Of a DNA stretch of 64,000 nt, positions 1-64,000 are shown in pieces (the first letter of the stretch is position 1; each line of letters begins with the position of its first letter). The position numbers were made by a program, and so were the translations under genes. The notes under the pieces were generated by a model that saw only the letters and a list, made by a program, of their open reading frames with translations, was not told the DNA's origin and searched no databases. Source of the DNA: an uncultured archaeon. Lineage in GTDB: Archaea; Asgardarchaeota; Lokiarchaeia; Sigyniarchaeales; SOKP01. The DNA is taken from NCBI GenBank assembly GCA_964508365.1, contig CAZDTP010000010.1, positions 14,336-78,335 on the forward strand. The letters run 5' to 3'.

Positions 1-1
1 A

Positions 2-1057
2 ACTAATCTAATAGGAAAGACTAAATCTAAGTTTATTGCAACAGGAATAAAATCAGGAAAAAAACTCTATGGTTTTAATTTTAAAGGTTTCAAAGGTATT
101 TTTGGAAAGGAGCTCATGGAGGATTATAGGTTTGGCACCGAAGTAAGTAGTAAGGTCAAAGTTATATCAGGTTTAAAGGGGATAATTCATTCTGACGAAA
201 TTTTAGAGAAATATAACTTATCTAAGGAAGATGTTAAAAAAGTTCAGAATAAATTGAATTCGAAAGATAACGATTGTTTTGTTTTAGTTCTGGGATCTGT
301 TAAAGAACTTAATAAAGCAACAGAAATTATCATTAATCGAATCAAATATGTTTTTAAAGGCGTTCCGCCTGAAACTAGAAAAGCACTTGATAATGGAAAC
401 ACGGAATTCTTGAGAGAATTACATGGTGGAGCTAGATTGTACCCGGATACAGATTCACAAGCTATAATGAATACCGCGGAAGAAATCAAGGATATTCAAA
501 ATAGTTTACCTAATTATCCTTGGGATATAATTGATGATTATGCTAATAAGTACCAAGTTGAACAAAGTTCGATTAAAGACTTAATATTTAAAGGGAAGTT
601 AACGCTATTTGATCGTTTAATTGAAATTTATCCCGCGAAACCGTCAATCGTCTTAAATACATTGCTAAACAAAGCAAAAGCAATCAAGCGGGAAGGTAAA
701 AAAATAGAAAATATATCTAATGAAGATTATGAAAAAATCTTCCTAGAATTGAAAAATGAGAGAATTGGAAAGGAAGCTATCGAGGAAATAATGAGAATAA
801 AAGCAGATTCTCCAAATCTCACTATTGAACAATTAATCGAAAATCTTCACCTTGAAAGTCTCTCATTTGAAGATTTAAAAATAATCATAAAGGGAATAGT
901 AAATAACAACTTAAAAATCATAAAAGAAAGAGGAATGAGATCCATAGGACCACTAATGGGAGAAGTCATGAAATCAGTACGGGGAAAAATAGATGGTGAG
1001 ATCGTATCTAAAGAGTTGAAAATACAGATATCGAATAAATTAAAGGAGATGAAATAA
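2..1057 (+). CDS. gatE: Glu-tRNA(Gln) amidotransferase subunit E, 5'-truncated by the window edge
   Basis: The frame is open from position 2 (TNLIGKTKSK...GFKGIFGKELMEDYRFGTE). It contains GVPPETRKA, HGGARLYPDTD and a C-terminal Yqey-like tail (IGPLMGEVMKSVRGKIDG), and abuts gatD. Confidence 0.95.
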   Translation, partial: TNLIGKTKSKFIATGIKSGKKLYGFNFKGFKGIFGKELMEDYRFGTEVSSKVKVISGLKGIIHSDEILEKYNLSKEDVKKVQNKLNSKDNDCFVLVLGSVKELNKATEIIINRIKYVFKGVPPETRKALDNGNTEFLRELHGGARLYPDTDSQAIMNTAEEIKDIQNSLPNYPWDIIDDYANKYQVEQSSIKDLIFKGKLTLFDRLIEIYPAKPSIVLNTLLNKAKAIKREGKKIENISNEDYEKIFLELKNERIGKEAIEEIMRIKADSPNLTIEQLIENLHLESLSFEDLKIIIKGIVNNNLKIIKERGMRSIGPLMGEVMKSVRGKIDGEIVSKELKIQISNKLKEMK

Positions 1058-2416
1058 ATGGAAGATAAACTAAAAGGATATAAAGGCAAATCTATAGATG
1101 TTTTAAAGAAATATGCAATAGATATATGGGATATCATTCAAATCACTACAAATAAAACGCAATTAGAAGGAATAGTAATGCCAAGAAGCGAATTCTCTGC
1201 TCCTGATTTTATAGAAATAAAATTGGAAAACAACTACAATGTTGGAATAAATGTCTCTGATATACAAAGCATAAAAAAAATTGGAAAACGAGAAGCAAAT
1301 TACAAATTTCCGGAAAAAGAATTTCCATATAATAAAAATTTGCCTAAGCTTCAATTATTAGGAACTGGAGGAACGGTTGCTTCAAGATTAGATTATACGA
1401 CTGGGGCGGTGATACCTTCTTTTACCCCTAGTGAGTTATTTAGCTCCGTCCCTGAATTAGCAGAAATTTGTAATCTTGATTGCGAAGTAGTTTTCGAGAT
1501 ATTATCAGAAAATATGAAATTTGAATATTGGCAAAAATTAGCAGAAAAAGTTAAACATGCCATAGATTCTGGTTTTGAAGGGGTAATTATAGGTCATGGA
1601 ACGGATACTATGACCTTTACTAGCGCCGCTTTATCTTTCATGTTAAAAGATTTATCCATTCCAGTTGTGTTAACAGGGAGTCAAAGAAGCTCCGATCGCC
1701 CTTCTTCTGATGCTGCTTTAAACTTGATAAACGCTGCTACAGTAGCTACTTCTGATATAGCTGAGGTTGTAGTAACTATGCTAGGTTCTCCTTCACACGA
1801 TTATGGATTAATTCATAGGGGAACGCTAGTAAGAAAAATGCATTCCTCAGTAAGAGATACTTTTCGTACTATCGATGATATACCGTTAGGAATGGTGAAG
1901 GACAGGAAGATTAAAACATTTAAAAATAATTACAGAAAACGAAATCGATCTGAAACTACAATCAAAACGAATTTTGAGAGGAAAATAGCTCTTATTTATT
2001 CATATCCTGGAATGGAAAATGAACAAATTGAATTTTATATAGATAAGGGTTATAAAGGTATAGTATTTGCTGGAACTGGTCTTGGTCATGTGAGTACCTT
2101 TATCTATGATTCCATAGAAAGAGCAATACAAGAAAATATAACGATTCTCATGACTACACAGACAATTCATGGTTTTGTTGGAATGAATGTCTATTCTACA
2201 GGAAGAGAACTTCAAAATTTTGGTGTCATCCCTGGAAGAAATCTATTACCTGAAGTTGGATATGTTAAATTAGGATGGGTGCTAGGGCAGACTAGTGATT
2301 CAAAAGAAATTAAAAATTTATTATTGACTAATATTGCAGGTGAATTTATAGAAAGAGAAATTCCAATTGCATTTAACTATAATATTGATGAGCTTTTAAG
2401 AAATAATAAACTCTAA
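1058..2416 (+). CDS. gatD: Glu-tRNA(Gln) amidotransferase subunit D
   Basis: N-terminal KLENNYNVG domain plus asparaginase motifs GTGGTVASRLDYTTGAV, HGTDTM and GSQRSSDRPSSD. Confidence 0.97.
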   Translation: MEDKLKGYKGKSIDVLKKYAIDIWDIIQITTNKTQLEGIVMPRSEFSAPDFIEIKLENNYNVGINVSDIQSIKKIGKREANYKFPEKEFPYNKNLPKLQLLGTGGTVASRLDYTTGAVIPSFTPSELFSSVPELAEICNLDCEVVFEILSENMKFEYWQKLAEKVKHAIDSGFEGVIIGHGTDTMTFTSAALSFMLKDLSIPVVLTGSQRSSDRPSSDAALNLINAATVATSDIAEVVVTMLGSPSHDYGLIHRGTLVRKMHSSVRDTFRTIDDIPLGMVKDRKIKTFKNNYRKRNRSETTIKTNFERKIALIYSYPGMENEQIEFYIDKGYKGIVFAGTGLGHVSTFIYDSIERAIQENITILMTTQTIHGFVGMNVYSTGRELQNFGVIPGRNLLPEVGYVKLGWVLGQTSDSKEIKNLLLTNIAGEFIEREIPIAFNYNIDELLRNNKL

Positions 2417-2524
2417 TCTAATTCTATATTTTAGTCTTGAGAATTAATAAATTCTATCTAAAATAATAAAAAATTTATACTTTTATTAATTAATTTATAC
2501 TAATTCGATATACAAGTGATCTTT

Positions 2525-3253
2525 ATGGGTAAGCGTATACTAGCTCAAAGAAAAGGATATGGCCATTTATGGGCGCGATCTCCAAGTCATCGACATGTAG
2601 GAGAGGTAAAATATCGTCCCTTCAAGAAAGATGAAAAATTGTTAAAATTTAAAGTGATTGAATTCGTTCACGCTCCAGGTAGAGGTGCTCCAATAGCTAA
2701 AATTAGGTACGAAGATGGGGAAAAAAGTTTATGGTTACCTCCAGAAGGAATATATGAAGGACAAGAATTTATCCAATCAAAAACGGGATACGGGCAAGAA
2801 GTAAAAGTCGGAAATATCCTACCTGTTAAAAAAATGCCAATAGGAACGCTTGTATTCAACATCGAAGGTTCTCCACAAGATGGAGGCAAATTCGCGAGAG
2901 CATCTGGAGTTGCTGCTATCGTTAGAAACAAATCTGGAAATAATATTGAATTATTATTTCGATCAAAAAAAACTAAATGGTTTAATGAAAATTGCCTTTG
3001 CACGGTAGGAGTAGTTGCAGGTGGAGGTAGAGTAGATAAACCTTTCCTGAAAGCAGGAAACGCACACCACGCCTACCGCTCTAAAGCAAAAAAATGGCCG
3101 GTGGTGAGAGGAGTTACTATGAATGCCGCAAGTCACCCATATGGCGGTGGAGCAAAGCAGTCACCTCATAAACCTACGACCACATCCCGCAACGCCCCTC
3201 CTGGTAGAAAGGTTGGGCAGATAGCTGCAAGAAGAACAGGACATCAAAACTAA
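2525..3253 (+). CDS. rpl2: 50S ribosomal protein uL2
   Basis: MGKRILAQRKG, HAPGRGAP, DGGKFARASG, WPVVRGVTMNAASHPYGGG, RNAPPGRKVG. ATG at 2525 is preferred over GTG 2516 because AAGTGA upstream looks like the SD. Confidence 0.97.
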   Translation: MGKRILAQRKGYGHLWARSPSHRHVGEVKYRPFKKDEKLLKFKVIEFVHAPGRGAPIAKIRYEDGEKSLWLPPEGIYEGQEFIQSKTGYGQEVKVGNILPVKKMPIGTLVFNIEGSPQDGGKFARASGVAAIVRNKSGNNIELLFRSKKTKWFNENCLCTVGVVAGGGRVDKPFLKAGNAHHAYRSKAKKWPVVRGVTMNAASHPYGGGAKQSPHKPTTTSRNAPPGRKVGQIAARRTGHQN

Positions 3254-3508
3254 AAGTATTATAAAAAGAAGTCTTTCTTTTCTTGGGTAAGGAATTTTTT
3301 AAAAAATGTTAAACTTCGCGTTGTCTTAGGTTTAAAATTAAAGGATGATGTCTTTAAAAGTGTTGAAGAAAAGTTCGATCGTTTCCCTGAAGTAAAAGAC
3401 ACAAAAGATATGAAGGAAGTTGCAGATTATGTCTTACAGATTTTATATGCGTCAGGATTTTGGGATAAAAAAGAGATCTATAATACATTAAAAGCTCACC
3501 TTTTATGA
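3254..3508 (+). pseudogene. Start-less open frame (about 84 codons) directly after the rpl2 stop; possible gene remnant
   Basis: Manual translation: KYYKKKSFFSWVRNFLKNVKLRVVLGLKLKDDVFKSVEEKFDRFPEVKDTKDMKEVADYVLQILYASGFWDKKEIYNTLKAHLL*. It is protein-like, with no canonical start before the internal M. Confidence 0.3.
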
Positions 3509-3630
3509 GCATATTTAAACATCTGTTAATTAATTTACAACTCAAGCGGAATCTTCTATAAGAATTACTTAAATATAAATAAGTATTATTATTTCTCTTT
3601 CTATATTGTAAACAATCATGGTAGAGATAA

Positions 3631-3930
3631 ATGAGTTTATATGAAAGTGGCTATTTTTTTGAAGACCGGTCCCATTTTGGGCTGACAGGCAACTATTACG
3701 AGACCATCTCTCTTATTAATAATGCATTGGTATTTTTTGGAAAGGACGATCTTCAAGTTAAGATTTTTTTAGAATATATTAAAGAAATTGAGTCGAGGAA
3801 GTGTTTAGTACATATAACGCAAAAAGATGATAAAATTTGGACATTTTTTATTTCTCCAAAGAGTAGCAATTTAACAATTAGTCAGATCTCAGAATGTAGA
3901 AGAAGGCACAAAGCATGGGAAATATGCTAA
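3631..3930 (+). CDS. Hypothetical protein (3' end possibly frameshifted)
   Basis: 99-aa ORF with an upstream purine-rich ggtagag; no recognised motif. Confidence 0.45.
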   Translation: MSLYESGYFFEDRSHFGLTGNYYETISLINNALVFFGKDDLQVKIFLEYIKEIESRKCLVHITQKDDKIWTFFISPKSSNLTISQISECRRRHKAWEIC

Positions 3931-4174
3931 AATATTTGATTAAAGATTTAAAGCAAAAATAAAATACTCCTTTTTTATGCAAATATCTATAGATGGAAAC
4001 TTCTTTTTCCATAATATTCTATGTTTAAAATATTCTATTTATTTTTATTTACTTGATGTGCTTATCTAAAAATAGTTCGATATATGTGGTCTATAAAAAA
4101 TTCGATTCATGGAGATTTGTTAAGATGCAAGTTTTTTATTTATGTTTGGATTTAATTTAATGGAGGAATTAAAT

Positions 4175-4669
4175 ATGAAGCCATTTCATGAATATATGAA
4201 TGAATATAGAAAACAAATGGAGAAAGGAGACATCAAAAAGGCATATAAAGGATTGATGGAATATATTATGGAATTGAGGTTGTATTTTAAAAATAAATAT
4301 CCTGATTATTTCGTATCTGGGAGTATTTATCATGGATATATGGACATGTCGTATTTTTCCTTCTTCCCAGAGTCATTAAAAATTCGAAAATTGAAAGTTG
4401 CGATAGTTTTTATTCATGACACATTTAGATTTGAAGTTTGGTTAGTAGGATATAATAAACGGGTTCAAACAAAATACTGGAAATTGTTTAAAGAAAGTGA
4501 TTGGAATAAATACCGCATTCCATCAACGACAAAAGGCGTTGATTCTATTATAGAGTATTCTTTAGTTGAAAACCCAGATTTTAGTGATTTAGATACGTTA
4601 AAAAAGCAAATAGAGAGCGGGACATTGAAATTTATTAAGGATATTGAGGACTTCTTATCTAAACATTAA
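4175..4669 (+). CDS. Conserved hypothetical protein (resembles a bacterial DUF7000-type family, from memory)
   Basis: GGAGGA SD before ATG 4175; well-formed 164-aa protein with GYMDMSYFSF and FEVWLVGYNK segments. Confidence 0.7.
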   Translation: MKPFHEYMNEYRKQMEKGDIKKAYKGLMEYIMELRLYFKNKYPDYFVSGSIYHGYMDMSYFSFFPESLKIRKLKVAIVFIHDTFRFEVWLVGYNKRVQTKYWKLFKESDWNKYRIPSTTKGVDSIIEYSLVENPDFSDLDTLKKQIESGTLKFIKDIEDFLSKH

Positions 4670-4742
4670 AATTAACTCTGATAATCTCATATTAAAAGAA
4701 TTATTCCACGCGCACCATATAAGGATATTCTCTTGTTCATAG

Positions 4743-5051
4743 TTAGTAAAATCCCCTTAAACAATAGGTTATAAATAGGATAGCTAGAAAAACTAGAAGT
4801 AAAAAAAAAAAGACCAAGTTGAGTTTCATTAACTTCAACTCTTCTTCTTTCCGGGTGTTACTTCGAGTATACAAAGCGCTGATACGATACAGATACCTGC
4901 AGGGATGAAACTTATCCCCCAATTTTCTTGTTGGAAAAATTCTCTTATTGAGCTTTATGAACATTGGATCGTAAGGATTTTCATTAGTATTGCTTTTAGC
5001 GAAATATTTGCTTTTTAATAACAATTTAAAAAAAGTATAATATTTGATCAT
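4743..5051 (-). CDS. Doubtful ORF with a hydrophobic C-terminus
   Basis: 102-aa ORF whose TM-like tail is partly encoded by an 11-nt T run; overlapping open frames exist on both strands. Confidence 0.2.
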   Translation of the reverse strand: MIKYYTFFKLLLKSKYFAKSNTNENPYDPMFIKLNKRIFPTRKLGDKFHPCRYLYRISALYTRSNTRKEEELKLMKLNLVFFFLLLVFLAILFITYCLRGFY

Positions 5052-5093
5052 AGATTATTTCAATTATAGAGATGATAAAAGAGTTAGATAGCT

Positions 5094-6452
5094 ATGGATC
5101 ATAAATTTGTCAATCCCGTTGAAACTCGTTATCGAACTGAAATAGCAGACATCTTTACTGAAGAAAAAAAATTAGACAACTGGTTAAAAGTTGAAGCTGT
5201 ATTAGCTAAAGCTCACGCTAAATTAGGGAACATTCCTCAAGATGCAGCGGATGAGATATTTAAAAAAGCTAATTTACATTATGTAAATTTAAATCGTGTC
5301 AAAGAAATAGATAGAGAAATACATCATGATTTAATGGCTATGGTAAAAGCTTTATCTGAACAATGCGAGGGAGATGCTGGAAAATACATTCATTTAGGTG
5401 CAACCAGCTATGATATTGAAGACACAGCAACAGCACTTCAATTAAAAGAAGCGATTTCGCACATTATAAACTCTTTAAAGAAACTAATTATAGCCTTAAT
5501 TAAAGTAATTGATGATAAAAAAAACCTCGTTTGTATAGGAAGAACTCACGGACAACATGCTATTCCAACAACATATGGGATGAGATTTGGTGTATGGGCA
5601 TATGAATTAGATAGGCATATAGATAGATTAAAAGAAACGCTTAATCGGATCACATTCGGAAAAATGTCTGGTGCAGTGGGAACTATGGCAAGCTTTGGAG
5701 AAAAAGGTATTGAAATACAAAAATTAGTAACTAAAGAGCTCGATTTACATTCGCCGTTAATAGCAAACCAAATAATTCAAAGAGATCGTCACGCTGAGGT
5801 GATTTTTATAACAACATTAATAGGGCAATCTCTTGCTAAAATTTCAAGGCAAATTAGAATACTTCAAAGGAATGAAATAGCTGAAATGTTTGAACCTTTT
5901 GAGAAGAGTCAAGTTGGCAGTTCGACAATGCCCCACAAAAGAAATCCTCATAAATCTGAGAGAATCTGTAGTTTAGCCCGATTGTTGAAGTCTAACATAA
6001 TTCCCGCTTTAGATAATATAATTTTAGAAGATGAGAGAGATTTAACGAATTCTGCGAATGAAAGAATAATTTTCTCGGAGAACTTCATACTTTTAGACTT
6101 TATGATAAATCAATTAACGGATATTATCCTAGGGGTCGAATTTGACGAATTTAAAATAGAAGAAAATTTAAATCTTACTAAAGGAGCGATTCTCTCCGAA
6201 AAAGTTATGGTTAATCTGGTTAAAAAAGGTATCGGTAGACAAGAAGGACATGAAATTTTAAGGAAGGCAGCTATTAAAGCAAAAAAAGAAAATATATTAA
6301 TTAAAGAAATTTTATATAAAAATCCAAAAATTCAAGAACTCCTTTCTAAAAACGAGATTGATGAATTATTAGATCCTCATAAGTACATAGGGAAAGCTCT
6401 TGAACAAACAGAAAATCTTCTAAATGTTCTTAAAAATAAATACGCGTTATAA
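5094..6452 (+). CDS. purB: Adenylosuccinate lyase
   Basis: HLGATSYDI, GRTHGQHAIPTT, signature GSSTMPHKRNP. Confidence 0.96.
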   Translation: MDHKFVNPVETRYRTEIADIFTEEKKLDNWLKVEAVLAKAHAKLGNIPQDAADEIFKKANLHYVNLNRVKEIDREIHHDLMAMVKALSEQCEGDAGKYIHLGATSYDIEDTATALQLKEAISHIINSLKKLIIALIKVIDDKKNLVCIGRTHGQHAIPTTYGMRFGVWAYELDRHIDRLKETLNRITFGKMSGAVGTMASFGEKGIEIQKLVTKELDLHSPLIANQIIQRDRHAEVIFITTLIGQSLAKISRQIRILQRNEIAEMFEPFEKSQVGSSTMPHKRNPHKSERICSLARLLKSNIIPALDNIILEDERDLTNSANERIIFSENFILLDFMINQLTDIILGVEFDEFKIEENLNLTKGAILSEKVMVNLVKKGIGRQEGHEILRKAAIKAKKENILIKEILYKNPKIQELLSKNEIDELLDPHKYIGKALEQTENLLNVLKNKYAL

Positions 6453-6454
6453 AA

Positions 6455-7651
6455 ATGTCTAACCATAAAGATATTTATTCTCGATTAGGTGTTTCTTCTA
6501 AAAAGGAAGACGTCCATAAAGCAATACGACTTTTTGATAAAGGATTATACCCCGGATCTTTTTGTAAAATCGTTCAAGATGTGAGAAAAAAAGCGGATAC
6601 TTGTTCAGTTTTTCATTCCGATGGAGCGGGGACTAAATCTAGCCTCGCTTATATGTATTATAAAGAATTAAAAGACATCTCCGTTTTTAGTGGAATTGTA
6701 CAAGACGCAATTGTTATGAATATTGACGATATGCTCTGCGTTGGGGCAACGGGTGATTACTTCATTTCCAATAATATCGGTCGAAATAGCAGGTACATTG
6801 ATGGCGAGATTATTAATGCCATAATCCAAGAATACTATTCCTATAGTAAAAAGTTGTCTGAATTGGGTTTAAATACTGTGGTATGTGGTGGTGAAACCGC
6901 TGATGTCGGAGATGTCGTAAAAACTCTTATAATCGACGCATCAGCTTTCACTAGTTTAAAGAAAAAAGATGTTATTGATTTAAGCAAAATTTCCAGTAAC
7001 GATGTAATCATCGGTTTAGCTAGCTCTGGAAAAGCAACATATGAAGAAGAATTTAATAGCGGTATAGGTAGTAACGGTTTAACGCTTGCTCGACATGGAG
7101 TTCTATCGCACGAATATTACTCGAAATATCCTGAGTGTTATGACCAATCTCTTGAAGAACAATTAGTTTTTTTCGGAAATCACTTACTTTCTGATAAAAT
7201 TAAAGATTCAAATCTAACAATAGGAAAAGCACTTTTGTCTCCAACTAGAACTTATGCTCCAATAATCTTAGATGTACTAAGAAACCATCGGAAAGAAATT
7301 CACGGAATAATCCACAACACGGGAGGAGGTCAAACAAAAATCTTGAACTATGGTAAAGGAATTAAATACATAAAAAACAATCTGTTTCAAATACCTAAAA
7401 TATTTGAAATTATTCAAAGCTCTTCAGAAACTCAATGGAAAGAGATGTTCCAGGTGTTTAATATGGGTCATAGGATGGAAATTTTTTGTGATGAAACTAC
7501 AGCTCAAGATATAATCAAAATCAGCAAAAAATACAATGTAGAGTCGAAAATTATCGGTTACTGTCAAAATTCACCATCAAAACACCAGAATTTACTCGAA
7601 ATAAAGTCTGAATTTGGATCATTTAATTACAATCAAAAAGACATAATTTAG
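6455..7651 (+). CDS. purM: Phosphoribosylformylglycinamidine cyclo-ligase (AIR synthase), long type
   Basis: GVSSKKEDVH, DGAGTKS, GGETADVGD, GIGSNGLTLARH, FNMGHRM; follows purB. Confidence 0.9.
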   Translation: MSNHKDIYSRLGVSSKKEDVHKAIRLFDKGLYPGSFCKIVQDVRKKADTCSVFHSDGAGTKSSLAYMYYKELKDISVFSGIVQDAIVMNIDDMLCVGATGDYFISNNIGRNSRYIDGEIINAIIQEYYSYSKKLSELGLNTVVCGGETADVGDVVKTLIIDASAFTSLKKKDVIDLSKISSNDVIIGLASSGKATYEEEFNSGIGSNGLTLARHGVLSHEYYSKYPECYDQSLEEQLVFFGNHLLSDKIKDSNLTIGKALLSPTRTYAPIILDVLRNHRKEIHGIIHNTGGGQTKILNYGKGIKYIKNNLFQIPKIFEIIQSSSETQWKEMFQVFNMGHRMEIFCDETTAQDIIKISKKYNVESKIIGYCQNSPSKHQNLLEIKSEFGSFNYNQKDII

Positions 7652-7658
7652 GATTGAA

Positions 7659-8633
7659 GTGGTTAATATATTCGATGTAATTTGTATTGGGGCTGCACTT
7701 GTTGACATGATAGCTCAAGTAGTAAGACATCCATTTGATGATGACGAAGTATTTGTATCAGACTTAACAATATTATCTGGTGGGGCTGCAGCGAATACTG
7801 CTTACGCTTGTGGGAAAATGGGCTTATCAGTAGCTTTCATCGGAAAATTGGGGCAAAATGATATCTTCAGTAATAAAATAATTAATGATTTTAAAGAAGC
7901 ATCAGTTAAAACTAGGTTAATTAAATACTCAGATAGCTATAAAACAGGGTCTGCTTATGTCGCTTTAGATGAAAAGGGAGAAAGAAGGATATATGCTCAT
8001 AGTGGTGCCGCTAATTATCTATCTAAAAAAGATCTTTTAGAAGAAGAGATTGCAGCCACTAAATTAATCTTTTTAAGCAGCTTACAAAATATAGAACCCT
8101 TATTACACGCAGCAAAAATAGGTAGAAACCTTAATATCCCTGTGATTCTGAACCCAGGTATGTTGATCATAGACCAAGGTTTCGATTATATCAAAAACTT
8201 ATTAGAGAAAATCGACATATTAATAATCTCTCAGAGAGAATTCAGAACTCTTTTCAATTTCAAAGAAAATGATTTAAGTGAAGATTCGATTAGAGAAAGA
8301 TCAGTTTCATTGTTTGCTTTAGGAATGAAAGTTATTGTTATTACACTTGGCGAAAAAGGGGCATTCTTATTAACTACCACGCACGATGAGCTAATACAAC
8401 CGTTAAAATTAGAAAGAGTAATAGATACAACTGGAGCTGGTGACGCTTTTTCTGCAGGTTTCATTTATGGTTTAGTTAAAAATTTAAACCTAAAATTTGA
8501 ACACCTAAGAAATAATGTAAAAATTGGTAATTTTATAGCTGGCAATTGTATACAAAAATTAGGTGCGAGAAATGGAATTCCAAGGAGAAATGAATTAGAA
8601 ACTTTTTTGGGCATTCTAAATAAAAAAATTTAA
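7659..8633 (+). CDS. PfkB/ribokinase-family carbohydrate kinase
   Basis: GGAAANTAYACGKMG and DTTGAGDAFSAGF signatures. Confidence 0.92.
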   Translation: MVNIFDVICIGAALVDMIAQVVRHPFDDDEVFVSDLTILSGGAAANTAYACGKMGLSVAFIGKLGQNDIFSNKIINDFKEASVKTRLIKYSDSYKTGSAYVALDEKGERRIYAHSGAANYLSKKDLLEEEIAATKLIFLSSLQNIEPLLHAAKIGRNLNIPVILNPGMLIIDQGFDYIKNLLEKIDILIISQREFRTLFNFKENDLSEDSIRERSVSLFALGMKVIVITLGEKGAFLLTTTHDELIQPLKLERVIDTTGAGDAFSAGFIYGLVKNLNLKFEHLRNNVKIGNFIAGNCIQKLGARNGIPRRNELETFLGILNKKI

Positions 8634-8687
8634 AATATTTCGATATAACTATCTTTTATTCATAAAACATGTTGGTAAAGATAAATC

Positions 8688-9758
8688 ATGGTAAGACTTG
8701 AAAGTCCTCTAAAAACGATATTAAGGCAAAGATTTTATTATCTATTTGAAGTATTGATAATCTTTCTTGGTATTTTTATTTTCATGTTAATTCCTACTCT
8801 TCTGTTGCCATTTTTGATTGATAGCAATTCCGTGATTTTTGAACCTCTTTATTATTTATTAAGAGCAGCTTTTATAGTCGTTACCATACCTTTATTCCTT
8901 TATTTGGCTAATTTTATAATGGAAAAACAGAGAAAAACATTGATATTAGAGGAAGACATTAGTCCTTCAAGAAATTTTCTTAATCTGTTTAAAATAACAA
9001 AAAGTAATTTTAAATTTCAACTCTTATACGGTGTATTATTGCTTTTTTTAATTTTCATACCATTAGATTTCTTTACATATCTCTTCTCACCTGATATGCT
9101 CAATTTTGTATCCGAAGCTCTAGAACCTGCTGGGGAGTTCTCTTTAAATTCTTATTTCAACGAATCTTATTATATTTTTCTTTTATCAATTATTCTTATA
9201 CCTCTTAGTGTTGCTCTTTATGAGGAATCCTTAGTAAGAGGGCTCTTAACCAATAGAGGAAGCGATTATATTAATAGAATGTCTGCTGTAATATTACCAT
9301 CCTTTTTCTTTGGATTAGGACATTTTAGGTATATCTTTTCAAGACCCGTACTAGAATTTCCAATTATCTTTCCTATTATTTGGTTTCTACAAACCTTCCT
9401 TGTAGGCATCATTCTTGCGATGGTAGTATTAAGGAAACATTGGATATTTCCAGCGATTTTTGCACATACTCTAAATAATGTTATCTCCTCTCAATCAATT
9501 TGGAACTATATAAACGGTATTGATTTTTCGTTTATGACCTTCTATATTTACATTCCTTTATTGATAATAGGAATAATACTTTTTATTTGGCAATTTTCTA
9601 GAATTAGAGAGAGTTTAACAATAGGTTGGAAAGAATTTAAAAGTTATTTTGCCCGTGATGAAAATATCGGAGAAAATTCGTTAGAAACTGTTGTTAGAAT
9701 TATGATGGATTTTTTATTTGGACTAATAATTTTTTTAGTTGGAGTAATACTAATATAG
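8688..9758 (+). CDS. CPBP (CAAX/Abi) intramembrane metalloprotease
   Basis: Multiple TM helices; EESLVRG, FGLGH and AHTLNN motifs. Confidence 0.88.
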   Translation: MVRLESPLKTILRQRFYYLFEVLIIFLGIFIFMLIPTLLLPFLIDSNSVIFEPLYYLLRAAFIVVTIPLFLYLANFIMEKQRKTLILEEDISPSRNFLNLFKITKSNFKFQLLYGVLLLFLIFIPLDFFTYLFSPDMLNFVSEALEPAGEFSLNSYFNESYYIFLLSIILIPLSVALYEESLVRGLLTNRGSDYINRMSAVILPSFFFGLGHFRYIFSRPVLEFPIIFPIIWFLQTFLVGIILAMVVLRKHWIFPAIFAHTLNNVISSQSIWNYINGIDFSFMTFYIYIPLLIIGIILFIWQFSRIRESLTIGWKEFKSYFARDENIGENSLETVVRIMMDFLFGLIIFLVGVILI

Positions 9759-10300
9759 TGAGTATTAGAAAAGAAATGGCTAAATTTGGAATTATTTCTG
9801 ACACACATTTTACCATTAATGATAAAAATGAGTTATATTATAAATTATTGAATCAACTAGAAGAAACTTTCAAAGATGTTGATGAAATTATTCATGCTGG
9901 AGATGTTTGTGAATCATTTCTTCTTGACGATATGAAAAACATCGCTCCAGTCCGATGCGTACGAGGAGAGTCAGACAAAATAACGGGACTAGAGAATTTT
10001 ATAAAATTTGAAGTTGGTAAATACTCCCTCGGAATAATACACAAGAAACCTGAAAATACAGGAGCTTTTTTTAAAGAGCATAATATCCATATTCTTATTT
10101 TTGGGCATACCCATCAACCACTTATAAAAGGAACACCTTACAATACGCTTTTAATCAATCCGGGGAGCCCAACTAAACCTATAGCACCACTTCCTAAAAA
10201 AGGATTTGACAAACCCATTGCGAGACCAAGCGTTATTACCCTGAAGATTGATGATGATAATATTCTATCGACTTTTCTGATAAATCTGAATTTAAGATAA
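9758..10300 (+). CDS. YfcE/MJ0936-like metallophosphoesterase
   Basis: ISDTH, IIHAGD, GHTHQP and NPGS motifs; RGESD replaces the usual GNND. Confidence 0.88.
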   Translation: MSIRKEMAKFGIISDTHFTINDKNELYYKLLNQLEETFKDVDEIIHAGDVCESFLLDDMKNIAPVRCVRGESDKITGLENFIKFEVGKYSLGIIHKKPENTGAFFKEHNIHILIFGHTHQPLIKGTPYNTLLINPGSPTKPIAPLPKKGFDKPIARPSVITLKIDDDNILSTFLINLNLR

Positions 10301-10399
10301 AGTAAAATTAAATACTAAATAGTTCATAATATATATACATCTTGTAATAAGTTTTTTTTTATAAGTTGTTTTATAAAAGATTTTAAGGGAGTATTAACT

Positions 10400-10798
10400 G
10401 TGGTTAGCCGACTTGAACTTGTGCTTAAAGAATTAAATGAAAATGGAAATTTTAGAGCGTCATTGTTCTCTACTTCAACAGGATTAGTTTTAGCTTCCCA
10501 AAAATCAGAAAAAGTTGATGATCGGGTTGTTGCTGCTATGAGCTCCTTATTGAGCGATGCAGCATATAAAGCTTCTGAGGAAATGAGCTTGTCCCTTCTT
10601 TCGAGTTTAAAGATAAAATATATTGAGGATTATATTGTATGCAGAAATATTATTATGCCTGATCAAAAAACACAATTTATATTGGCAGTTTTATCCAATA
10701 ATCCTGAATCACATGAAATTGAATCCTATTACGATCAATTACTAGATTGGGCTGTTGATAACGCAACTCCCGATTTAGAAAAACTGTCTTCAATATAA
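10400..10798 (+). CDS. Roadblock/LC7-domain protein
   Basis: 132 aa; S-L-F-S-T-S-T-G-L-V-L-A-S...D-R-V-V-A-A-M-S-S-L-L pattern typical of the roadblock fold. Confidence 0.7.
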   Translation: MVSRLELVLKELNENGNFRASLFSTSTGLVLASQKSEKVDDRVVAAMSSLLSDAAYKASEEMSLSLLSSLKIKYIEDYIVCRNIIMPDQKTQFILAVLSNNPESHEIESYYDQLLDWAVDNATPDLEKLSSI

Positions 10799-10834
10799 AT
10801 AAACTTAATTTTTATTAAAAATCTAGTGGATAAT

Positions 10835-11509
10835 TTAAGTCAATATTGATTCATAAAAGTTTATTACTTCCCTACTAATCGCTTCTTCAAATCCTTGATA
10901 AAAATGATCAGCTCCTTCTATAATCTTGAACTTTTTTGGCTCTGAATAGTAATTATAGTGTTTCATAAAATTATTATAAGGTGCTAATGAATCCATGTCC
11001 CCTTGAATGAATAATTTTGGACTTTTCGATTGAGAAAACTCTTTATATTGGATGCCCATAAAGTCCCAAGGAAAAGAAATTGCACAATATCCGATTATTT
11101 TTTTTGAATAGTTGATAGTAGAACATCCTATAGCAGCACCGTAGGAGTACCCGCATATAAATATTCTATCAAAAAGTAAAGTCTGCGTTAAATGATCAAT
11201 ACAAGCCTTAACATCGCTTAATTCGCCTTTACCACTTGTATGTTTCCCTGTTGAATTACCAACTCCCCTAAAATTGAAGCGCATGCACGATATATCATTG
11301 TTAACGAACGAATTAAAAACACCCGATACAACATTATTATGCATGTCCCCTCCATATTTTCCCTTTCTTGGGATTTAAACCCTAAAAAATTCAGGATGTG
11401 GATGACACATTAATGCAACACAACTAGGTGTTTCTTTTTTTATCTGAAAAACTTCGGCTTCAAGTTTAATTTCATTATTAAGAATAAACAATTTTTCAAC
11501 GCTATGCAT
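10835..11509 (-). CDS. Alpha/beta-fold hydrolase (COG2945-like), split by a 33-nt intron: exon 1 11509-11391, exon 2 11357-10835, 213 aa spliced
   Basis: Exon 1 translates to MHSVEKLFILNNEIKLEAEVFQIKKETPSCVALMCHPHP(E). Exon 2 gives YGGDMHNNVV...RFNFRGVG...GYSYG (nucleophile)...QGDMD...GADHF. The ORF track only sees 10835-11344. Confidence 0.88.
11358..11390 (-). other. Putative BHB-type (tRNA endonuclease) intron in mRNA, 33 nt, with an in-frame UAA
   Basis: Minus strand reads UCCACA-UCCU-GA^A-UUUUUU-A-GGG-UUUAAAU-CCC-AAGAAA-GGGA-AA^A-UAUGGA. This gives a 4-bp central helix UCCU/GGGA, two 3-nt bulges on opposite strands, an intron stem and an exon stem. Splicing yields CCU GA|A UAU GGA = P-E-Y-G. 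Confidence 0.82.
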
Positions 11510-11559
11510 AATTTTAATTAATCTTTAATATATAATAATAATACTATTAAAATTCTTTA

Positions 11560-12420
11560 GTGAAAATGAGTTATAATCGTATTTTAATCAAAGAAAAACT
11601 AAAAAAGTTCTTAATTGAAGACAACTATTTCATCGATATTAGTTCAAACTCCATTCCCAAAGAATCTGCATCTTCAGCAACAATCATAGCCAAAAGTGAT
11701 GGATATTTGTCTGGTTTAGAAGAGCTGGAAATATTATATCAACTCTTAAATGTGAATGTTATCAGTAACAAAGAAGATGGAGATCAAATCCATAAAGGTG
11801 ATATCGTAGCGAAAATAGACGGTAAAACAAGAGATATATTGCTAGGTGAGCGATTAGGTCTAAATCTTATGAGTCACATGAGTGCAATAACTTCTACAAC
11901 TCGAAAATTTGTAAAAATAATTGAAGATTCTGGGAAAAATGTGAAAATAGCTTGTACAAGGAAAACTCTACCAGGGTTAAGATTGTTCGAAAAGAAAGCC
12001 GTAAGCCTGGGTGGAGGAGATACTCACCGTTTTAATTTAGACGATATGGTACTTTTAAAATCAACACATTTAAGATTTTACAAAGGAAACATCGGAAAAC
12101 TTCTTAATGATGTGAGATCTCAAGTTAGTTTTACAAAAAAAATAGAAATTGAAATAGAAAATGTAAACGATGTCCTAATTGCCATTAAAAACAAAGCAGA
12201 TATAATTATGCTGGATAATATGGATCCAGATAAAGCTCAGGACGCTATTAACTTATTAAAACAAGAAAATTTACGTAATCAAGCCATTATAGAAATTTCG
12301 GGGAATATTACTCAAGCAAATATTTTTGACTATCTAATTTCAGAGCCAGATGTAATAAGTACGAGTGTTCTTACACAAAAACCCACTGAATTCGTAGATT
12401 ATTCACTTCGATTTGATTAA
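11560..12420 (+). CDS. nadC: Nicotinate-nucleotide pyrophosphorylase (carboxylating)
   Basis: ERLGLN, TRKTLPGLRLFEKKAV, HRFNL, IEIE, IMLDNM, EISGNI. Confidence 0.93.
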   Translation: MKMSYNRILIKEKLKKFLIEDNYFIDISSNSIPKESASSATIIAKSDGYLSGLEELEILYQLLNVNVISNKEDGDQIHKGDIVAKIDGKTRDILLGERLGLNLMSHMSAITSTTRKFVKIIEDSGKNVKIACTRKTLPGLRLFEKKAVSLGGGDTHRFNLDDMVLLKSTHLRFYKGNIGKLLNDVRSQVSFTKKIEIEIENVNDVLIAIKNKADIIMLDNMDPDKAQDAINLLKQENLRNQAIIEISGNITQANIFDYLISEPDVISTSVLTQKPTEFVDYSLRFD

Positions 12421-12431
12421 AGGTAAAAAAA

Positions 12432-12824
12432 TTAATCTATTATTATTTCGTGGATTGAACTACTCACATCCTTAATTTTTGCGATAGATTGATAAAGATC
12501 TTTAATAAATCCAAATTCTCCTACTACTAAAACCGTTTCGATTTTTTTCTCGGCAATTCTCCAATCACTTATAGCCTTTATTATTGCGTGAAATTTATAA
12601 AATAGCTCAGAAATTTCATCAGCTATAGATTCCTTAACAGGATATACGAGGTTAATTGTCATGATTCTGTATCCTTCTAAATTCTCGAATTTCTCATGAC
12701 TTTCTATAAATTTTAATATTGAATCTCTTAGTGCTTCGCTTTTGGAATTAAATCCGCTCTGTTTTCGAACTTTTTCAAACCTGTCTAGTAAGTCTTCACT
12801 AACTTGGAGAGATATAATTTTCAT
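12432..12824 (-). CDS. NikR/CopG-family ribbon-helix-helix transcriptional regulator with ACT-like C-terminus
   Basis: IISLQVSEDLLDRFEKV...GFNSKSEALRDSI; lacks the His-rich Ni-binding motif of true NikR. Confidence 0.8.
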   Translation of the reverse strand: MKIISLQVSEDLLDRFEKVRKQSGFNSKSEALRDSILKFIESHEKFENLEGYRIMTINLVYPVKESIADEISELFYKFHAIIKAISDWRIAEKKIETVLVVGEFGFIKDLYQSIAKIKDVSSSIHEIIID

Positions 12825-12981
12825 TATATAGAATATAAATATGATTCTTAAATAAGTGTATTAAATTCTCCCTCATAAATTGTTCTTCTCTTAGGAGTTA
12901 TTTGGTAAGTTTAAAATTAATGATTTTTAAAATTACCTCGAAGGAACATATTAAATTGATCAAATTCTTATCAAAGTTATT

Positions 12982-13812
12982 TCACAAAAATTCAGAGATA
13001 TAATTAATACTCTGCTCTAAACCCTCCTTGGCTGAAAGTTCTATGATAAGAGCACCTTTATATCCATAACTTTCAATAATTTCTAAAATATGCTTAAAAT
13101 TAATTTTACCTGAACCTAACTGTGGATGAGTATCTGATTCCGTTGTAAAGTTTTCGACAATATGTACATTTTTAATAATTTTATGATACCTTTCCCAAAG
13201 TAAATTCACATCTCCATTATTAGTATAGAAGTGGCTGGTGTCATATGTGAGGAATAATTCTTTTCTATTAATAGACTCTAAATTTTCTTTAATATTATCC
13301 TGGTCTAACATTATATGTGTATTTTTGGGCATATTTTCAAGACAAATCGATATATCAAGATTTTTTGTCATATCTAATATAATATTAATTGCTCTAGCTA
13401 ATTGGATTCTATTATAATCTCTAAAAGATTCCAACAAATAATTAGCCAAACCTGGATGGATAGTTAATATTTTGGCTTTAAATTCCCTGCAAAATTGAGC
13501 AGTTTCAAGATATGCATCTATTGAGGCTTGAGAGATTCCTTTATTGTGAGAGCACAAGTTAATATCGATAAATGGGCCATGTACTTGCTTTGCCATTGAA
13601 TACGATTTAAAAAGATCAAGATATGCTTGTTTCATCTCACCTATAAACATATCTTGCGGATCAACAACAATTTCTACAACATTAATTCCATGTTCTTCCG
13701 CAGATTTAAAACACTCTTCTGTAGAATGATAAAACATATTAGAAATATTAGTAAATTTATTATCTGACGCATTTTCTATGATATTCCCTAATGAACTAAT
13801 ACCTAATCTCAT
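12982..13812 (-). CDS. Sugar phosphate isomerase/epimerase (AP endonuclease 2 TIM barrel)
   Basis: VHGPF, TIHPG, LENMP, YDTSH, HIVEN, HPQLGSG, IIEL. Confidence 0.85.
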   Translation of the reverse strand: MRLGISSLGNIIENASDNKFTNISNMFYHSTEECFKSAEEHGINVVEIVVDPQDMFIGEMKQAYLDLFKSYSMAKQVHGPFIDINLCSHNKGISQASIDAYLETAQFCREFKAKILTIHPGLANYLLESFRDYNRIQLARAINIILDMTKNLDISICLENMPKNTHIMLDQDNIKENLESINRKELFLTYDTSHFYTNNGDVNLLWERYHKIIKNVHIVENFTTESDTHPQLGSGKINFKHILEIIESYGYKGALIIELSAKEGLEQSINYISEFL

Positions 13813-13830
13813 TTAACCCTGCCTCATTAT

Positions 13831-14505
13831 TTATTTAGCTCTAAATCTTTTTGGATAGCAAGCAAATAAGCTATTAAACATTTTTTCATGTTCTTCAAGA
13901 TTTTCTTGAGGGATAGTATAAGGTTCTCCAATTTGTAATGCGCCCCAATAGACTTTAGCCAATTTTTCAAGGATTACAGAAAAACGAACTGCATGATCTA
14001 ACGACTTACCACATATTATAGCTCCATGATTAGCTAATATAGCCGCGTTATTTCTTCCTAATGCTTTTAAAGCACTAACTCCCATTTCATTTGTATGGGC
14101 TTCTGTAATTTCAGTACATTGAATTAATCCACCAAGAAAAATTAATTGTTGTTCCATAATAATTGGAATGCTCTTTCTAAGAATAGATATCATGGAAACA
14201 TAAGAAGAGTGAGTGTGAATGACACATTTTACTTTTGGTCTATCTCTATAAACAGCTAAATGCATTTTTACTTCTGTAGAGGGAATTTTTCCTGATCCAA
14301 TTACATTCCCATCTAAATCCATATGAACAATTAAATCGGGATTTAATAGAAGATATTTCGTTGAAGTTGGAGTAACTAATATCTCATTTTTGTTAATCCT
14401 AATACTAACATTGCCTTCACCGTCCTCAACTAAACTTTTACTATAAATCTCTTGAGCTCCTTGAACAACATTTTTTCTTAGTTGTTTTAAATGATCAGGC
14501 TCCAT
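13831..14505 (-). CDS. Class II aldolase/adducin family (FucA-like)
   Basis: EGNVSIR, PSTEVKMHLAVYRDRP, VIHTHS, LANHGAI. Confidence 0.92.
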   Translation of the reverse strand: MEPDHLKQLRKNVVQGAQEIYSKSLVEDGEGNVSIRINKNEILVTPTSTKYLLLNPDLIVHMDLDGNVIGSGKIPSTEVKMHLAVYRDRPKVKCVIHTHSSYVSMISILRKSIPIIMEQQLIFLGGLIQCTEITEAHTNEMGVSALKALGRNNAAILANHGAIICGKSLDHAVRFSVILEKLAKVYWGALQIGEPYTIPQENLEEHEKMFNSLFACYPKRFRAK

Positions 14506-14686
14506 ATAAATTAAAAGGATAGATTCAATAAAAACATAATTTCCTCAATTTTATATTTAACACGGACTCAATTAAATGTTATTTTTAAATCTAAAATTAT
14601 TAATCTAATATGGTCCAACTTTTTTTATTATATCATTTAATATTCAATATGTCAACCTGTATTCACTTTTTCACTAATGATTAAAA

Positions 14687-15775
14687 ATGCACCGTCTAAT
14701 TTTTCATTGTGACCTTGATTGTTTTTTTGCTGCAGTTGAGGAACGAGATGCCCCTGATTATAAAGGAAAACCAGTAATAGTAGGAGCAGATCCAAAAGAT
14801 GGAAAAGGAAGAGGAGTCGTAAGTACATGCAACTACGAGGCACGAAAATTTGGTCTTCATTCAGCAATGCCTATTTCTCAGGCTTTTAAAAGATGTCCAC
14901 ATGGGATATATCTATCCCCCGATTTTAAGAAATATAGCGTAGCTTCGAAAAAAGTTATGGATATAATTAAATCTTATTCAATAAAGTTCCAGCAAGTAAG
15001 TATAGACGAAGCTTATCTCGATGTGTCCGATATTTGTAAAAATTTTGAAGATGCCAAGAACTTGGCTAAAAATATAAAGAATCAAATTCAAAATGTTGTA
15101 GGTATCACAATTTCGATTGGTTGCGCTTCTACTAAATCTATAGCAAAAATTGCCTCCGATTATAATAAACCTAATGGTATTACTGTAGTTGAGCCAGAAA
15201 AAGAACGAGAATTTTTAGAAGATATGGATATTACTCGAATCCCCGGGATTGGAAAAAAATTTAAAATATATTATAATAAAAAAGGGATTAAAACGATCGG
15301 TGATATCATTAATCTTACACTCCCCAAAATGGTACAATTGTTTGGAAAAAATGGAGAATGGGTATGGCAGGTCGCAAATGGGCTTGACAATACAGAGGTA
15401 AAGAATTCAGAAAGAACTAAAAAATCGATAAGTAAAGAAAGAACTTTTTTTGAGGACACTAGTGACTTTGATGTAATCTTATCAAAACTTGAAGAAATCA
15501 ATAATAAAATTCATGAATTTATATACAAGAATAAGATTTATTACAAGACAGTAAGTATAAAAATAAGACTTGAGGGCTTTTTAACCTTCACTCGCGCGCA
15601 TTCTTTTGTTCATCACATTCAAGATGAGAAAAAAACGTTACAAGTTATAACCGATTTAACTAACCAATTTTCTACAATGAACAAGAAAGTTAGACTAGTC
15701 GGAATTAAAATATCAAACTTGAAAAAATATCCATGTACATCTCAAAAAACAATTATAAATTATTTAGAAAATTGA
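14687..15775 (+). CDS. dinB: Y-family DNA polymerase IV
   Basis: HCDLDCFFAAVE, STCNYEARKFG, SIDEAYLD, AKIASDYNKPNG, IPGIG. Confidence 0.95.
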   Translation: MHRLIFHCDLDCFFAAVEERDAPDYKGKPVIVGADPKDGKGRGVVSTCNYEARKFGLHSAMPISQAFKRCPHGIYLSPDFKKYSVASKKVMDIIKSYSIKFQQVSIDEAYLDVSDICKNFEDAKNLAKNIKNQIQNVVGITISIGCASTKSIAKIASDYNKPNGITVVEPEKEREFLEDMDITRIPGIGKKFKIYYNKKGIKTIGDIINLTLPKMVQLFGKNGEWVWQVANGLDNTEVKNSERTKKSISKERTFFEDTSDFDVILSKLEEINNKIHEFIYKNKIYYKTVSIKIRLEGFLTFTRAHSFVHHIQDEKKTLQVITDLTNQFSTMNKKVRLVGIKISNLKKYPCTSQKTIINYLEN

Positions 15776-15782
15776 AACCAGC

Positions 15783-16718
15783 TTATAATAACTCATTTTG
15801 AACTCTAGTTGAAATAAGAGTTGATATTAATTCTTCATGTTTTTGACCATTTGATGCAATTAAACCAGGGGTATTAACTAAACATTTTTCATTATTATAT
15901 TTGATATTATTTCCTCTTAAATCTGTTATTTTTCCTCCTGCTTCTTTTATTAGTAAATCACCTGGTAAAAAATCCCACGTAAATGAGTGCGTCATATCCA
16001 ATGGTTTAATGTAAATATCAGCGGATCCCTCAGCAACCATGCATAATTTTGCCATACTATCGATTTGAACGAAATTAGTTATACCAAGAATACTTGCAAA
16101 TTTCAGTACCCAAGGTTCGTCGTAATGAAGTGAATGGCAAAAACGAAATGACTCTATTTTCTGATTATTACTTACATTAACTTTGGTAAAAGCGTGGTTT
16201 CCATATGATAGTCTAGCACCATGGTTTTTTTGAGCCGAAAATATCGCCAAAGCGCTATTTCTATAATTTGGCGCACTAATTGCACAAATTGTTGGCTTAG
16301 AATCAACCATGAATCCAATTCCTATAGCATATATTAAATTTTTTTGATATCCTTTTGTACCGTCAATCGGATCAACTGTCCATTGACGCTTAGAGACAGG
16401 TCCGCGGTATGTTAAAATATCCTTTAAATTCTCCTCAATTATGTAGTTTAAAGCAGTATAACACTTCTTAAGAATATTTAAGACATTCGAATTTAAGAAA
16501 ACAGAAGCATCTTCTTCAGCGATAACTTGATCCTTAGGAAAATTCTTTTTAATTTTAGAGATTATAAAAATTTGGGATGCGAAATCTGCAAGTGTGACTG
16601 GGGACTTATCATTCTTAATATAAGATGAAATTTTCTTAGTTTTAAACCATTCAGTTATTCTTGAAGCATCTCTAACCAAATCAACTGCTAGAGATAATTC
16701 TTTATTGTAACTTTCCAT
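15783..16718 (-). CDS. Inositol monophosphatase superfamily, HAL2/SAL1-like 3'(2'),5'-bisphosphate nucleotidase
   Basis: DKSPVTLADFASQ, VIAEED, WTVDPIDGTKGY, WD...LIKEAGGKITD. Confidence 0.85.
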   Translation of the reverse strand: MESYNKELSLAVDLVRDASRITEWFKTKKISSYIKNDKSPVTLADFASQIFIISKIKKNFPKDQVIAEEDASVFLNSNVLNILKKCYTALNYIIEENLKDILTYRGPVSKRQWTVDPIDGTKGYQKNLIYAIGIGFMVDSKPTICAISAPNYRNSALAIFSAQKNHGARLSYGNHAFTKVNVSNNQKIESFRFCHSLHYDEPWVLKFASILGITNFVQIDSMAKLCMVAEGSADIYIKPLDMTHSFTWDFLPGDLLIKEAGGKITDLRGNNIKYNNEKCLVNTPGLIASNGQKHEELISTLISTRVQNELL

Positions 16719-16770
16719 AATTTTTACTCTATTTTATTCAAGCGATTTAAAAATTTCTATAAATAGAATC

Positions 16771-18453
16771 TTAGATTTTCTTTGACTCTTTGAAAAGCTC
16801 AAAAATATCCTTCTCATAATCAATAGTATCTTCAGGTAATAGATTTGGCTCCTTAATTAATTTAGCAAGATAATATGTTTTTGATCCTCTCTCTAAATAT
16901 TGTAATACGGTGTATGCTCCTTCTAAATGACTTCCACAACATATACTCCCATGGTTAGCAAGGATTACTGCGTTTCTATCTCCTAAACTTGCTTTTACAT
17001 TATGAGCTAATTCTTCACTACCAGCCTCACCGTAATCCGAACATAAAATCTCTCCACCTAAGTAGGGCACAAGTTCTTCCATAATTGGAGGTAACGACAA
17101 ATTGAGAGTTCCGAGTATTGTTGAGTACATTCCGTGAGAGTGAATAATTGCATTCACATCTTCACGTTCTTTGTATATTCCTAAGTGTAGATATTTTTCT
17201 ACCGAGGGATTCCGTTCTCCTTCAATGACCTTACCTTCTAAGTCTATGATCAGGATATCATCATTATCCATTTCCTCGTAGTTTACATTACTCGGAGTGA
17301 TTAAGACGGCTTCTTTATTGTCATGGTTTACTCTCATACTTACATTTCCGGCTGATCCTATAACATGACCATCGTTTAATAACCTTTTACATACACAAAC
17401 AATTTCTTCTTTATATTTTTGGACAGGTTCCTTATTTAACTTTTGTTTGACATCTTCAGCTCCAAATACTTCGGGATTTAATACATGAGTTGGTATCCCA
17501 TCGTTTAACCAAATCTCAATATCTTCAAGGAGCATTTTAGATTGTCTTTTAACTACTTCAACGGTATTTCCTCCAAAATGAGGTAATATGATAACATTGT
17601 CTAATTTTAAGAACTCATTATCTTCATCAATGGGCTCTAAAGGAAATACATCTAAAGCAGCTCCCGCGATCTCGTTTTTTTTTAAAGCTTCGTATAGATA
17701 ATCGTAATCAATGAGGCTTCCTTTAGCCATGTTTATTAAATATCCAGAGTTTTTCATCATTTTTATCCGTTCTTCGTTAATAATATTATCATTTTCATCA
17801 TTTGCTACTGCATGTAAGGTAATAAAATCTGATTCTTTCATTAAAAAGTCAATATCTGTCTTGTCGCCGTACTCTTTAATATTTTCCTCGGAAACATATG
17901 GATCATATATAAGAAATTTAACACCAAATGGTCTTAATCGTTCGGCTACTCTTTGCCCAATTTGACCAAAACCTACTATGCCTATTGTTTTACTTTCTAA
18001 TTCACTTCCCATGAATTTATTATAGCAATTAATCCAATCTTCAAATTCAATAATTTCAAAATCCTCTGAATGTAGGAATCGGTCTAGTTTAGTGAGATTT
18101 CTTGCCATAGATATTATTAAACCAACAGTTAATTCAGCAACTGCAACGACATTCCTATTTGGCGTGTAAATGATAGGTATATTTTTTTTGGTTGCAGCAT
18201 CTAAATTAATGTTGAAAGGATCCCCACGACAAGATGCAATCAGCTTCAAGTTTGTCTTTTCAAACAGTTCTGCTTTCTTTAAATCGTCTGCTACAGTTAT
18301 GAAGACATCATATTCACTTAATTTTTCAACCATCTCTTTAATGTCAAAATATATATTTCCAGTATCTCTCCAACTCTCATAGGTTACTTCCATTTTCTTT
18401 TTCAATTCTTCTAAAACTTCGTCAGTTATACTTGCTGTTATAAATGCTCTCAT
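16771..18453 (-). CDS. Fusion: D-2-hydroxyacid dehydrogenase (N) plus class II aldolase (C)
   Basis: GIVGFGQIG, ALDVFPLEP, LPHFGG, followed by SAGNVSMR, PSVEKYLH, IIHSH, LANHGSI. Confidence 0.92.
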   Translation of the reverse strand: MRAFITASITDEVLEELKKKMEVTYESWRDTGNIYFDIKEMVEKLSEYDVFITVADDLKKAELFEKTNLKLIASCRGDPFNINLDAATKKNIPIIYTPNRNVVAVAELTVGLIISMARNLTKLDRFLHSEDFEIIEFEDWINCYNKFMGSELESKTIGIVGFGQIGQRVAERLRPFGVKFLIYDPYVSEENIKEYGDKTDIDFLMKESDFITLHAVANDENDNIINEERIKMMKNSGYLINMAKGSLIDYDYLYEALKKNEIAGAALDVFPLEPIDEDNEFLKLDNVIILPHFGGNTVEVVKRQSKMLLEDIEIWLNDGIPTHVLNPEVFGAEDVKQKLNKEPVQKYKEEIVCVCKRLLNDGHVIGSAGNVSMRVNHDNKEAVLITPSNVNYEEMDNDDILIIDLEGKVIEGERNPSVEKYLHLGIYKEREDVNAIIHSHGMYSTILGTLNLSLPPIMEELVPYLGGEILCSDYGEAGSEELAHNVKASLGDRNAVILANHGSICCGSHLEGAYTVLQYLERGSKTYYLAKLIKEPNLLPEDTIDYEKDIFELFKESKKI

Positions 18454-18553
18454 AATTTCTCAACCCTCCTAAAAGACTATCCATTCTTTAAGTATTAGAT
18501 TATCTAATCATACAAATATATTTAGATTATATGATTAAAATAACTAAATTTTG

Positions 18554-18904
18554 TTAAAACATCAAGCTCTTCAGTTTCATTAAATTTCTAATGTTTCCTT
18601 CAATGACCTTTATTTTTCCTGAAGAATACGCTTTCACCGCTCCGAGCTCTTTGTTAAAAAGTTCTAATAAAATATTTTCTGATGTAAACACGATTTTAAC
18701 AGTAGCAGTTACATCACTAGCATTATCTTTAACCTCTATTCCTTGATCCTTATTAACATAGATCATAACACTACGGTTAGTGTCTGAAAATGAAATTTGT
18801 ATCGGGTCTTCATAGTTTGCTAATTTTTTTCTTACCTTTTCTGTGTTATTATAACGATTTTCAATCTCCTTTAAACAAGATTCAAAACTATCAAACTCTG
18901 TCAA
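18554..18904 (-). CDS. SCP2 sterol-carrier-like lipid-binding protein
   Basis: 116 aa; ELGAVKAYSSGKIKVIEGNI..LMKL motif. TTG start with AGGTGA SD 6 nt upstream. Confidence 0.8.
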   Translation of the reverse strand: MTEFDSFESCLKEIENRYNNTEKVRKKLANYEDPIQISFSDTNRSVMIYVNKDQGIEVKDNASDVTATVKIVFTSENILLELFNKELGAVKAYSSGKIKVIEGNIRNLMKLKSLMF

Positions 18905-18994
18905 TTCTATTCACCTTTAAAATACCAAAATAAGTTTTAATGTTAATAATTTACGATAGTTTATAAAAATAGTAAAATTAAAACCTAGAAGAAT

Positions 18995-20512
18995 TCATAA
19001 ACTATCAATTTTAGATTTTAGGTTTTTCCATTCGAGATAAATTGTTTTGAATTTATCAGAGATACAAGGATCGTTTTTTACATCTTCAAACGCTAATAAA
19101 TTACTAACAATCGATTTGTAATTGGAATGATACTTTAAACCTATTAGAGTATTCATTGCAGCGCCAATAAATGCTGAATCTCTAATGCACGCAACAGAAA
19201 TTTGAGTATTTAAAATATCAGCTAGTAACTTGCAAAACTCATTAGATTTAGCCATCCCACCTGCAACATGTGTTTTTGTGCTCAGATCAGTCTGATTGCA
19301 TAGTACTTGATGATTTTCAAATATCCCGAATGCTATGTTTTCAAGAACGCTCCGGGCAAAATTTTCAATTTTTGGGACATCCTCAGACACCATAACAGGA
19401 GGGTGAAAAATAAAAGCACCTCTTTTAATAGAAGTAGTATTTTTTATATTCATTTTTTCAGGGCCCAAGTAGGCGTAAGTTGATAAAACTCCTGGTGTTG
19501 TTCTCTTTAAATAATCCTCAATTAAAGAATCTGGCTTCTCAGTAAAGCTTGATAAAAATCCTTCTTTAAACCAATCGTAGGAAGCGCCAGTGTTGCCTGC
19601 AGTGCTTTCAATTAGCCATTTTCCTTTTATCGAATGGCATGAGGTCCAGTAATTACAATTAGGATCAAAAATAGGCTTATTAACAACGAGATGAAGCGGT
19701 GCTGTAGTACCTAAACTAATACCTATGTCACCCTCTTCGATTACACCCATACCTAATAAAGTTGCTTGCGTATCTCCGCCCGTTTTTACAAAAGGGATAC
19801 TATGATATTCAAGAACGAACCTTTTTCTCAAATTTTCTTTTAATTCTCCTACAATAGTCCCTGAATCAACAATTTCTGGAAAAAAATCAGGATCAAAATT
19901 AAAAGTGTCTATTATTTCAGAACTCCATTCTCTTTTCTTTATATCAAGTAATTGAGACTCAGCAGCAGATGATAAATCAGAATAAAAATTTCCCGTAAGT
20001 TTGTAAACTAACCAATCATCTAAAGACAATACTTTTTTAATTTTTGAGTACGTTTCTTCTTCTTCTTCTTTAAACCACAATAATCTTGCTAAACAAAATA
20101 GCAGAGACGGACTATGTCCCGTTATTTCAAATAGATCACTCTCTGAAAATGCATCATCTATAAGATAAGCCGAATCAATACCACGAATATCGATATTGGG
20201 TCCTCCATACACGGCGTTTCCTTTTTCGTCTAGAAAAACGGAGGCGATTCGTTGAGTACATGTCGATAAACCTATAATCTTTTTGTTTTTAAATTTGGAA
20301 AGAACAAAATCCATTCCCGTAATAATCTTTTTCCAAAGGTCATCCATATCAAAGCGTTTAGCAAAACCATCTAAATCTTCATTATATATTTTTAATTCTT
20401 GAGTGTTGTAGGTTTTCAGTTTTAATTGTTCGGATACTAATCCTACCTTTACTGAGTTGGAAGATATATCTATTGCTAAAATTAATTTTTCATCATTTTC
20501 CATAATTCTCAA
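18995..20512 (-). CDS. FGGY-family carbohydrate kinase
   Basis: LAIDISSNSVK, GGDTQATLLG, SLGTT, GGMAKS. Confidence 0.9.
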   Translation of the reverse strand: MRIMENDEKLILAIDISSNSVKVGLVSEQLKLKTYNTQELKIYNEDLDGFAKRFDMDDLWKKIITGMDFVLSKFKNKKIIGLSTCTQRIASVFLDEKGNAVYGGPNIDIRGIDSAYLIDDAFSESDLFEITGHSPSLLFCLARLLWFKEEEEETYSKIKKVLSLDDWLVYKLTGNFYSDLSSAAESQLLDIKKREWSSEIIDTFNFDPDFFPEIVDSGTIVGELKENLRKRFVLEYHSIPFVKTGGDTQATLLGMGVIEEGDIGISLGTTAPLHLVVNKPIFDPNCNYWTSCHSIKGKWLIESTAGNTGASYDWFKEGFLSSFTEKPDSLIEDYLKRTTPGVLSTYAYLGPEKMNIKNTTSIKRGAFIFHPPVMVSEDVPKIENFARSVLENIAFGIFENHQVLCNQTDLSTKTHVAGGMAKSNEFCKLLADILNTQISVACIRDSAFIGAAMNTLIGLKYHSNYKSIVSNLLAFEDVKNDPCISDKFKTIYLEWKNLKSKIDSL

Positions 20513-20530
20513 GAAATTTTTAATTTACAT

Positions 20531-21172
20531 TTAGATGGGTGAAAAATGTTTACGAACAACCTCTCCCCGTGGAGACTTTTCTTCAAATATAATTGCTTGA
20601 AAAGAATATATTTTAGTCTCTTTTATATCTTTCCAAGCGTCAGAAGAGAGCCACGCTTTACTGCATGTATGATTAAGGAAAGTTTCTACATCCCAATTCC
20701 TATCCTGATCTATGGGAACCTGTGGAAGAAGTAAACCTCTTCGCATTCCTCTCTCCACTATTAGTCCATCCCTCCCTATTACTATTTTTTCAAGATACTC
20801 ATTCGAAGTGCTAACTTCTATTATTTTTGGAGGAGTTAAGATTGAAATTTCAATGGTAATATTATACATTTCATCAATAGAAACAGATGAGAAACGAGTA
20901 TCCTCAGTAGCTGAACTGATTGAAACTTTATGAATAACATCGTATAATGCAAATCTTGGTTCAATATATCCTATACAACCTCTTAAAGGATTACCTTTAA
21001 CATTGTGAGTGTTCAAAGTGACAAATGCTCCATAATTTTCCTTATATTTTTCTTTTAGGACTTCAGGAATAACGATACGTTTACCGTTCTTAAGGAAATA
21101 CTCGATATTATCTCTTGCAAATTGTATTAACTCTTTTCCGTCAGCTACAGTGAATATTTCTTTATCTGCCAT
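20531..21172 (-). CDS. AMMECR1 / AmmeMemoRadiSam protein A (TIGR00296-like)
   Basis: GAFVTL...LRGCIGY, IEISILTPP, GRDGLIV, GLLLPQV. Confidence 0.92.
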   Translation of the reverse strand: MADKEIFTVADGKELIQFARDNIEYFLKNGKRIVIPEVLKEKYKENYGAFVTLNTHNVKGNPLRGCIGYIEPRFALYDVIHKVSISSATEDTRFSSVSIDEMYNITIEISILTPPKIIEVSTSNEYLEKIVIGRDGLIVERGMRRGLLLPQVPIDQDRNWDVETFLNHTCSKAWLSSDAWKDIKETKIYSFQAIIFEEKSPRGEVVRKHFSPI

Positions 21173-21233
21173 ATTTTCACATTAAGATTTTGCTTTCTAT
21201 ATAATATAAGAGATGACAAATTATAATAATTAC

Positions 21234-22628
21234 TTAAAATGTTCCTTTAATTACATTTCCCATGGGAGTAGTTCCATCAGTATTTACTTCTATGCCTCTT
21301 AAAAACACTTTCCATATGTAAACACTCGTTTGATAGTTTTGGTAGGGTGAAAACTTTGCTTTTGATTTGAATTTTTTTGATTCAATAGGATAATCAAATC
21401 CACGATCTACTATAACTATATCAGCATCGTATCCCACTTTAATAAAACCTTTATTTTTTAGTTTAAAAATTTTTGCTGGATTCTCTGAAGTAATTTTAAC
21501 GAACAATTCTAAAGAGAATTCATTTTTAAAAACTTGATCTAATACTATTAAAGGATATGACTCAAATCCAGGAAATCCTGAGGGTGCGTCGAGAAACGCT
21601 TTATTTTTTTCTTCAAGGGTATGTGGTGCATGATCAGTGCCCAATAATTCTATATTTCCTCGTTTTAGTTCCTGAATAAGATAAGAAGTGTGTGTTTCGT
21701 TTCTTAAAGGTGGGAGAACTTTAGCATAATTAGGATTTTCAATCTGTATTGTATCAGTTAAAAATAGATGATGTGGTGTGACTTCAAATGTAATTTTTAA
21801 GAATTTATTCGTATTTAGCGCTTTTCTAATCAAGGAGTAGCTATCCCGGCAACTAATGTGACAGAAATGAATAATAGGATAATCTTTAGGGGTTAAATCT
21901 AAATCTGTAACAATTTTGTAATAATTTTCAAGAACAAAATTTACATATTTAGCTTCCATGTAAGTTGGATATAGTTTATTGTGCAATTTCAAATATGGTA
22001 ATTTTTCTTCAAAATCTTTTTGCAATATCTTTTCTTTTTCTTCGGTGTTTAAAGGCCAATCTGGATGAATAAATATCGGAAGTTGGAATTTTGAGGATAT
22101 ATTAAGAAGTTTTTGAACATTTAAGTAATCTGTCCAATCGATACCGTTTAAAGAATTTAAAGGGTAAATTTTAAAGCCTATAACACCTAATTCAATAATA
22201 GAAATTATTTCTTCGAAATTGAAATCTCTTGGAATCCCCGCTATAAATCCTACATCTACATGTATATTATTGCGTGCCTTTTTCATCCATTTTTTAACTT
22301 GGTTTGCACTTATAGCTGGGGGTTTTGTGTTAGGCATAGTAAAAACAGTTGTTATTCCAGAGAAAGCTGCTGCTAAAGTTCCTGTTAAGAATGTTTCTTT
22401 TTCACTTTGTCCCATATCCCTTAAATGGGAATGTATATCAATTATTCCAGGTATGATCGTTCTGTTTTCACAATTAATTTCTATTCCGTCTATATTTTGA
22501 CTCCTTATCGATTGTAGAATCTCCTCGGTTATATCGTATATAACTGATCTTATTACACCTTTAAGAATTAAAATAACGCCATTACGGAGCGAACCTTCAG
22601 CATATATAAGCCCATTTTTTAAGATCAT
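21234..22628 (-). CDS. pyrC: Dihydroorotase (amidohydrolase family)
   Basis: PGIIDIHSHLRD, MPNTKP, CHIS, EVTPHHL, KVLPPLR, TDHAPH, KFSPY. Confidence 0.88.
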   Translation of the reverse strand: MILKNGLIYAEGSLRNGVILILKGVIRSVIYDITEEILQSIRSQNIDGIEINCENRTIIPGIIDIHSHLRDMGQSEKETFLTGTLAAAFSGITTVFTMPNTKPPAISANQVKKWMKKARNNIHVDVGFIAGIPRDFNFEEIISIIELGVIGFKIYPLNSLNGIDWTDYLNVQKLLNISSKFQLPIFIHPDWPLNTEEKEKILQKDFEEKLPYLKLHNKLYPTYMEAKYVNFVLENYYKIVTDLDLTPKDYPIIHFCHISCRDSYSLIRKALNTNKFLKITFEVTPHHLFLTDTIQIENPNYAKVLPPLRNETHTSYLIQELKRGNIELLGTDHAPHTLEEKNKAFLDAPSGFPGFESYPLIVLDQVFKNEFSLELFVKITSENPAKIFKLKNKGFIKVGYDADIVIVDRGFDYPIESKKFKSKAKFSPYQNYQTSVYIWKVFLRGIEVNTDGTTPMGNVIKGTF

Positions 22629-23287
22629 CGATCTATCTCAACTTTATAGTAATTTTTGTGATCATATAAGAAGTTTATATATAAGATTTTATTTTCAATT
22701 CCTCTTATTTTTGAAAGATCAATATTTTTTAAACTATACTCTTCATTAACTTTTTGTAAAAACTTAAGAAAAGGGATAGATTGAGGAGAGAATGAAAAAA
22801 TATAGCATTGTGAGCTATTCTCATCAATGTTCTTTCCATACTTAACATTTTGTTTAAAATTTTCTTTAGAAATATCAGTAATAAATATCCTATTATCATT
22901 AAAGTTACCATTAATGTTTTCCAAAAGAAAATCTGAGCTAGGCAACTTTTTAACATATATCCCTGGAGTTGACCTGATCCATTCTCGACCGTTATAATTT
23001 TCATTGGTTTCTATTTTCATAAAAGCTCTCAATAAAAGTAAAGCTTGGGATCTCTCATCAGAACCTAAATATCTCACAGATTTACCTTCAATCTTTATAA
23101 AAAGGTGATCTGTTTCAATATATATGTATAAAATATTATTTTTTCTTATTGCATAAGAGATACAAAAAGATTCTCTTATAGAAGCGCATAGCATATATAT
23201 ATCGAGGGGAGTTTTTCCTTCGTCAATATCGCTTTTAGTATATTTAGAAATGCGTTCTACAAAGATTAAAAAATCCAAATTTATCAA
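22625..23287 (-). CDS. Divergent TrmY-like (SPOUT/DUF358) protein
   Basis: DIYMLCASIRESFCISYAIR...G..VRYL..DERSQALLL.RA...STPGIYV matches the TrmY N-terminal half; the C-terminal SAM-binding knot motifs are eroded. Confidence 0.55.
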   Translation of the reverse strand: MINLDFLIFVERISKYTKSDIDEGKTPLDIYMLCASIRESFCISYAIRKNNILYIYIETDHLFIKIEGKSVRYLGSDERSQALLLLRAFMKIETNENYNGREWIRSTPGIYVKKLPSSDFLLENINGNFNDNRIFITDISKENFKQNVKYGKNIDENSSQCYIFSFSPQSIPFLKFLQKVNEEYSLKNIDLSKIRGIENKILYINFLYDHKNYYKVEIDR

Positions 23288-23302
23288 GTCTAGATATTAT
23301 AT

Positions 23303-24679
23303 TTAGAATTTATAGTCTTTTCCTAACTTATCCATGAATTGGGCTCCTGCCTTTCCCATTCCTGGCATACCAGGAATTCCTTTTCCTTTTTTCTGCATTT
23401 GAAGCGCTTTTTTCATGAATTTTTTCATTTGATTATATTGATCAAGCATTTTATTTATTGTAGTGTAATCAGTACCACTCCCAATAGCAATTCTTCTTTT
23501 TCTTGTTTTTTTGATAATTTTCGGATCTTCCTTTTCTTCTTGGGTAAGGGAATTTAAAACAACCTCCCACTTTTCTAAATTTTTTTCAGCATCATCAGTT
23601 AACGCCTCAGGAATATTACCCCCTCCCATCATTGCTAAAATTTGTTTCATTTTACCCACTTTTTTAATAGATTTTAATTGATAATAAAGATCTTCGAGAG
23701 TGAATTTTCCTTTCATCATCCTTTTAACTAAATCAGGATCCACATCAATCTCAGCTTCTTGTACCCTTTTGACCAAGCCTTCAATATCAGGAACGCCTAG
23801 TAGAGAGCCTACAAATGTAGTTGGATCAAATTCTTCGAAATCTTCTAATTTTTCACCAACTCCAATGAATCTTATGGATTGATTAGTGGCAGCACAAGCA
23901 GAAAGTGCTCCACCTCCTTTTGCTGTTCCATCTAATTTGGTAACGATTATACTGCCAATATTTGTAGATTTAGCAAATTCTTCTGCTTGTGAATAAGCTT
24001 GTTGCCCTAAAGTTCCATCTATTACTAAGATAACTTCATTAGGTTTTAAACTTGATTCGATCCTTTCCATCTCTCTCATTAATTCTTTTTCTTCTTTATG
24101 TCTGCCAGCAGTATCTACAATTATTATGTCATGCTCGTCATTTATGGCTTTTTTAGTTTCTCTAATTGCAAGTTTTATCGCATTTTTTTCATTCGGATTA
24201 CCATAACATTTAACTCCAATTTGGTCTGTTAACTGTACTAATTGTTCGTAAGCCCCGGGACGCCATGTATCAGTAGTAACTGCGGCTACTTTATATCCTT
24301 TATTCTTATAAAATCGCGCTAACTTGCCAATGGTAGTAGTTTTACCTGAACCTTGGATTCCCACAAGTAGAATAACATTGCTCTTTCCTGGTTTTATTCT
24401 TATAGGGGCAGATTTCCCTCCGATTGTTTCCACTAGCTCATCATGAACGAGCTTAATTATGAAGTCTTTTCTTCTCGCTCGTTTTAAATCCGTGTTCATT
24501 GCTTCCTTTTTGATATTTTCAGTCATCTGGAAGACTAATTCTACTTTTACATCAGCACTTAATAAAGCTCTTTGCAAATCTTGAATTATTTTATTGATTT
24601 GATCTTTGTCAATTTTAGGTAATCCTCGTAAACTTCGCATTATCGATTCTAAATCTTTCCCTAACTTCTTAAACACCAT
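23303..24679 (-). CDS. srp54: Signal recognition particle 54 kDa protein
   Basis: [28 protein letters not shown] domain (FTLED, RIAIGSG). Confidence 0.97.
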
Positions 24680-24832
24680 AGTATAAATGAAATTGCATTT
24701 ATAATTTAGTAATTAAAATAAACAAAAACTAATATTTTTTTTTAAATGATTATAATATAATATAAAAAAAGATATGTGAAAATAATAAATATTACCTATA
24801 AATAATACAGAAAAAAAAAGAGATTTTAAAAT

Positions 24833-25261
24833 ATGAGTATTCGAAGAACAGAAATTCAGAAGTTAAAAACGGGACAATATATGATGGTTGATGATGAACC
24901 ATGCATAATTAAAGCAACTGAAAGGAGTAAATCAGGAAAGCACGGACATGCAAAAGTAAGAGTGGTATGCATCGGAGTATTTGACAATAATAAGAGATCT
25001 CTTACAATACCCTCTGGTCATATGTGTGACATTCCCGAGATAATCAAGGGTACCGCTCAGATTAGTTTTATTGAAGATACATCAATTAATATAATGGATA
25101 TTGAAAGTTATGAATCTATGGATGTGAATTGGCCTGTTGATGAGGATTTGGTTTCAAAACTAAAAGAATTACAAGTAGATCCCGGAAAGATGTCAGTAGC
25201 ACAGATAGAGTACTGGAAATTAGCGAGTAAAACCTTAATTACTAGAATTATAATAAATTAG
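24833..25261 (+). CDS. eif5a: Translation factor aIF5A
   Basis: Hypusine loop SKSGKHGHAK. Confidence 0.96.
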   Translation: MSIRRTEIQKLKTGQYMMVDDEPCIIKATERSKSGKHGHAKVRVVCIGVFDNNKRSLTIPSGHMCDIPEIIKGTAQISFIEDTSINIMDIESYESMDVNWPVDEDLVSKLKELQVDPGKMSVAQIEYWKLASKTLITRIIIN

Positions 25262-25344
25262 AATTCATAAAGCTTTTTTCAATTAATATATTTTTAAAAT
25301 TTTTTTGGATTAGATAGAAGTTCCCTTAAAGGTGCCTGAGAAAC

Positions 25345-26271
25345 ATGGAAAAAAAACCAATTTCTTTAGCTTGCAGAATGGACTCAGAGAGAGCGATTAA
25401 TTTAACAAAGAAGATTTTCGAATATTTAGTCAAAAAGGGCGAAATTGTTCAAATGGAGACTAGAATTGCACCTAAAATCTTTCCGCATAGTGGAAAAGAT
25501 TTAAAGGAAATGACGAAGGATAACACAAAATTTTTAATCTCGATAGGGGGTGATGGAACTATATTAAGAGTATCAGGCGGATTGCCGCCAAGGGAAGCAC
25601 CTCCCATACTAGGCGTTAACATTGGATCCATAGGATTCCTAGATGAAACAAATGAAAGGAATGTTTTTAATGATATAAATCGCGTTTTAAAAGGAGATTT
25701 TTTAATTGAAGAATGCTCCAAAATAGCTGCTTTTATATTAAAGGATTCTGAAGAAATTCGATTGAGCAATGCTCTAAACGAAATTTTAATAATCTCATCA
25801 AAGAGTTCAAAAATTCTTTTGGCATCTATAAAAATAGACGGGTGTTATCTCAATCGTAGTTATTTAGATGGACTTATTATATCTACTTCTGTTGGTTCTA
25901 CTGCATATAACCTTAGCGCAGGTGGTGCGATTGTTAAATCAACGATGGATATAATGCAAATTACACCGTTAAATAGTTTTGCTCGATCAGGCTTGAAACC
26001 TATTGTACTACCAATAGAAAGTGAAGTTGAAATCCAACTTTTAAGACCAAGATTAACTGCTATGATTATTATAGATGGCCAAAAATCTTTAAAAGATATC
26101 CAACCAAAATCAATAATTAGAGTACGTAAAGCAAATTCTCATACACATTTTATTCGTCTTTCTAAAAGTATTAGTGATAATTATGTCCGAAGATTGAGGA
26201 AAAAAATAATTAGAACTGTAAAGGTGCCTTTAGACGACAGCCCAGAAGAAGAATTTAATTCTAGTTTTTGA
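25345..26271 (+). CDS. nadK: NAD kinase
   Basis: GGDGTIL, NE motif (ALNE), DGLIISTSVGSTAYNLSAGG. Confidence 0.93.
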   Translation: MEKKPISLACRMDSERAINLTKKIFEYLVKKGEIVQMETRIAPKIFPHSGKDLKEMTKDNTKFLISIGGDGTILRVSGGLPPREAPPILGVNIGSIGFLDETNERNVFNDINRVLKGDFLIEECSKIAAFILKDSEEIRLSNALNEILIISSKSSKILLASIKIDGCYLNRSYLDGLIISTSVGSTAYNLSAGGAIVKSTMDIMQITPLNSFARSGLKPIVLPIESEVEIQLLRPRLTAMIIIDGQKSLKDIQPKSIIRVRKANSHTHFIRLSKSISDNYVRRLRKKIIRTVKVPLDDSPEEEFNSSF

Positions 26272-26788
26272 TACAAATATTTTTTTAACTGGCGTAGATT
26301 TTAATTACTTTACTGAAAGAATTTTCACAACACCAGAGATTGTGAAAGAGTTAAAAGTACCAAATTATATCAATCGAAATAGAAATATTTTACGAAGAGT
26401 AGAATTAGCTATTGAGACTGGAAAACTAGTCGTTAAGAAAAGCAAGGATAAATACATAAACATAGTTGAGGAAAAATCCAAATCAACTGGTACTACTAAG
26501 GTTTTATCTAAGAACGACATCAGTTTAATGGGTTTAGTATTAGAATTAATGGACACATACCCGGAAGATATCATGCTATACACTAATGATTATTCCATGG
26601 AAAATTTATGTACTATGTTAAAAATTAGATTCAAACCTTTATATAAAAAAGGAATAGAGGAGAGAATGTACTTCGAAGTGTATTGTCCTTATTGCAAAAC
26701 ACTACACAACCCAGAAGATTTATATAAAAAATGTGAAAGGTGTGGATTGCAACTGAAGAAGCGTTTGTTGAAAAAGGAAAAATTATAG
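26234..26788 (+). CDS. nob1: Nob1-type PIN endonuclease with C-terminal Zn ribbon; predicted ACG start overlapping the nadK 3' end
   Basis: The frame upstream of the annotated GTG 26342 encodes the PIN strand ILVFDTNIFLTG...FTTPEIVKE. Also LSKND, TNDYSMENL, CPYC...CERCG. The frame is closed by TAG at 26231. Confidence 0.8.
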   Translation, partial: TTAQKKNLILVFDTNIFLTGVDFNYFTERIFTTPEIVKELKVPNYINRNRNILRRVELAIETGKLVVKKSKDKYINIVEEKSKSTGTTKVLSKNDISLMGLVLELMDTYPEDIMLYTNDYSMENLCTMLKIRFKPLYKKGIEERMYFEVYCPYCKTLHNPEDLYKKCERCGLQLKKRLLKKEKL

Positions 26789-26846
26789 TATAAGATATAT
26801 AGAATAAAACTTAGATAATTATTTGATAAAAAATTAAAGATAAACC

Positions 26847-27902
26847 ATGGGCATTAAAATAAACGAACTAGTAAAAGAAGTAAGGAGAACTATAACTTTT
26901 GATAATTTATTAAATAAACAAATTGCTATTGACGCCTTTAACACGATATACCAGTTTTTAGCTATTATTAGGCAAAAAGATGGAACTCCATTAAAGGACT
27001 ACAATGGAAATATAACTTCTCATCTATCCGGATTATTCTATAGGACAATTAATTTTTTAGAGCATAGTATAAAGCCTATTTATGTGTTTGATGGAATTCC
27101 TTCTGACCTAAAAATGGAGACTATATTAGAAAGAAGAAAAATCAAAGAGGAAGCTGAGAATAAAATGATCAAAGCACAAGAGGATGGGGATTTTAGAGAA
27201 GCTAAAAAATATGCTCAGATGACTTCTAAATTGGATACTAACATGATAGAGGAGAGTAAGAAATTATTAAAATATCTTGGAATACCCATCGTTGACGCTA
27301 CTTCTGAAGGTGAATCTCAATCTGCTTTTTTAGTCGAAAACGGTGATGCTTGGGCATGTGCTTCTCAAGACTACGATACATTACTCTTTGGTGGAGAGAG
27401 GTTAATACGAAATTTTGCTGTTAGCCGGAGTAAGAAACTTAAAAACACAACCGTTACCCTTGATATCGAGTACATTTCCCTATCAAAATTTCTTGAAACT
27501 TTAAACATAACTCGCGAACAGTTAATAGAAATGGGAATATTAATAGGAACTGATTTCTATCCTGGTATTAAAGGGATAGGACAGTATAAAGCTCTCGAAC
27601 TTATTAGAAAGTTCGGTTCATTAGATAATATCATAAATAATAAAATTAAAGTTGGAAATATAGAAATTCATGTGGAAAGAAGTACTATTGAACAAATAAA
27701 AGAGATCTTTTTATACCCCGATATAAAAAAAGACTATCCAAAGATAATCTGGGAAAAAATTAAATACGAAAAAGTCGAAGAACTTCTGATAGAACAACAT
27801 AATTTTTCAAAGCAAAGGGTCGAAAATGCGATTGAACGCCTAATAAAACAGACTTCTTCCAAAACACAAGTTTCATTAGATAGTTTCTTCAAAAAAAATT
27901 AA
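26847..27902 (+). CDS. fen1: Flap endonuclease 1
   Basis: MGIK, IDAFNTIYQFL, YVFDG, SEGESQ, SQDYD, GTDF.PGIKGIG, PIP box QVSLDSFF. Confidence 0.97.
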   Translation: MGIKINELVKEVRRTITFDNLLNKQIAIDAFNTIYQFLAIIRQKDGTPLKDYNGNITSHLSGLFYRTINFLEHSIKPIYVFDGIPSDLKMETILERRKIKEEAENKMIKAQEDGDFREAKKYAQMTSKLDTNMIEESKKLLKYLGIPIVDATSEGESQSAFLVENGDAWACASQDYDTLLFGGERLIRNFAVSRSKKLKNTTVTLDIEYISLSKFLETLNITREQLIEMGILIGTDFYPGIKGIGQYKALELIRKFGSLDNIINNKIKVGNIEIHVERSTIEQIKEIFLYPDIKKDYPKIIWEKIKYEKVEELLIEQHNFSKQRVENAIERLIKQTSSKTQVSLDSFFKKN

Positions 27903-27988
27903 AATCTACCATAAAAAAAAGCAAAAATTTTTACAAAATCATTCTTTCATATTTTTAGAATACTCAAAATAGTATTAAAGGATCTAAA

Positions 27989-30223
27989 ATGTCAGCAAAA
28001 GAGAACGACAATAACAATTCAAATGGCGATGATAATCTAATAGTATCTTTACGAGTACAGGAAGCAAAAAAAAGGGATATTGGTCGAAATATAGCTAGAA
28101 TTGATCAGGAAACCATGGAAAAGTTAGATATAAAAACAGGTGATGTCATCGCCCTAGTTGGAAAGAAAGAGAGTGCTGGAATAGCTTGGCCCAGTTATCC
28201 TCAAGATAGTGGTTTAGGGATCGTACGCATTGATTCTAGATTGAAAAAGAATATCGGAACGAGTATTGACGATACAATTCAAATCAGAAAAATAAAAACT
28301 CATTCCGCTCAAAGTATCGTTTTAGCGCCAATTAGTGTTAAAATAAAATCAAACCCAAGGTTTGAAACCTTCGTTAAACGAAAATTAAGTAATTACCCCG
28401 TTACTATTGATGATTTCATATTTATATCAATAGGCATCAGCCGGGAAATTACTTTTAAGGTCATAAGTATGAGACCTAGTGGAATTTGTACTATTAAACC
28501 AGAAACATCGCTTCACATAAGTGAACACATTACTGAAGATGAAGAGCGGGGGGCAGATTATGTTACATATGAGGATGTTGGAGGTTTAGATCGTGAAATA
28601 CAAAGAGTGAGAGAAATGGTTGAACTCCCATTAAGGCATCCTTCATTATTTAAGCGTTTGGGTATTGACCCTCCAAAAGGTGTTTTATTAAGAGGTCCTC
28701 CAGGGTGCGGTAAAACTCTATTAGCTAAAGCCGTAGCAAACGAAAGCGAAGCCTTTTTTATTTCAATCAATGGTCCAGAAATAATGAGCAAGTTTTATGG
28801 TGAGTCAGAAAAAAAATTACGTAAAATATTCATTGATGCTGAAGAAAAAAGCCCCTCAATAATTTTTATTGATGAAATTGACGCTATCGCACCTAAAAGA
28901 GAAACTGTTACTGGAGAAGTTGAAAGAAGAGTTGTAGCTCAATTATTAGCATTAATGGATGGGTTGCATAGTAGAGGTAAAGTGATAGTAATTGGTGCAA
29001 CTAATCGACCCAATAGTTTGGATTCCGCATTAAGGCGTCCAGGTAGATTCGATCGCGAAATAGAAATAAAAGTTCCAAATGAGAAAGGGAGAAGAGAAGT
29101 TTTCCAAATTCATACGAGAAGTATGCCTCTCGACAAAAAAATTTCCTTAAAAGAATTTGCTAATGTTACTCATGGATTTGTAGGGGCTGATATTTCTGCT
29201 GTATGTCGAGAAGCAGCAATGTCAGCACTTAGGAGATATCTCCCACAGATTGATTTAGATTCAGAAATAATAGATCAAGAATTGCTTGAACAAATAGAGG
29301 TTACCAAAGCTGATTTTGAGGAAGCTTTAAAAGAAGTTATGCCCTCTGGAATAAGAGAAGTGTTCGTCGAAATACCAAATGTTACTTGGGATCAGATAGG
29401 TGGATTGGAAGATTTAAAGCAAAAGTTGATAGAATCTGTTGATTGGCCTTTATCTCATCCTAAAATATTCGAGCGAATGGGAATAACTCCTCCAAGAGGA
29501 ATTCTGCTTTATGGTCCCCCTGGATGTGGAAAGACACTTTTAGCTCGGGCAGTAGCAACCGAAAGTAAAGCAAATTTTATATCAATTAAAGGACCTGAAT
29601 TGCTCTCAAAATATGTTGGAGAAAGCGAAAAAGCAATTCGTGAAGTATTCCGAATAGCTAAAATGGCAGCACCCTGTATTATTTTTTTTGATGAATTTGA
29701 TTCGATAGCTCCAAGTAGAGGTAGACACACTACCGATTCAGGAGTTTCAGAAAAAGTTCTCTCGCAATTCTTAACTGAATTGGATGGATTAGAAGTAAAA
29801 AAAGATATTATAGTGATTGCTGCTACAAACCGCCCCGACATTTTAGACCCTGCTTTAATAAGACCAGGAAGAATTGATAGGATACTACTCGTTCCCGCTC
29901 CTAATGAAGATGGAAGAGAAAAAATCTTAAAAATTTTTACCAAAAACATGCCTTTAGCAGCTAATATTGATTTAAATGCGTTAAATAAGAAGCTAGAGGG
30001 TTTCACTGGAGCAGATCTAGAAACTTTATGTCGTGAAGCTGGCATGATTGCTTTAAGAGATAATATGAAAGCAAGGAAAATTTCTGAGGAACACTTTAAA
30101 GCGGCAACAGAGTCGATTTACCCGAGTATTACACCAGAAATAAGTAAGTGGTATGAAGATTTTGGAAAAAAATTAAAAACTAGAATTATTGAACAATCAA
30201 AAGAAGATCAGATGGTTGTGTAA
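27989..30223 (+). CDS. cdc48: CDC48/VCP AAA+ ATPase
   Basis: Two AAA modules ([35 protein letters not shown]). Confidence 0.97.
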
Positions 30224-30309
30224 TATTCCAAAAATTAATTTGTAGGATATTATTTTATATTATTGTAACAAATAAATTCCAAATTAAATTTAGTAAAAGG
30301 TGATTTATT

Positions 30310-30582
30310 ATCGAAAACCACAGATGGAATCAAAAACCTATCGTAAATTCTTTAATAGATATTTTGATAAAAAATAAAGGCGAAATTTTAGATAAACGTT
30401 TAGAAGAACTACTTAAGAAAGAATTCCCATATATTCAATCATTAATGTTGGAAGAGCTCCTAATGAAACTGGAAAGTCGAAGTATAATTAATGTATTTAG
30501 GGTTTCAAACACTAAAAAAATGATTGTGCTGAACAAAAGAAATCAAGAAATTAGAAGTGAAATAATGGAAGGTTTAAATTGA
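30310..30582 (+). CDS. Small winged-helix-like protein downstream of cdc48; predicted ATC start (TTG 30364 in the ORF track)
   Basis: The frame is open from 30304: ENHRWNQKPIVNSLIDILIKNKGEILDKRLEELLKKEFP...LEELLMKLESRSIINV. AGGTGA SD at 30298-30303. Confidence 0.6.
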   Translation: MENHRWNQKPIVNSLIDILIKNKGEILDKRLEELLKKEFPYIQSLMLEELLMKLESRSIINVFRVSNTKKMIVLNKRNQEIRSEIMEGLN

Positions 30583-32139
30583 GTGGACCTTTTTCCAGTT
30601 AATGCATTCTTGAGCTAAAGTTGCGTGTTCCGTTGGAGATTTAAATCTTCTTTCTCGTATATCCACAAATATTGGATAATTTACGGCATTTCCCATTAAT
30701 AACATCTCACCAACGCCAAGGCTTGAAATCATATTAGAGAATTCTTTAGTAATTGCTTCAGAACTGTCCATCAGATGCTTTAAATCGTAAGGATTTTTAA
30801 TATTTAGAATTAATTTCGAATTGGTTTGCGATAAAGCAGTAGTGCTTAACTTTTTAGGTCTCTGACTTATTAAACATAAGCATGCCATAAATTTCCTTCC
30901 TTCTCTTGCAATTGTTTCAATTATATGTTTTGAAATTGCTTTAGAATGAGCCGCTTCTGGGCAGAATTGGTGTGATTCTTCAATTATCAATAAAAAAGGA
31001 GGAATCTCATTCATTCTTCTTAAATAAAACAAACGAGTACAGATATAATCAACAATTATCTGTTTTTTACGAATTGAAATTTCATTTTGAAGATTGAAAA
31101 TTGATATTTCTCCTTGCTTCACAAAATTATTTATAACTGGATTTTCTTGCGGTCCAAACAGTTTTAACCGGTCTAATTCAGATAACCACCCTATCAAAGC
31201 TTGTTTAGTATTTTTACCGCCTTCTGAATCATTTTCAATTTCTTCAATAATTTCATTAAGTGTATATTTTTTTTTAAAATCATTATCTCTTTTCAATGTC
31301 TTAATGTATTTAGCTAACTCTCTTAATTGAACATGAGATATTTGTTCTTGGTATTTTTTAAAACTATAAGCACCTAAACTAGGGGTTGAAATTTGAAAGT
31401 ACGAAGTGTCTACAACTTTAACTTTACTTTTTAACTCAGGAATATTTTTAAGATAACTATATTCACCGTGTACATCAATCATAATGATCGCTGGTGTTCC
31501 ATAACCGTTTTCTCTTGTTAACAATTCTTCTATCAATACTGAAGTAAGATAACTTTTGCCTCCTCCCGAGATTGAGAGAATTGCAAAATGTTTGTTTAGT
31601 AATCGATCCATATCGATAAAGGCTTCGATGTCAGATACTTTAACTTTTCCGATATTTAATCCATGTGTACGATTAATACCAATAAAAACTTCTAGGATTT
31701 CTTTTTCAACTATAAATACTTCTTTGCCTGGACTTGCGGGATACAGCATCCTCTTTATCCTTCTCAAATCTGTTTCATTAGAGTCATTGAATTCTACTAT
31801 TCCTAAGTTTCTTACAATTGCAATAGCATATTCAAAATCGTCACTAGGAAAGAGTCCTTTTAGAATATTTGGATTAGTTTCACTGTTATAAGCTTTAATT
31901 GTAAGCGCATCAGAGAAATATTCGTTTAAAAGGACAATTTTTTCAATTATGCCTATTAAATAACCTTCAATAGATCTAGTATATACAAATAATCCTTTTT
32001 TAACGAGTAATCCACCAGTTCTCTTATTTATTACAAAAGGATAGTTTGAAACATCAGGTAATTGAAGAAAATTAAATACTATACCAAGCTTTAGAGACAT
32101 TGAATTTAGATAAGTAAAAATATTAATAAATATAGACAA
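30574..32139 (-). CDS. HerA/FtsK-like ATPase (DUF87); likely start near 32100
   Basis: KHFAILSISGGGKSY (variant Walker A), IDVHGEY, IIEESHQF, IAREGRKF, SQRP. Confidence 0.88.
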   Translation of the reverse strand: MSIFINIFTYLNSMSLKLGIVFNFLQLPDVSNYPFVINKRTGGLLVKKGLFVYTRSIEGYLIGIIEKIVLLNEYFSDALTIKAYNSETNPNILKGLFPSDDFEYAIAIVRNLGIVEFNDSNETDLRRIKRMLYPASPGKEVFIVEKEILEVFIGINRTHGLNIGKVKVSDIEAFIDMDRLLNKHFAILSISGGGKSYLTSVLIEELLTRENGYGTPAIIMIDVHGEYSYLKNIPELKSKVKVVDTSYFQISTPSLGAYSFKKYQEQISHVQLRELAKYIKTLKRDNDFKKKYTLNEIIEEIENDSEGGKNTKQALIGWLSELDRLKLFGPQENPVINNFVKQGEISIFNLQNEISIRKKQIIVDYICTRLFYLRRMNEIPPFLLIIEESHQFCPEAAHSKAISKHIIETIAREGRKFMACLCLISQRPKKLSTTALSQTNSKLILNIKNPYDLKHLMDSSEAITKEFSNMISSLGVGEMLLMGNAVNYPIFVDIRERRFKSPTEHATLAQECINWKKVHSI

Positions 32140-32209
32140 GAGACAGAATTTACTGATTTAAAAAGAAAGTATATTAGAAAAAAAATATGGATGAAATTAC
32201 GTTTAGGCT

Positions 32210-32812
32210 CTAATTTTCCAATTTTCCCATTATTCTTAATATTACATAGTATCCGTTTTTCCAAAAGTAGATCATAAATAAGGTAATTGCTAAAATCGCA
32301 AATACCGCAATTCCTGCGAATAGAATCTTATTACCTGTTGGAGATAAGATTAAAAATACAAAAAAAGGTGAACTTTCGCTAGAACCTATCTCTTGAATTA
32401 ATGAGATTATAATACCAACAATAACTGCCATAACACTTATTAACAGACCCCCAGCAGCAATTTTAACATCAATACGATTTTTATACTTTTCTTCAATTTC
32501 TCTTACATTGAAAATGAAGTGTAACACCCATTTTCTTCCTTTTTTAAATAATCCAAAGAAAAATATCAAAAGAAAAAACAGTCCCGCTAAAATTCCCGCG
32601 ATTATAGCAATTTGGGATCCTAAACTAAACGCTAAGAAAACATCTAACTTCCCAGTTGGCATTATAAAGTCAAATATTGACCAGATACCTCCCGTAATGC
32701 AAGTCAAGCAAGCAAGAACGATAAAAATGTAAAATATATTCCCTACTACTCTTTGGTTTGAAGGATAAATTTCTTCAGAACTTGAATATGATTCTTCCAT
32801 TTTTTCCACCAA
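32210..32812 (-). CDS. Integral membrane protein with an internal two-fold repeat
   Basis: Four TM segments; repeated L..G..I...G...F...KxG...L pattern. Confidence 0.75.
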   Translation of the reverse strand: MVEKMEESYSSSEEIYPSNQRVVGNIFYIFIVLACLTCITGGIWSIFDFIMPTGKLDVFLAFSLGSQIAIIAGILAGLFFLLIFFFGLFKKGRKWVLHFIFNVREIEEKYKNRIDVKIAAGGLLISVMAVIVGIIISLIQEIGSSESSPFFVFLILSPTGNKILFAGIAVFAILAITLFMIYFWKNGYYVILRIMGKLEN

Positions 32813-32903
32813 TCTATTTTATATAAAAAATTTATAATATTCTAAATATATAAAATTGAGTATTTTAGCTTAAATTTGAAGTAAAGACCTCGAAGTGAAA
32901 GCT

Positions 32904-34442
32904 TTAATTGGTTTCTTTATGTTGGAGCGTTTCGATGAATGTTTTAAAGAAATTTTTTTCATTTAAATACGAATATAAATTATTTGACAAATTGTAAATC
33001 TCATTATATACCTTCTGATGAGATATATTAGGAATCCATTTCTTATCCACCTTACAAATATTTTCAGTAGCTTTAATAAGATCAGGAAACAATCCAGCAC
33101 CTGTTGCTGCTAAAATTGCCGCTCCTAAAGATGTAGCTTCTTCAATTACATTTCTTACACAAGTTATACCTATAACATCAGAGTAGATTTGATTCCAAAA
33201 ATCTGAGCGAGACCCACCCCCAGTTAACTTTAATTCTTTTGGAGCTATTCCTAACTCTCTAAAGATTTCAATATTTTTTCTTACTTCAAATGCCACACCC
33301 TCCATAATAGATCGTATAATATCTCTTCTTTTATGACCTAATGATAAACCGTATATTATACCTCGTGCATACGGGTTCCAATGAGGTGCTCCAGCACCAA
33401 CCAAATGCGGGATTGCTAATAGCGAGTTAGCTCCAATGGGTGACTTTTCAGCTTCTTCAGTTAATATAACATACGGATCTTGGTTTAGTTTTTCAGCCTG
33501 TTCACACTCTTGTGCCCCTAGTTCGTCCCTAAACCACCTCAAAAAGGCTCCAGTTGTAAAAATACTAGCTTCTTGAACCCATGCGCCAGGAATTGCATGA
33601 CAACTGCATAAAACACGCTTTTTCGGATCAAGTTTAGGTTGTTCTAAATAAGCTAATATAAAACTTCCAGTTCCAGTCGTGACTTTAATGGTTCCTGGAG
33701 AGACAACTCCTACTCCCAGTGCCGCTGATTGCTGATCACCTGCTCCAGTTATTACTAAAGTCTTTTTGTCAAATAATGTATCCTCAGTTATGATTTCTCC
33801 TATGTCGATTCCACTCTCTAAGGGTTCTGGCATTTTATCCAAGTCAATTTCAAGTTCAGAGGCGATCTCATCTGAATACTTGAATTTATTAATATCAAAA
33901 AGCATCGTCCTCGAAGCGTTTGAGTGGTCTGTATAAAAATTTCCAGTTAATTTATAGATAATATAATCTGAAACAAGTAAGAATTTATGGGTTTTTTGAT
34001 ATATCTCTGGTTTTTCATCTTTGAACCATAAAATTTTTGTGGCAGAAAAATAAGGATCAATAATTAACCCCGTAGTATTATATATTTTATCTTCTCCTAT
34101 CTTTTTCTTAATGAACTCAACTTGGTTAGTGGTTCTTCGATCTTGCCACACTAACGCATTATGTAAAGGGTTACCTTCTCGATCTACAGGAACAATTGTT
34201 TCGCGCTGATTAGTAACAGAAAGACTTACAATATCTGATTTATCGATTCCGCTTTTTTTAATAGCTATTTCGATAGTTTTCTTTAATGATTCCCACCACG
34301 AATTAGCGTCTTGCTCCACATAAGAAGGAACTGGATAAAAACTCTCCCACTCTTGGTAGTCACTTGATATTATTGAACCAGACATATCAAAAATAAACGT
34401 TCTACATCCTGTAGTTCCAAGGTCGAGTGCTGCAACAAACAT
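32904..34442 (-). CDS. FGGY-family kinase (xylulokinase/glycerol kinase-like)
   Basis: ALDLGTTGCR, TNQRET, WQDRR, PYFSATK, GAGDQ, TTGTGS, GGGSRS. Confidence 0.92.
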   Translation of the reverse strand: MFVAALDLGTTGCRTFIFDMSGSIISSDYQEWESFYPVPSYVEQDANSWWESLKKTIEIAIKKSGIDKSDIVSLSVTNQRETIVPVDREGNPLHNALVWQDRRTTNQVEFIKKKIGEDKIYNTTGLIIDPYFSATKILWFKDEKPEIYQKTHKFLLVSDYIIYKLTGNFYTDHSNASRTMLFDINKFKYSDEIASELEIDLDKMPEPLESGIDIGEIITEDTLFDKKTLVITGAGDQQSAALGVGVVSPGTIKVTTGTGSFILAYLEQPKLDPKKRVLCSCHAIPGAWVQEASIFTTGAFLRWFRDELGAQECEQAEKLNQDPYVILTEEAEKSPIGANSLLAIPHLVGAGAPHWNPYARGIIYGLSLGHKRRDIIRSIMEGVAFEVRKNIEIFRELGIAPKELKLTGGGSRSDFWNQIYSDVIGITCVRNVIEEATSLGAAILAATGAGLFPDLIKATENICKVDKKWIPNISHQKVYNEIYNLSNNLYSYLNEKNFFKTFIETLQHKETN

Positions 34443-34540
34443 AATTACTAAACATCTTTGTATATTTAGTTTTAATGATATGTAATAGATTGTATTATGA
34501 AATAAAAACTATTATTAACGATTATAAGAAAAAACTTTTT

Positions 34541-35218
34541 TTATTTCACTTTTTTAAACCCACATTGTTGACACACTAATCCAACTTTAGGAATATAAAC
34601 TTGTGTAAGGGGACCATTACAAATTGGGCACTTAACATCAGATGTTGGAAACCAATGTCCTTTAATATTGGGCATTTGTTTCAAAGTATTAACGAATTTC
34701 AATCTCTCTAAATCCTGCTTATTTATCTGCAGCAACTGTTGTTCTTCAGCAATAGATTTTCCTTTTGGAGCTAAAACCATTAAAAATTTCATTTCTTTCG
34801 GATTGTTTAGTAAAGATAATGTTCTTAATATAGCTCCTTCTTTATATTGCTCAAATAATTTAGCTAATTCTGGAGGGGCTAAAGCTACTAATATTGCTTG
34901 CGAATCCTTTGAGTGTTCTTTAACTTTTTGGATGAGGAATTGGAACATTCTCCTTTCTTGATCCATTCCCCAAATAAAGTTCCAAGGTTTTATATCGTAA
35001 TCCTCCTTATTAGGTCCGACGATTCTTTTGATACATTCCACCCATGAATAATGGTTAAAATTATACATATTAGAGAGTAAATCGTCAAAAAATCCTGGTT
35101 CAATTACGGGAAAAGTTTTGATTATATTTTTTAGTGATAACAATTTAACTTCGGTCAAAACTTTTGCGTTAAGATTATCCCACGGCGTATATGCGAAGAC
35201 TGAAAAGAAATTGCTCAT
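34541..35218 (-). CDS. Hypothetical protein with C-terminal Zn ribbon
   Basis: CPICNGPL...CQQCGF at the C-terminus. Confidence 0.75.
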   Translation of the reverse strand: MSNFFSVFAYTPWDNLNAKVLTEVKLLSLKNIIKTFPVIEPGFFDDLLSNMYNFNHYSWVECIKRIVGPNKEDYDIKPWNFIWGMDQERRMFQFLIQKVKEHSKDSQAILVALAPPELAKLFEQYKEGAILRTLSLLNNPKEMKFLMVLAPKGKSIAEEQQLLQINKQDLERLKFVNTLKQMPNIKGHWFPTSDVKCPICNGPLTQVYIPKVGLVCQQCGFKKVK

Positions 35219-35350
35219 GATATTTTAAAACTAATTTATAATATCCTTTTAATTTTAATATTTACTAAAGAATAATGGTTTAAAATATAAAAATAAGATT
35301 TAAGAAATATTACTCTTATTCCTTTGTTAAATACTAAACGAGATGATTAA

Positions 35351-36502
35351 ATGAATGGAATTTGGGATGTAAAAGCTGATGTAATAAAGGAAGGAGATAA
35401 CCTTAGGGATGTGTCACCTCTTATCGATAAAACTCTGAAAGACGAAATGGGTTTTATTCATTACATCTTTAGTAAAACTGATTTTAATAATCCTTGGTAC
35501 ACCATACCAGAAGACGATTTCAAATTATTTGAAAACTTTATTGAAGGTGGATCTAGAGCGTATCCTTCAGATGGTAGCATCCCCTGTGATATAGTGGCGA
35601 GTGAAGCGAGAAAAGTTCTCAAGAAAATTGAACTATGTTCGCAAGATCCTAATCACCATTATTGTGAAGATGCTCGTTTAGTATTAAAAAAGGGGAAATT
35701 ATCGTCAGTCAGAGGCACGTTAAAACTCTATTTAGGTAAATATACAACCCGGGATTGGAGAAGAAAAAGGTTTACAGATGACATCGATTTTTGGATGTTT
35801 CAGACTAATTTATTGGACTCTTCTTTAAAGGAGTGCAGTTTTATAAAAAATAAAGAGACAGGAGAATGGGAAAAAACCGTAGAATGGAATAAATTTGAAA
35901 CTAAAGAAAAGAGGCGTGAAACTCTTTTTGCTGCAAATAACCTTAATCAGCTACTCGATTTTGGAGCGGGTAGTTATCTCGAAGGTTCAAGTTTAAAAGA
36001 AATTTTTGATAAAAAAATTAAAAGAGGTCACGATGTAGATTTAAGCGATGTTATAAATGTAGCAATGGTAAACAATGGTATTGAAGGTGTTCATAAAGAT
36101 GAGTGGTTAGATGCATGGAATTCTTTTGAACAGGCAGCTAATACGCGAAATACTAGAACCACATCTAATTTAATAAGTATTTGCCGTTACTCCTTTGCTA
36201 TTGCAGACCATCTTGAAAAAGTCGGCGAGGCTATCAGAAAGCATAAAGATCTTATTTTTGATAAATCCAAATATTCAGACGAGAAGATAAAAAAGCTCTG
36301 CAGAATCTCTACTCATTGGGAAAAATTTTATGAAACTAACGGGGTAAATGAAGCAAGAAAGATGATTCATGATTTTTACAATGAACAAGCAGAAGAGAAA
36401 CCATTGCACTCGCAAAACCTAAGATTTCTTGCGAATAAAATACTAAAATTACTTAATTCCAAATACGAGTATCTTAAGGTTATATTCGAAATTGAGCATT
36501 AA
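35351..36502 (+). CDS. Hypothetical protein, possible nucleotidyltransferase fold
   Basis: Long ORF with R-F-T-D-D-I-D-F motif and D-L-S-D downstream. Confidence 0.6.
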   Translation: MNGIWDVKADVIKEGDNLRDVSPLIDKTLKDEMGFIHYIFSKTDFNNPWYTIPEDDFKLFENFIEGGSRAYPSDGSIPCDIVASEARKVLKKIELCSQDPNHHYCEDARLVLKKGKLSSVRGTLKLYLGKYTTRDWRRKRFTDDIDFWMFQTNLLDSSLKECSFIKNKETGEWEKTVEWNKFETKEKRRETLFAANNLNQLLDFGAGSYLEGSSLKEIFDKKIKRGHDVDLSDVINVAMVNNGIEGVHKDEWLDAWNSFEQAANTRNTRTTSNLISICRYSFAIADHLEKVGEAIRKHKDLIFDKSKYSDEKIKKLCRISTHWEKFYETNGVNEARKMIHDFYNEQAEEKPLHSQNLRFLANKILKLLNSKYEYLKVIFEIEH

Positions 36503-36656
36503 TTGTCATCTTTTTATGAATTTATCCTTAAAAAAAACCTAACTATAAAATATGAAAAATAGAATAATCAACAAAGATTATGTTAAAATCTAATTATTGT
36601 CAACCAATAAACCTAAATCTATTTAATATTTTTATTAAACCTATCATTAATTATTT

Positions 36657-37925
36657 GTGGTGTTAATCAACCAAGGTGGAAAAAAATTGTATGATTATTT
36701 GTTAAGCGAAGAAAATATGAAATTTAGAGATGAAATTCGAGAGTTTGTAAAGAATGCGGTACCTCCTTCTTTATTAAAAAAAATGGATAAAGATGAAGTA
36801 CAATACCCAAGTGAATGGTTACTTGCTCTAGCCCGACAAAATTTAATAGGTATCAGGTTTCCAAAAGAATATGGAGGTCGTGGATTGAATTGGGAAAGTG
36901 AAATAATTGCTCAAGAAGAAATAGGTGTATTAGGAAGTTCTCTAGCTTGTTTATTTTCATTACCAAGCATCTGTGGAGAGGCTATTAATAAATTTGGTAC
37001 CGAAGAACAAAAACTTAACTACCTTAAACCCATGTGTGAGGGCAAAAAATTTACAGCTGAAGCACTAACTGAACCAAGAGGCGGGTCTGATTTTTTTGGA
37101 GCTACATCCACAGCTGTAAAAGAAGGAGATTATTATATATTAAACGGAGAAAAGCGATTCGTTGTTGGAGCTGAAGGTGCTGATTTCTTTTTGGTTTACG
37201 CTAAAACCAATACTAAAGCCCCTACTCGCGATTCTTTAAGCTTATTTATTGTTGATAAAAGTGATGCAGTAGATGCTGCATATATTTACGGTTTATTAGG
37301 CACTAGGGGCGGTGGAGCAGGTAGGATAGTTTTTAAAGACGCAGAAGTCCCTAAGGAGAATTTAATTCTGAAGGAAGGAGATGGGGGTAAAATATTTTAC
37401 CACATGATGGTTCCAGAACGATTAACTACAGCGTCTGGTTTTCTTGGATTGGCACGTGCTTGTTTTCAAATAGCAACCAAATATAGCACAAAAAGAAAAG
37501 CATTTGGACAGATTATAAAGAATTTTCAAGCTGTTCACTTCATGATAGCGGATTGTATTACTTATTTAGATGCAACAAGAGCAATTGTATTTAATACAGC
37601 GAAATCTATAGATGCAGGAGCGCCACCCGCTCTTCAAAGAAGATTAGTTTCTGAATCCAAAAAATTTTCAACTAAAGCATGCTGGAAAGTTATTAACAAA
37701 TCAATGCAAATAATGGGTGGTATCGGATATACAACCGTGTATCCAATAGAACGCCTTTTGAGAGACGCTCGTATAGGAGAGATTTGGACCGGAACTACAG
37801 AAATAATGAATTTAATTATCCAACACGAGTATTACAAGGAAATTTTAAGCGAAAAATGGATTGGTCGCGATGTGGAACTAGACGCTATAGACGCTGAACA
37901 CGAGGAAGAAAAACACTACGGATAA
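36657..37925 (+). CDS. Acyl-CoA dehydrogenase
   Basis: ALTEPRGGSD, LNGEKRF, RKAFGQ, GGIGY, ERLLRDAR, GTTEI. Confidence 0.95.
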   Translation: MVLINQGGKKLYDYLLSEENMKFRDEIREFVKNAVPPSLLKKMDKDEVQYPSEWLLALARQNLIGIRFPKEYGGRGLNWESEIIAQEEIGVLGSSLACLFSLPSICGEAINKFGTEEQKLNYLKPMCEGKKFTAEALTEPRGGSDFFGATSTAVKEGDYYILNGEKRFVVGAEGADFFLVYAKTNTKAPTRDSLSLFIVDKSDAVDAAYIYGLLGTRGGGAGRIVFKDAEVPKENLILKEGDGGKIFYHMMVPERLTTASGFLGLARACFQIATKYSTKRKAFGQIIKNFQAVHFMIADCITYLDATRAIVFNTAKSIDAGAPPALQRRLVSESKKFSTKACWKVINKSMQIMGGIGYTTVYPIERLLRDARIGEIWTGTTEIMNLIIQHEYYKEILSEKWIGRDVELDAIDAEHEEEKHYG

Positions 37926-37949
37926 GAAGGATGATATTTAAACAATACC

Positions 37950-38210
37950 TCATTCTATCTGTTCTACTTTTGAATAGTCAACAGTAATAGTATTCTTTGT
38001 CTCGATTATCTCTCCGAATATCAACACTTTTTTATTTAAAAATCTATGCAATTCAGGATCTTTTTCCCACATATGAGTTTTTTTCCTAACAACTATTTCT
38101 GACCATCTGTCTTTGTCATGATCCAATGGTTTAATGAAATATTCAGGTCCTTCTGATAGTGTTCCCTTTCCCTTTATAATGGCAAAAAGAGTTCCTCTAA
38201 TTTCATTCAT
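37950..38210 (-). CDS. Small hypothetical protein (OB-fold-like)
   Basis: 86 aa; GTLSEGPEYF...VLIFGEI; convergent with the upstream gene. Confidence 0.6.
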   Translation of the reverse strand: MNEIRGTLFAIIKGKGTLSEGPEYFIKPLDHDKDRWSEIVVRKKTHMWEKDPELHRFLNKKVLIFGEIIETKNTITVDYSKVEQIE

Positions 38211-38294
38211 AGTTTAAATAATTCTATTATATTTTATTATTACAAGTTAAGTAAAAAAAGTTAGCAATGCGATAAGCGAATAACAAAAGAGATT

Positions 38295-39764
38295 TTAGCT
38301 CTTCTTGAATTCTTTGAATAAACTTCTCACTTTTAAGAAAGAATTGATCAATGTTAACAATCTTCTAGGGTTCAAAATAAATAACAATCCTCGAGTTTTA
38401 ATTAGACGATGACCTAAATCTTTCAAGTTATTAATATATTTTAATTCTCTAAAAGAGAAATATAAGAGTTCATATAATTGTTTTGGACTTAATTGATGAG
38501 TTCTAATAACAGGATAAAAAACTGTATATTTAGACCAATCTTTAGATATTATTAATCCTTGCTCATCCAGTTCTTTAAAAGTATCGCTTCCGGGAAATGG
38601 AGTTAATAACACAAAACTCACTATATCTACATCCACAGTTTTCATAAATTTAATTTCTTTAATAACTTCTTTTTCTGTTTCTTTTAAATCAATCCCAATT
38701 ATCAAATTCCCAATTACAATTATATTATTTTCATGTAAAATTTTAAGCCCTTCAATTACTTTTTTAAATTCAAATCCCTTTCTCATTTCTTTAAGAGATT
38801 CTTCATTTACACTTTCAATCCCTATAAAAACCACCCAAAATCCTGCTTTTCTCATCTTTTTTACCATTTGAGGTGCGTTTATAATAGAATCGACTCTTAT
38901 CTGCGCAAAAAATTTAAAATCATTAATTTCTTTTTTTTGTTTACATTCAATTATTTTATCACATAAATTTTCAATTCTTGTAGTATTCACAGTTAGATTA
39001 TCATCTACAAAAAAAATATCTGTAATTTTTCTATTCTGTGAGATAATCTTTAATTCTTTTATTATTTTTTCAACAGGACGCGATCTCCATAAATTTTTAT
39101 TGAAAACATGAGTAGTACAAAATTTACAAGTATAAGGACAACCTCTAGAGGTTTCCACTGTTTCTAATCTTACTGTAAACATTTTATATTTATTATTTTT
39201 TGTGAGTTCTCTTGCGGGAAATCTAATGTTTTCAAAATCTTTTATTAATGGTCTATCAGGATTATGAATTACTTTCCCATTAGATTTATACGAAATCCCT
39301 TTTACACTTTTAGGGGTACCCTTAATGATTAATTCTCTAAATGTTAACTCTCCTTCGCCCCTTACTAGTATATCAACTTCATTAATATTTATTGTTGAAT
39401 CTGGTTCGAATGTAGGGTGTCTCCCACCAAATACTACAGTACAATTTGGATTAACTTCTTTTACAATTTTTGCAATATTATTTGAGTTCTTTAATGCGGC
39501 AGATACAAAAACTGAAATACCAACAATATCTGGATTAAATTTTTCAATTTTTTTCTTAATCTGACTAAATGTTAAGTTTTTCACTTTTGTATCAAGAATT
39601 TCTACATTTACATTTAAATCAGTCAAATAACTAGCTATATAAGTCAGATTAATTGGAGGAAAATCCATATTATAATAGTCCCAGCCAGTGGTTCTATAAT
39701 TTGGTTTAATTAATAGTACTTTTTTCCAAGTAAAATCATGATTTTTTGAAATTTGATAATCCAT
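38295..39764 (-). CDS. B12-binding radical SAM protein
   Basis: N-terminal B12 domain (PDIVGIS, GGRHPT, VRGEGE); ETSRGCPYTCKFC. Confidence 0.93.
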   Translation of the reverse strand: MDYQISKNHDFTWKKVLLIKPNYRTTGWDYYNMDFPPINLTYIASYLTDLNVNVEILDTKVKNLTFSQIKKKIEKFNPDIVGISVFVSAALKNSNNIAKIVKEVNPNCTVVFGGRHPTFEPDSTININEVDILVRGEGELTFRELIIKGTPKSVKGISYKSNGKVIHNPDRPLIKDFENIRFPARELTKNNKYKMFTVRLETVETSRGCPYTCKFCTTHVFNKNLWRSRPVEKIIKELKIISQNRKITDIFFVDDNLTVNTTRIENLCDKIIECKQKKEINDFKFFAQIRVDSIINAPQMVKKMRKAGFWVVFIGIESVNEESLKEMRKGFEFKKVIEGLKILHENNIIVIGNLIIGIDLKETEKEVIKEIKFMKTVDVDIVSFVLLTPFPGSDTFKELDEQGLIISKDWSKYTVFYPVIRTHQLSPKQLYELLYFSFRELKYINNLKDLGHRLIKTRGLLFILNPRRLLTLINSFLKVRSLFKEFKKS

Positions 39765-39768
39765 TTCT

Positions 39769-41310
39769 TTAGATCCTATAGTTTTTTATAGCATTTTTTA
39801 GATCTTTCATTTGGTTTAAATTTCCTGTTTTTATTTGGTTTACATCTTTCTTTTTTAATCCACTCAAATTATTTATAACAATTTTTTTCCATTTAAAATA
39901 TGAATTGAATGCTCGATAAACTCTAAAAGGATTGATAACATAGAAAATTCCTCTTGATCTAACAGTTCTACGGAGTAAATAATATTTATTTCTCGTATTT
40001 CCTCCATAATACCCAATTGAATAAAAACCAAGAAATAATAGTTTTTTAAGAATTTCTTGGCTAAGATTTAGGGTTTTTATCACAGGGTTAAGCCAATTAA
40101 ATTTACTATATTCTTCTGTTAAAAGTAGATCTTTTTCTTTAATTTCATCGTAAAATCTAGTTGATGGGAATGGAGTTAACAATGTAAAACTTGGTAAATC
40201 TAAGTTTAACTCTCCTGTTTTATAAATTGTTATAAGAACATCATCTACAGAATCGTTTAGGTTAGTTCCGATAATAACATTTCCCATTACTGTTATTTCG
40301 TTTTCATGTAAAACCTTTATACCCTCTTTAATTTGATTTATATTACACCCTTTAGCCACTGCTTTGAGTCCCTTGTCATCAGTTGCTTCGACGCCTACAA
40401 GAACAAGCCAAAAACCTGCTTCAGCCATTAACTTAACTACTTTAGGGTGTCTCGCCATTGAATCTAATCGTCCTTGAAAGAAAAAAAATAAATTTTTTCG
40501 TATTCTTCCCATTCTCTTGCCTTTTATAATTTCAAAGCATAATCTTCCAATACGTGTCATATTAACAAGAAAATTATCATCTACAACAAAAATATCACTA
40601 ATTTTTTTATTTTTAGAAATTATTTCTAATTCATTTATAACATTTTCAACTGATCTAGATCTCCATGTTTGATTATAGACCACATTAGTACTACAGAATT
40701 TGCATGCTTGTGGGCACCCACGAGAAGTCTCAATCGCGTCAATATTCATATTAAATATTTTGTATTTATAATTTCTTACCAAATGGCGAGACGGAAGCCT
40801 TAACTCATCCAAGTTTTCTAAAAATGGTCTATCTGGATTATGTATTAATTTTCCATTCATTTTATAGGATAGACCACGTATATTTAGTGGAGACCCCTTT
40901 TCAATTAATTCACGGAAAGTAAATTCACCCTCACCTCTAACCAAAATATCTATCCATGGAGAAGACAAAGTTTGCTCAATAGCTAATGTTGGATGCCACC
41001 CCCCAATAACAGTTGTAGAGCCATATAATTTAGCAATTTTTGCATGTTGTAAAACAGTATCAATGGCACTTGTAACTGGAACTGTTAATCCTACTAAATC
41101 TGGTTGATAATTTTCAATTTCCTTCTTAACTTGAGAAAAATTTAATTTAGCAGCTTTTGAATCTAATATTCTCACTTCTACTAAATCTTCTATATAAGCC
41201 GCAATATATTCAAAGGCTAGAGGAGGGAAGGCAGAATCATAAAAATCATAACCAGTTGTCTTATAATTTGCAACTAATAATAAAATTTTCTTCCATTTCA
41301 TAATTTTCAT
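39769..41310 (-). CDS. B12-binding radical SAM protein (tandem paralog)
   Basis: PDLVGLT, GGWHPT, VRGEGE, ETSRGCPQACKFC. Confidence 0.93.
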   Translation of the reverse strand: MKIMKWKKILLLVANYKTTGYDFYDSAFPPLAFEYIAAYIEDLVEVRILDSKAAKLNFSQVKKEIENYQPDLVGLTVPVTSAIDTVLQHAKIAKLYGSTTVIGGWHPTLAIEQTLSSPWIDILVRGEGEFTFRELIEKGSPLNIRGLSYKMNGKLIHNPDRPFLENLDELRLPSRHLVRNYKYKIFNMNIDAIETSRGCPQACKFCSTNVVYNQTWRSRSVENVINELEIISKNKKISDIFVVDDNFLVNMTRIGRLCFEIIKGKRMGRIRKNLFFFFQGRLDSMARHPKVVKLMAEAGFWLVLVGVEATDDKGLKAVAKGCNINQIKEGIKVLHENEITVMGNVIIGTNLNDSVDDVLITIYKTGELNLDLPSFTLLTPFPSTRFYDEIKEKDLLLTEEYSKFNWLNPVIKTLNLSQEILKKLLFLGFYSIGYYGGNTRNKYYLLRRTVRSRGIFYVINPFRVYRAFNSYFKWKKIVINNLSGLKKKDVNQIKTGNLNQMKDLKNAIKNYRI

Positions 41311-41462
41311 TTAATTTAGATTAATATTTAACTTCTAAGAAAATTTCGCTTTTATTTTACATGAGATTATATTTATATTATCAAGAAACTAAATACAAAA
41401 ACATTGGGTTTGAAAAATTCCTTTTTTATACTAAAAATATATAAAAAAAGAAACTCACTTAT

Positions 41463-42611
41463 TTATTTCTGTTTTGATAGATATCTAATTTTCACTAAAA
41501 GGTCTCGTAATTCCATTTTATCACTATCCGAGGTAATATATTTCTTTTTTACACCTTCTGAAAGTGGTATCGTTTCAATTTTATTCCCCTGAAGCGAAAC
41601 CATATTCCCAAATTTACCTTCCAAAACAAGATTCATAGCTGCTAATCCAAATCTCAATCCTAAAATTCTATCGAAGGAGTTAGGAGTTCCTGCTCGCATT
41701 GTGTGTCCCAAGACTACGCTTCTACACTCAAAATCCACTTCATTTTTCTGAAATTCCTCTTTCAAATCTTCTCTTAAATTGAGTTCGTCAACAATTATTT
41801 TGGATATATTCAATTTTACAAGTAAAGGGTTTCCATATGTATCTTTAGGTAATTTATCTATCGTTTCTTCTGATATTGTTTTAAAATCCTTTTTTAACGA
41901 CTCAGAATTTGGATAAGCTCCTTCTGAGGTGGCAATTATGTGATATTTGTACCCAGCATTAACTCTTTTTTTAAGCACATCAATAACATCCTTTTCTAAA
42001 CTAAACGGTGATTCAGGAACTAATATTATATCGGCACCAGCAGAAATCCCACTATACAATGTAAGAAATCCTGCGTCTCTTCCCATAACTTCTACTACAA
42101 ATACCCTTTGATGAGATCTTGCGGTAGTAGTTAAATTATCCATTGCGTTTGAAGCTAGTTGTACCGCACTCCAAAACCCAAATGTGTAATGCGTTCCCGC
42201 TAGATCGTTGTCGATCGTTTTTGGACATCCTATTACATTTGCCTTTGCGTATTTACACATAGCATCAGCAACACTCAAAGTGTCATCACCCCCAATTGCG
42301 ATTAACGCATCAATACCTAATTCATCTAATTTATTTACCAAATCCTTAGCAACTTCTTTTTTAGATTCTACTCCCTTGAAAGGATTAGTTCTGCTTGTGT
42401 ACAAAATTGTACCTCCTATTGTATGTAAATCATCATGCTCTGCTATGTTAAGAGGGATTGTTAGATTTTCTATAAGACCTTTCCAACCTTTGAGGATTCC
42501 AACGCATTCTATGCCTGCATCGTAAGCTTTTAACATAATTCCGTAAATAACTGAGTTTAAACCTGGGCAATCACCGCCTCCTGTGAGGATTCCAATTTTC
42601 TTAATTGTCAT
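41463..42611 (-). CDS. pfkA: 6-phosphofructokinase (PfkA family), PPi-type motifs
   Basis: TGGGDCPGLN, GGTILYTSR, GGDD, PKTIDND, EVMGR. Confidence 0.92.
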   Translation of the reverse strand: MTIKKIGILTGGGDCPGLNSVIYGIMLKAYDAGIECVGILKGWKGLIENLTIPLNIAEHDDLHTIGGTILYTSRTNPFKGVESKKEVAKDLVNKLDELGIDALIAIGGDDTLSVADAMCKYAKANVIGCPKTIDNDLAGTHYTFGFWSAVQLASNAMDNLTTTARSHQRVFVVEVMGRDAGFLTLYSGISAGADIILVPESPFSLEKDVIDVLKKRVNAGYKYHIIATSEGAYPNSESLKKDFKTISEETIDKLPKDTYGNPLLVKLNISKIIVDELNLREDLKEEFQKNEVDFECRSVVLGHTMRAGTPNSFDRILGLRFGLAAMNLVLEGKFGNMVSLQGNKIETIPLSEGVKKKYITSDSDKMELRDLLVKIRYLSKQK

Positions 42612-42688
42612 TTGATTTCACACTTTCTTTAATCTATATTTTAGATTTTATATCTATATAGAAATTATGATAATTTTATTTATTACTT

Positions 42689-43258
42689 TTAATTTAATTC
42701 TTTATTTTCAACTTTTTCAAACGAGTATTTTGATTCATCTTCAGGAATGATATAACTTCCTCCTCCTGTGTCAGTAATAATTAAAGTAAATGCAAATTCT
42801 CCCTTTAACGCCTTATGTAGATCATGTAAAATTTTATCAATTTCTTCTATTTGAACATCGTCCTTTTCGAGATTCTTGCGATAAATTAAAACGGCATTCT
42901 CAAATCGGTATAATATTCCCTCAACATTGGTGTAATAAAAATCGGCGTTTGGACCAGGCACTACAAATAATTCCAACTCCGGAATTTCTAATTTTCCAAC
43001 GGGGGAACGATAGATTTTTGAATTTAAATCTTTTTCATTTGAAACTCTTAATGTCATTATTCCTGGAGTATTGTTGGTAGTCAAAGGAATTATATCATTG
43101 TTAGTAAAATTACAAACGTTACATTCGAATTTAATAATTAACATTTTATCTCCGTCAGGTACGTCATAAGTTGTTTTATGAATTTTTATTTTACCCTTTT
43201 TACATGAAGGACATTTGAATGAAAATTCTTCTTCCTCATTTTTTGATTTTTCTGACAA
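42689..43258 (-). CDS. ZPR1 zinc-finger domain protein
   Basis: CPSC...CNVCNF, IPELE...PG, TNVEGIL, D..GGSYI. Confidence 0.9.
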   Translation of the reverse strand: MSEKSKNEEEEFSFKCPSCKKGKIKIHKTTYDVPDGDKMLIIKFECNVCNFTNNDIIPLTTNNTPGIMTLRVSNEKDLNSKIYRSPVGKLEIPELELFVVPGPNADFYYTNVEGILYRFENAVLIYRKNLEKDDVQIEEIDKILHDLHKALKGEFAFTLIITDTGGGSYIIPEDESKYSFEKVENKELN

Positions 43259-43498
43259 AATTAATCACATTCTACATTACTAGATTTTAGGTAATCGTTA
43301 TAATTAATTTTCAATAATTTCAGTGGCTAACTTATAAATTTTATCCAGAAATTTTTAATTTATTGCTAGTTACTTTACCTTAGTAGTTCTATTTAAGATA
43401 ATTTTATAAGTTATCCAAAAACAATAACAATATTATTGTTTTACGGCTTGTGTAATAATCAAAATTATAAGATCGAATAAATTGAAGGTTGGAAAAAA

Positions 43499-44083
43499 TT
43501 GACAGATAATGGTAAAATAGAAATTACCTTTCACGGTCGAGGAGGACAAACCGCTATAACTGCTAGTCAACTTCTAGCTCAATTGGCTTACGAAGAAAGT
43601 TTTAAAGACGCAATTGCGATACCTATTATTGGAGCAGAGAGGAGAGGGGCACCTATTCAAGCATTTACTAAATTATCAAGGAACAAAACGATAAAAACTT
43701 ACGATAGTGTAGTAAATCCCGATTACATTTTAATTTTTGACCCCTCACTATTAAATATTCCTAGAGTTTTGGAGACGATAAAAAGTGGAGTCACATTATT
43801 AATTAATACAAAAAATCCGATTGATACTTGTGAATTTCCCGAAAACATAAAAATTTATATTGTTGATGCTACAGGAATCTGTATAAAATTAGGATTTATG
43901 CATTCGAGTGGACCTATTTTGAACATTCCAATGCTGGGGGCATTTGGACAATTAACTGGCTTTTATAATTTAGACACTATGAAAAAAGTGATCTATAGCG
44001 AATATGGAGAAGCTAGGGGTAAGAAAAATTTAGAAGTTGCTGTCGAAGCTTACAATAGTGTTAAGGAGGTTGAATTTGAATGA
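43499..44083 (+). CDS. porC: 2-oxoacid:ferredoxin oxidoreductase gamma subunit
   Basis: FHGRGGQ, GAERRGAP, NIPMLGA. Confidence 0.9.
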   Translation: MTDNGKIEITFHGRGGQTAITASQLLAQLAYEESFKDAIAIPIIGAERRGAPIQAFTKLSRNKTIKTYDSVVNPDYILIFDPSLLNIPRVLETIKSGVTLLINTKNPIDTCEFPENIKIYIVDATGICIKLGFMHSSGPILNIPMLGAFGQLTGFYNLDTMKKVIYSEYGEARGKKNLEVAVEAYNSVKEVEFE

Positions 44084-44418
44084 ATAAGGTGAAATGGAAG
44101 AATATATGCGAAGACAAAGATAAGCGACCTGAAGTTCAAGAATATAAAAATTGGAAAGACCTACCTCCAATCCCAATATCCTTTCCTATTAAAGGAAGTA
44201 TAGGAACCACAGGAGATTGGAGAACGTTTAAACCTGTTATAGATCGGGATACTTGTACTAAATGTGGTATTTGCTGGATGTATTGCCCCGAAGGTACAAT
44301 AATCAGAAATAAAGAAGGAGAATTTGAAGTTGATTATGTATATTGTAAAGGTTGTGGTATATGCGCTAAAGAATGTCCCACAAAAAGTATAGAAATGGTT
44401 AGAGAGAGTGAAGTTTAA
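44080..44418 (+). CDS. porD: 2-oxoacid:ferredoxin oxidoreductase delta subunit (2x[4Fe-4S])
   Basis: TGDWRTFKP, CTKCGICWMYCP, YCKGCGICAKECP. Confidence 0.92.
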   Translation: MNKVKWKNICEDKDKRPEVQEYKNWKDLPPIPISFPIKGSIGTTGDWRTFKPVIDRDTCTKCGICWMYCPEGTIIRNKEGEFEVDYVYCKGCGICAKECPTKSIEMVRESEV

Positions 44419-45676
44419 TATGGTTGAAGCAAAAGAAGATTTTACACAGGAAAGAGAAACTAAAATAATTAAGGGAAATGTAGCAGCAGCTTACGGAGCG
44501 AAATCAGCACGAGTCCAAGTGATAAGTGCTTATCCTATTACCCCACAAACAACTGTGGTAGAAAAACTATCAGAGTTTGCTGATAACGGTGAGATGCCTG
44601 GGACTCAATATCTTAAATTCGAGTCAGAACACTCTGTGATGGCTGCTACTATTGGTGCAAGCACTGCAGGGACTCGTACTTTCACTGCTACTTCTGGACA
44701 AGGATTATTTTACATGTATGAAATGGTTCATTGGGCCGCAGGCGCTCGTTTACCTATAGTAACAACAATTGCTTCGAGAGGACCTGCCCCTCCATGGAAC
44801 ATTTGGGCAGATTTCACAGATATAATAAGTTGTAGAGATACTGGTTGGATGATTTCATTTGCATCGAGTCATCAAGAGATTTATGACGACATTTTAATGT
44901 CATATAAAATTAGCGAAGATCACGAAATTTTATTGCCTAAATTCGTAGCTTATGGTGGATTTACATTATCTCACACATCTAAACCTGTAACTCTAGAGGA
45001 TCAAGATGCTGTAGATGATTTTTTACCACCACTTCCAGATGAGAGAGGATGGCCCCATATTTTTCTCGATCCTGAAAGACCAATGATGCACGGGAATCTA
45101 ATCATGCCATCTGGTTTCTACAATGAATTTAGATTAAAAATTCACTATGCTCATACTATAGCAAAGCAAAAAATCAAGGATGTTACCACAGAATTCGAGA
45201 AAAAATTTGGCAGATCTTATGGAAATGGATTAATTGAAGAATATAAAATGAAAGATGCGGAAGTTGCTATACTTAACTATGGTGAACTTGCCATGCAGAT
45301 GGAAGAAGCCGTCGATGATCTTAGGAATGAAGGCTATAAAGTGGGATGTGTAAAATTAAGATATTTACGACCATTTCCAGTTGAAGATATAATACATATT
45401 GCTAATAAAGTTAAGGTTCTTGGCGTAGCTGACAGAGCTACTGCATTTGGATCTCCGACTGGGGGGCCCGTAAGTAGTGAAGTGAAAGCTGTTTTATATG
45501 GTTCTGGAGCATCGACAAAAATCTTACCTATTGTAATGGGTTTAGGTGGTAGAGAAGTTGGATTAGAACAACAAAAAAATCAATTAAAAGTATTGACTAA
45601 ATTAAATGAAACTGGAGAGTTTCCAAAAGATATGATTGAAGGAACTTTCTGGGATGGATTATTGGAGCTCGATTAA
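44408..45676 (+). CDS. porA: 2-oxoacid:ferredoxin oxidoreductase alpha subunit
   Basis: AYPITPQT, ESEHS, TATSGQG, RPFP, GLGGR. Confidence 0.93.
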   Translation: MKFNMVEAKEDFTQERETKIIKGNVAAAYGAKSARVQVISAYPITPQTTVVEKLSEFADNGEMPGTQYLKFESEHSVMAATIGASTAGTRTFTATSGQGLFYMYEMVHWAAGARLPIVTTIASRGPAPPWNIWADFTDIISCRDTGWMISFASSHQEIYDDILMSYKISEDHEILLPKFVAYGGFTLSHTSKPVTLEDQDAVDDFLPPLPDERGWPHIFLDPERPMMHGNLIMPSGFYNEFRLKIHYAHTIAKQKIKDVTTEFEKKFGRSYGNGLIEEYKMKDAEVAILNYGELAMQMEEAVDDLRNEGYKVGCVKLRYLRPFPVEDIIHIANKVKVLGVADRATAFGSPTGGPVSSEVKAVLYGSGASTKILPIVMGLGGREVGLEQQKNQLKVLTKLNETGEFPKDMIEGTFWDGLLELD

Positions 45677-45678
45677 AT

Positions 45679-46617
45679 ATGGTATCTATTAAAGAAGCAT
45701 TAGAAATAGGACAAGAAGAATATTTTTTAGCAGGGAATTCCACATGTGCTGGTTGCGGTCTTGAAATAGCTATAAGATGGGCTATGAAAGCTCTTGGACC
45801 AAATACCTCTCTCGTTACCCCTGCTAGTTGTTTAAATGTTGTTGTAGGTTTATGGCCAAAGACAGCACCAAACTTTCCCTTTATGAATATGGCGTTTGCT
45901 GCTGCTGCTGCTGCTGCCACAGGAATTTCAGCAGCTTTTAAAGTAAAAGCTCGTAGATTTCCAGGCAAAGTTTGGGAAAAAATGACAACTTTAGTTTTTG
46001 CTGGTGATGGGGGAACTACAGATATTGGAATTCAAGGTTTAAGTGGTGCTGCTGAAAGGAACTCTGATTTCATATATTGTTGTTACGATAATGAAGCATA
46101 TATGAATACTGGAATTCAACGATCGTCTAGTACTCCACATGGTGCAATAACAACTACAACCACATTAGGAAAAGAACGATATAAGAAAGACCTACCTAGA
46201 ATAATGGCGGCACACGATATTCCTTATGTTGCTACTTGTTCTGTAAGCGAACCTCTTGACATCTATGAGAAATTTAAAAAAGCAAAATCTATTGATGGTT
46301 GTAAGTATATTCATATTCTTGCCTCGTGTCCTCCTGGATGGGGTATTGCATCCGAAGATGCTATCGAAATTCCTCGATTAGCTGTTAAAACGGGATCTTG
46401 GATTTTATACGAAATCGAAAATGGTGTATTGACATTATCAAAAAAAAGTAAACCTTTGTTAGATCCCTCAAAAAGAGCTCCGCTAATTGAATACTTATCG
46501 AGACAAAAAAGATTTTCAAAATTGTCTGAAAAAGACTTAATTGAACTTCAAGAAATACTCGATCTTCAGTGGTCTAAAATCGCTGATGAATTATCCTGCC
46601 AAGAAAATCATCAGTGA
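45679..46617 (+). CDS. porB: 2-oxoacid:ferredoxin oxidoreductase beta subunit
   Basis: CAGCG, GDGGT.DIG, DNEAYMNTGIQRS, CPPGWG. Confidence 0.93.
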   Translation: MVSIKEALEIGQEEYFLAGNSTCAGCGLEIAIRWAMKALGPNTSLVTPASCLNVVVGLWPKTAPNFPFMNMAFAAAAAAATGISAAFKVKARRFPGKVWEKMTTLVFAGDGGTTDIGIQGLSGAAERNSDFIYCCYDNEAYMNTGIQRSSSTPHGAITTTTTLGKERYKKDLPRIMAAHDIPYVATCSVSEPLDIYEKFKKAKSIDGCKYIHILASCPPGWGIASEDAIEIPRLAVKTGSWILYEIENGVLTLSKKSKPLLDPSKRAPLIEYLSRQKRFSKLSEKDLIELQEILDLQWSKIADELSCQENHQ

Positions 46618-46712
46618 AGCTTTTTTTATTATATAATTAAGCAATAATCCAAATGAATCCAAATGGATTTTTTTAATAAAGTTTAAAGGAAGAGTTATTC
46701 TAGATTGAAATT

Positions 46713-48164
46713 ATGAGGAAGGAAGATATTTGTTTCATGTCTGCTTTTGAAATGGCAGAAAAAATTAAAACACAAGAGTTAACATCTCAAGAAATTATAG
46801 AGACGATCATCGAAAGAATTCAAAAGATAAACCCAATAATTAACGCTTATTGTACTCCAACGCTGGAATTAGCAAGAGAGATGGCAAAAGAAGCAGATGG
46901 AAGGGTAAAGGAAGGTAAGAAATTCGGAACCTTGAATGGAATTCCAATTTCTATAAAAGACGAAACTGAAGTAGAAGGAATACGAACTACATTTGGTAGT
47001 AAAATTTTTGAGAATAATAAACCGCGGAGAGACGATATAGTAGTTAAAAGAGCAAGAGAAGCTGGTACTGTGATTTTAGGTAAAACAAATACTCCCGCTT
47101 TTGGATTTAAGGGAGAAACAGATAATTTAATTTTTGGGGTTACCAAAAATCCTTGGAATTTAGAAAAAACTCCTGGAGGGTCTAGTGGCGGGGCTGCAGC
47201 AGCTGTAGCATCTGGACTGAGTCCATTAGCAATAGGCTCAGATGGTGGAGGATCTATTAGGATTCCTAGTAGTTTTTGCGGTACTTATGGACTCAAACCT
47301 ACTTTTGGTCGAGTTCCTCAAAGTAATATGTTTTTATTTGGTTATCTTGGTACATTTATTCATAAAGGTCCAATTGTTAGGTTTGTCAAGGATGCTGCAT
47401 TATTATTGGATGTGCTGGTAGGAGAGCACTTTTCGGATCGATACTCTTTACCTAAACCAAATTATAGTTATTTAGAAAAACTTGATGATAAACCTAAAAA
47501 ATTGAGAATTGGGTATTCCTTAGATTTAGGATTTGCGGAAGCACTCGATCCTCAAGTTGAAAAATCAGTTTTAGATGCTATTCAGAAATTTGAACAGTTA
47601 AACTGGTCAGTTGATAAGACTAAGCTTAAAGTGAAAAATCCTGAATCAATATTCTGGACTTTTTGGGCGTCGGGATTTGGTTATGCATTTCAACCTTTTT
47701 TGAAGAAATGGAAAGATAAAATGGATCCTGAATTTGTAGAGATTATTAATATGGGGTTAAGATTTTCCTCAGTAGACCTGAAAATGGCAGAAGTCCAAAG
47801 AGAAATGATATATCTTGACATTTCCAGACTTTTAAGAGATTTTGACATAATTATAACTCCAACTGTTGCGTGTCCTGCGTTTGAAATAGGTAAATCTGGA
47901 ATTCACGATATAGAAACGATGAAATCAAATTTAATTATAAATGAAAAAAGAGTTTCACTGTTAGGCTGGTTATCTTTTACATATCCATTCAATATAAGTG
48001 GTCATCCCGCAGCTACAATTCCCTGTGGTTGGTCTAGTGAGGGGCTACCAATAGGAATGCAAATTGTAGGAAAGAGATTTGATGAATTAACTGTCCTTCA
48101 AGTCTCAAAAGCTTTCGAAGATATATCTCCTTGGCAAGATAAAAGACCAATTGTTATTAAATAG
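46713..48164 (+). CDS. Amidase signature family protein
   Basis: GIPISIKD, TPGGSSGGAAAAVA, GSDGGGSIRIPSS. Confidence 0.95.
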   Translation: MRKEDICFMSAFEMAEKIKTQELTSQEIIETIIERIQKINPIINAYCTPTLELAREMAKEADGRVKEGKKFGTLNGIPISIKDETEVEGIRTTFGSKIFENNKPRRDDIVVKRAREAGTVILGKTNTPAFGFKGETDNLIFGVTKNPWNLEKTPGGSSGGAAAAVASGLSPLAIGSDGGGSIRIPSSFCGTYGLKPTFGRVPQSNMFLFGYLGTFIHKGPIVRFVKDAALLLDVLVGEHFSDRYSLPKPNYSYLEKLDDKPKKLRIGYSLDLGFAEALDPQVEKSVLDAIQKFEQLNWSVDKTKLKVKNPESIFWTFWASGFGYAFQPFLKKWKDKMDPEFVEIINMGLRFSSVDLKMAEVQREMIYLDISRLLRDFDIIITPTVACPAFEIGKSGIHDIETMKSNLIINEKRVSLLGWLSFTYPFNISGHPAATIPCGWSSEGLPIGMQIVGKRFDELTVLQVSKAFEDISPWQDKRPIVIK

Positions 48165-48251
48165 ATGAAATTTTACATTTAGAAATCTTCCAAACCCCCT
48201 ATCTAAGTATAAATAAAATTATTTAATGATAAAAAAAGTTAAGTTATATTC

Positions 48252-48920
48252 ATGGGTTTTTTAATAAAAATTAAAGGAAAAAACATTCAAGATTTAGAAT
48301 TTATATTCGAAATTGCAGTGGAGAACATTATTGAGGGTAAATTAATTGCTTATCCAACTAATTCCGTGTATGGTCTAGGAGGAAACCCACTTGATCTTGA
48401 AGTAGTGAATAAAATCTATGATATTAAGTATCGAGATCGATCAAAAGGACTAATATTATTAGTTGCAGATACTGAAGAAGCAGAAAAAATTGCAAAATTT
48501 AACAAAACAAGTTATAAGTTAGCCGAACGCTTCTGGCCTGGTCAATTAACCTTAATATTGAAAAGAAAAGAACCGAATATAATTCCTATGGAAGTTACTG
48601 CTTTTAAAAATACAATTGGTATACGCGTACCAGAAAACGAGATCGTCCTAACTATCCTAAGAAAGTTAAAATCAAAAGGATATTTTGGTGGAATAATTGG
48701 AACTTCAGCTAACTATTCTGGAGAACCTCCATCAATAAGCGGGGATCAAGTTGTTAAAAAATTTTTAACACCAATAGATCTAATACTTGATGGAGGAAAA
48801 ACAAAATCGCGAATTCCGACAACTATCATTGATTGCTCCTCACAAGAGTTAAAGATATTGAGAAATGGGATTATAACAGAAGAGGAAATTGAAGATTTTA
48901 TTGAATTAAATAAAGATTAA
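48252..48920 (+). CDS. sua5: Threonylcarbamoyl-AMP synthase (Sua5/YrdC)
   Basis: AYPTNSVYGLG, KYRD..K, FWPGQLT, IGIRVP, TSANYSG, PTTIID. Confidence 0.92.
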   Translation: MGFLIKIKGKNIQDLEFIFEIAVENIIEGKLIAYPTNSVYGLGGNPLDLEVVNKIYDIKYRDRSKGLILLVADTEEAEKIAKFNKTSYKLAERFWPGQLTLILKRKEPNIIPMEVTAFKNTIGIRVPENEIVLTILRKLKSKGYFGGIIGTSANYSGEPPSISGDQVVKKFLTPIDLILDGGKTKSRIPTTIIDCSSQELKILRNGIITEEEIEDFIELNKD

Positions 48921-48936
48921 CTAATTGGTGTAAATA

Positions 48937-49467
48937 TTGAATAACTTTAATTTATTAGTTTCGACCTCGAGATTTAACGAACTGAATGCAAAAGCAGAAA
49001 TCTGGTTTACTCTGTTAATGTGTGGTGATAAATATCCCATTATATCAGGGATCAAATATCCTGGATTAATAACTGCTGCAACCAATATTGAGAATAAAGA
49101 AGTTATAAAAAAGATCAAAAAAATCCTCGAAAAAGATCCCGATTTCTTTCAATTTATCCTTAAAATTGCCCCTATTGATTATGTGTGTGAAACAAACATA
49201 AATATAATAAAAGATTTTGTAGAAAAATATTACCCTCTTTATTTAAACAAAGAAGATTCTTTTAAGATCGAATTGAATCGTAGAAAAAACGAGATCATAG
49301 AAAGAGATACCTTTATTAAAGCGGTAGCAAAAATTATTAATAATAAAGTCGATTTGGATAATCCAGATAAAATTCTAAGAATTGAACTACTAGGAAATGT
49401 TAGTGGAATATCGTTTCTAAATCCCGATGATTTCATTATTATCCATAATAAGTATAATCAGTCCTAA
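48937..49467 (+). CDS. THUMP-domain RNA-binding protein
   Basis: FKIELNRR...KVDLDNPDKILRIELLG. Confidence 0.85.
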   Translation: MNNFNLLVSTSRFNELNAKAEIWFTLLMCGDKYPIISGIKYPGLITAATNIENKEVIKKIKKILEKDPDFFQFILKIAPIDYVCETNINIIKDFVEKYYPLYLNKEDSFKIELNRRKNEIIERDTFIKAVAKIINNKVDLDNPDKILRIELLGNVSGISFLNPDDFIIIHNKYNQS

Positions 49468-50135
49468 AAAGATCTCCTTTTCTCTAAACTTAATAAAGCC
49501 ATCTTTTCACATATTAGATCATTCAATGCTCCATATAACCTTTCTAAATTTAAAGTTTTTATATCTATTATGTCGTTTTTATATCCGTAAGACTTCAAGA
49601 CGGTTAAAATCTGGTTGTCAGAAAATTCAAAATACTTTTTGATGATTTCAAACTTATCAATAGATAAATTTCCTAAATCTAAACTTGTATCCTTGGAAAG
49701 CAAATAGTTATTTATTTCGATATTTACTTGCTGAATATTATCCTCTAGAGAGATAATACAAAAACTTATTCTTCTATTTTGTAAATTATAACTTTTTACC
49801 CCAAAACATTCGAGGCTTAGCTTTATTTGTCTTTTAGCAGCTAAGTATAGAAGTAATTCAAGATTCTTTTTATTTGAAATATTATTTTTAGTATAGAAGG
49901 CTTTTTGGACGAAATAACAAGCATGTATTATATGTTCTGGGTTTAGAATATATCTATCGTTGAAGAATTGTAAAATAGTATCTTCATAATGACTTTGGAT
50001 AACCTCAATTAATTCCACTAATTTGGTTATTTGAACTTCTTTGGGATCAATCTCAATCTGGTTAATTCCAATGTAGTAATTAGAAACTCCATTTGAATTT
50101 GTAATAGAATAGATTTTCATAAAGGTAAACTCCAT
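49464..50135 (-). CDS. cgi121: KEOPS subunit Cgi121
   Basis: LELLLYLAAKRQIKLSLECFG motif. Confidence 0.85.
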   Translation of the reverse strand: MEFTFMKIYSITNSNGVSNYYIGINQIEIDPKEVQITKLVELIEVIQSHYEDTILQFFNDRYILNPEHIIHACYFVQKAFYTKNNISNKKNLELLLYLAAKRQIKLSLECFGVKSYNLQNRRISFCIISLEDNIQQVNIEINNYLLSKDTSLDLGNLSIDKFEIIKKYFEFSDNQILTVLKSYGYKNDIIDIKTLNLERLYGALNDLICEKMALLSLEKRRSF

Positions 50136-50893
50136 CTAAACCATAATGGCATTAACATAAAGTTAATTTTAACATATATTGAAAAAGTCAATAAAAAAAT
50201 CAAGTATAGCGAAAATATCCAATCTTTTAAGGAATATCTAATCGTATAATAAAATGTCCGACCTTTTTTACTACCAAAAGATCGTGATTCTAAGGCTTCT
50301 GCTACGTTAAAGGCTCTTTTTATAGAACTAACTATAAGAGGAACTAAGAGAGGAAATAGGTTTCTTATTTGATTTATTATCCCTTTTTTTTGCATTTCAT
50401 AACCTCGACTCTGTTGAGCATCGATGATATTTTGTGTTTCTATAGCAATAGTTGGAACAAACCTAAATGCTAACGAGAAAGAAAATGCATACTCGTATGG
50501 AATTTTCATACTAATTAGGGAAAGAGCTAAATCGTTTGGATCTACAGTTAAAAAAAATAAAGAAAATGCTGAAATCATTATTGAAATTCTTAAAATCATA
50601 GCAATCGCAAATGATAATCCATTTTCATTAATAAATAGAGTATTAAGAACAATAATAAAAATATAGAGAAAAGACATTCCCTTGACGCTCTCTAACCATT
50701 TTTTAAATAACCTTCCTATAATTATTACTGGGAATAGGGTTATTAAAAGTAGTAATAAGGGGATTATTTCTTGAAATAATAGAGCGCTAATAGTGTATGT
50801 TATCGCTAGTAATAATTTAGCTCTTGGATCTAAATTGTGGAGAAAAGTCTCTTTTTTCAAGAATTTGAACGCACTCAGAAATTCTAAAGACAT
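50117..50893 (-). CDS. ecfT: ECF transporter transmembrane component T
   Basis: LDPRAK, LAFRFVP, AQQSRG, ALESRSF. Confidence 0.93.
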   Translation of the reverse strand: MSLEFLSAFKFLKKETFLHNLDPRAKLLLAITYTISALLFQEIIPLLLLLITLFPVIIIGRLFKKWLESVKGMSFLYIFIIVLNTLFINENGLSFAIAMILRISIMISAFSLFFLTVDPNDLALSLISMKIPYEYAFSFSLAFRFVPTIAIETQNIIDAQQSRGYEMQKKGIINQIRNLFPLLVPLIVSSIKRAFNVAEALESRSFGSKKGRTFYYTIRYSLKDWIFSLYLIFLLTFSIYVKINFMLMPLWFRWSLPL

Positions 50894-50910
50894 TTATTAA
50901 TTTTCCTCCT

Positions 50911-51768
50911 TTAAATTGTGGATTTGCTTTCCAAATAATTATCCAGAAAACTAATTATTTCGCTTTCTCTAATAACTTCTTTAGGAATAGTAATTCCTAT
51001 TTTTTGAAGTTCTTTTTTGAATAGATATATTTGCGGCATAATTAATGAAGATTTTGATATTAAAAACTCGTTAGTAAAAATACTCTGTGTTGGACCATCT
51101 GCAATAATTTGTCCTCCACCCATCAAGATTATTCTTGGAGCATGTTCTATTGTAAACTCTATGTTATGTGTCACCATTATTATTGTTTTTCCTCTTTTTA
51201 GCTCGTTTTTGATTAATCCAAGGAAGAAATTAATCTCTTTTGCATCTTGCCCTAATGTTGGTTCATCAAAAACTAGAATGTCAGGGTCACGACAAATAAT
51301 AGAAGCTATAGCTAATTTTTTTGATTCTCCACCAGATAAGTTTAATGGGGATCTTTTTCGATATTTTTCGAGATCAAATTCCTTTAGTATTTGATCAACT
51401 TTTATTTGAATTTCTTCTTTATCTAAATTTAGACTTTTCAAGGAAAATTTAATTTCGTCCTCTAATGTATTAGAAAATAGTTGATGCATAGGATTTTGGA
51501 AGATAACACCAACTTTTTTCGATATTGTAGCAATAGTTTTTGAATCAATATTTTCTCCTTCTAAATAAATACTTCCTTTTGTTGGTCGGATTAATCCATT
51601 AAAAGTACGAATCAAAGTCGTTTTTCCCGCTCCATTTTGCCCCATTATTGCAATAAATTCGCCTTTTTTAATATTTAATGAAACTTGCTTTAACGCAATT
51701 GTTCCGTTTGAGTATACATAATCAACATCGTGTACCATTATTAAAGGGAGCGAATTTATATCCTTCAT
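50911..51768 (-). CDS. ecfA: ECF transporter ATPase A'
   Basis: GQNGAGKTT, FQNP, LSGGE, FDEPT. Confidence 0.93.
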   Translation of the reverse strand: MKDINSLPLIMVHDVDYVYSNGTIALKQVSLNIKKGEFIAIMGQNGAGKTTLIRTFNGLIRPTKGSIYLEGENIDSKTIATISKKVGVIFQNPMHQLFSNTLEDEIKFSLKSLNLDKEEIQIKVDQILKEFDLEKYRKRSPLNLSGGESKKLAIASIICRDPDILVFDEPTLGQDAKEINFFLGLIKNELKRGKTIIMVTHNIEFTIEHAPRIILMGGGQIIADGPTQSIFTNEFLISKSSLIMPQIYLFKKELQKIGITIPKEVIRESEIISFLDNYLESKSTI

Positions 51769-51780
51769 GAGTATTTCAAG

Positions 51781-52620
51781 TTATTTAATCATTTTTAATG
51801 AACTTATGGCATCTTGAATAGAAACTGGAATATCGTGTTGAAATTTATTTCTATTTTTTAATTCATTAAAAATTGAATATATTTTTGGTTTATTAATATT
51901 CGAATTCTTAAATGTGCTAGAATTTATGACTTTGTCTTTAGCACCATAAGCTATAATCTCACTTTCTTTCATTAAAATTATATCGTCTACTAATGGTAGA
52001 ATTAAATCCATTCGGTGTTCACTAATTATAACAGTTATCTTCTTTTCCACTTGAATTTTTTTTAATAGGTTTAAAATTTTACTTGCAAATAATGGGTCCA
52101 AATTTGATGTTGGTTCGTCCAGAACGATAACCTTAGGTTCTAATACTAAAATTGAAGCAATAGCAACTCGTTGTTGTTCACCACCACTTATCTCGAAAGG
52201 TGCTTTATCTATTATGCTTTCAATTTCAGTTATTTCTACAACCTCCTTAATTTTTTCTTTTATTTCATCCCTTGGAATTCCTAAATTTTCCAAACCAAAA
52301 GCTATCTCATGTTCTACATTCATTGCAATTAGTTGGTTTTCAGGATTTTGGAATACGATTCCAACTTCACTAGATAATTGAGATATTGTTGTTTCAGTGG
52401 TGTTTTTTCCTGAAATTTCTACATCTCCTTTATAATAACCAGCATAAAATTGGGGGATTAATCCATTCATACATCTAATTAATGTGGTTTTCCCAGATCC
52501 CGTCTCACCAGCTAATAAAATAAATCTATTTGATCCTATTTCTACATTAATTTTTTTAAGCGCATACTCGTCGTTTCCTTTATATCGAAAATGAAAATTA
52601 TTAAATTTAATCAAGCTCAT
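51781..52620 (-). CDS. ecfA: ECF transporter ATPase A
   Basis: GETGSGKTT, FQNPENQ, ISGGEQQR, LDEPT. Confidence 0.93.
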   Translation of the reverse strand: MSLIKFNNFHFRYKGNDEYALKKINVEIGSNRFILLAGETGSGKTTLIRCMNGLIPQFYAGYYKGDVEISGKNTTETTISQLSSEVGIVFQNPENQLIAMNVEHEIAFGLENLGIPRDEIKEKIKEVVEITEIESIIDKAPFEISGGEQQRVAIASILVLEPKVIVLDEPTSNLDPLFASKILNLLKKIQVEKKITVIISEHRMDLILPLVDDIILMKESEIIAYGAKDKVINSSTFKNSNINKPKIYSIFNELKNRNKFQHDIPVSIQDAISSLKMIK

Positions 52621-52661
52621 GAAATGGGATCTCCATAATTCTTTTAGCTTTATAAGGATAG

Positions 52662-53657
52662 TTAATTAATTAAAGTTTTTTTTATTTTATCGATTAATTG
52701 ATTGAGGCTTTCCTCTACATCACTCTTACCATTCAAAGTAGCAGCACCATCATGTCCACCACCATTCACATTATTTATTTCACTTATAATTTTCCCAAGA
52801 TGTAAACCTGTTTTTAGGCAAACTTGTTTTTTTGCTCTTGTAGAGATTCTATAATCAGATTTATTTTTGGATACGACAATTCCAATATCAAAACCCACAT
52901 TTGTTAAGATTGAAGCAGCAGAAGCGCTAAAACTACTAAGATGTGATATTCCTATTAACCAATCGTTAATTCGAATTAATTTAACCCTTTGAAGCGCTTT
53001 AATTCGTGCAATTTTCTCGGAGATGTCTTTTTCATTTTTTAGTAAGGGGATTACATCTTGAATTTCTAACTGATCCTGTAAGATATTATTTAAACTTTTT
53101 ATGGTTCTGGTATTTCCATACTTGAGAAATCCAGAATCGGTCAAGATTGCTGATACAAGAAGATATTTATATGGTATTGGAAGCTTTATGGTGCAATCAT
53201 CAAATAATTCTAACACTATTTCTGATGTCGAAGAATAATTATCAAAAATCAAATTAAGCGACGAAACATTACCTAGATAATCCTTCTGTAAATTTAAATG
53301 ATGATCTATAAAGATATAAGGAATATCCAAATCTAAATTATTAAATAGCTTTATTTGGTCTAGATTATTAGAGTCAACTATTGCGATAACATCTATATCT
53401 GATAATTCAACATCTTCTTGAAAGCTAAAGTTAAATTTTGGAAATTTTATACTAAATTTGTTTATAAACCTTTTTGTATGCTTAGATAGTCCTGAAAAAG
53501 TTAAATATATGTTTTGGTTAGGGAAATAATATTCAAAACAATATTTTAAGACAATCCCTGAGATAAAAGCATCGAGGTCTGCTAAATCATGGGTGGTAAT
53601 TAAGAGATTTTTTCCTTTTAAAAAGTTTAAAAAATCCTCTTTTTTAGAATTAAGCAT
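52662..53657 (-). CDS. DHH-family phosphoesterase
   Basis: HDLADLD, IDHH, TDSG, GGGHDGAA. Confidence 0.9.
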   Translation of the reverse strand: MLNSKKEDFLNFLKGKNLLITTHDLADLDAFISGIVLKYCFEYYFPNQNIYLTFSGLSKHTKRFINKFSIKFPKFNFSFQEDVELSDIDVIAIVDSNNLDQIKLFNNLDLDIPYIFIDHHLNLQKDYLGNVSSLNLIFDNYSSTSEIVLELFDDCTIKLPIPYKYLLVSAILTDSGFLKYGNTRTIKSLNNILQDQLEIQDVIPLLKNEKDISEKIARIKALQRVKLIRINDWLIGISHLSSFSASAASILTNVGFDIGIVVSKNKSDYRISTRAKKQVCLKTGLHLGKIISEINNVNGGGHDGAATLNGKSDVEESLNQLIDKIKKTLIN

Positions 53658-53672
53658 GAATATTTCATTAAG

Positions 53673-54029
53673 TTATTGATTTTGAAGATCTGCTTGAAGA
53701 GATTTTTGCATATTTTCAAAAGTGCTCTTTGTTCTTTCAATTTTTTGAGCAAGCGTGGTTGAACGCATATTTAAGGTTTCTTTATCAGATTTTTTTTCTA
53801 CTAGAAGCTTATCTCTTTCGCTTCTAACCATTATACCACCGATTTGCTTATAAACTGTTGTTTCGGGGCTTGCTCTTTCTAACTCTTCCAATGCAAGTTC
53901 TGTTTCTCTGATAGAACTATCAATTTGAATCTTCTGTTGTGTTAGGAGTTCTAAAGTCTGCCCAACCTGAGTTAAATTTTGAAATTTCTTTTTTGTTTCT
54001 TCATCTAATTGGTCCAAATTAATCGTCAA
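53673..54029 (-). CDS. pfdB: Prefoldin beta subunit
   Basis: Coiled coil with VYKQIGGIMVR hairpin; TTG start with GTGA 6 nt upstream. Confidence 0.92.
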   Translation of the reverse strand: MTINLDQLDEETKKKFQNLTQVGQTLELLTQQKIQIDSSIRETELALEELERASPETTVYKQIGGIMVRSERDKLLVEKKSDKETLNMRSTTLAQKIERTKSTFENMQKSLQADLQNQ

Positions 54030-54105
54030 CGAAAATCACAAAATTTGTTTTATAATATCAAATGAAATGTGGAATATGAAATTTACGAATAATTTAATCT
54101 AAGAC

Positions 54106-54378
54106 TTATTGCGTTTTATTTACAATATTCAAAACGCCTTCAAATATCCGACCAAAACTGATGATTTCATTAATTGTTGCTCTGAATGCGGTAATATCTT
54201 TACTTTCTATTGAAAAGATTAGTGAATTTTCTTCTTTTTTTAAAGAGAGAGTAGATCTTTTTAAATTTTGAACTTTAAATTCAGGTAAAAAAGAGTTATA
54301 CGAATAATTACATAATTCAGGCGTTTTAAATTGAAACTCTAAAGTAGATTTAATAGTAAGTAAGTTATTATTATTCAT
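54106..54378 (-). CDS. pcc1: KEOPS subunit Pcc1
   Basis: SFLPE...RS...IESKDITAFRATIN; conserved position in the superoperon. Confidence 0.88.
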   Translation of the reverse strand: MNNNNLLTIKSTLEFQFKTPELCNYSYNSFLPEFKVQNLKRSTLSLKKEENSLIFSIESKDITAFRATINEIISFGRIFEGVLNIVNKTQ

Positions 54379-54668
54379 TATTCTTCTATAGCTTCTAACT
54401 CTCGTTGTTTTCGCTTCGCTATTCTAAAAGATTCCGCACCACGAGGAGTTTGGGTGTTATAAGCACCACCAGTAAATTTAGCATCGCATTTTTTACAATG
54501 CCATACACCTGTGGAGATTCTATTAATAGATCCTTTTGTTTCGCACCGTGGGCATTTTAAATTACCACCTTTTTGTTTCTCCATTACTAATCGCCATTTC
54601 TTTCTAACATTAGCACCATAACGCGCTCCAAAAGTTGCGGATATCCCAGTTTTTTTAGTTTTACCCAT
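54378..54668 (-). CDS. rpl37ae: 50S ribosomal protein eL43 (L37ae)
   Basis: FGARYGANVRK, CPRC...GVWHCKKC, FTGGAY. Confidence 0.95.
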   Translation of the reverse strand: MGKTKKTGISATFGARYGANVRKKWRLVMEKQKGGNLKCPRCETKGSINRISTGVWHCKKCDAKFTGGAYNTQTPRGAESFRIAKRKQRELEAIEE

Positions 54669-54872
54669 ATCATTCACTAGTTTCTTTTATAATAATGCAT
54701 TTAAATAAAAACTATTATAAACTTTAAATTTTTCCAATGAGGAAACGTTGAGGAACTTTTGAAATTCTGAGAAAAGTAAGAATAGGAACTTAAATTAAGA
54801 AATGAATTGGTCATGTTTCTTATAAATGAAAAATAAAAATAAAAAAAATTAAATTAACGAAAAATTTTAATC

Positions 54873-55691
54873 CTAACGCTTGTATTGCCAAAGATTTAAA
54901 TCTTTCCTGATCTTCTTGCCAATCTCCATAGATTTTTTACTTAAAGTCTCTATTTCCTCTATAGATAAAGTAGCATATCCACTTTTTTGAATAGATGTTA
55001 TTTTATCTTCGGTTACCGAAATTGAAATGCTTCCATCGCATACTAATTCTTCTGGCAAACTCGGATCTAAGAAAATAATATCTCCTATTTTTCCATATGT
55101 TAAAACTATAGGTAATTCGTTCACAAGTGTATCTCCGCTCAAATATTTTCCCGTCCATGTAACTTCGTTGTTCTCCCATATTCCTTCAGGAATTTTGCTT
55201 GAAATTAATGTAGTTAAAGCACTAATGCCACCAGCATCAATTAAATTCCCTGAATAATTAATAACATAAATATCCACGAATAGAATATAAACTGCTGCAT
55301 TTTCCTTTATACACAACTTTTTCGTTTGAACACAGTCTGCATGGCGAATTCCCCTATCAACAACACGTGCTAATTCTATAGATTGTTCGTCAGGAGGACC
55401 TCTTTCAAACAAAGGAGATGCTAAAGGTAATAGTTCAGCCATAAATGTACAAACTCCCTCGTTAGGAAGATCTGGAAATGGTGCACCTACATCGTATTTC
55501 AATCCAGTGATCACCCGTGTTTTTCCTAAAGAAACTTCAGCAGATCCCTCCGCTGAAGCTATTACATTACTTTTAACACTCCAGTCTCTATGCTGCCAAA
55601 GATTTCTGCCATCTATTCTTTCCTCTTTTTTCAGATTTGAAAGAATATAATTCTTTTCTATAGTCGATATTACTCGCTTTATATTCATCAT
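54873..55691 (-). CDS. rrp42: Exosome core subunit Rrp42
   Basis: RIDGR, EGSAEVSLGKT, PFPDLPNEG, FERGPP, ELARVVDR. Confidence 0.95.
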   Translation of the reverse strand: MMNIKRVISTIEKNYILSNLKKEERIDGRNLWQHRDWSVKSNVIASAEGSAEVSLGKTRVITGLKYDVGAPFPDLPNEGVCTFMAELLPLASPLFERGPPDEQSIELARVVDRGIRHADCVQTKKLCIKENAAVYILFVDIYVINYSGNLIDAGGISALTTLISSKIPEGIWENNEVTWTGKYLSGDTLVNELPIVLTYGKIGDIIFLDPSLPEELVCDGSISISVTEDKITSIQKSGYATLSIEEIETLSKKSMEIGKKIRKDLNLWQYKR

Positions 55692-56455
55692 TCTTTTTTC
55701 TCTCCTCCGCTATATTCCTCTTGAATTTCGATGTATTTCTTTTTCAACGCGTCCAGCTGAATTTCATAGATTTTAGAGATTGCATCTTTAGCAAGGCTTA
55801 AGCATTTGCTAAATTCATCTAAATCCATACTACCATCAAATTGAAGTAATGAGAGTTCTTCATTAAACCATGTCATTGCACAAGGTAAATCTGCTTCACC
55901 TGCTTTATCCTCTATCCCTGATAGATCAGTTATTAATTCTCCATCGATTTTTCCTACAGCAACAGCGGTTACTAAACTTCTCATAGGAACACCTGCATCT
56001 GCAAGTGCTAATGCTGCAACAGTGGTACAAGCACATCGAGTTCCACCATCGGCATCCATAACGTTTATAAAAACCTCAAAAGCTGTTCCAGGATAAAGTT
56101 CTAAAAATAGAACGGGTTCTAGGCAGTCAGTTATTACCATTGAAACTTCTTTTTCTCGGCGCCCAGGAGCAGGGCGTTTTCTTTCAAACACCGAAAATGT
56201 TGCCATCCGATAAAAAACGCGTAAAATTCCTCTGTCTGGTTTTGCTAAATGGTGAGGATGTACTTCTCTCGGTCCATAAACGGCAGCATATATTTTGTTA
56301 TTACCCCATTCAATATAAGCTGAACCATCAGCATTTTCTAAGACTCCTACTTCCATTTTAATAGGTCTCAGCTCGTACTTATCTCGGCCGTCTAGCCTCT
56401 TACCGTCTTCACGAAATAACTTCTCCGGATACTCATCTTTAATAATTAACGGCAT
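55688..56455 (-). CDS. rrp41: Exosome core subunit Rrp41
   Basis: RLDGR..ELRP, ADGSAYIEWG, YGPREVHP, DGGTR. Confidence 0.96.
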   Translation of the reverse strand: MPLIIKDEYPEKLFREDGKRLDGRDKYELRPIKMEVGVLENADGSAYIEWGNNKIYAAVYGPREVHPHHLAKPDRGILRVFYRMATFSVFERKRPAPGRREKEVSMVITDCLEPVLFLELYPGTAFEVFINVMDADGGTRCACTTVAALALADAGVPMRSLVTAVAVGKIDGELITDLSGIEDKAGEADLPCAMTWFNEELSLLQFDGSMDLDEFSKCLSLAKDAISKIYEIQLDALKKKYIEIQEEYSGGEKKE

Positions 56456-57265
56456 TTAATTCATACCTCTTATCTTTTTTTCATTCTCAATATATTCAGA
56501 CATTCGGTCTGTTAACCCAACAGTATGGGCTTCTTTTTCTATTTTTCGTATCGCATCTATTAATAATCTTTCATGAGCCAAATCATCGCCTTTTAACCAA
56601 ATACGACCATTTTGAGTCACAAATATATTACTTTTAGTCAGGTTTTTTAACATTTTAATCATCGAACCACTACGCCCTATAACGCGGGGTACTTTTGGAG
56701 GGTCAATTGTAATTACTAATCCATCCCTTCTTTTACCTAAGTATTTACCCACGGTTGTTAATTCCGGTTTATTTAACCTATCTGCCGAAAGTACTTTAAC
56801 TATTAAAATGTCTCCTATTTCATACTTTTCCGTAGAATTATCCTGATCATCAGATGCTCCACCTCTGTAACCTCTCGGTTTTCCTCTTTTTACAGTGTTC
56901 TTAGGTTTTAAAACACCATTGTCTTTCGAGTTTATATCGCATATGTATTTAACTGGATTTTTATCAGTAACTAATGCAATTATTTTATCTCCTGGACGAG
57001 GTGTATAAAATCCTCTAAGGGGAATTACATTAATGTAATTTCTTTTAACTTGTTTTAATCCAATATTTAAGGAAATAATCTTCGATCTATCTTTATTAAA
57101 TATCGTTCCACGTCCCGGTAGGAAATTTTTTGTATCCTCTGATAAAATTTCTCCAGGTACTACAAGATCGCGGGAAGTTTCCTCGTCATCAAACTCATCG
57201 ATATCTACGTCCTCAGAAGTATCTCCTGTAGGATCTTCATTAGGTTCATCTTTCTCGTGTTCCAT
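56456..57265 (-). CDS. rrp4: Exosome cap subunit Rrp4 (S1+KH) with acidic N-terminal extension
   Basis: VVPGE, YTPRPGD, KVPRVIGRSGSM, QNGRIW, GLTDR. Confidence 0.93.
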   Translation of the reverse strand: MEHEKDEPNEDPTGDTSEDVDIDEFDDEETSRDLVVPGEILSEDTKNFLPGRGTIFNKDRSKIISLNIGLKQVKRNYINVIPLRGFYTPRPGDKIIALVTDKNPVKYICDINSKDNGVLKPKNTVKRGKPRGYRGGASDDQDNSTEKYEIGDILIVKVLSADRLNKPELTTVGKYLGKRRDGLVITIDPPKVPRVIGRSGSMIKMLKNLTKSNIFVTQNGRIWLKGDDLAHERLLIDAIRKIEKEAHTVGLTDRMSEYIENEKKIRGMN

Positions 57266-57356
57266 TTTTTAAACTCACTTTTTCTTATTATTTATACTTT
57301 TACTTAACCAATGTTGTAAAAAAAATCTAAACAAAAATTAGTTAAAAATTATTCGG

Positions 57357-58148
57357 CTAAGATTTCATAATTTTGGTTTGAACTCTTCCATGAGTAAGTT
57401 TATTTAACTTATCTACTAATTCCATCTGTAAACCTGCTGGCAAACTAACAACAGATACCCAAGATCCATCCGATTGCCACTCTTCGTTCTTAATTTGCGC
57501 TAATTGTGCTACTATGTTATAACCTTTTGCTGTAAAAGCAGAAGGTATTTTAAGCGCAAGTTCTACCTGTTCCATTCTAATAGGTATGATTGCCCGTATT
57601 TGTTTGATAACATCATCAACCTGTTCTTCTGCATTTCTCATTAAGTCAACTTTAACTTTAGCTTCTTCTATAGCTTTCTCGATTCTCTGATAAGGATGTG
57701 GCTTCTTATTTTGAGGATTTATCGCATTTTTGGTAATTATTGTTATAATTTGTTTTAATTTCTTTTCCCTCTCTTCCTCTCTTTGAGAACGAGTCCATTG
57801 AATCTCCCCATCAAGTAAAATATAGCCCGCTATAATTCTTCCTTCTGTAGTGTTAAATACAGCCTCCATATCCCCATCGGTAGCTTTCTTTCCTCGCCTT
57901 AAATCCTCAAATACAATGAAACTTTCGAAAATTAATTCAATTGCTATCTTAGGATTCTTTAGAAGTTCGTCCACAGAAACACGAGATTTATCCTTTCCCT
58001 CTACAAGACGTATATTGATTTCGTCTCGAATCATTTTTTTCGCTTCCCAAGCCTGATCTGGAGCTAGGAGCATTTCAAATGTTCGGCCCTCTTTTTCAAT
58101 GCGTCCGATTATAAAATCGCCTAAATCTATCCGCGCTCTTTCTATCAT
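57357..58148 (-). CDS. sbds: Ribosome maturation factor SBDS/Sdo1
   Basis: EGRTFE, INPQNKKPHP.QRIE, EWQSDGS. Confidence 0.93.
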   Translation of the reverse strand: MIERARIDLGDFIIGRIEKEGRTFEMLLAPDQAWEAKKMIRDEINIRLVEGKDKSRVSVDELLKNPKIAIELIFESFIVFEDLRRGKKATDGDMEAVFNTTEGRIIAGYILLDGEIQWTRSQREEEREKKLKQIITIITKNAINPQNKKPHPYQRIEKAIEEAKVKVDLMRNAEEQVDDVIKQIRAIIPIRMEQVELALKIPSAFTAKGYNIVAQLAQIKNEEWQSDGSWVSVVSLPAGLQMELVDKLNKLTHGRVQTKIMKS

Positions 58149-58265
58149 TGAACCTTATCTCGATTTGCTTTATGGAAATATCTCGTTTCTGTATGTTTTT
58201 TGCCTTCTATTATTAGATAAACGTTAATTTGAGATAACCTTGAAATAGATATAATTGTAAGAAGA

Positions 58266-58982
58266 TTATATTTTAGCTAATAATTCATCTTTTTCTTGAT
58301 TATTTAATAGTTTAAATTTTAAATCGTCTTTCATAATAAAAGCTATATCACAAGTATCCTTACTTAAATTTTCACCCATTAATTCCTTTAAGGTTCTTAA
58401 AGGTAATAATTTTAGATCCTCATCATTTATATCTTCTTTATAATTTTTCTCAAGGTAAGCTCTTGCTTCGGTCGCTCCTGACCCAATTGCAAAGGCTTTA
58501 TAACCCCACATAGCTCCACTTGGATCAGTTAAGTACAAGGAAGCTTCTCCATTGGAATCAACTCCAGCTATAAGAAAACTTACTCCAAAAGGTCTTACAC
58601 CCGCATTTTGAGTAAACAATTGGAGGTATTCGCAAATGTTTAAGGTGCTATCTTTTACAGAAATTTTTTCATCATAATTTAAAATATTAACCTGTGCTTG
58701 GACGCGAGCTTTATCAACTAAAACTCTTGCGTCAGCTGTTAAACCGGCAATGGCTACTCCAATATGGTCGTCAACTTTAAAAATTTTCTCAGAGCCAATA
58801 ATCTCTTGAAGCTCGGAACTCTTTTTCTCAACGGTAAATACAACAGAATTATTATTTCTACATACAATAGCCGTTGTTCCTCTTCTCACAGCTTCTATGG
58901 CGTACTCAACTTGAAAAAGACGACCCTCAGGGGAAAACTGAGTTATAGCCATATCATAACCCCTTCCTGCTTGCTGGAACAT
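58266..58982 (-). CDS. psmA: Proteasome alpha subunit
   Basis: GYDMAITQFSPEGRLFQVEYA, GLTADAR, RPFGVS, DPSG. Confidence 0.97.
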   Translation of the reverse strand: MFQQAGRGYDMAITQFSPEGRLFQVEYAIEAVRRGTTAIVCRNNNSVVFTVEKKSSELQEIIGSEKIFKVDDHIGVAIAGLTADARVLVDKARVQAQVNILNYDEKISVKDSTLNICEYLQLFTQNAGVRPFGVSFLIAGVDSNGEASLYLTDPSGAMWGYKAFAIGSGATEARAYLEKNYKEDINDEDLKLLPLRTLKELMGENLSKDTCDIAFIMKDDLKFKLLNNQEKDELLAKI

Positions 58983-59390
58983 GATTCTCTCCTAATAGAA
59001 TTTTTAATTAATTTTTATTTAGTGTTTTTTTTACTATTAATAATCATATAATCAATAAAATTTATATTTTGTCTAAATAAACTATAACCTTTCTGTGATT
59101 TGAATCTGAAAATTTAAATAAAAATCTTAAAAGAAAATAAGAAAAAAAATATAAAAGGTATGAAATCTCAATCCCTAAGATTGTAAATCATTTTTTTTGA
59201 ACTAATCTATAAAATTTATATCATTAATTAATTTCATTATCAATCTCTGAAATTTTGTATAATAATTATAGAAAATATTATAAAAGGATTTTTTTATAAA
59301 AAATTTAAACTAAATATGAGCTATAGTGATCAACAATTAATATTTATTAAATTAGAATGGGTTTAAAATATAAAAAAAAGTGATACTACG

Positions 59391-59762
59391 CTAACTCCAA
59401 GCAACCTTATTGATAAAAATCGACCACTCAAGCAAGATAAGGCCCTTATCTTGCGTATGGGCTATTATGTAGTCTCCTTCTTTCGTAACGGATCCAACTA
59501 TATTGCCTTTTCCTCCAACGATATTTTTTGCCGCTAGTTGTATCTCATCGTTTTTTAAAATGGCATATCTATAACTCTGGAACATTAAAGCAGGTTCATT
59601 CTCTTTCCATGCTTTTAAGATGGCTTTCGCTTCTCCATCAGATAATTGGAATTCTTCCGATTTAAAAAGGATTTCACCTTCAGGACTCAACACGAAAATC
59701 TCTTCCATACCGTCATATTCCCTTAATTCGTCTATTAAATAATTAAACCGTTGTAGTTCCAT
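59391..59762 (-). CDS. Profilin-like protein (123 aa; ATG 59762 preferred)
   Basis: IFVLSPEGEILFKS..FQLS..EAKAIL.AW...L.FQSYRYAILK.DE..L..KN..GKGNIV matches the profilin pattern; GGTGGAG SD before the ATG. Confidence 0.7.
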   Translation of the reverse strand: MELQRFNYLIDELREYDGMEEIFVLSPEGEILFKSEEFQLSDGEAKAILKAWKENEPALMFQSYRYAILKNDEIQLAAKNIVGGKGNIVGSVTKEGDYIIAHTQDKGLILLEWSIFINKVAWS

Positions 59763-59939
59763 ATCTCCACCATAATTTTCTAATATTGTATTTAATGAAT
59801 TATAAAACCACAAGAATATAAATTTTGTTAGAATGAAAGAAAGTCAGAATTAAATATGTTCTTGATATGAGATGATGTGAGAAAAAGAGAAATTTTAGAT
59901 TTAAGCAATTCTTTCTAATATTATTCATAATACTAATTT

Positions 59940-60746
59940 TTGAGAATTTTTATGGTAAAAACACTGGTTCTATACGATCAAATATATAACATCCCAAAAA
60001 AAGGCAATATCAAAGATATATCGATAAGATACCTTAAATATTTAAAAGAATCAACCCAGAGCTTTCCGGACACTAAAATACATATTAAGAAATTAAGGAA
60101 ATTTGATAATAGGTTTGAAATTCTCATATCAGGTTCCGAAGAAGTATTCATTTTTAACATACTAAAAAAAAAGATTGGGGCTATCCATGAATTTGATACT
60201 GTTAAGACAAACGATATCTTTAAAGGAGTCTTACTGGAAGTAGGAAAAGTAGGTTTTGGAATTTTTGTAGACTGTGCCATTGTAAATCCTAAGGTAGATG
60301 TATTATTAAACCTCTATGACATACGAACTCAACTGTGTAATGGAAAAAATGTTTCATTGCCAGAAATTATCAAAGCTTATGATTTTATTAATAAATTCCC
60401 TGTTTATGTGAAATTAGTTACGATAAACAAAGAAAAACAACAAATCCAAGGCATATTGGATCAAAAAACTTTAGACTTTTACGAAAAACTGATTTCAGAG
60501 AATCTCGAGGCGGTGTTTGTCAGTGGTGAAACAAAAGGGCAACTTAAAAAAGCACTTGAGAAAACGGGGCATTTTAGAGATATTGTATCAATAGAACGAT
60601 TCGGATTTTTAGAAAACATTGTAATATTAAGAGAATCTACTACAGCTCCAGGAATTATCGCAGATATAGGAAAACATCTTAAAAACTGCAAATTAAATGC
60701 AGTTCGGCCTGAAAGAATTAAGAAATTATATAAATCGAAATTATAA
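59940..60746 (+). CDS. DUF2110-family archaeal protein (S1-like)
   Basis: GVLLEVGKVGFGIFVD, ERFGFLE, GIIADIG; the start may be ATG 59952. Confidence 0.75.
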   Translation: MRIFMVKTLVLYDQIYNIPKKGNIKDISIRYLKYLKESTQSFPDTKIHIKKLRKFDNRFEILISGSEEVFIFNILKKKIGAIHEFDTVKTNDIFKGVLLEVGKVGFGIFVDCAIVNPKVDVLLNLYDIRTQLCNGKNVSLPEIIKAYDFINKFPVYVKLVTINKEKQQIQGILDQKTLDFYEKLISENLEAVFVSGETKGQLKKALEKTGHFRDIVSIERFGFLENIVILRESTTAPGIIADIGKHLKNCKLNAVRPERIKKLYKSKL

Positions 60747-60747
60747 A

Positions 60748-60884
60748 TGGTGGGCCCAGGGAGGTTTTCGTACAAGCAATAAATTCGCTTTAAAATCGAA
60801 CTCCCGACCTTCTCGGTGTATTCTCGAATAAGGTATGTATTATACCATATTAGCGAGACGTTATAACCACTAGACCATGAGCCC
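60748..60884 (-). tRNA. tRNA-Val(UAC) with two introns (33/34, 31 nt, 60851-60821; 59/60, 30 nt, 60794-60765); CCA encoded
   Basis: Acceptor GGGCUCA/UGGGCCC, anticodon stem UCUCG/CGAGA, T stem GGGAG/CUCCC. Removing both BHB-like inserts gives a 76-nt tRNA with loop CU-UAC-AC. Confidence 0.88.
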
Positions 60885-61067
60885 ATTTTATACGTTTATA
60901 AATAAATTTAGTGGTATTTAAAATTAAAATATTTGTAATTCAGAAGAATTTTAAGATAGGTATAAACCTTGAAAATACTACTCTACTATTCTTTAATTTT
61001 AAATAATTTAATTTAGAATAAGCATTAAAGAGGACAAAGAGTACACCAGATATTAATAGAGAGGTAG

Positions 61068-61268
61068 AAGAAAACGAAAGAACAAAATTTTAAAGAATAT
61101 GATGAAAGTAAAAATAAGATTGGTACTGATATTGAAGTAAAAGTTGATTTTGAAACTAAAGATGAAATAATTATTTTTCCTGAGCCTGAATTTCACCCCC
61201 ATGATGAAGACAATTACTTAGATAGGCTATTGAATATTAATTTTGAACCAAGAGATGAAGAGATGTAG
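61068..61268 (+). pseudogene. Acidic ORF fragment without a start codon
   Basis: KKTKEQNFKEYDESKNKIGTDIEVKVDFETKDEIIIFPEPEFHPHDEDNYLDRLLNINFEPRDEEM*. Confidence 0.3.
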
Positions 61269-61515
61269 ATTTTCAAATGAAAATGAGAGAATTACCAATA
61301 TACATAAAAAAGTATGGAAGGGTGGACATGAAAGAAAATTTAAATTAACTTAAGAAGAACTTAAAGAAGTTATATGGAAGATTCCGAAAACAGAAATTGC
61401 CAAAAATAATAATGTTTCGGACCGCACTATTATTAAATGGTGCAAAACCTGGGATATTAACACTCCACCTAGAGGATATTGGTCTAAAATGGATGTTAAA
61501 GAAGGTAAAGAGTAG
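61255..61515 (+). pseudogene. HTH protein of the mobile-element-associated 'EEL..VW...IAK...VSD..I.KWC....PPRGYW' type, broken by TAA at 61351-61353
   Basis: Manual translation: MKRCRFSNENERITNIHKKVWKGGHERKFKLT*EELKEVIWKIPKTEIAKNNNVSDRTIIKWCKTWDINTPPRGYWSKMDVKEGKE*. Confidence 0.65.
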
Positions 61516-61609
61516 GTAACAAAACAAAAATTATTAAAGTTTTTAATAATTATTTATAAAATAATTGAATTTAAATTAATTCAATTACAGTATCTCTCTT
61601 CAGTTGTTT

Positions 61610-61722
61610 GCTCAGGTCGCTTAGCCTGGTAGAGCGCTGGATTGCTAATCCAGTGTCCATCGGATGCGTGGGTTCGAAAAGATGTTGCATTTAGCACATT
61701 ATGGAAAATCCCACCCTGAGCG
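61610..61722 (+). tRNA. tRNA-Ser(GCU) with a 30-nt T-loop intron (59/60, 61679-61708)
   Basis: Acceptor GCUCAGG/CCUGAGC, anticodon arm CUGGA-UUGCUAA-UCCAG, long variable arm, GUGGG-UUCGAA[intron]U-CCCAC, G discriminator. Confidence 0.92.
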
Positions 61723-61855
61723 CTTAATAAATCAAATTTGAAGTTTTAAAATTTTAATACTTTTTCATTATAGCGAGAACTTTTTATTAAAGAAAAACAG
61801 CTGAATCGAGATAATAAATAAGAATAATACTTTTTTCTTAAATTTAACTTTCTAA

Positions 61856-63028
61856 TTAACGTTGTTTATCCTTTTTATGAAGCTTATAATAATCTCTCAG
61901 CTTAAAATCGATGTAATGCCAGAAAACTCCACACGGAATGCATATCTCCCAGTTGATGATTAGGTGTAAATAAATGATCAAATCATATGACATATCAATT
62001 CCTAAGATACTTGCGCCGTAATGATCTCCATAAAATGAATACACAACCGAAAAATACAATATCTGCGTTAGTAGGATATGATAGGTAGATTTTCCTATTG
62101 TAGAAATAGCTCTAGCAAACCAATTATCCAATCTCTTTGGTAGTAGTTTGATTCCCAATAAAACTAAAAACGCTGAATATGGAAAGACGAATAAATTATA
62201 ATCCCCCCTAATAAAATCATACCTAAAATCAAAAAATTGGTATTGGATTAAGTAATAAAGGCTTAATGGGAAGATAATCCACATAAAAAGATTCTGTTTG
62301 GCAAAGAGATTAGGTCTTTTTGAAAACCACATACCTAACCCGATGGCAGAAAGCATGAAAAACGGAGTCGTTACTATGAACAAATACCAATAAGTAAAAT
62401 CGTAATACGCTTGCCAAGTAAGAAATGGAGTTGGAAAGATATTGAAGATCACCAATTGAAGTAATAATTCTATACCGTAGCATAAAAGAAGTGTAAAAAT
62501 TCTCCATATTAATTTTCCAGAAAATCCTTTATATAACAAAGGTAGGAGTAATATAGTCCAGAATATTACGGGTAAAAACCAATTCCCTGGCCCCCAAAAA
62601 GGCAAAATTCCAATAAATAGATGATAGAAATGCCATCTATCTTTTTTATACTGATTTAAAGCGTTCCATTCGAAACCGTTGATTGCCAAGCCAATTAAAG
62701 AAGAAATTACCCATAGGACGATAAATGGGTAGATGTAGCGCCAAAATTTTTTTTTGAAGTATCTCCAAGAATACAAATTTTTTAGTTTCTTATCTTCCAA
62801 TTTACTAAAGGATAAACCCATGTTAAAGCCCATGATCACTAAGAAGACGGGAATTGAAATTCTTTCCCAGAGTGCAACGCCGATTTCTCCTTTAATTACC
62901 CATGGAATAGTATGGTCGTAAATAACTAAGAAAATCATTACAGCCTTGATAAAATCAATCTGAAAAAAGCGATTATCTTTAACTTCAAATTCATCTGGTT
63001 TAACTAAGGTTTGGTAGTCAGCATCCAT
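61856..63028 (-). CDS. Acyltransferase family 3 (OafA-like) membrane protein
   Basis: QIDFIKAVMIFLVIYDH, IPVFLVIMG, WFL, IGKSTYHILLTQ; many TM helices. Confidence 0.85.
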   Translation of the reverse strand: MDADYQTLVKPDEFEVKDNRFFQIDFIKAVMIFLVIYDHTIPWVIKGEIGVALWERISIPVFLVIMGFNMGLSFSKLEDKKLKNLYSWRYFKKKFWRYIYPFIVLWVISSLIGLAINGFEWNALNQYKKDRWHFYHLFIGILPFWGPGNWFLPVIFWTILLLPLLYKGFSGKLIWRIFTLLLCYGIELLLQLVIFNIFPTPFLTWQAYYDFTYWYLFIVTTPFFMLSAIGLGMWFSKRPNLFAKQNLFMWIIFPLSLYYLIQYQFFDFRYDFIRGDYNLFVFPYSAFLVLLGIKLLPKRLDNWFARAISTIGKSTYHILLTQILYFSVVYSFYGDHYGASILGIDMSYDLIIYLHLIINWEICIPCGVFWHYIDFKLRDYYKLHKKDKQR

Positions 63029-63165
63029 AACAATAACCTTATATTCATTTTTAAATAAAAATTAAAACATTAGGTTTTTATATTGTTCAGAGTACGTATC
63101 AATATAAGTTTTATTCCACCTTTAAACTTAAAAGAAAAAAAGAAAGTCGCTAACGAGAAAGATTT

Positions 63166-63621
63166 TTATTCTTGGATGATCTCAAAAACCATTCTCTCAA
63201 TCATCGGTTTTTTTGTATACCGCTTATCGTAATACCAACCCACCATATGCCCTTCTAACTCTTTTTCTGGAATGTTAGGGATGATGATAATCATTACACC
63301 GTTTGAAAGATATTTAAGAATCCTCTTATCAATTTGGTGCAATTTATCGTTTCCAGATGGATGTGTGTGTGCCTGCCAGACTATATCTACGTTAAGTTCC
63401 TGTTTAAACTTACGCATGTTATAAATTTTTGACTTTTTATACCTCATCCAACTTCTTGGTTTTACGTGGGTTTTTGATTTTCTTAAATCTGGATTAATGA
63501 TAAATTTCTTGACAATTCCAAAGTTTTCTTTACGATCAGCAAAAATCCAATAGTGTTCGATATTTGGATAAACCTCTGCGGCTTTCTGGGTAATTTCTTT
63601 AAATAATCGATCTGGTATCAA
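63166..63621 (-). CDS. JAB/MPN (JAMM-like) domain protein
   Basis: N-terminal E (IEHYW), WQAHTHPSG...D motif, hydrophobic IIIP strand. Confidence 0.6.
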   Translation of the reverse strand: MIPDRLFKEITQKAAEVYPNIEHYWIFADRKENFGIVKKFIINPDLRKSKTHVKPRSWMRYKKSKIYNMRKFKQELNVDIVWQAHTHPSGNDKLHQIDKRILKYLSNGVMIIIIPNIPEKELEGHMVGWYYDKRYTKKPMIERMVFEIIQE

Positions 63622-63895
63622 ATACCTAAAATTTTTTGCTACACTCAGTTTTACATCATCTCAATTATGAGTCAATGTAACATAAAATTTATATTTTTTC
63701 TTTAATATCATCATAAAGGTTAGGAATTACGAGGCTAAAATAAAAAGAAATTTATTTTATTAAAAATAAACTATTTTAATACTTATAGCACAATATTAAA
63801 AATAAAAAATTTCTACATATAGGCTAAAATTATATGCAGATAATTTTTAGAAATATTTTTCCATAATTATTCTGCGTAGAATCAAAATATTTAGA

Positions 63896-63996
63896 GCACC
63901 TGTAGCCTAGTGGTAAGACGCTGGCCTTGAGTAGATAATACAATCAAGTAAGCCAGTGCGCGTAAGCGCTCGGGGGTTCAAATCCCTCCAGGTGCG
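63896..63996 (+). tRNA. tRNA-Ser(UGA) with a canonical 37/38 intron (19 nt, 63932-63950)
   Basis: Acceptor GCACCUG/CAGGUGC, anticodon stem CUGGC/GCCAG, central helix CUUG/CAAG, long variable arm, GGGGG-UUCAAAU-CCCUC. Confidence 0.93.
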
Positions 63997-64000
63997 TTTT

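What the first reader, a model, noticed from the sequence alone, without database searches (positions are those of the whole stretch)
11358..11390. Candidate tRNA-endonuclease (BHB) intron inside a protein-coding gene of an Asgard archaeon
Seen in sequence: the hydrolase ORF extends 165 nt upstream of the ORF-track start, to ATG 11509. Its family motif HPHP.YGG.M is split by exactly 33 nt containing an in-frame UAA (11377-11375). The insert and flanks fold as a textbook BHB: central helix UCCU (11396-11393) / GGGA (11363-11360); 3-nt bulges GAA (11392-11390) and AAA (11359-11357) on opposite strands; intron stem UUUUUU(A)GGG / CCCAAGAAA with the stop in the apical loop; exon stem UCCACA/UAUGGA (one C-A mismatch), extendable by UGUGUC/GACAUG. 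Established: archaeal EndA cuts after the second nucleotide of each bulge. Applying that rule joins CCU-GA to A-UAU-GGA and regenerates HPHPEYGGDMHNNVV with no adjustment (213-aa protein). Archaeal mRNA introns are best known from crenarchaeal cbf5. Inference: this is a spliced mRNA intron in a metabolic gene of a eukaryote-related lineage, and such genes would be systematically mis-annotated as truncated.
Basis: partly seen in the sequence, partly recalled or inferred. Interest (0 to 1): 0.95.

Follow-up and report, generated by a model that had tools for sequence, protein, structure and literature searches.

The report
tRNA-type mini-intron splits Asgard hydrolase gene
An ordinary enzyme gene of an Asgard (Promethearchaeota) archaeon is broken by a 33-base hairpin shaped like an archaeal tRNA intron, and 25 related species keep, resize or precisely lack it, so the mRNA is very probably cut and rejoined by the tRNA-splicing enzymes, which the papers I could search confirm for only one archaeal protein gene (cbf5).

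Summary
A minus-strand alpha/beta-hydrolase gene (ATG 11509, stop 10835) is interrupted by 33 nt (11390-11358) carrying an in-frame UAA. The insert splits the family motif HPHPxxGGxM.

The insert and its flanks have bulge-helix-bulge (BHB) geometry. Cutting after the second base of each bulge gives HPHPEYGGDM and an intact 213-aa protein.

- **Distribution:** 25 of the 39 species of this genus that have the gene carry an insert at the same codon position. I read 23 at nucleotide level: 30, 31 or 33 nt.
- **Not read through:** the stop is TAA, TGA or TAG in different species, and the four 31-nt versions shift the frame.
- **Not a dead gene:** all 22 complete genes splice in silico to 208-225-aa ORFs (the partial G014 copy stays open to its contig end). 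Both exons are under purifying selection, as in the 14 intronless species.
- **RNA constraint:** the 4-bp central helix is invariant and the intron stem covaries.
- **Machinery:** the genome encodes a catalytic EndA, a second EndA paralogue and RtcB.

No RNA data could be found, so splicing itself is inferred. Public gene calls split the gene into 44-aa and 169-aa pieces.

The scan found this same intron before in orthologues of other genomes, and other mini-introns in this genome. It is a new member of a known kind (cbf5-type archaeal mRNA intron).

The parts
11391..11509 (-). Exon 1 of the alpha/beta-hydrolase gene (119 nt, ATG 11509-11507; ends with the first two bases, GA, of the Glu codon)
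   Evidence: Exon 1 is 119 nt in 19 of the 23 intron-bearing genes read. Its dN/dS is 0.22-0.37 in intron-bearing species.
11358..11390 (-). 33-nt BHB mini-intron. It runs from the third base of the 5' bulge through the second base of the 3' bulge and carries an in-frame UAA at 11377-11375 in the hairpin loop.
   Evidence: It lies exactly at the 11-residue gap in the alignments to PDB 3trd and 2i3d.
10835..11357 (-). Exon 2 (520 coding nt plus stop TAA 10837-10835). It starts with the A that completes the Glu codon, then YGGDM...
   Evidence: The catalytic motifs GYSYG, D and GADH align to 3trd.
11393..11396 (-). 5' strand of the central 4-bp helix H (UCCU, exon 1: last base of a His codon plus a Pro codon)
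   Evidence: Invariant in 23 of 23 intron-bearing genes. The Pro codon is CCU in 23 of 23 intron-bearing genes but only 7 of 12 intronless genes.
11360..11363 (-). 3' strand of the central helix H (GGGA, intron)
   Evidence: Invariant; 100% paired with UCCU.
11390..11392 (-). 5' three-base bulge GA|A (predicted cut after 11391)
   Evidence: It is CAA in the other species.
11357..11359 (-). 3' three-base bulge AA|A (predicted cut after 11358)
   Evidence: It is AAA or AAG in relatives; the third base is the synonymous wobble of the Gln/Glu codon.
11364..11389 (-). Intron hairpin h' (UUUUUU-A-GGG, loop UUUAAAU, CCC-AAGAAA)
   Evidence: a hairpin forms in all 23 species from differing sequences; covariation at pairs 28-47 (CG 9, UA 8, UG 4), 27-48 and 30-45.
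11397..11402 (-). 5' strand of the exon helix h (UCCACA)
   Evidence: It pairs with 11356-11351. The C-A mismatch is fixed by the coding sequence. Wobble pairs are 12-63 (CG 11, UA 4) and 15-60 (AU 9, GC 3, GU 1).
11351..11356 (-). 3' strand of the exon helix h (UAUGGA)

Best explanation
The 33 nt at 11390-11358 (minus strand) are a bulge-helix-bulge intron in the pre-mRNA of an alpha/beta-hydrolase gene.

Proposed mechanism:
- The transcript folds so that exon bases UCCU pair with intron bases GGGA. A 3-base bulge lies on each strand, an intron hairpin on one side and an exon-exon helix on the other.
- The host's heteromeric EndA, a catalytic alpha subunit plus a second subunit, cuts after the second base of each bulge.
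- RtcB joins ...CCU GA to A UAU GGA.... This restores HPHPEYGGDM, the loop that follows the third strand of the fold, and yields a 213-aa enzyme.
- Unspliced mRNA would give only a 44-aa peptide.

Shown here: the geometry, its conservation, the need to remove the insert, and the presence of the enzymes. Inferred: the cleavage and ligation themselves.

The intron is old within this genus. Its ends (AUUU... and ...RAAGGGAA) are shared by all copies, and it has been lost precisely several times.
For: 1. **Geometry.** It is present at the stated bases. The same cut rule reproduces ARAGORN's independent intron call, i(37,18), for tRNA-Thr(CGU) in this genome.
2. **Chance.** 2.3e-5 per position for a strict BHB of this length.
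3. **Distribution.** 39 of 42 species of the genus have the gene. 25 carry an insert or break at this site and 14 do not. I read 23 at nucleotide level: same site, phase 2, lengths 33 (16), 31 (4) and 30 (3) nt.
4. **Removal is required.** The stop is TAA, TGA or TAG in different species. The 31-nt forms shift the frame, so only removal restores the ORF.
5. **Intact products.** All 22 complete genes splice in silico to ORFs of 208-225 aa, against 211-213 aa for intronless orthologues; the partial G014 copy stays open to its contig end.
6. **Selection.** Exon 1 has median dN/dS 0.37 (0.22 in the G000 clade) and exon 2 has 0.17-0.22. Intronless genes give 0.32 and 0.20.
7. **RNA constraint.** H is invariant and fully paired. 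The intron stem shows compensatory changes, and structure scores exceed 500 of 500 shuffles and all slid controls. The BHB-constrained fold is within about 1.3 kcal/mol of the MFE in every species and equals it in five. The synonymous Pro wobble inside H is U in 23 of 23 intron-bearing genes against 7 of 12 intronless genes.
8. **Position in the protein.** PDB homologues 3trd and 2i3d align with an 11-residue gap exactly at the insert.
9. **Machinery.** EndA alpha resembles the A. pernix catalytic subunit 3p1z_B (E 1e-33), with Tyr, His and Lys aligned and the loop region aligned without a gap. A second EndA paralogue lacks the His. RtcB scores 559 bits. Asgard EndA is reported as (alpha-beta)2 with the L1 loop that gives broad specificity (PMC5829648).
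10. **Same-sized introns elsewhere in the genome.** tRNA-Lys has a 30-nt strict BHB. An AIRS-family gene has a 30-nt BHB insert that the Pfam domain spans.
Against: - There is no RNA evidence; no RNA run holding this stretch was listed.
- In G000 the BHB is not the MFE (-17.4 against -18.6 kcal/mol).
- The exon helix beside the 3' bulge is weak: a lone A-U pair, then a C-A mismatch that the codons fix in all species. Its wobble pairs are paired in only 62-71% of intron-bearing genes, against 50-58% in intronless genes. The motif is therefore closer to a relaxed HBh' form than to a perfect hBHBh'.
- My motif-only genome-wide scan for BHBs that join ORFs was not enriched over a decoy with 4-base bulges. 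BHB shape plus ORF joining alone does not prove an intron in this A+T-rich genome.
Confidence: 0.88

Rival explanations
1. The gene is a decaying pseudogene, and the insert is a dead insertion that happens to look like a BHB.
For: There is one in-frame stop. Public gene calls split the gene into 44-aa and 169-aa pieces.
Against: - 25 species diverged to 55-87% protein identity keep exactly one defect at one site.
- No other stops or frameshifts occur, and all 22 complete genes give full ORFs after removal.
- dN/dS of both exons equals that of intronless orthologues.
- Catalytic motifs are retained.
Confidence: 0.02
2. The insert stays in the mRNA and the ribosome deals with it by stop-codon read-through, which would give an 11-residue loop insertion, or by translational bypassing (hopping) as in T4 gene 60.
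For: In G000 the insert is a multiple of three. A hairpin holding a stop lies after a potential take-off site.
Against: - The stop is TAA, TGA or TAG depending on species, so one suppressor cannot serve.
- Four species have 31-nt inserts that shift the frame.
- There are no matched take-off and landing codons: CAA or GAA before the insert, AAA or AAG before UAU.
- The insert lies in the conserved HPHPxxGG loop, where solved homologues have no extra residues.
- Bypassing does not explain the invariant 4-bp helix and the 3-base bulges.
Confidence: 0.03
3. The gene is really split. The 169-aa product from ATG 11344 is the functional protein, alone or together with the 44-aa peptide.
For: The conserved Met of GGxM gives an ATG just after the insert. 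Gene callers take it.
Against: - In G017 that residue is Leu (CUG), so no such start exists there.
- Exon 1 stays under purifying selection and in phase with exon 2 after removal.
- The 169-aa form lacks the N-terminal strands and the HPHP motif that align to solved structures.
- The tail of the 44-aa peptide varies freely between species.
Confidence: 0.03
4. The insert is removed from the RNA, but by machinery other than EndA and RtcB, or it is a mobile DNA mini-element that spreads between lineages and is merely tolerated.
For: - The distribution on the gene tree is patchy. The AU test rejects a single clade of intron-bearing genes (p 4e-10).
Against: - The conserved features are exactly those EndA recognises.
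- Intron variants cluster with gene clades rather than being shared between distant clades.
- There is only one copy of this sequence in the genome.
- The insert is too short to encode anything.
Confidence: 0.04

Closest known systems
BHB intron of the cbf5 (archaeal dyskerin / pseudouridine synthase) pre-mRNA of Desulfurococcales and Sulfolobales (Watanabe 2002; Yoshinari 2006; Yokobori 2009, PMC2738675)
   Same: - It is a short BHB-type intron inside a protein-coding sequence (cbf5 introns are 16-44 bp).
- It sits in a functionally critical motif.
- Some copies keep the frame and others do not.
- It has been gained and lost among close relatives.
- The hosts have hetero-oligomeric EndA.
- The genes are mis-annotated as split or frameshifted.
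   Different: - The gene is different: a small alpha/beta hydrolase, not an RNA-modification enzyme.
- The phylum is different: Promethearchaeota (Asgard), not Thermoproteota.
- Splicing of cbf5 was shown by RT-PCR and in vitro cleavage; here it is inferred.
- This genome appears to hold several such introns, whereas PMC2738675 states that no gene other than cbf5 had been confirmed.
Archaeal tRNA introns, including the many non-canonical ones of Asgard tRNA genes (bioRxiv 10.64898/2026.10.13.758758; PMC5829648)
   Same: - The motif is the same: two 3-base bulges, a 4-bp helix and an intron hairpin.
- The size class is the same as introns in this genome's own tRNA genes, for example the 30-nt intron in tRNA-Lys.
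- The predicted enzymes are the same.
   Different: - The host RNA is an mRNA.
[quoted passage not shown]
- The product must keep a reading frame.
IRE1/RtcB unconventional splicing of XBP1 and HAC1 mRNA in eukaryotes
   Same: - It is spliceosome-independent.
- A protein endonuclease cuts at small stem-loops in an mRNA.
- The ligation is of the RtcB type.
- A tiny intron (26 nt in XBP1) is removed, and its removal changes the protein made.
   Different: - The endonuclease (IRE1) and the recognition motif are different.
- It is a stress-regulated switch; no regulation is shown here.
- This comparison rests on my own knowledge and on PMC13149111, not on a test here.

Membership tests
Archaeal BHB (EndA-dependent) intron | [quoted passage not shown] | tested here: met
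   UCCU/GGGA with bulges GAA and AAA. The arrangement is invariant in 23 sequences and 100% paired.
Archaeal BHB (EndA-dependent) intron | Intron-side helix h' next to the 5' bulge | tested here: met
   The basal stem is 4-6 bp in every species, with compensatory changes. The apical stems differ in sequence but still pair.
Archaeal BHB (EndA-dependent) intron | Exon-side helix h next to the 3' bulge (needed for the strict hBHBh' form) | tested here: inconclusive
   An A-U pair is followed by a fixed C-A (or C-U) mismatch and then 2-4 bp. 72% of cells are paired, and ViennaRNA leaves the A-U pair open. This fits a relaxed form, which (alpha-beta)2 EndA with the L1 loop is reported to accept (PMC5829648, PMC6379350).
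Archaeal BHB (EndA-dependent) intron | Cutting after the second base of each bulge gives a functional mature RNA | tested here: met
   The cuts restore HPHP(Q/E)(Y/F)GGxM and a complete ORF in all 22 complete genes; the partial G014 copy stays open to its contig end. The junction matches the intronless orthologues. The same rule reproduces a tRNA-Thr intron call.
Archaeal BHB (EndA-dependent) intron | The host encodes the splicing endonuclease and an RNA ligase | tested here: met
   Two PF01974 genes score above the cut-off, and one has the catalytic Tyr, His and Lys. RtcB scores 559 bits.
Archaeal BHB (EndA-dependent) intron | The intron is actually excised and the exons ligated in the cell or in vitro | not testable with these tools
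   No RNA run was listed for this stretch.
cbf5 pre-mRNA intron family of Crenarchaeota | Located in the cbf5 gene of Desulfurococcales or Sulfolobales | tested here: not met
   The host gene is an alpha/beta hydrolase (Pfam Hydrolase_4 and Abhydrolase_11). Near relatives are Promethearchaeota MAGs. The intron works like a cbf5 intron but is not a member of that family.
Alpha/beta hydrolase, HPHPxxGGxM subgroup (PDB 3trd, 2i3d) | Family profile match plus nucleophile elbow GxSxG, Asp and His | tested here: met
   PF12146 scores 37.9 bits and PF20408 scores 36.1 bits, both above their cut-offs. 3trd matches at E 1.5e-26, with GYSYG, GDMD and GADH aligned. The substrate is unknown.

The most novel reading that the evidence does not exclude
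This intron is one of many. This Promethearchaeota genus may routinely interrupt protein-coding genes with roughly 30-nt BHB mini-introns that EndA and RtcB remove from mRNA. These introns would be inherited, resized and precisely lost in the way eukaryotic introns are. Because every copy read that keeps the frame carries a stop, and the 31-nt copies shift it, retention of the intron could act as an on/off gate on protein output.

That would make endonuclease-based mRNA splicing a regular part of gene expression in close prokaryotic relatives of eukaryotes.
Probability: 0.5. Interest if true: 0.9.

Novelty: new member of a known kind. Interest (0 to 1): 0.78.

Why it matters
In the papers I could search, splicing of an archaeal coding sequence by the tRNA endonuclease is confirmed for cbf5 only (PMC2738675, PMC6379350). 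None of them reports such introns in Asgard protein genes.

- **Evolution.** A well-conserved example in a metabolic gene of Promethearchaeota shows that mRNA introns of this type exist outside Thermoproteota. They occur in the lineage closest to eukaryotes.
- **A system to study.** With 25 intron-bearing and 14 intronless species, the genus offers a clean case for studying intron gain, loss and length drift in a prokaryote.
- **Annotation.** Gene callers report a 169-aa 'alpha/beta hydrolase' plus a 44-aa orphan. Proteomes and pathway reconstructions of these MAGs are therefore systematically wrong wherever such introns sit.

Tried and rejected
- **RNA evidence.** No RNA holder was listed for window 10000-13000.
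- **Motif-only genome census.**
  - Strict BHB criteria gave 15,694 raw hits and 211 ORF-joining candidates, mostly spurious frames in A+T-rich DNA or adjacent genes.
  - Relaxed criteria plus a codon-usage score gave 305 candidates with 3-base bulges, against 306 with a decoy of 4-base bulges. No threshold gave enrichment (one search timed out).
  - The approach cannot count such introns here. It did recover the hydrolase intron and an AIRS-family gene.
- **Repeated element.** A pattern built from this intron's ends finds only this one copy in the genome, so it is not a repeated element here.
- **Plain MFE folding of G000.** It does not return the BHB. I did not treat this as refuting, because the difference is about 1 kcal/mol and the outer and intron stems are the same.
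- **Exon-helix wobble pairing.** Intron-bearing genes pair only slightly more often than intronless genes (62-71% against 50-58%), which is not decisive.
- **Rejected readings.** Pseudogene, read-through, bypassing and split-gene readings were considered and rejected; see the rival explanations.

Full report
**1. What is in the sequence**

Read on the minus strand, an ORF starts at ATG 11509 and runs into a TAA at 11377-11375. The same frame continues to the stop at 10837-10835. Read through, the protein is ...CHPHPE[FFRV*IPRKGK]YGGDMHNNVV....

Pfam places it in the alpha/beta hydrolases: Hydrolase_4 at 37.9 bits and Abhydrolase_11 at 36.1 bits. The nearest solved structures are 3trd (E 1.5e-26) and 2i3d. 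They align along the whole length with a single 11-residue gap exactly at the bracketed residues. GYSYG, the Asp and GADH are in register.

- helix UCCU 11396-11393 / GGGA 11363-11360
- bulges GAA 11392-11390 and AAA 11359-11357
- intron hairpin 11389-11364 with the stop in its loop
- exon helix 11402-11397 / 11356-11351 with one C-A mismatch

Removing 11390-11358 gives a 213-aa ORF.

**2. Is it more than chance?**

With strict criteria, a motif of length 33 occurs at 2.3e-5 per position over both strands of this genome. The criteria were:
- four pairs in H with at least three Watson-Crick
- at least 5 of 6 pairs in each flanking helix
- closing pairs present

Here the motif coincides with the homology-defined gap.

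As an internal control of the cut rule, the same geometry applied to tRNA-Thr(CGU) on contig C18 returns the same intron that ARAGORN calls independently, i(37,18).

**3. Relatives**

The window lies in a 4.07-Mb genome that is 100% complete. Near relatives carry the record title 'MAG: Promethearchaeota archaeon'.

In the genus, 39 of 42 species representatives have the gene. 25 have a break at this site and 14 have none. No other genus of the order or class that was searched has a break.

I read 23 of the broken genes at nucleotide level:
- The insert is always after the second base of the Gln/Glu codon that follows HPHP.
- It is 33 nt in 16, 31 nt in 4 (G023, G006, G024, G035) and 30 nt in 3 (G013, G022, G016).
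- The in-frame stop is TAA, TGA or TAG depending on the species.
- The 31-nt inserts move the downstream exon into another frame.

In-silico removal by the same rule gives complete ORFs of 208-225 aa in all 22 complete genes; intronless orthologues are 211-213 aa. The G014 copy runs off its contig and stays open to that end.

Intronless genes read CCN CAA UUU/UAU GGN. This is exactly the predicted junction.

**4. Selection**

| Set | Exon 1 median dN/dS | Exon 2 median dN/dS |
|---|---|---|
| Intron-bearing species | 0.37 | 0.17 |
| G000 clade only | 0.22 | 0.22 |
| Intronless species (equivalent parts) | 0.32 | 0.20 |

Exon 1 is thus kept as coding sequence, which makes sense only if it is joined to exon 2.

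**5. RNA-level constraint**

On the 23-sequence alignment, helix H is invariant and fully paired. The basal intron stem is 89% paired and shows compensatory changes:
- pair 28-47: CG 9, UA 8, UG 4
- pair 27-48: UA 19, CG 1, UG 1
- pair 30-45: UA 10, AU 2

Paired cells, double changes and the covariation score exceed 500 of 500 shuffles and every slid control.

Folded one by one, every species forms an intron hairpin from a different apical sequence, for example GGG/CCC, GGGAU/AUCCC, UUGGA/UCCAG, CUUGA/UCAAG and UAGG/CCUA. The BHB-constrained fold lies within about 1.3 kcal/mol of the free optimum and equals it in five species.

The Pro codon inside H is CCU in 23 of 23 intron-bearing genes but in only 7 of 12 intronless ones. 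By my own Fisher calculation p is about 0.002, not corrected for relatedness.

The exon helix is the weak part. It has a lone A-U pair next to the 3' bulge, then a mismatch fixed by the His and Tyr/Phe codons. The motif is best called slightly relaxed.

**6. History**

On a maximum-likelihood tree of the spliced proteins, intron-bearing and intronless genes are interleaved. An AU test rejects a single clade of intron-bearing genes (p 4e-10).

All introns share their ends, and intron variants follow the gene clades. I therefore read this as one old gain followed by several precise losses. Re-gain at the same site cannot be excluded without a species tree.

**7. Machinery**

The genome has two tRNA-intron-endonuclease genes.
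- One is most like the catalytic alpha subunit of Aeropyrum pernix (3p1z_B, E 1.4e-33). Its Tyr, His and Lys are aligned, and the region of the Crenarchaea-specific loop aligns without a gap.
- The other lacks the His, as a structural subunit would.

RtcB is present.

Published work assigns Asgard archaea an (alpha-beta)2 EndA with the L1 loop that confers broad specificity (PMC5829648). It also describes heavily interrupted Asgard tRNA genes (bioRxiv 10.64898/2026.10.13.758758). In line with that, ARAGORN finds only 29 tRNA genes here, 17 of them with introns.

**8. Rivals**

- **Pseudogene:** excluded by sections 3 and 4.
- **Read-through:** excluded by the varying stop type and the frame-shifting 31-nt forms.
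- **Bypassing:** lacks matched take-off and landing codons and does not explain the BHB.
- **Restart at ATG 11344:** fails in G017, where that codon is CUG. It would also delete conserved strands.
- **Assembly artefact:** excluded by 25 separately assembled genomes, whose records trace to several different isolates and assemblies.

**9. Context**

My own motif-only census could not separate real introns from chance. It did find a second case: an AIRS-family gene on C3 with a 30-nt BHB insert holding a TGA, which the Pfam AIRS domain spans.

Earlier notes of this scan report further cases in this genome (thiolase, leuS, uppS, eS31, aIF2-gamma) and this same hydrolase intron in orthologues of other genomes. 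I did not test those other genes.

**10. Known or new**

The papers I could search confirm pre-mRNA splicing by this route only for crenarchaeal cbf5, whose introns are 16-44 bp. They state that no other gene had been confirmed (PMC2738675; also PMC6379350). Five searches found nothing on Asgard mRNA introns.

The mechanism is therefore a known kind, with a new gene and a new phylum. Public databases hold the gene as a 169-aa 'alpha/beta hydrolase' plus a 44-aa fragment.

**Verdict**

Confidence that this is a spliced intron is 0.88. The missing piece is direct RNA or enzymatic evidence.

Noticed in passing
window 63896-63996 (G000 C10:78231-78331, + strand): tRNA-Thr(UGU) with a 19-nt intron. 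ARAGORN in intron mode on the genome finds it. The default run on the window reported no tRNA at all.
   Followed up: partly
L044:1047-1076 (G000 C3:30946-30975, - strand): A second protein gene with a mini-intron candidate. A 30-nt strict BHB (ACGU/GCGU helix, bulges AAU and AUC) holds a TGA inside an AIR-synthase-related gene. The Pfam AIRS N-terminal domain spans the break.
   Followed up: partly
G000 C27:2819-2950 (+ strand): tRNA-Lys(UUU) carries a 30-nt strict BHB intron at a non-canonical position (about 68), in addition to the 40-nt intron that ARAGORN calls. Its size and shape match the hydrolase intron.
   Followed up: no
G000, whole genome: ARAGORN finds only 29 tRNA genes, 17 of them with introns, in a genome scored 100% complete. 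Several calls look distorted. Many tRNA genes are probably hidden by multiple or non-canonical introns.
   Followed up: no
window 9758-12824: Neighbours of the hydrolase gene:
- a metallophosphoesterase at 9758-10300 (+)
- a 132-aa ORF with no Pfam match at 10400-10798 (+)
- a divergently oriented quinolinate phosphoribosyltransferase (nadC type) at 11560-12420 (+)
- a NikR-like ribbon-helix-helix regulator at 12432-12824 (-)
   Followed up: partly
L007 (G017 C70, around locus position 1605): In this orthologue the conserved Met of GGxM is Leu (CUG). The downstream exon therefore has no ATG at the place where gene callers start the 169-aa ORF in other species.
   Followed up: no
L026 and L036 (G010 C12 and C72): One species of the genus has two intronless copies of the hydrolase gene. 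They fall in different clades of the gene tree.
   Followed up: no
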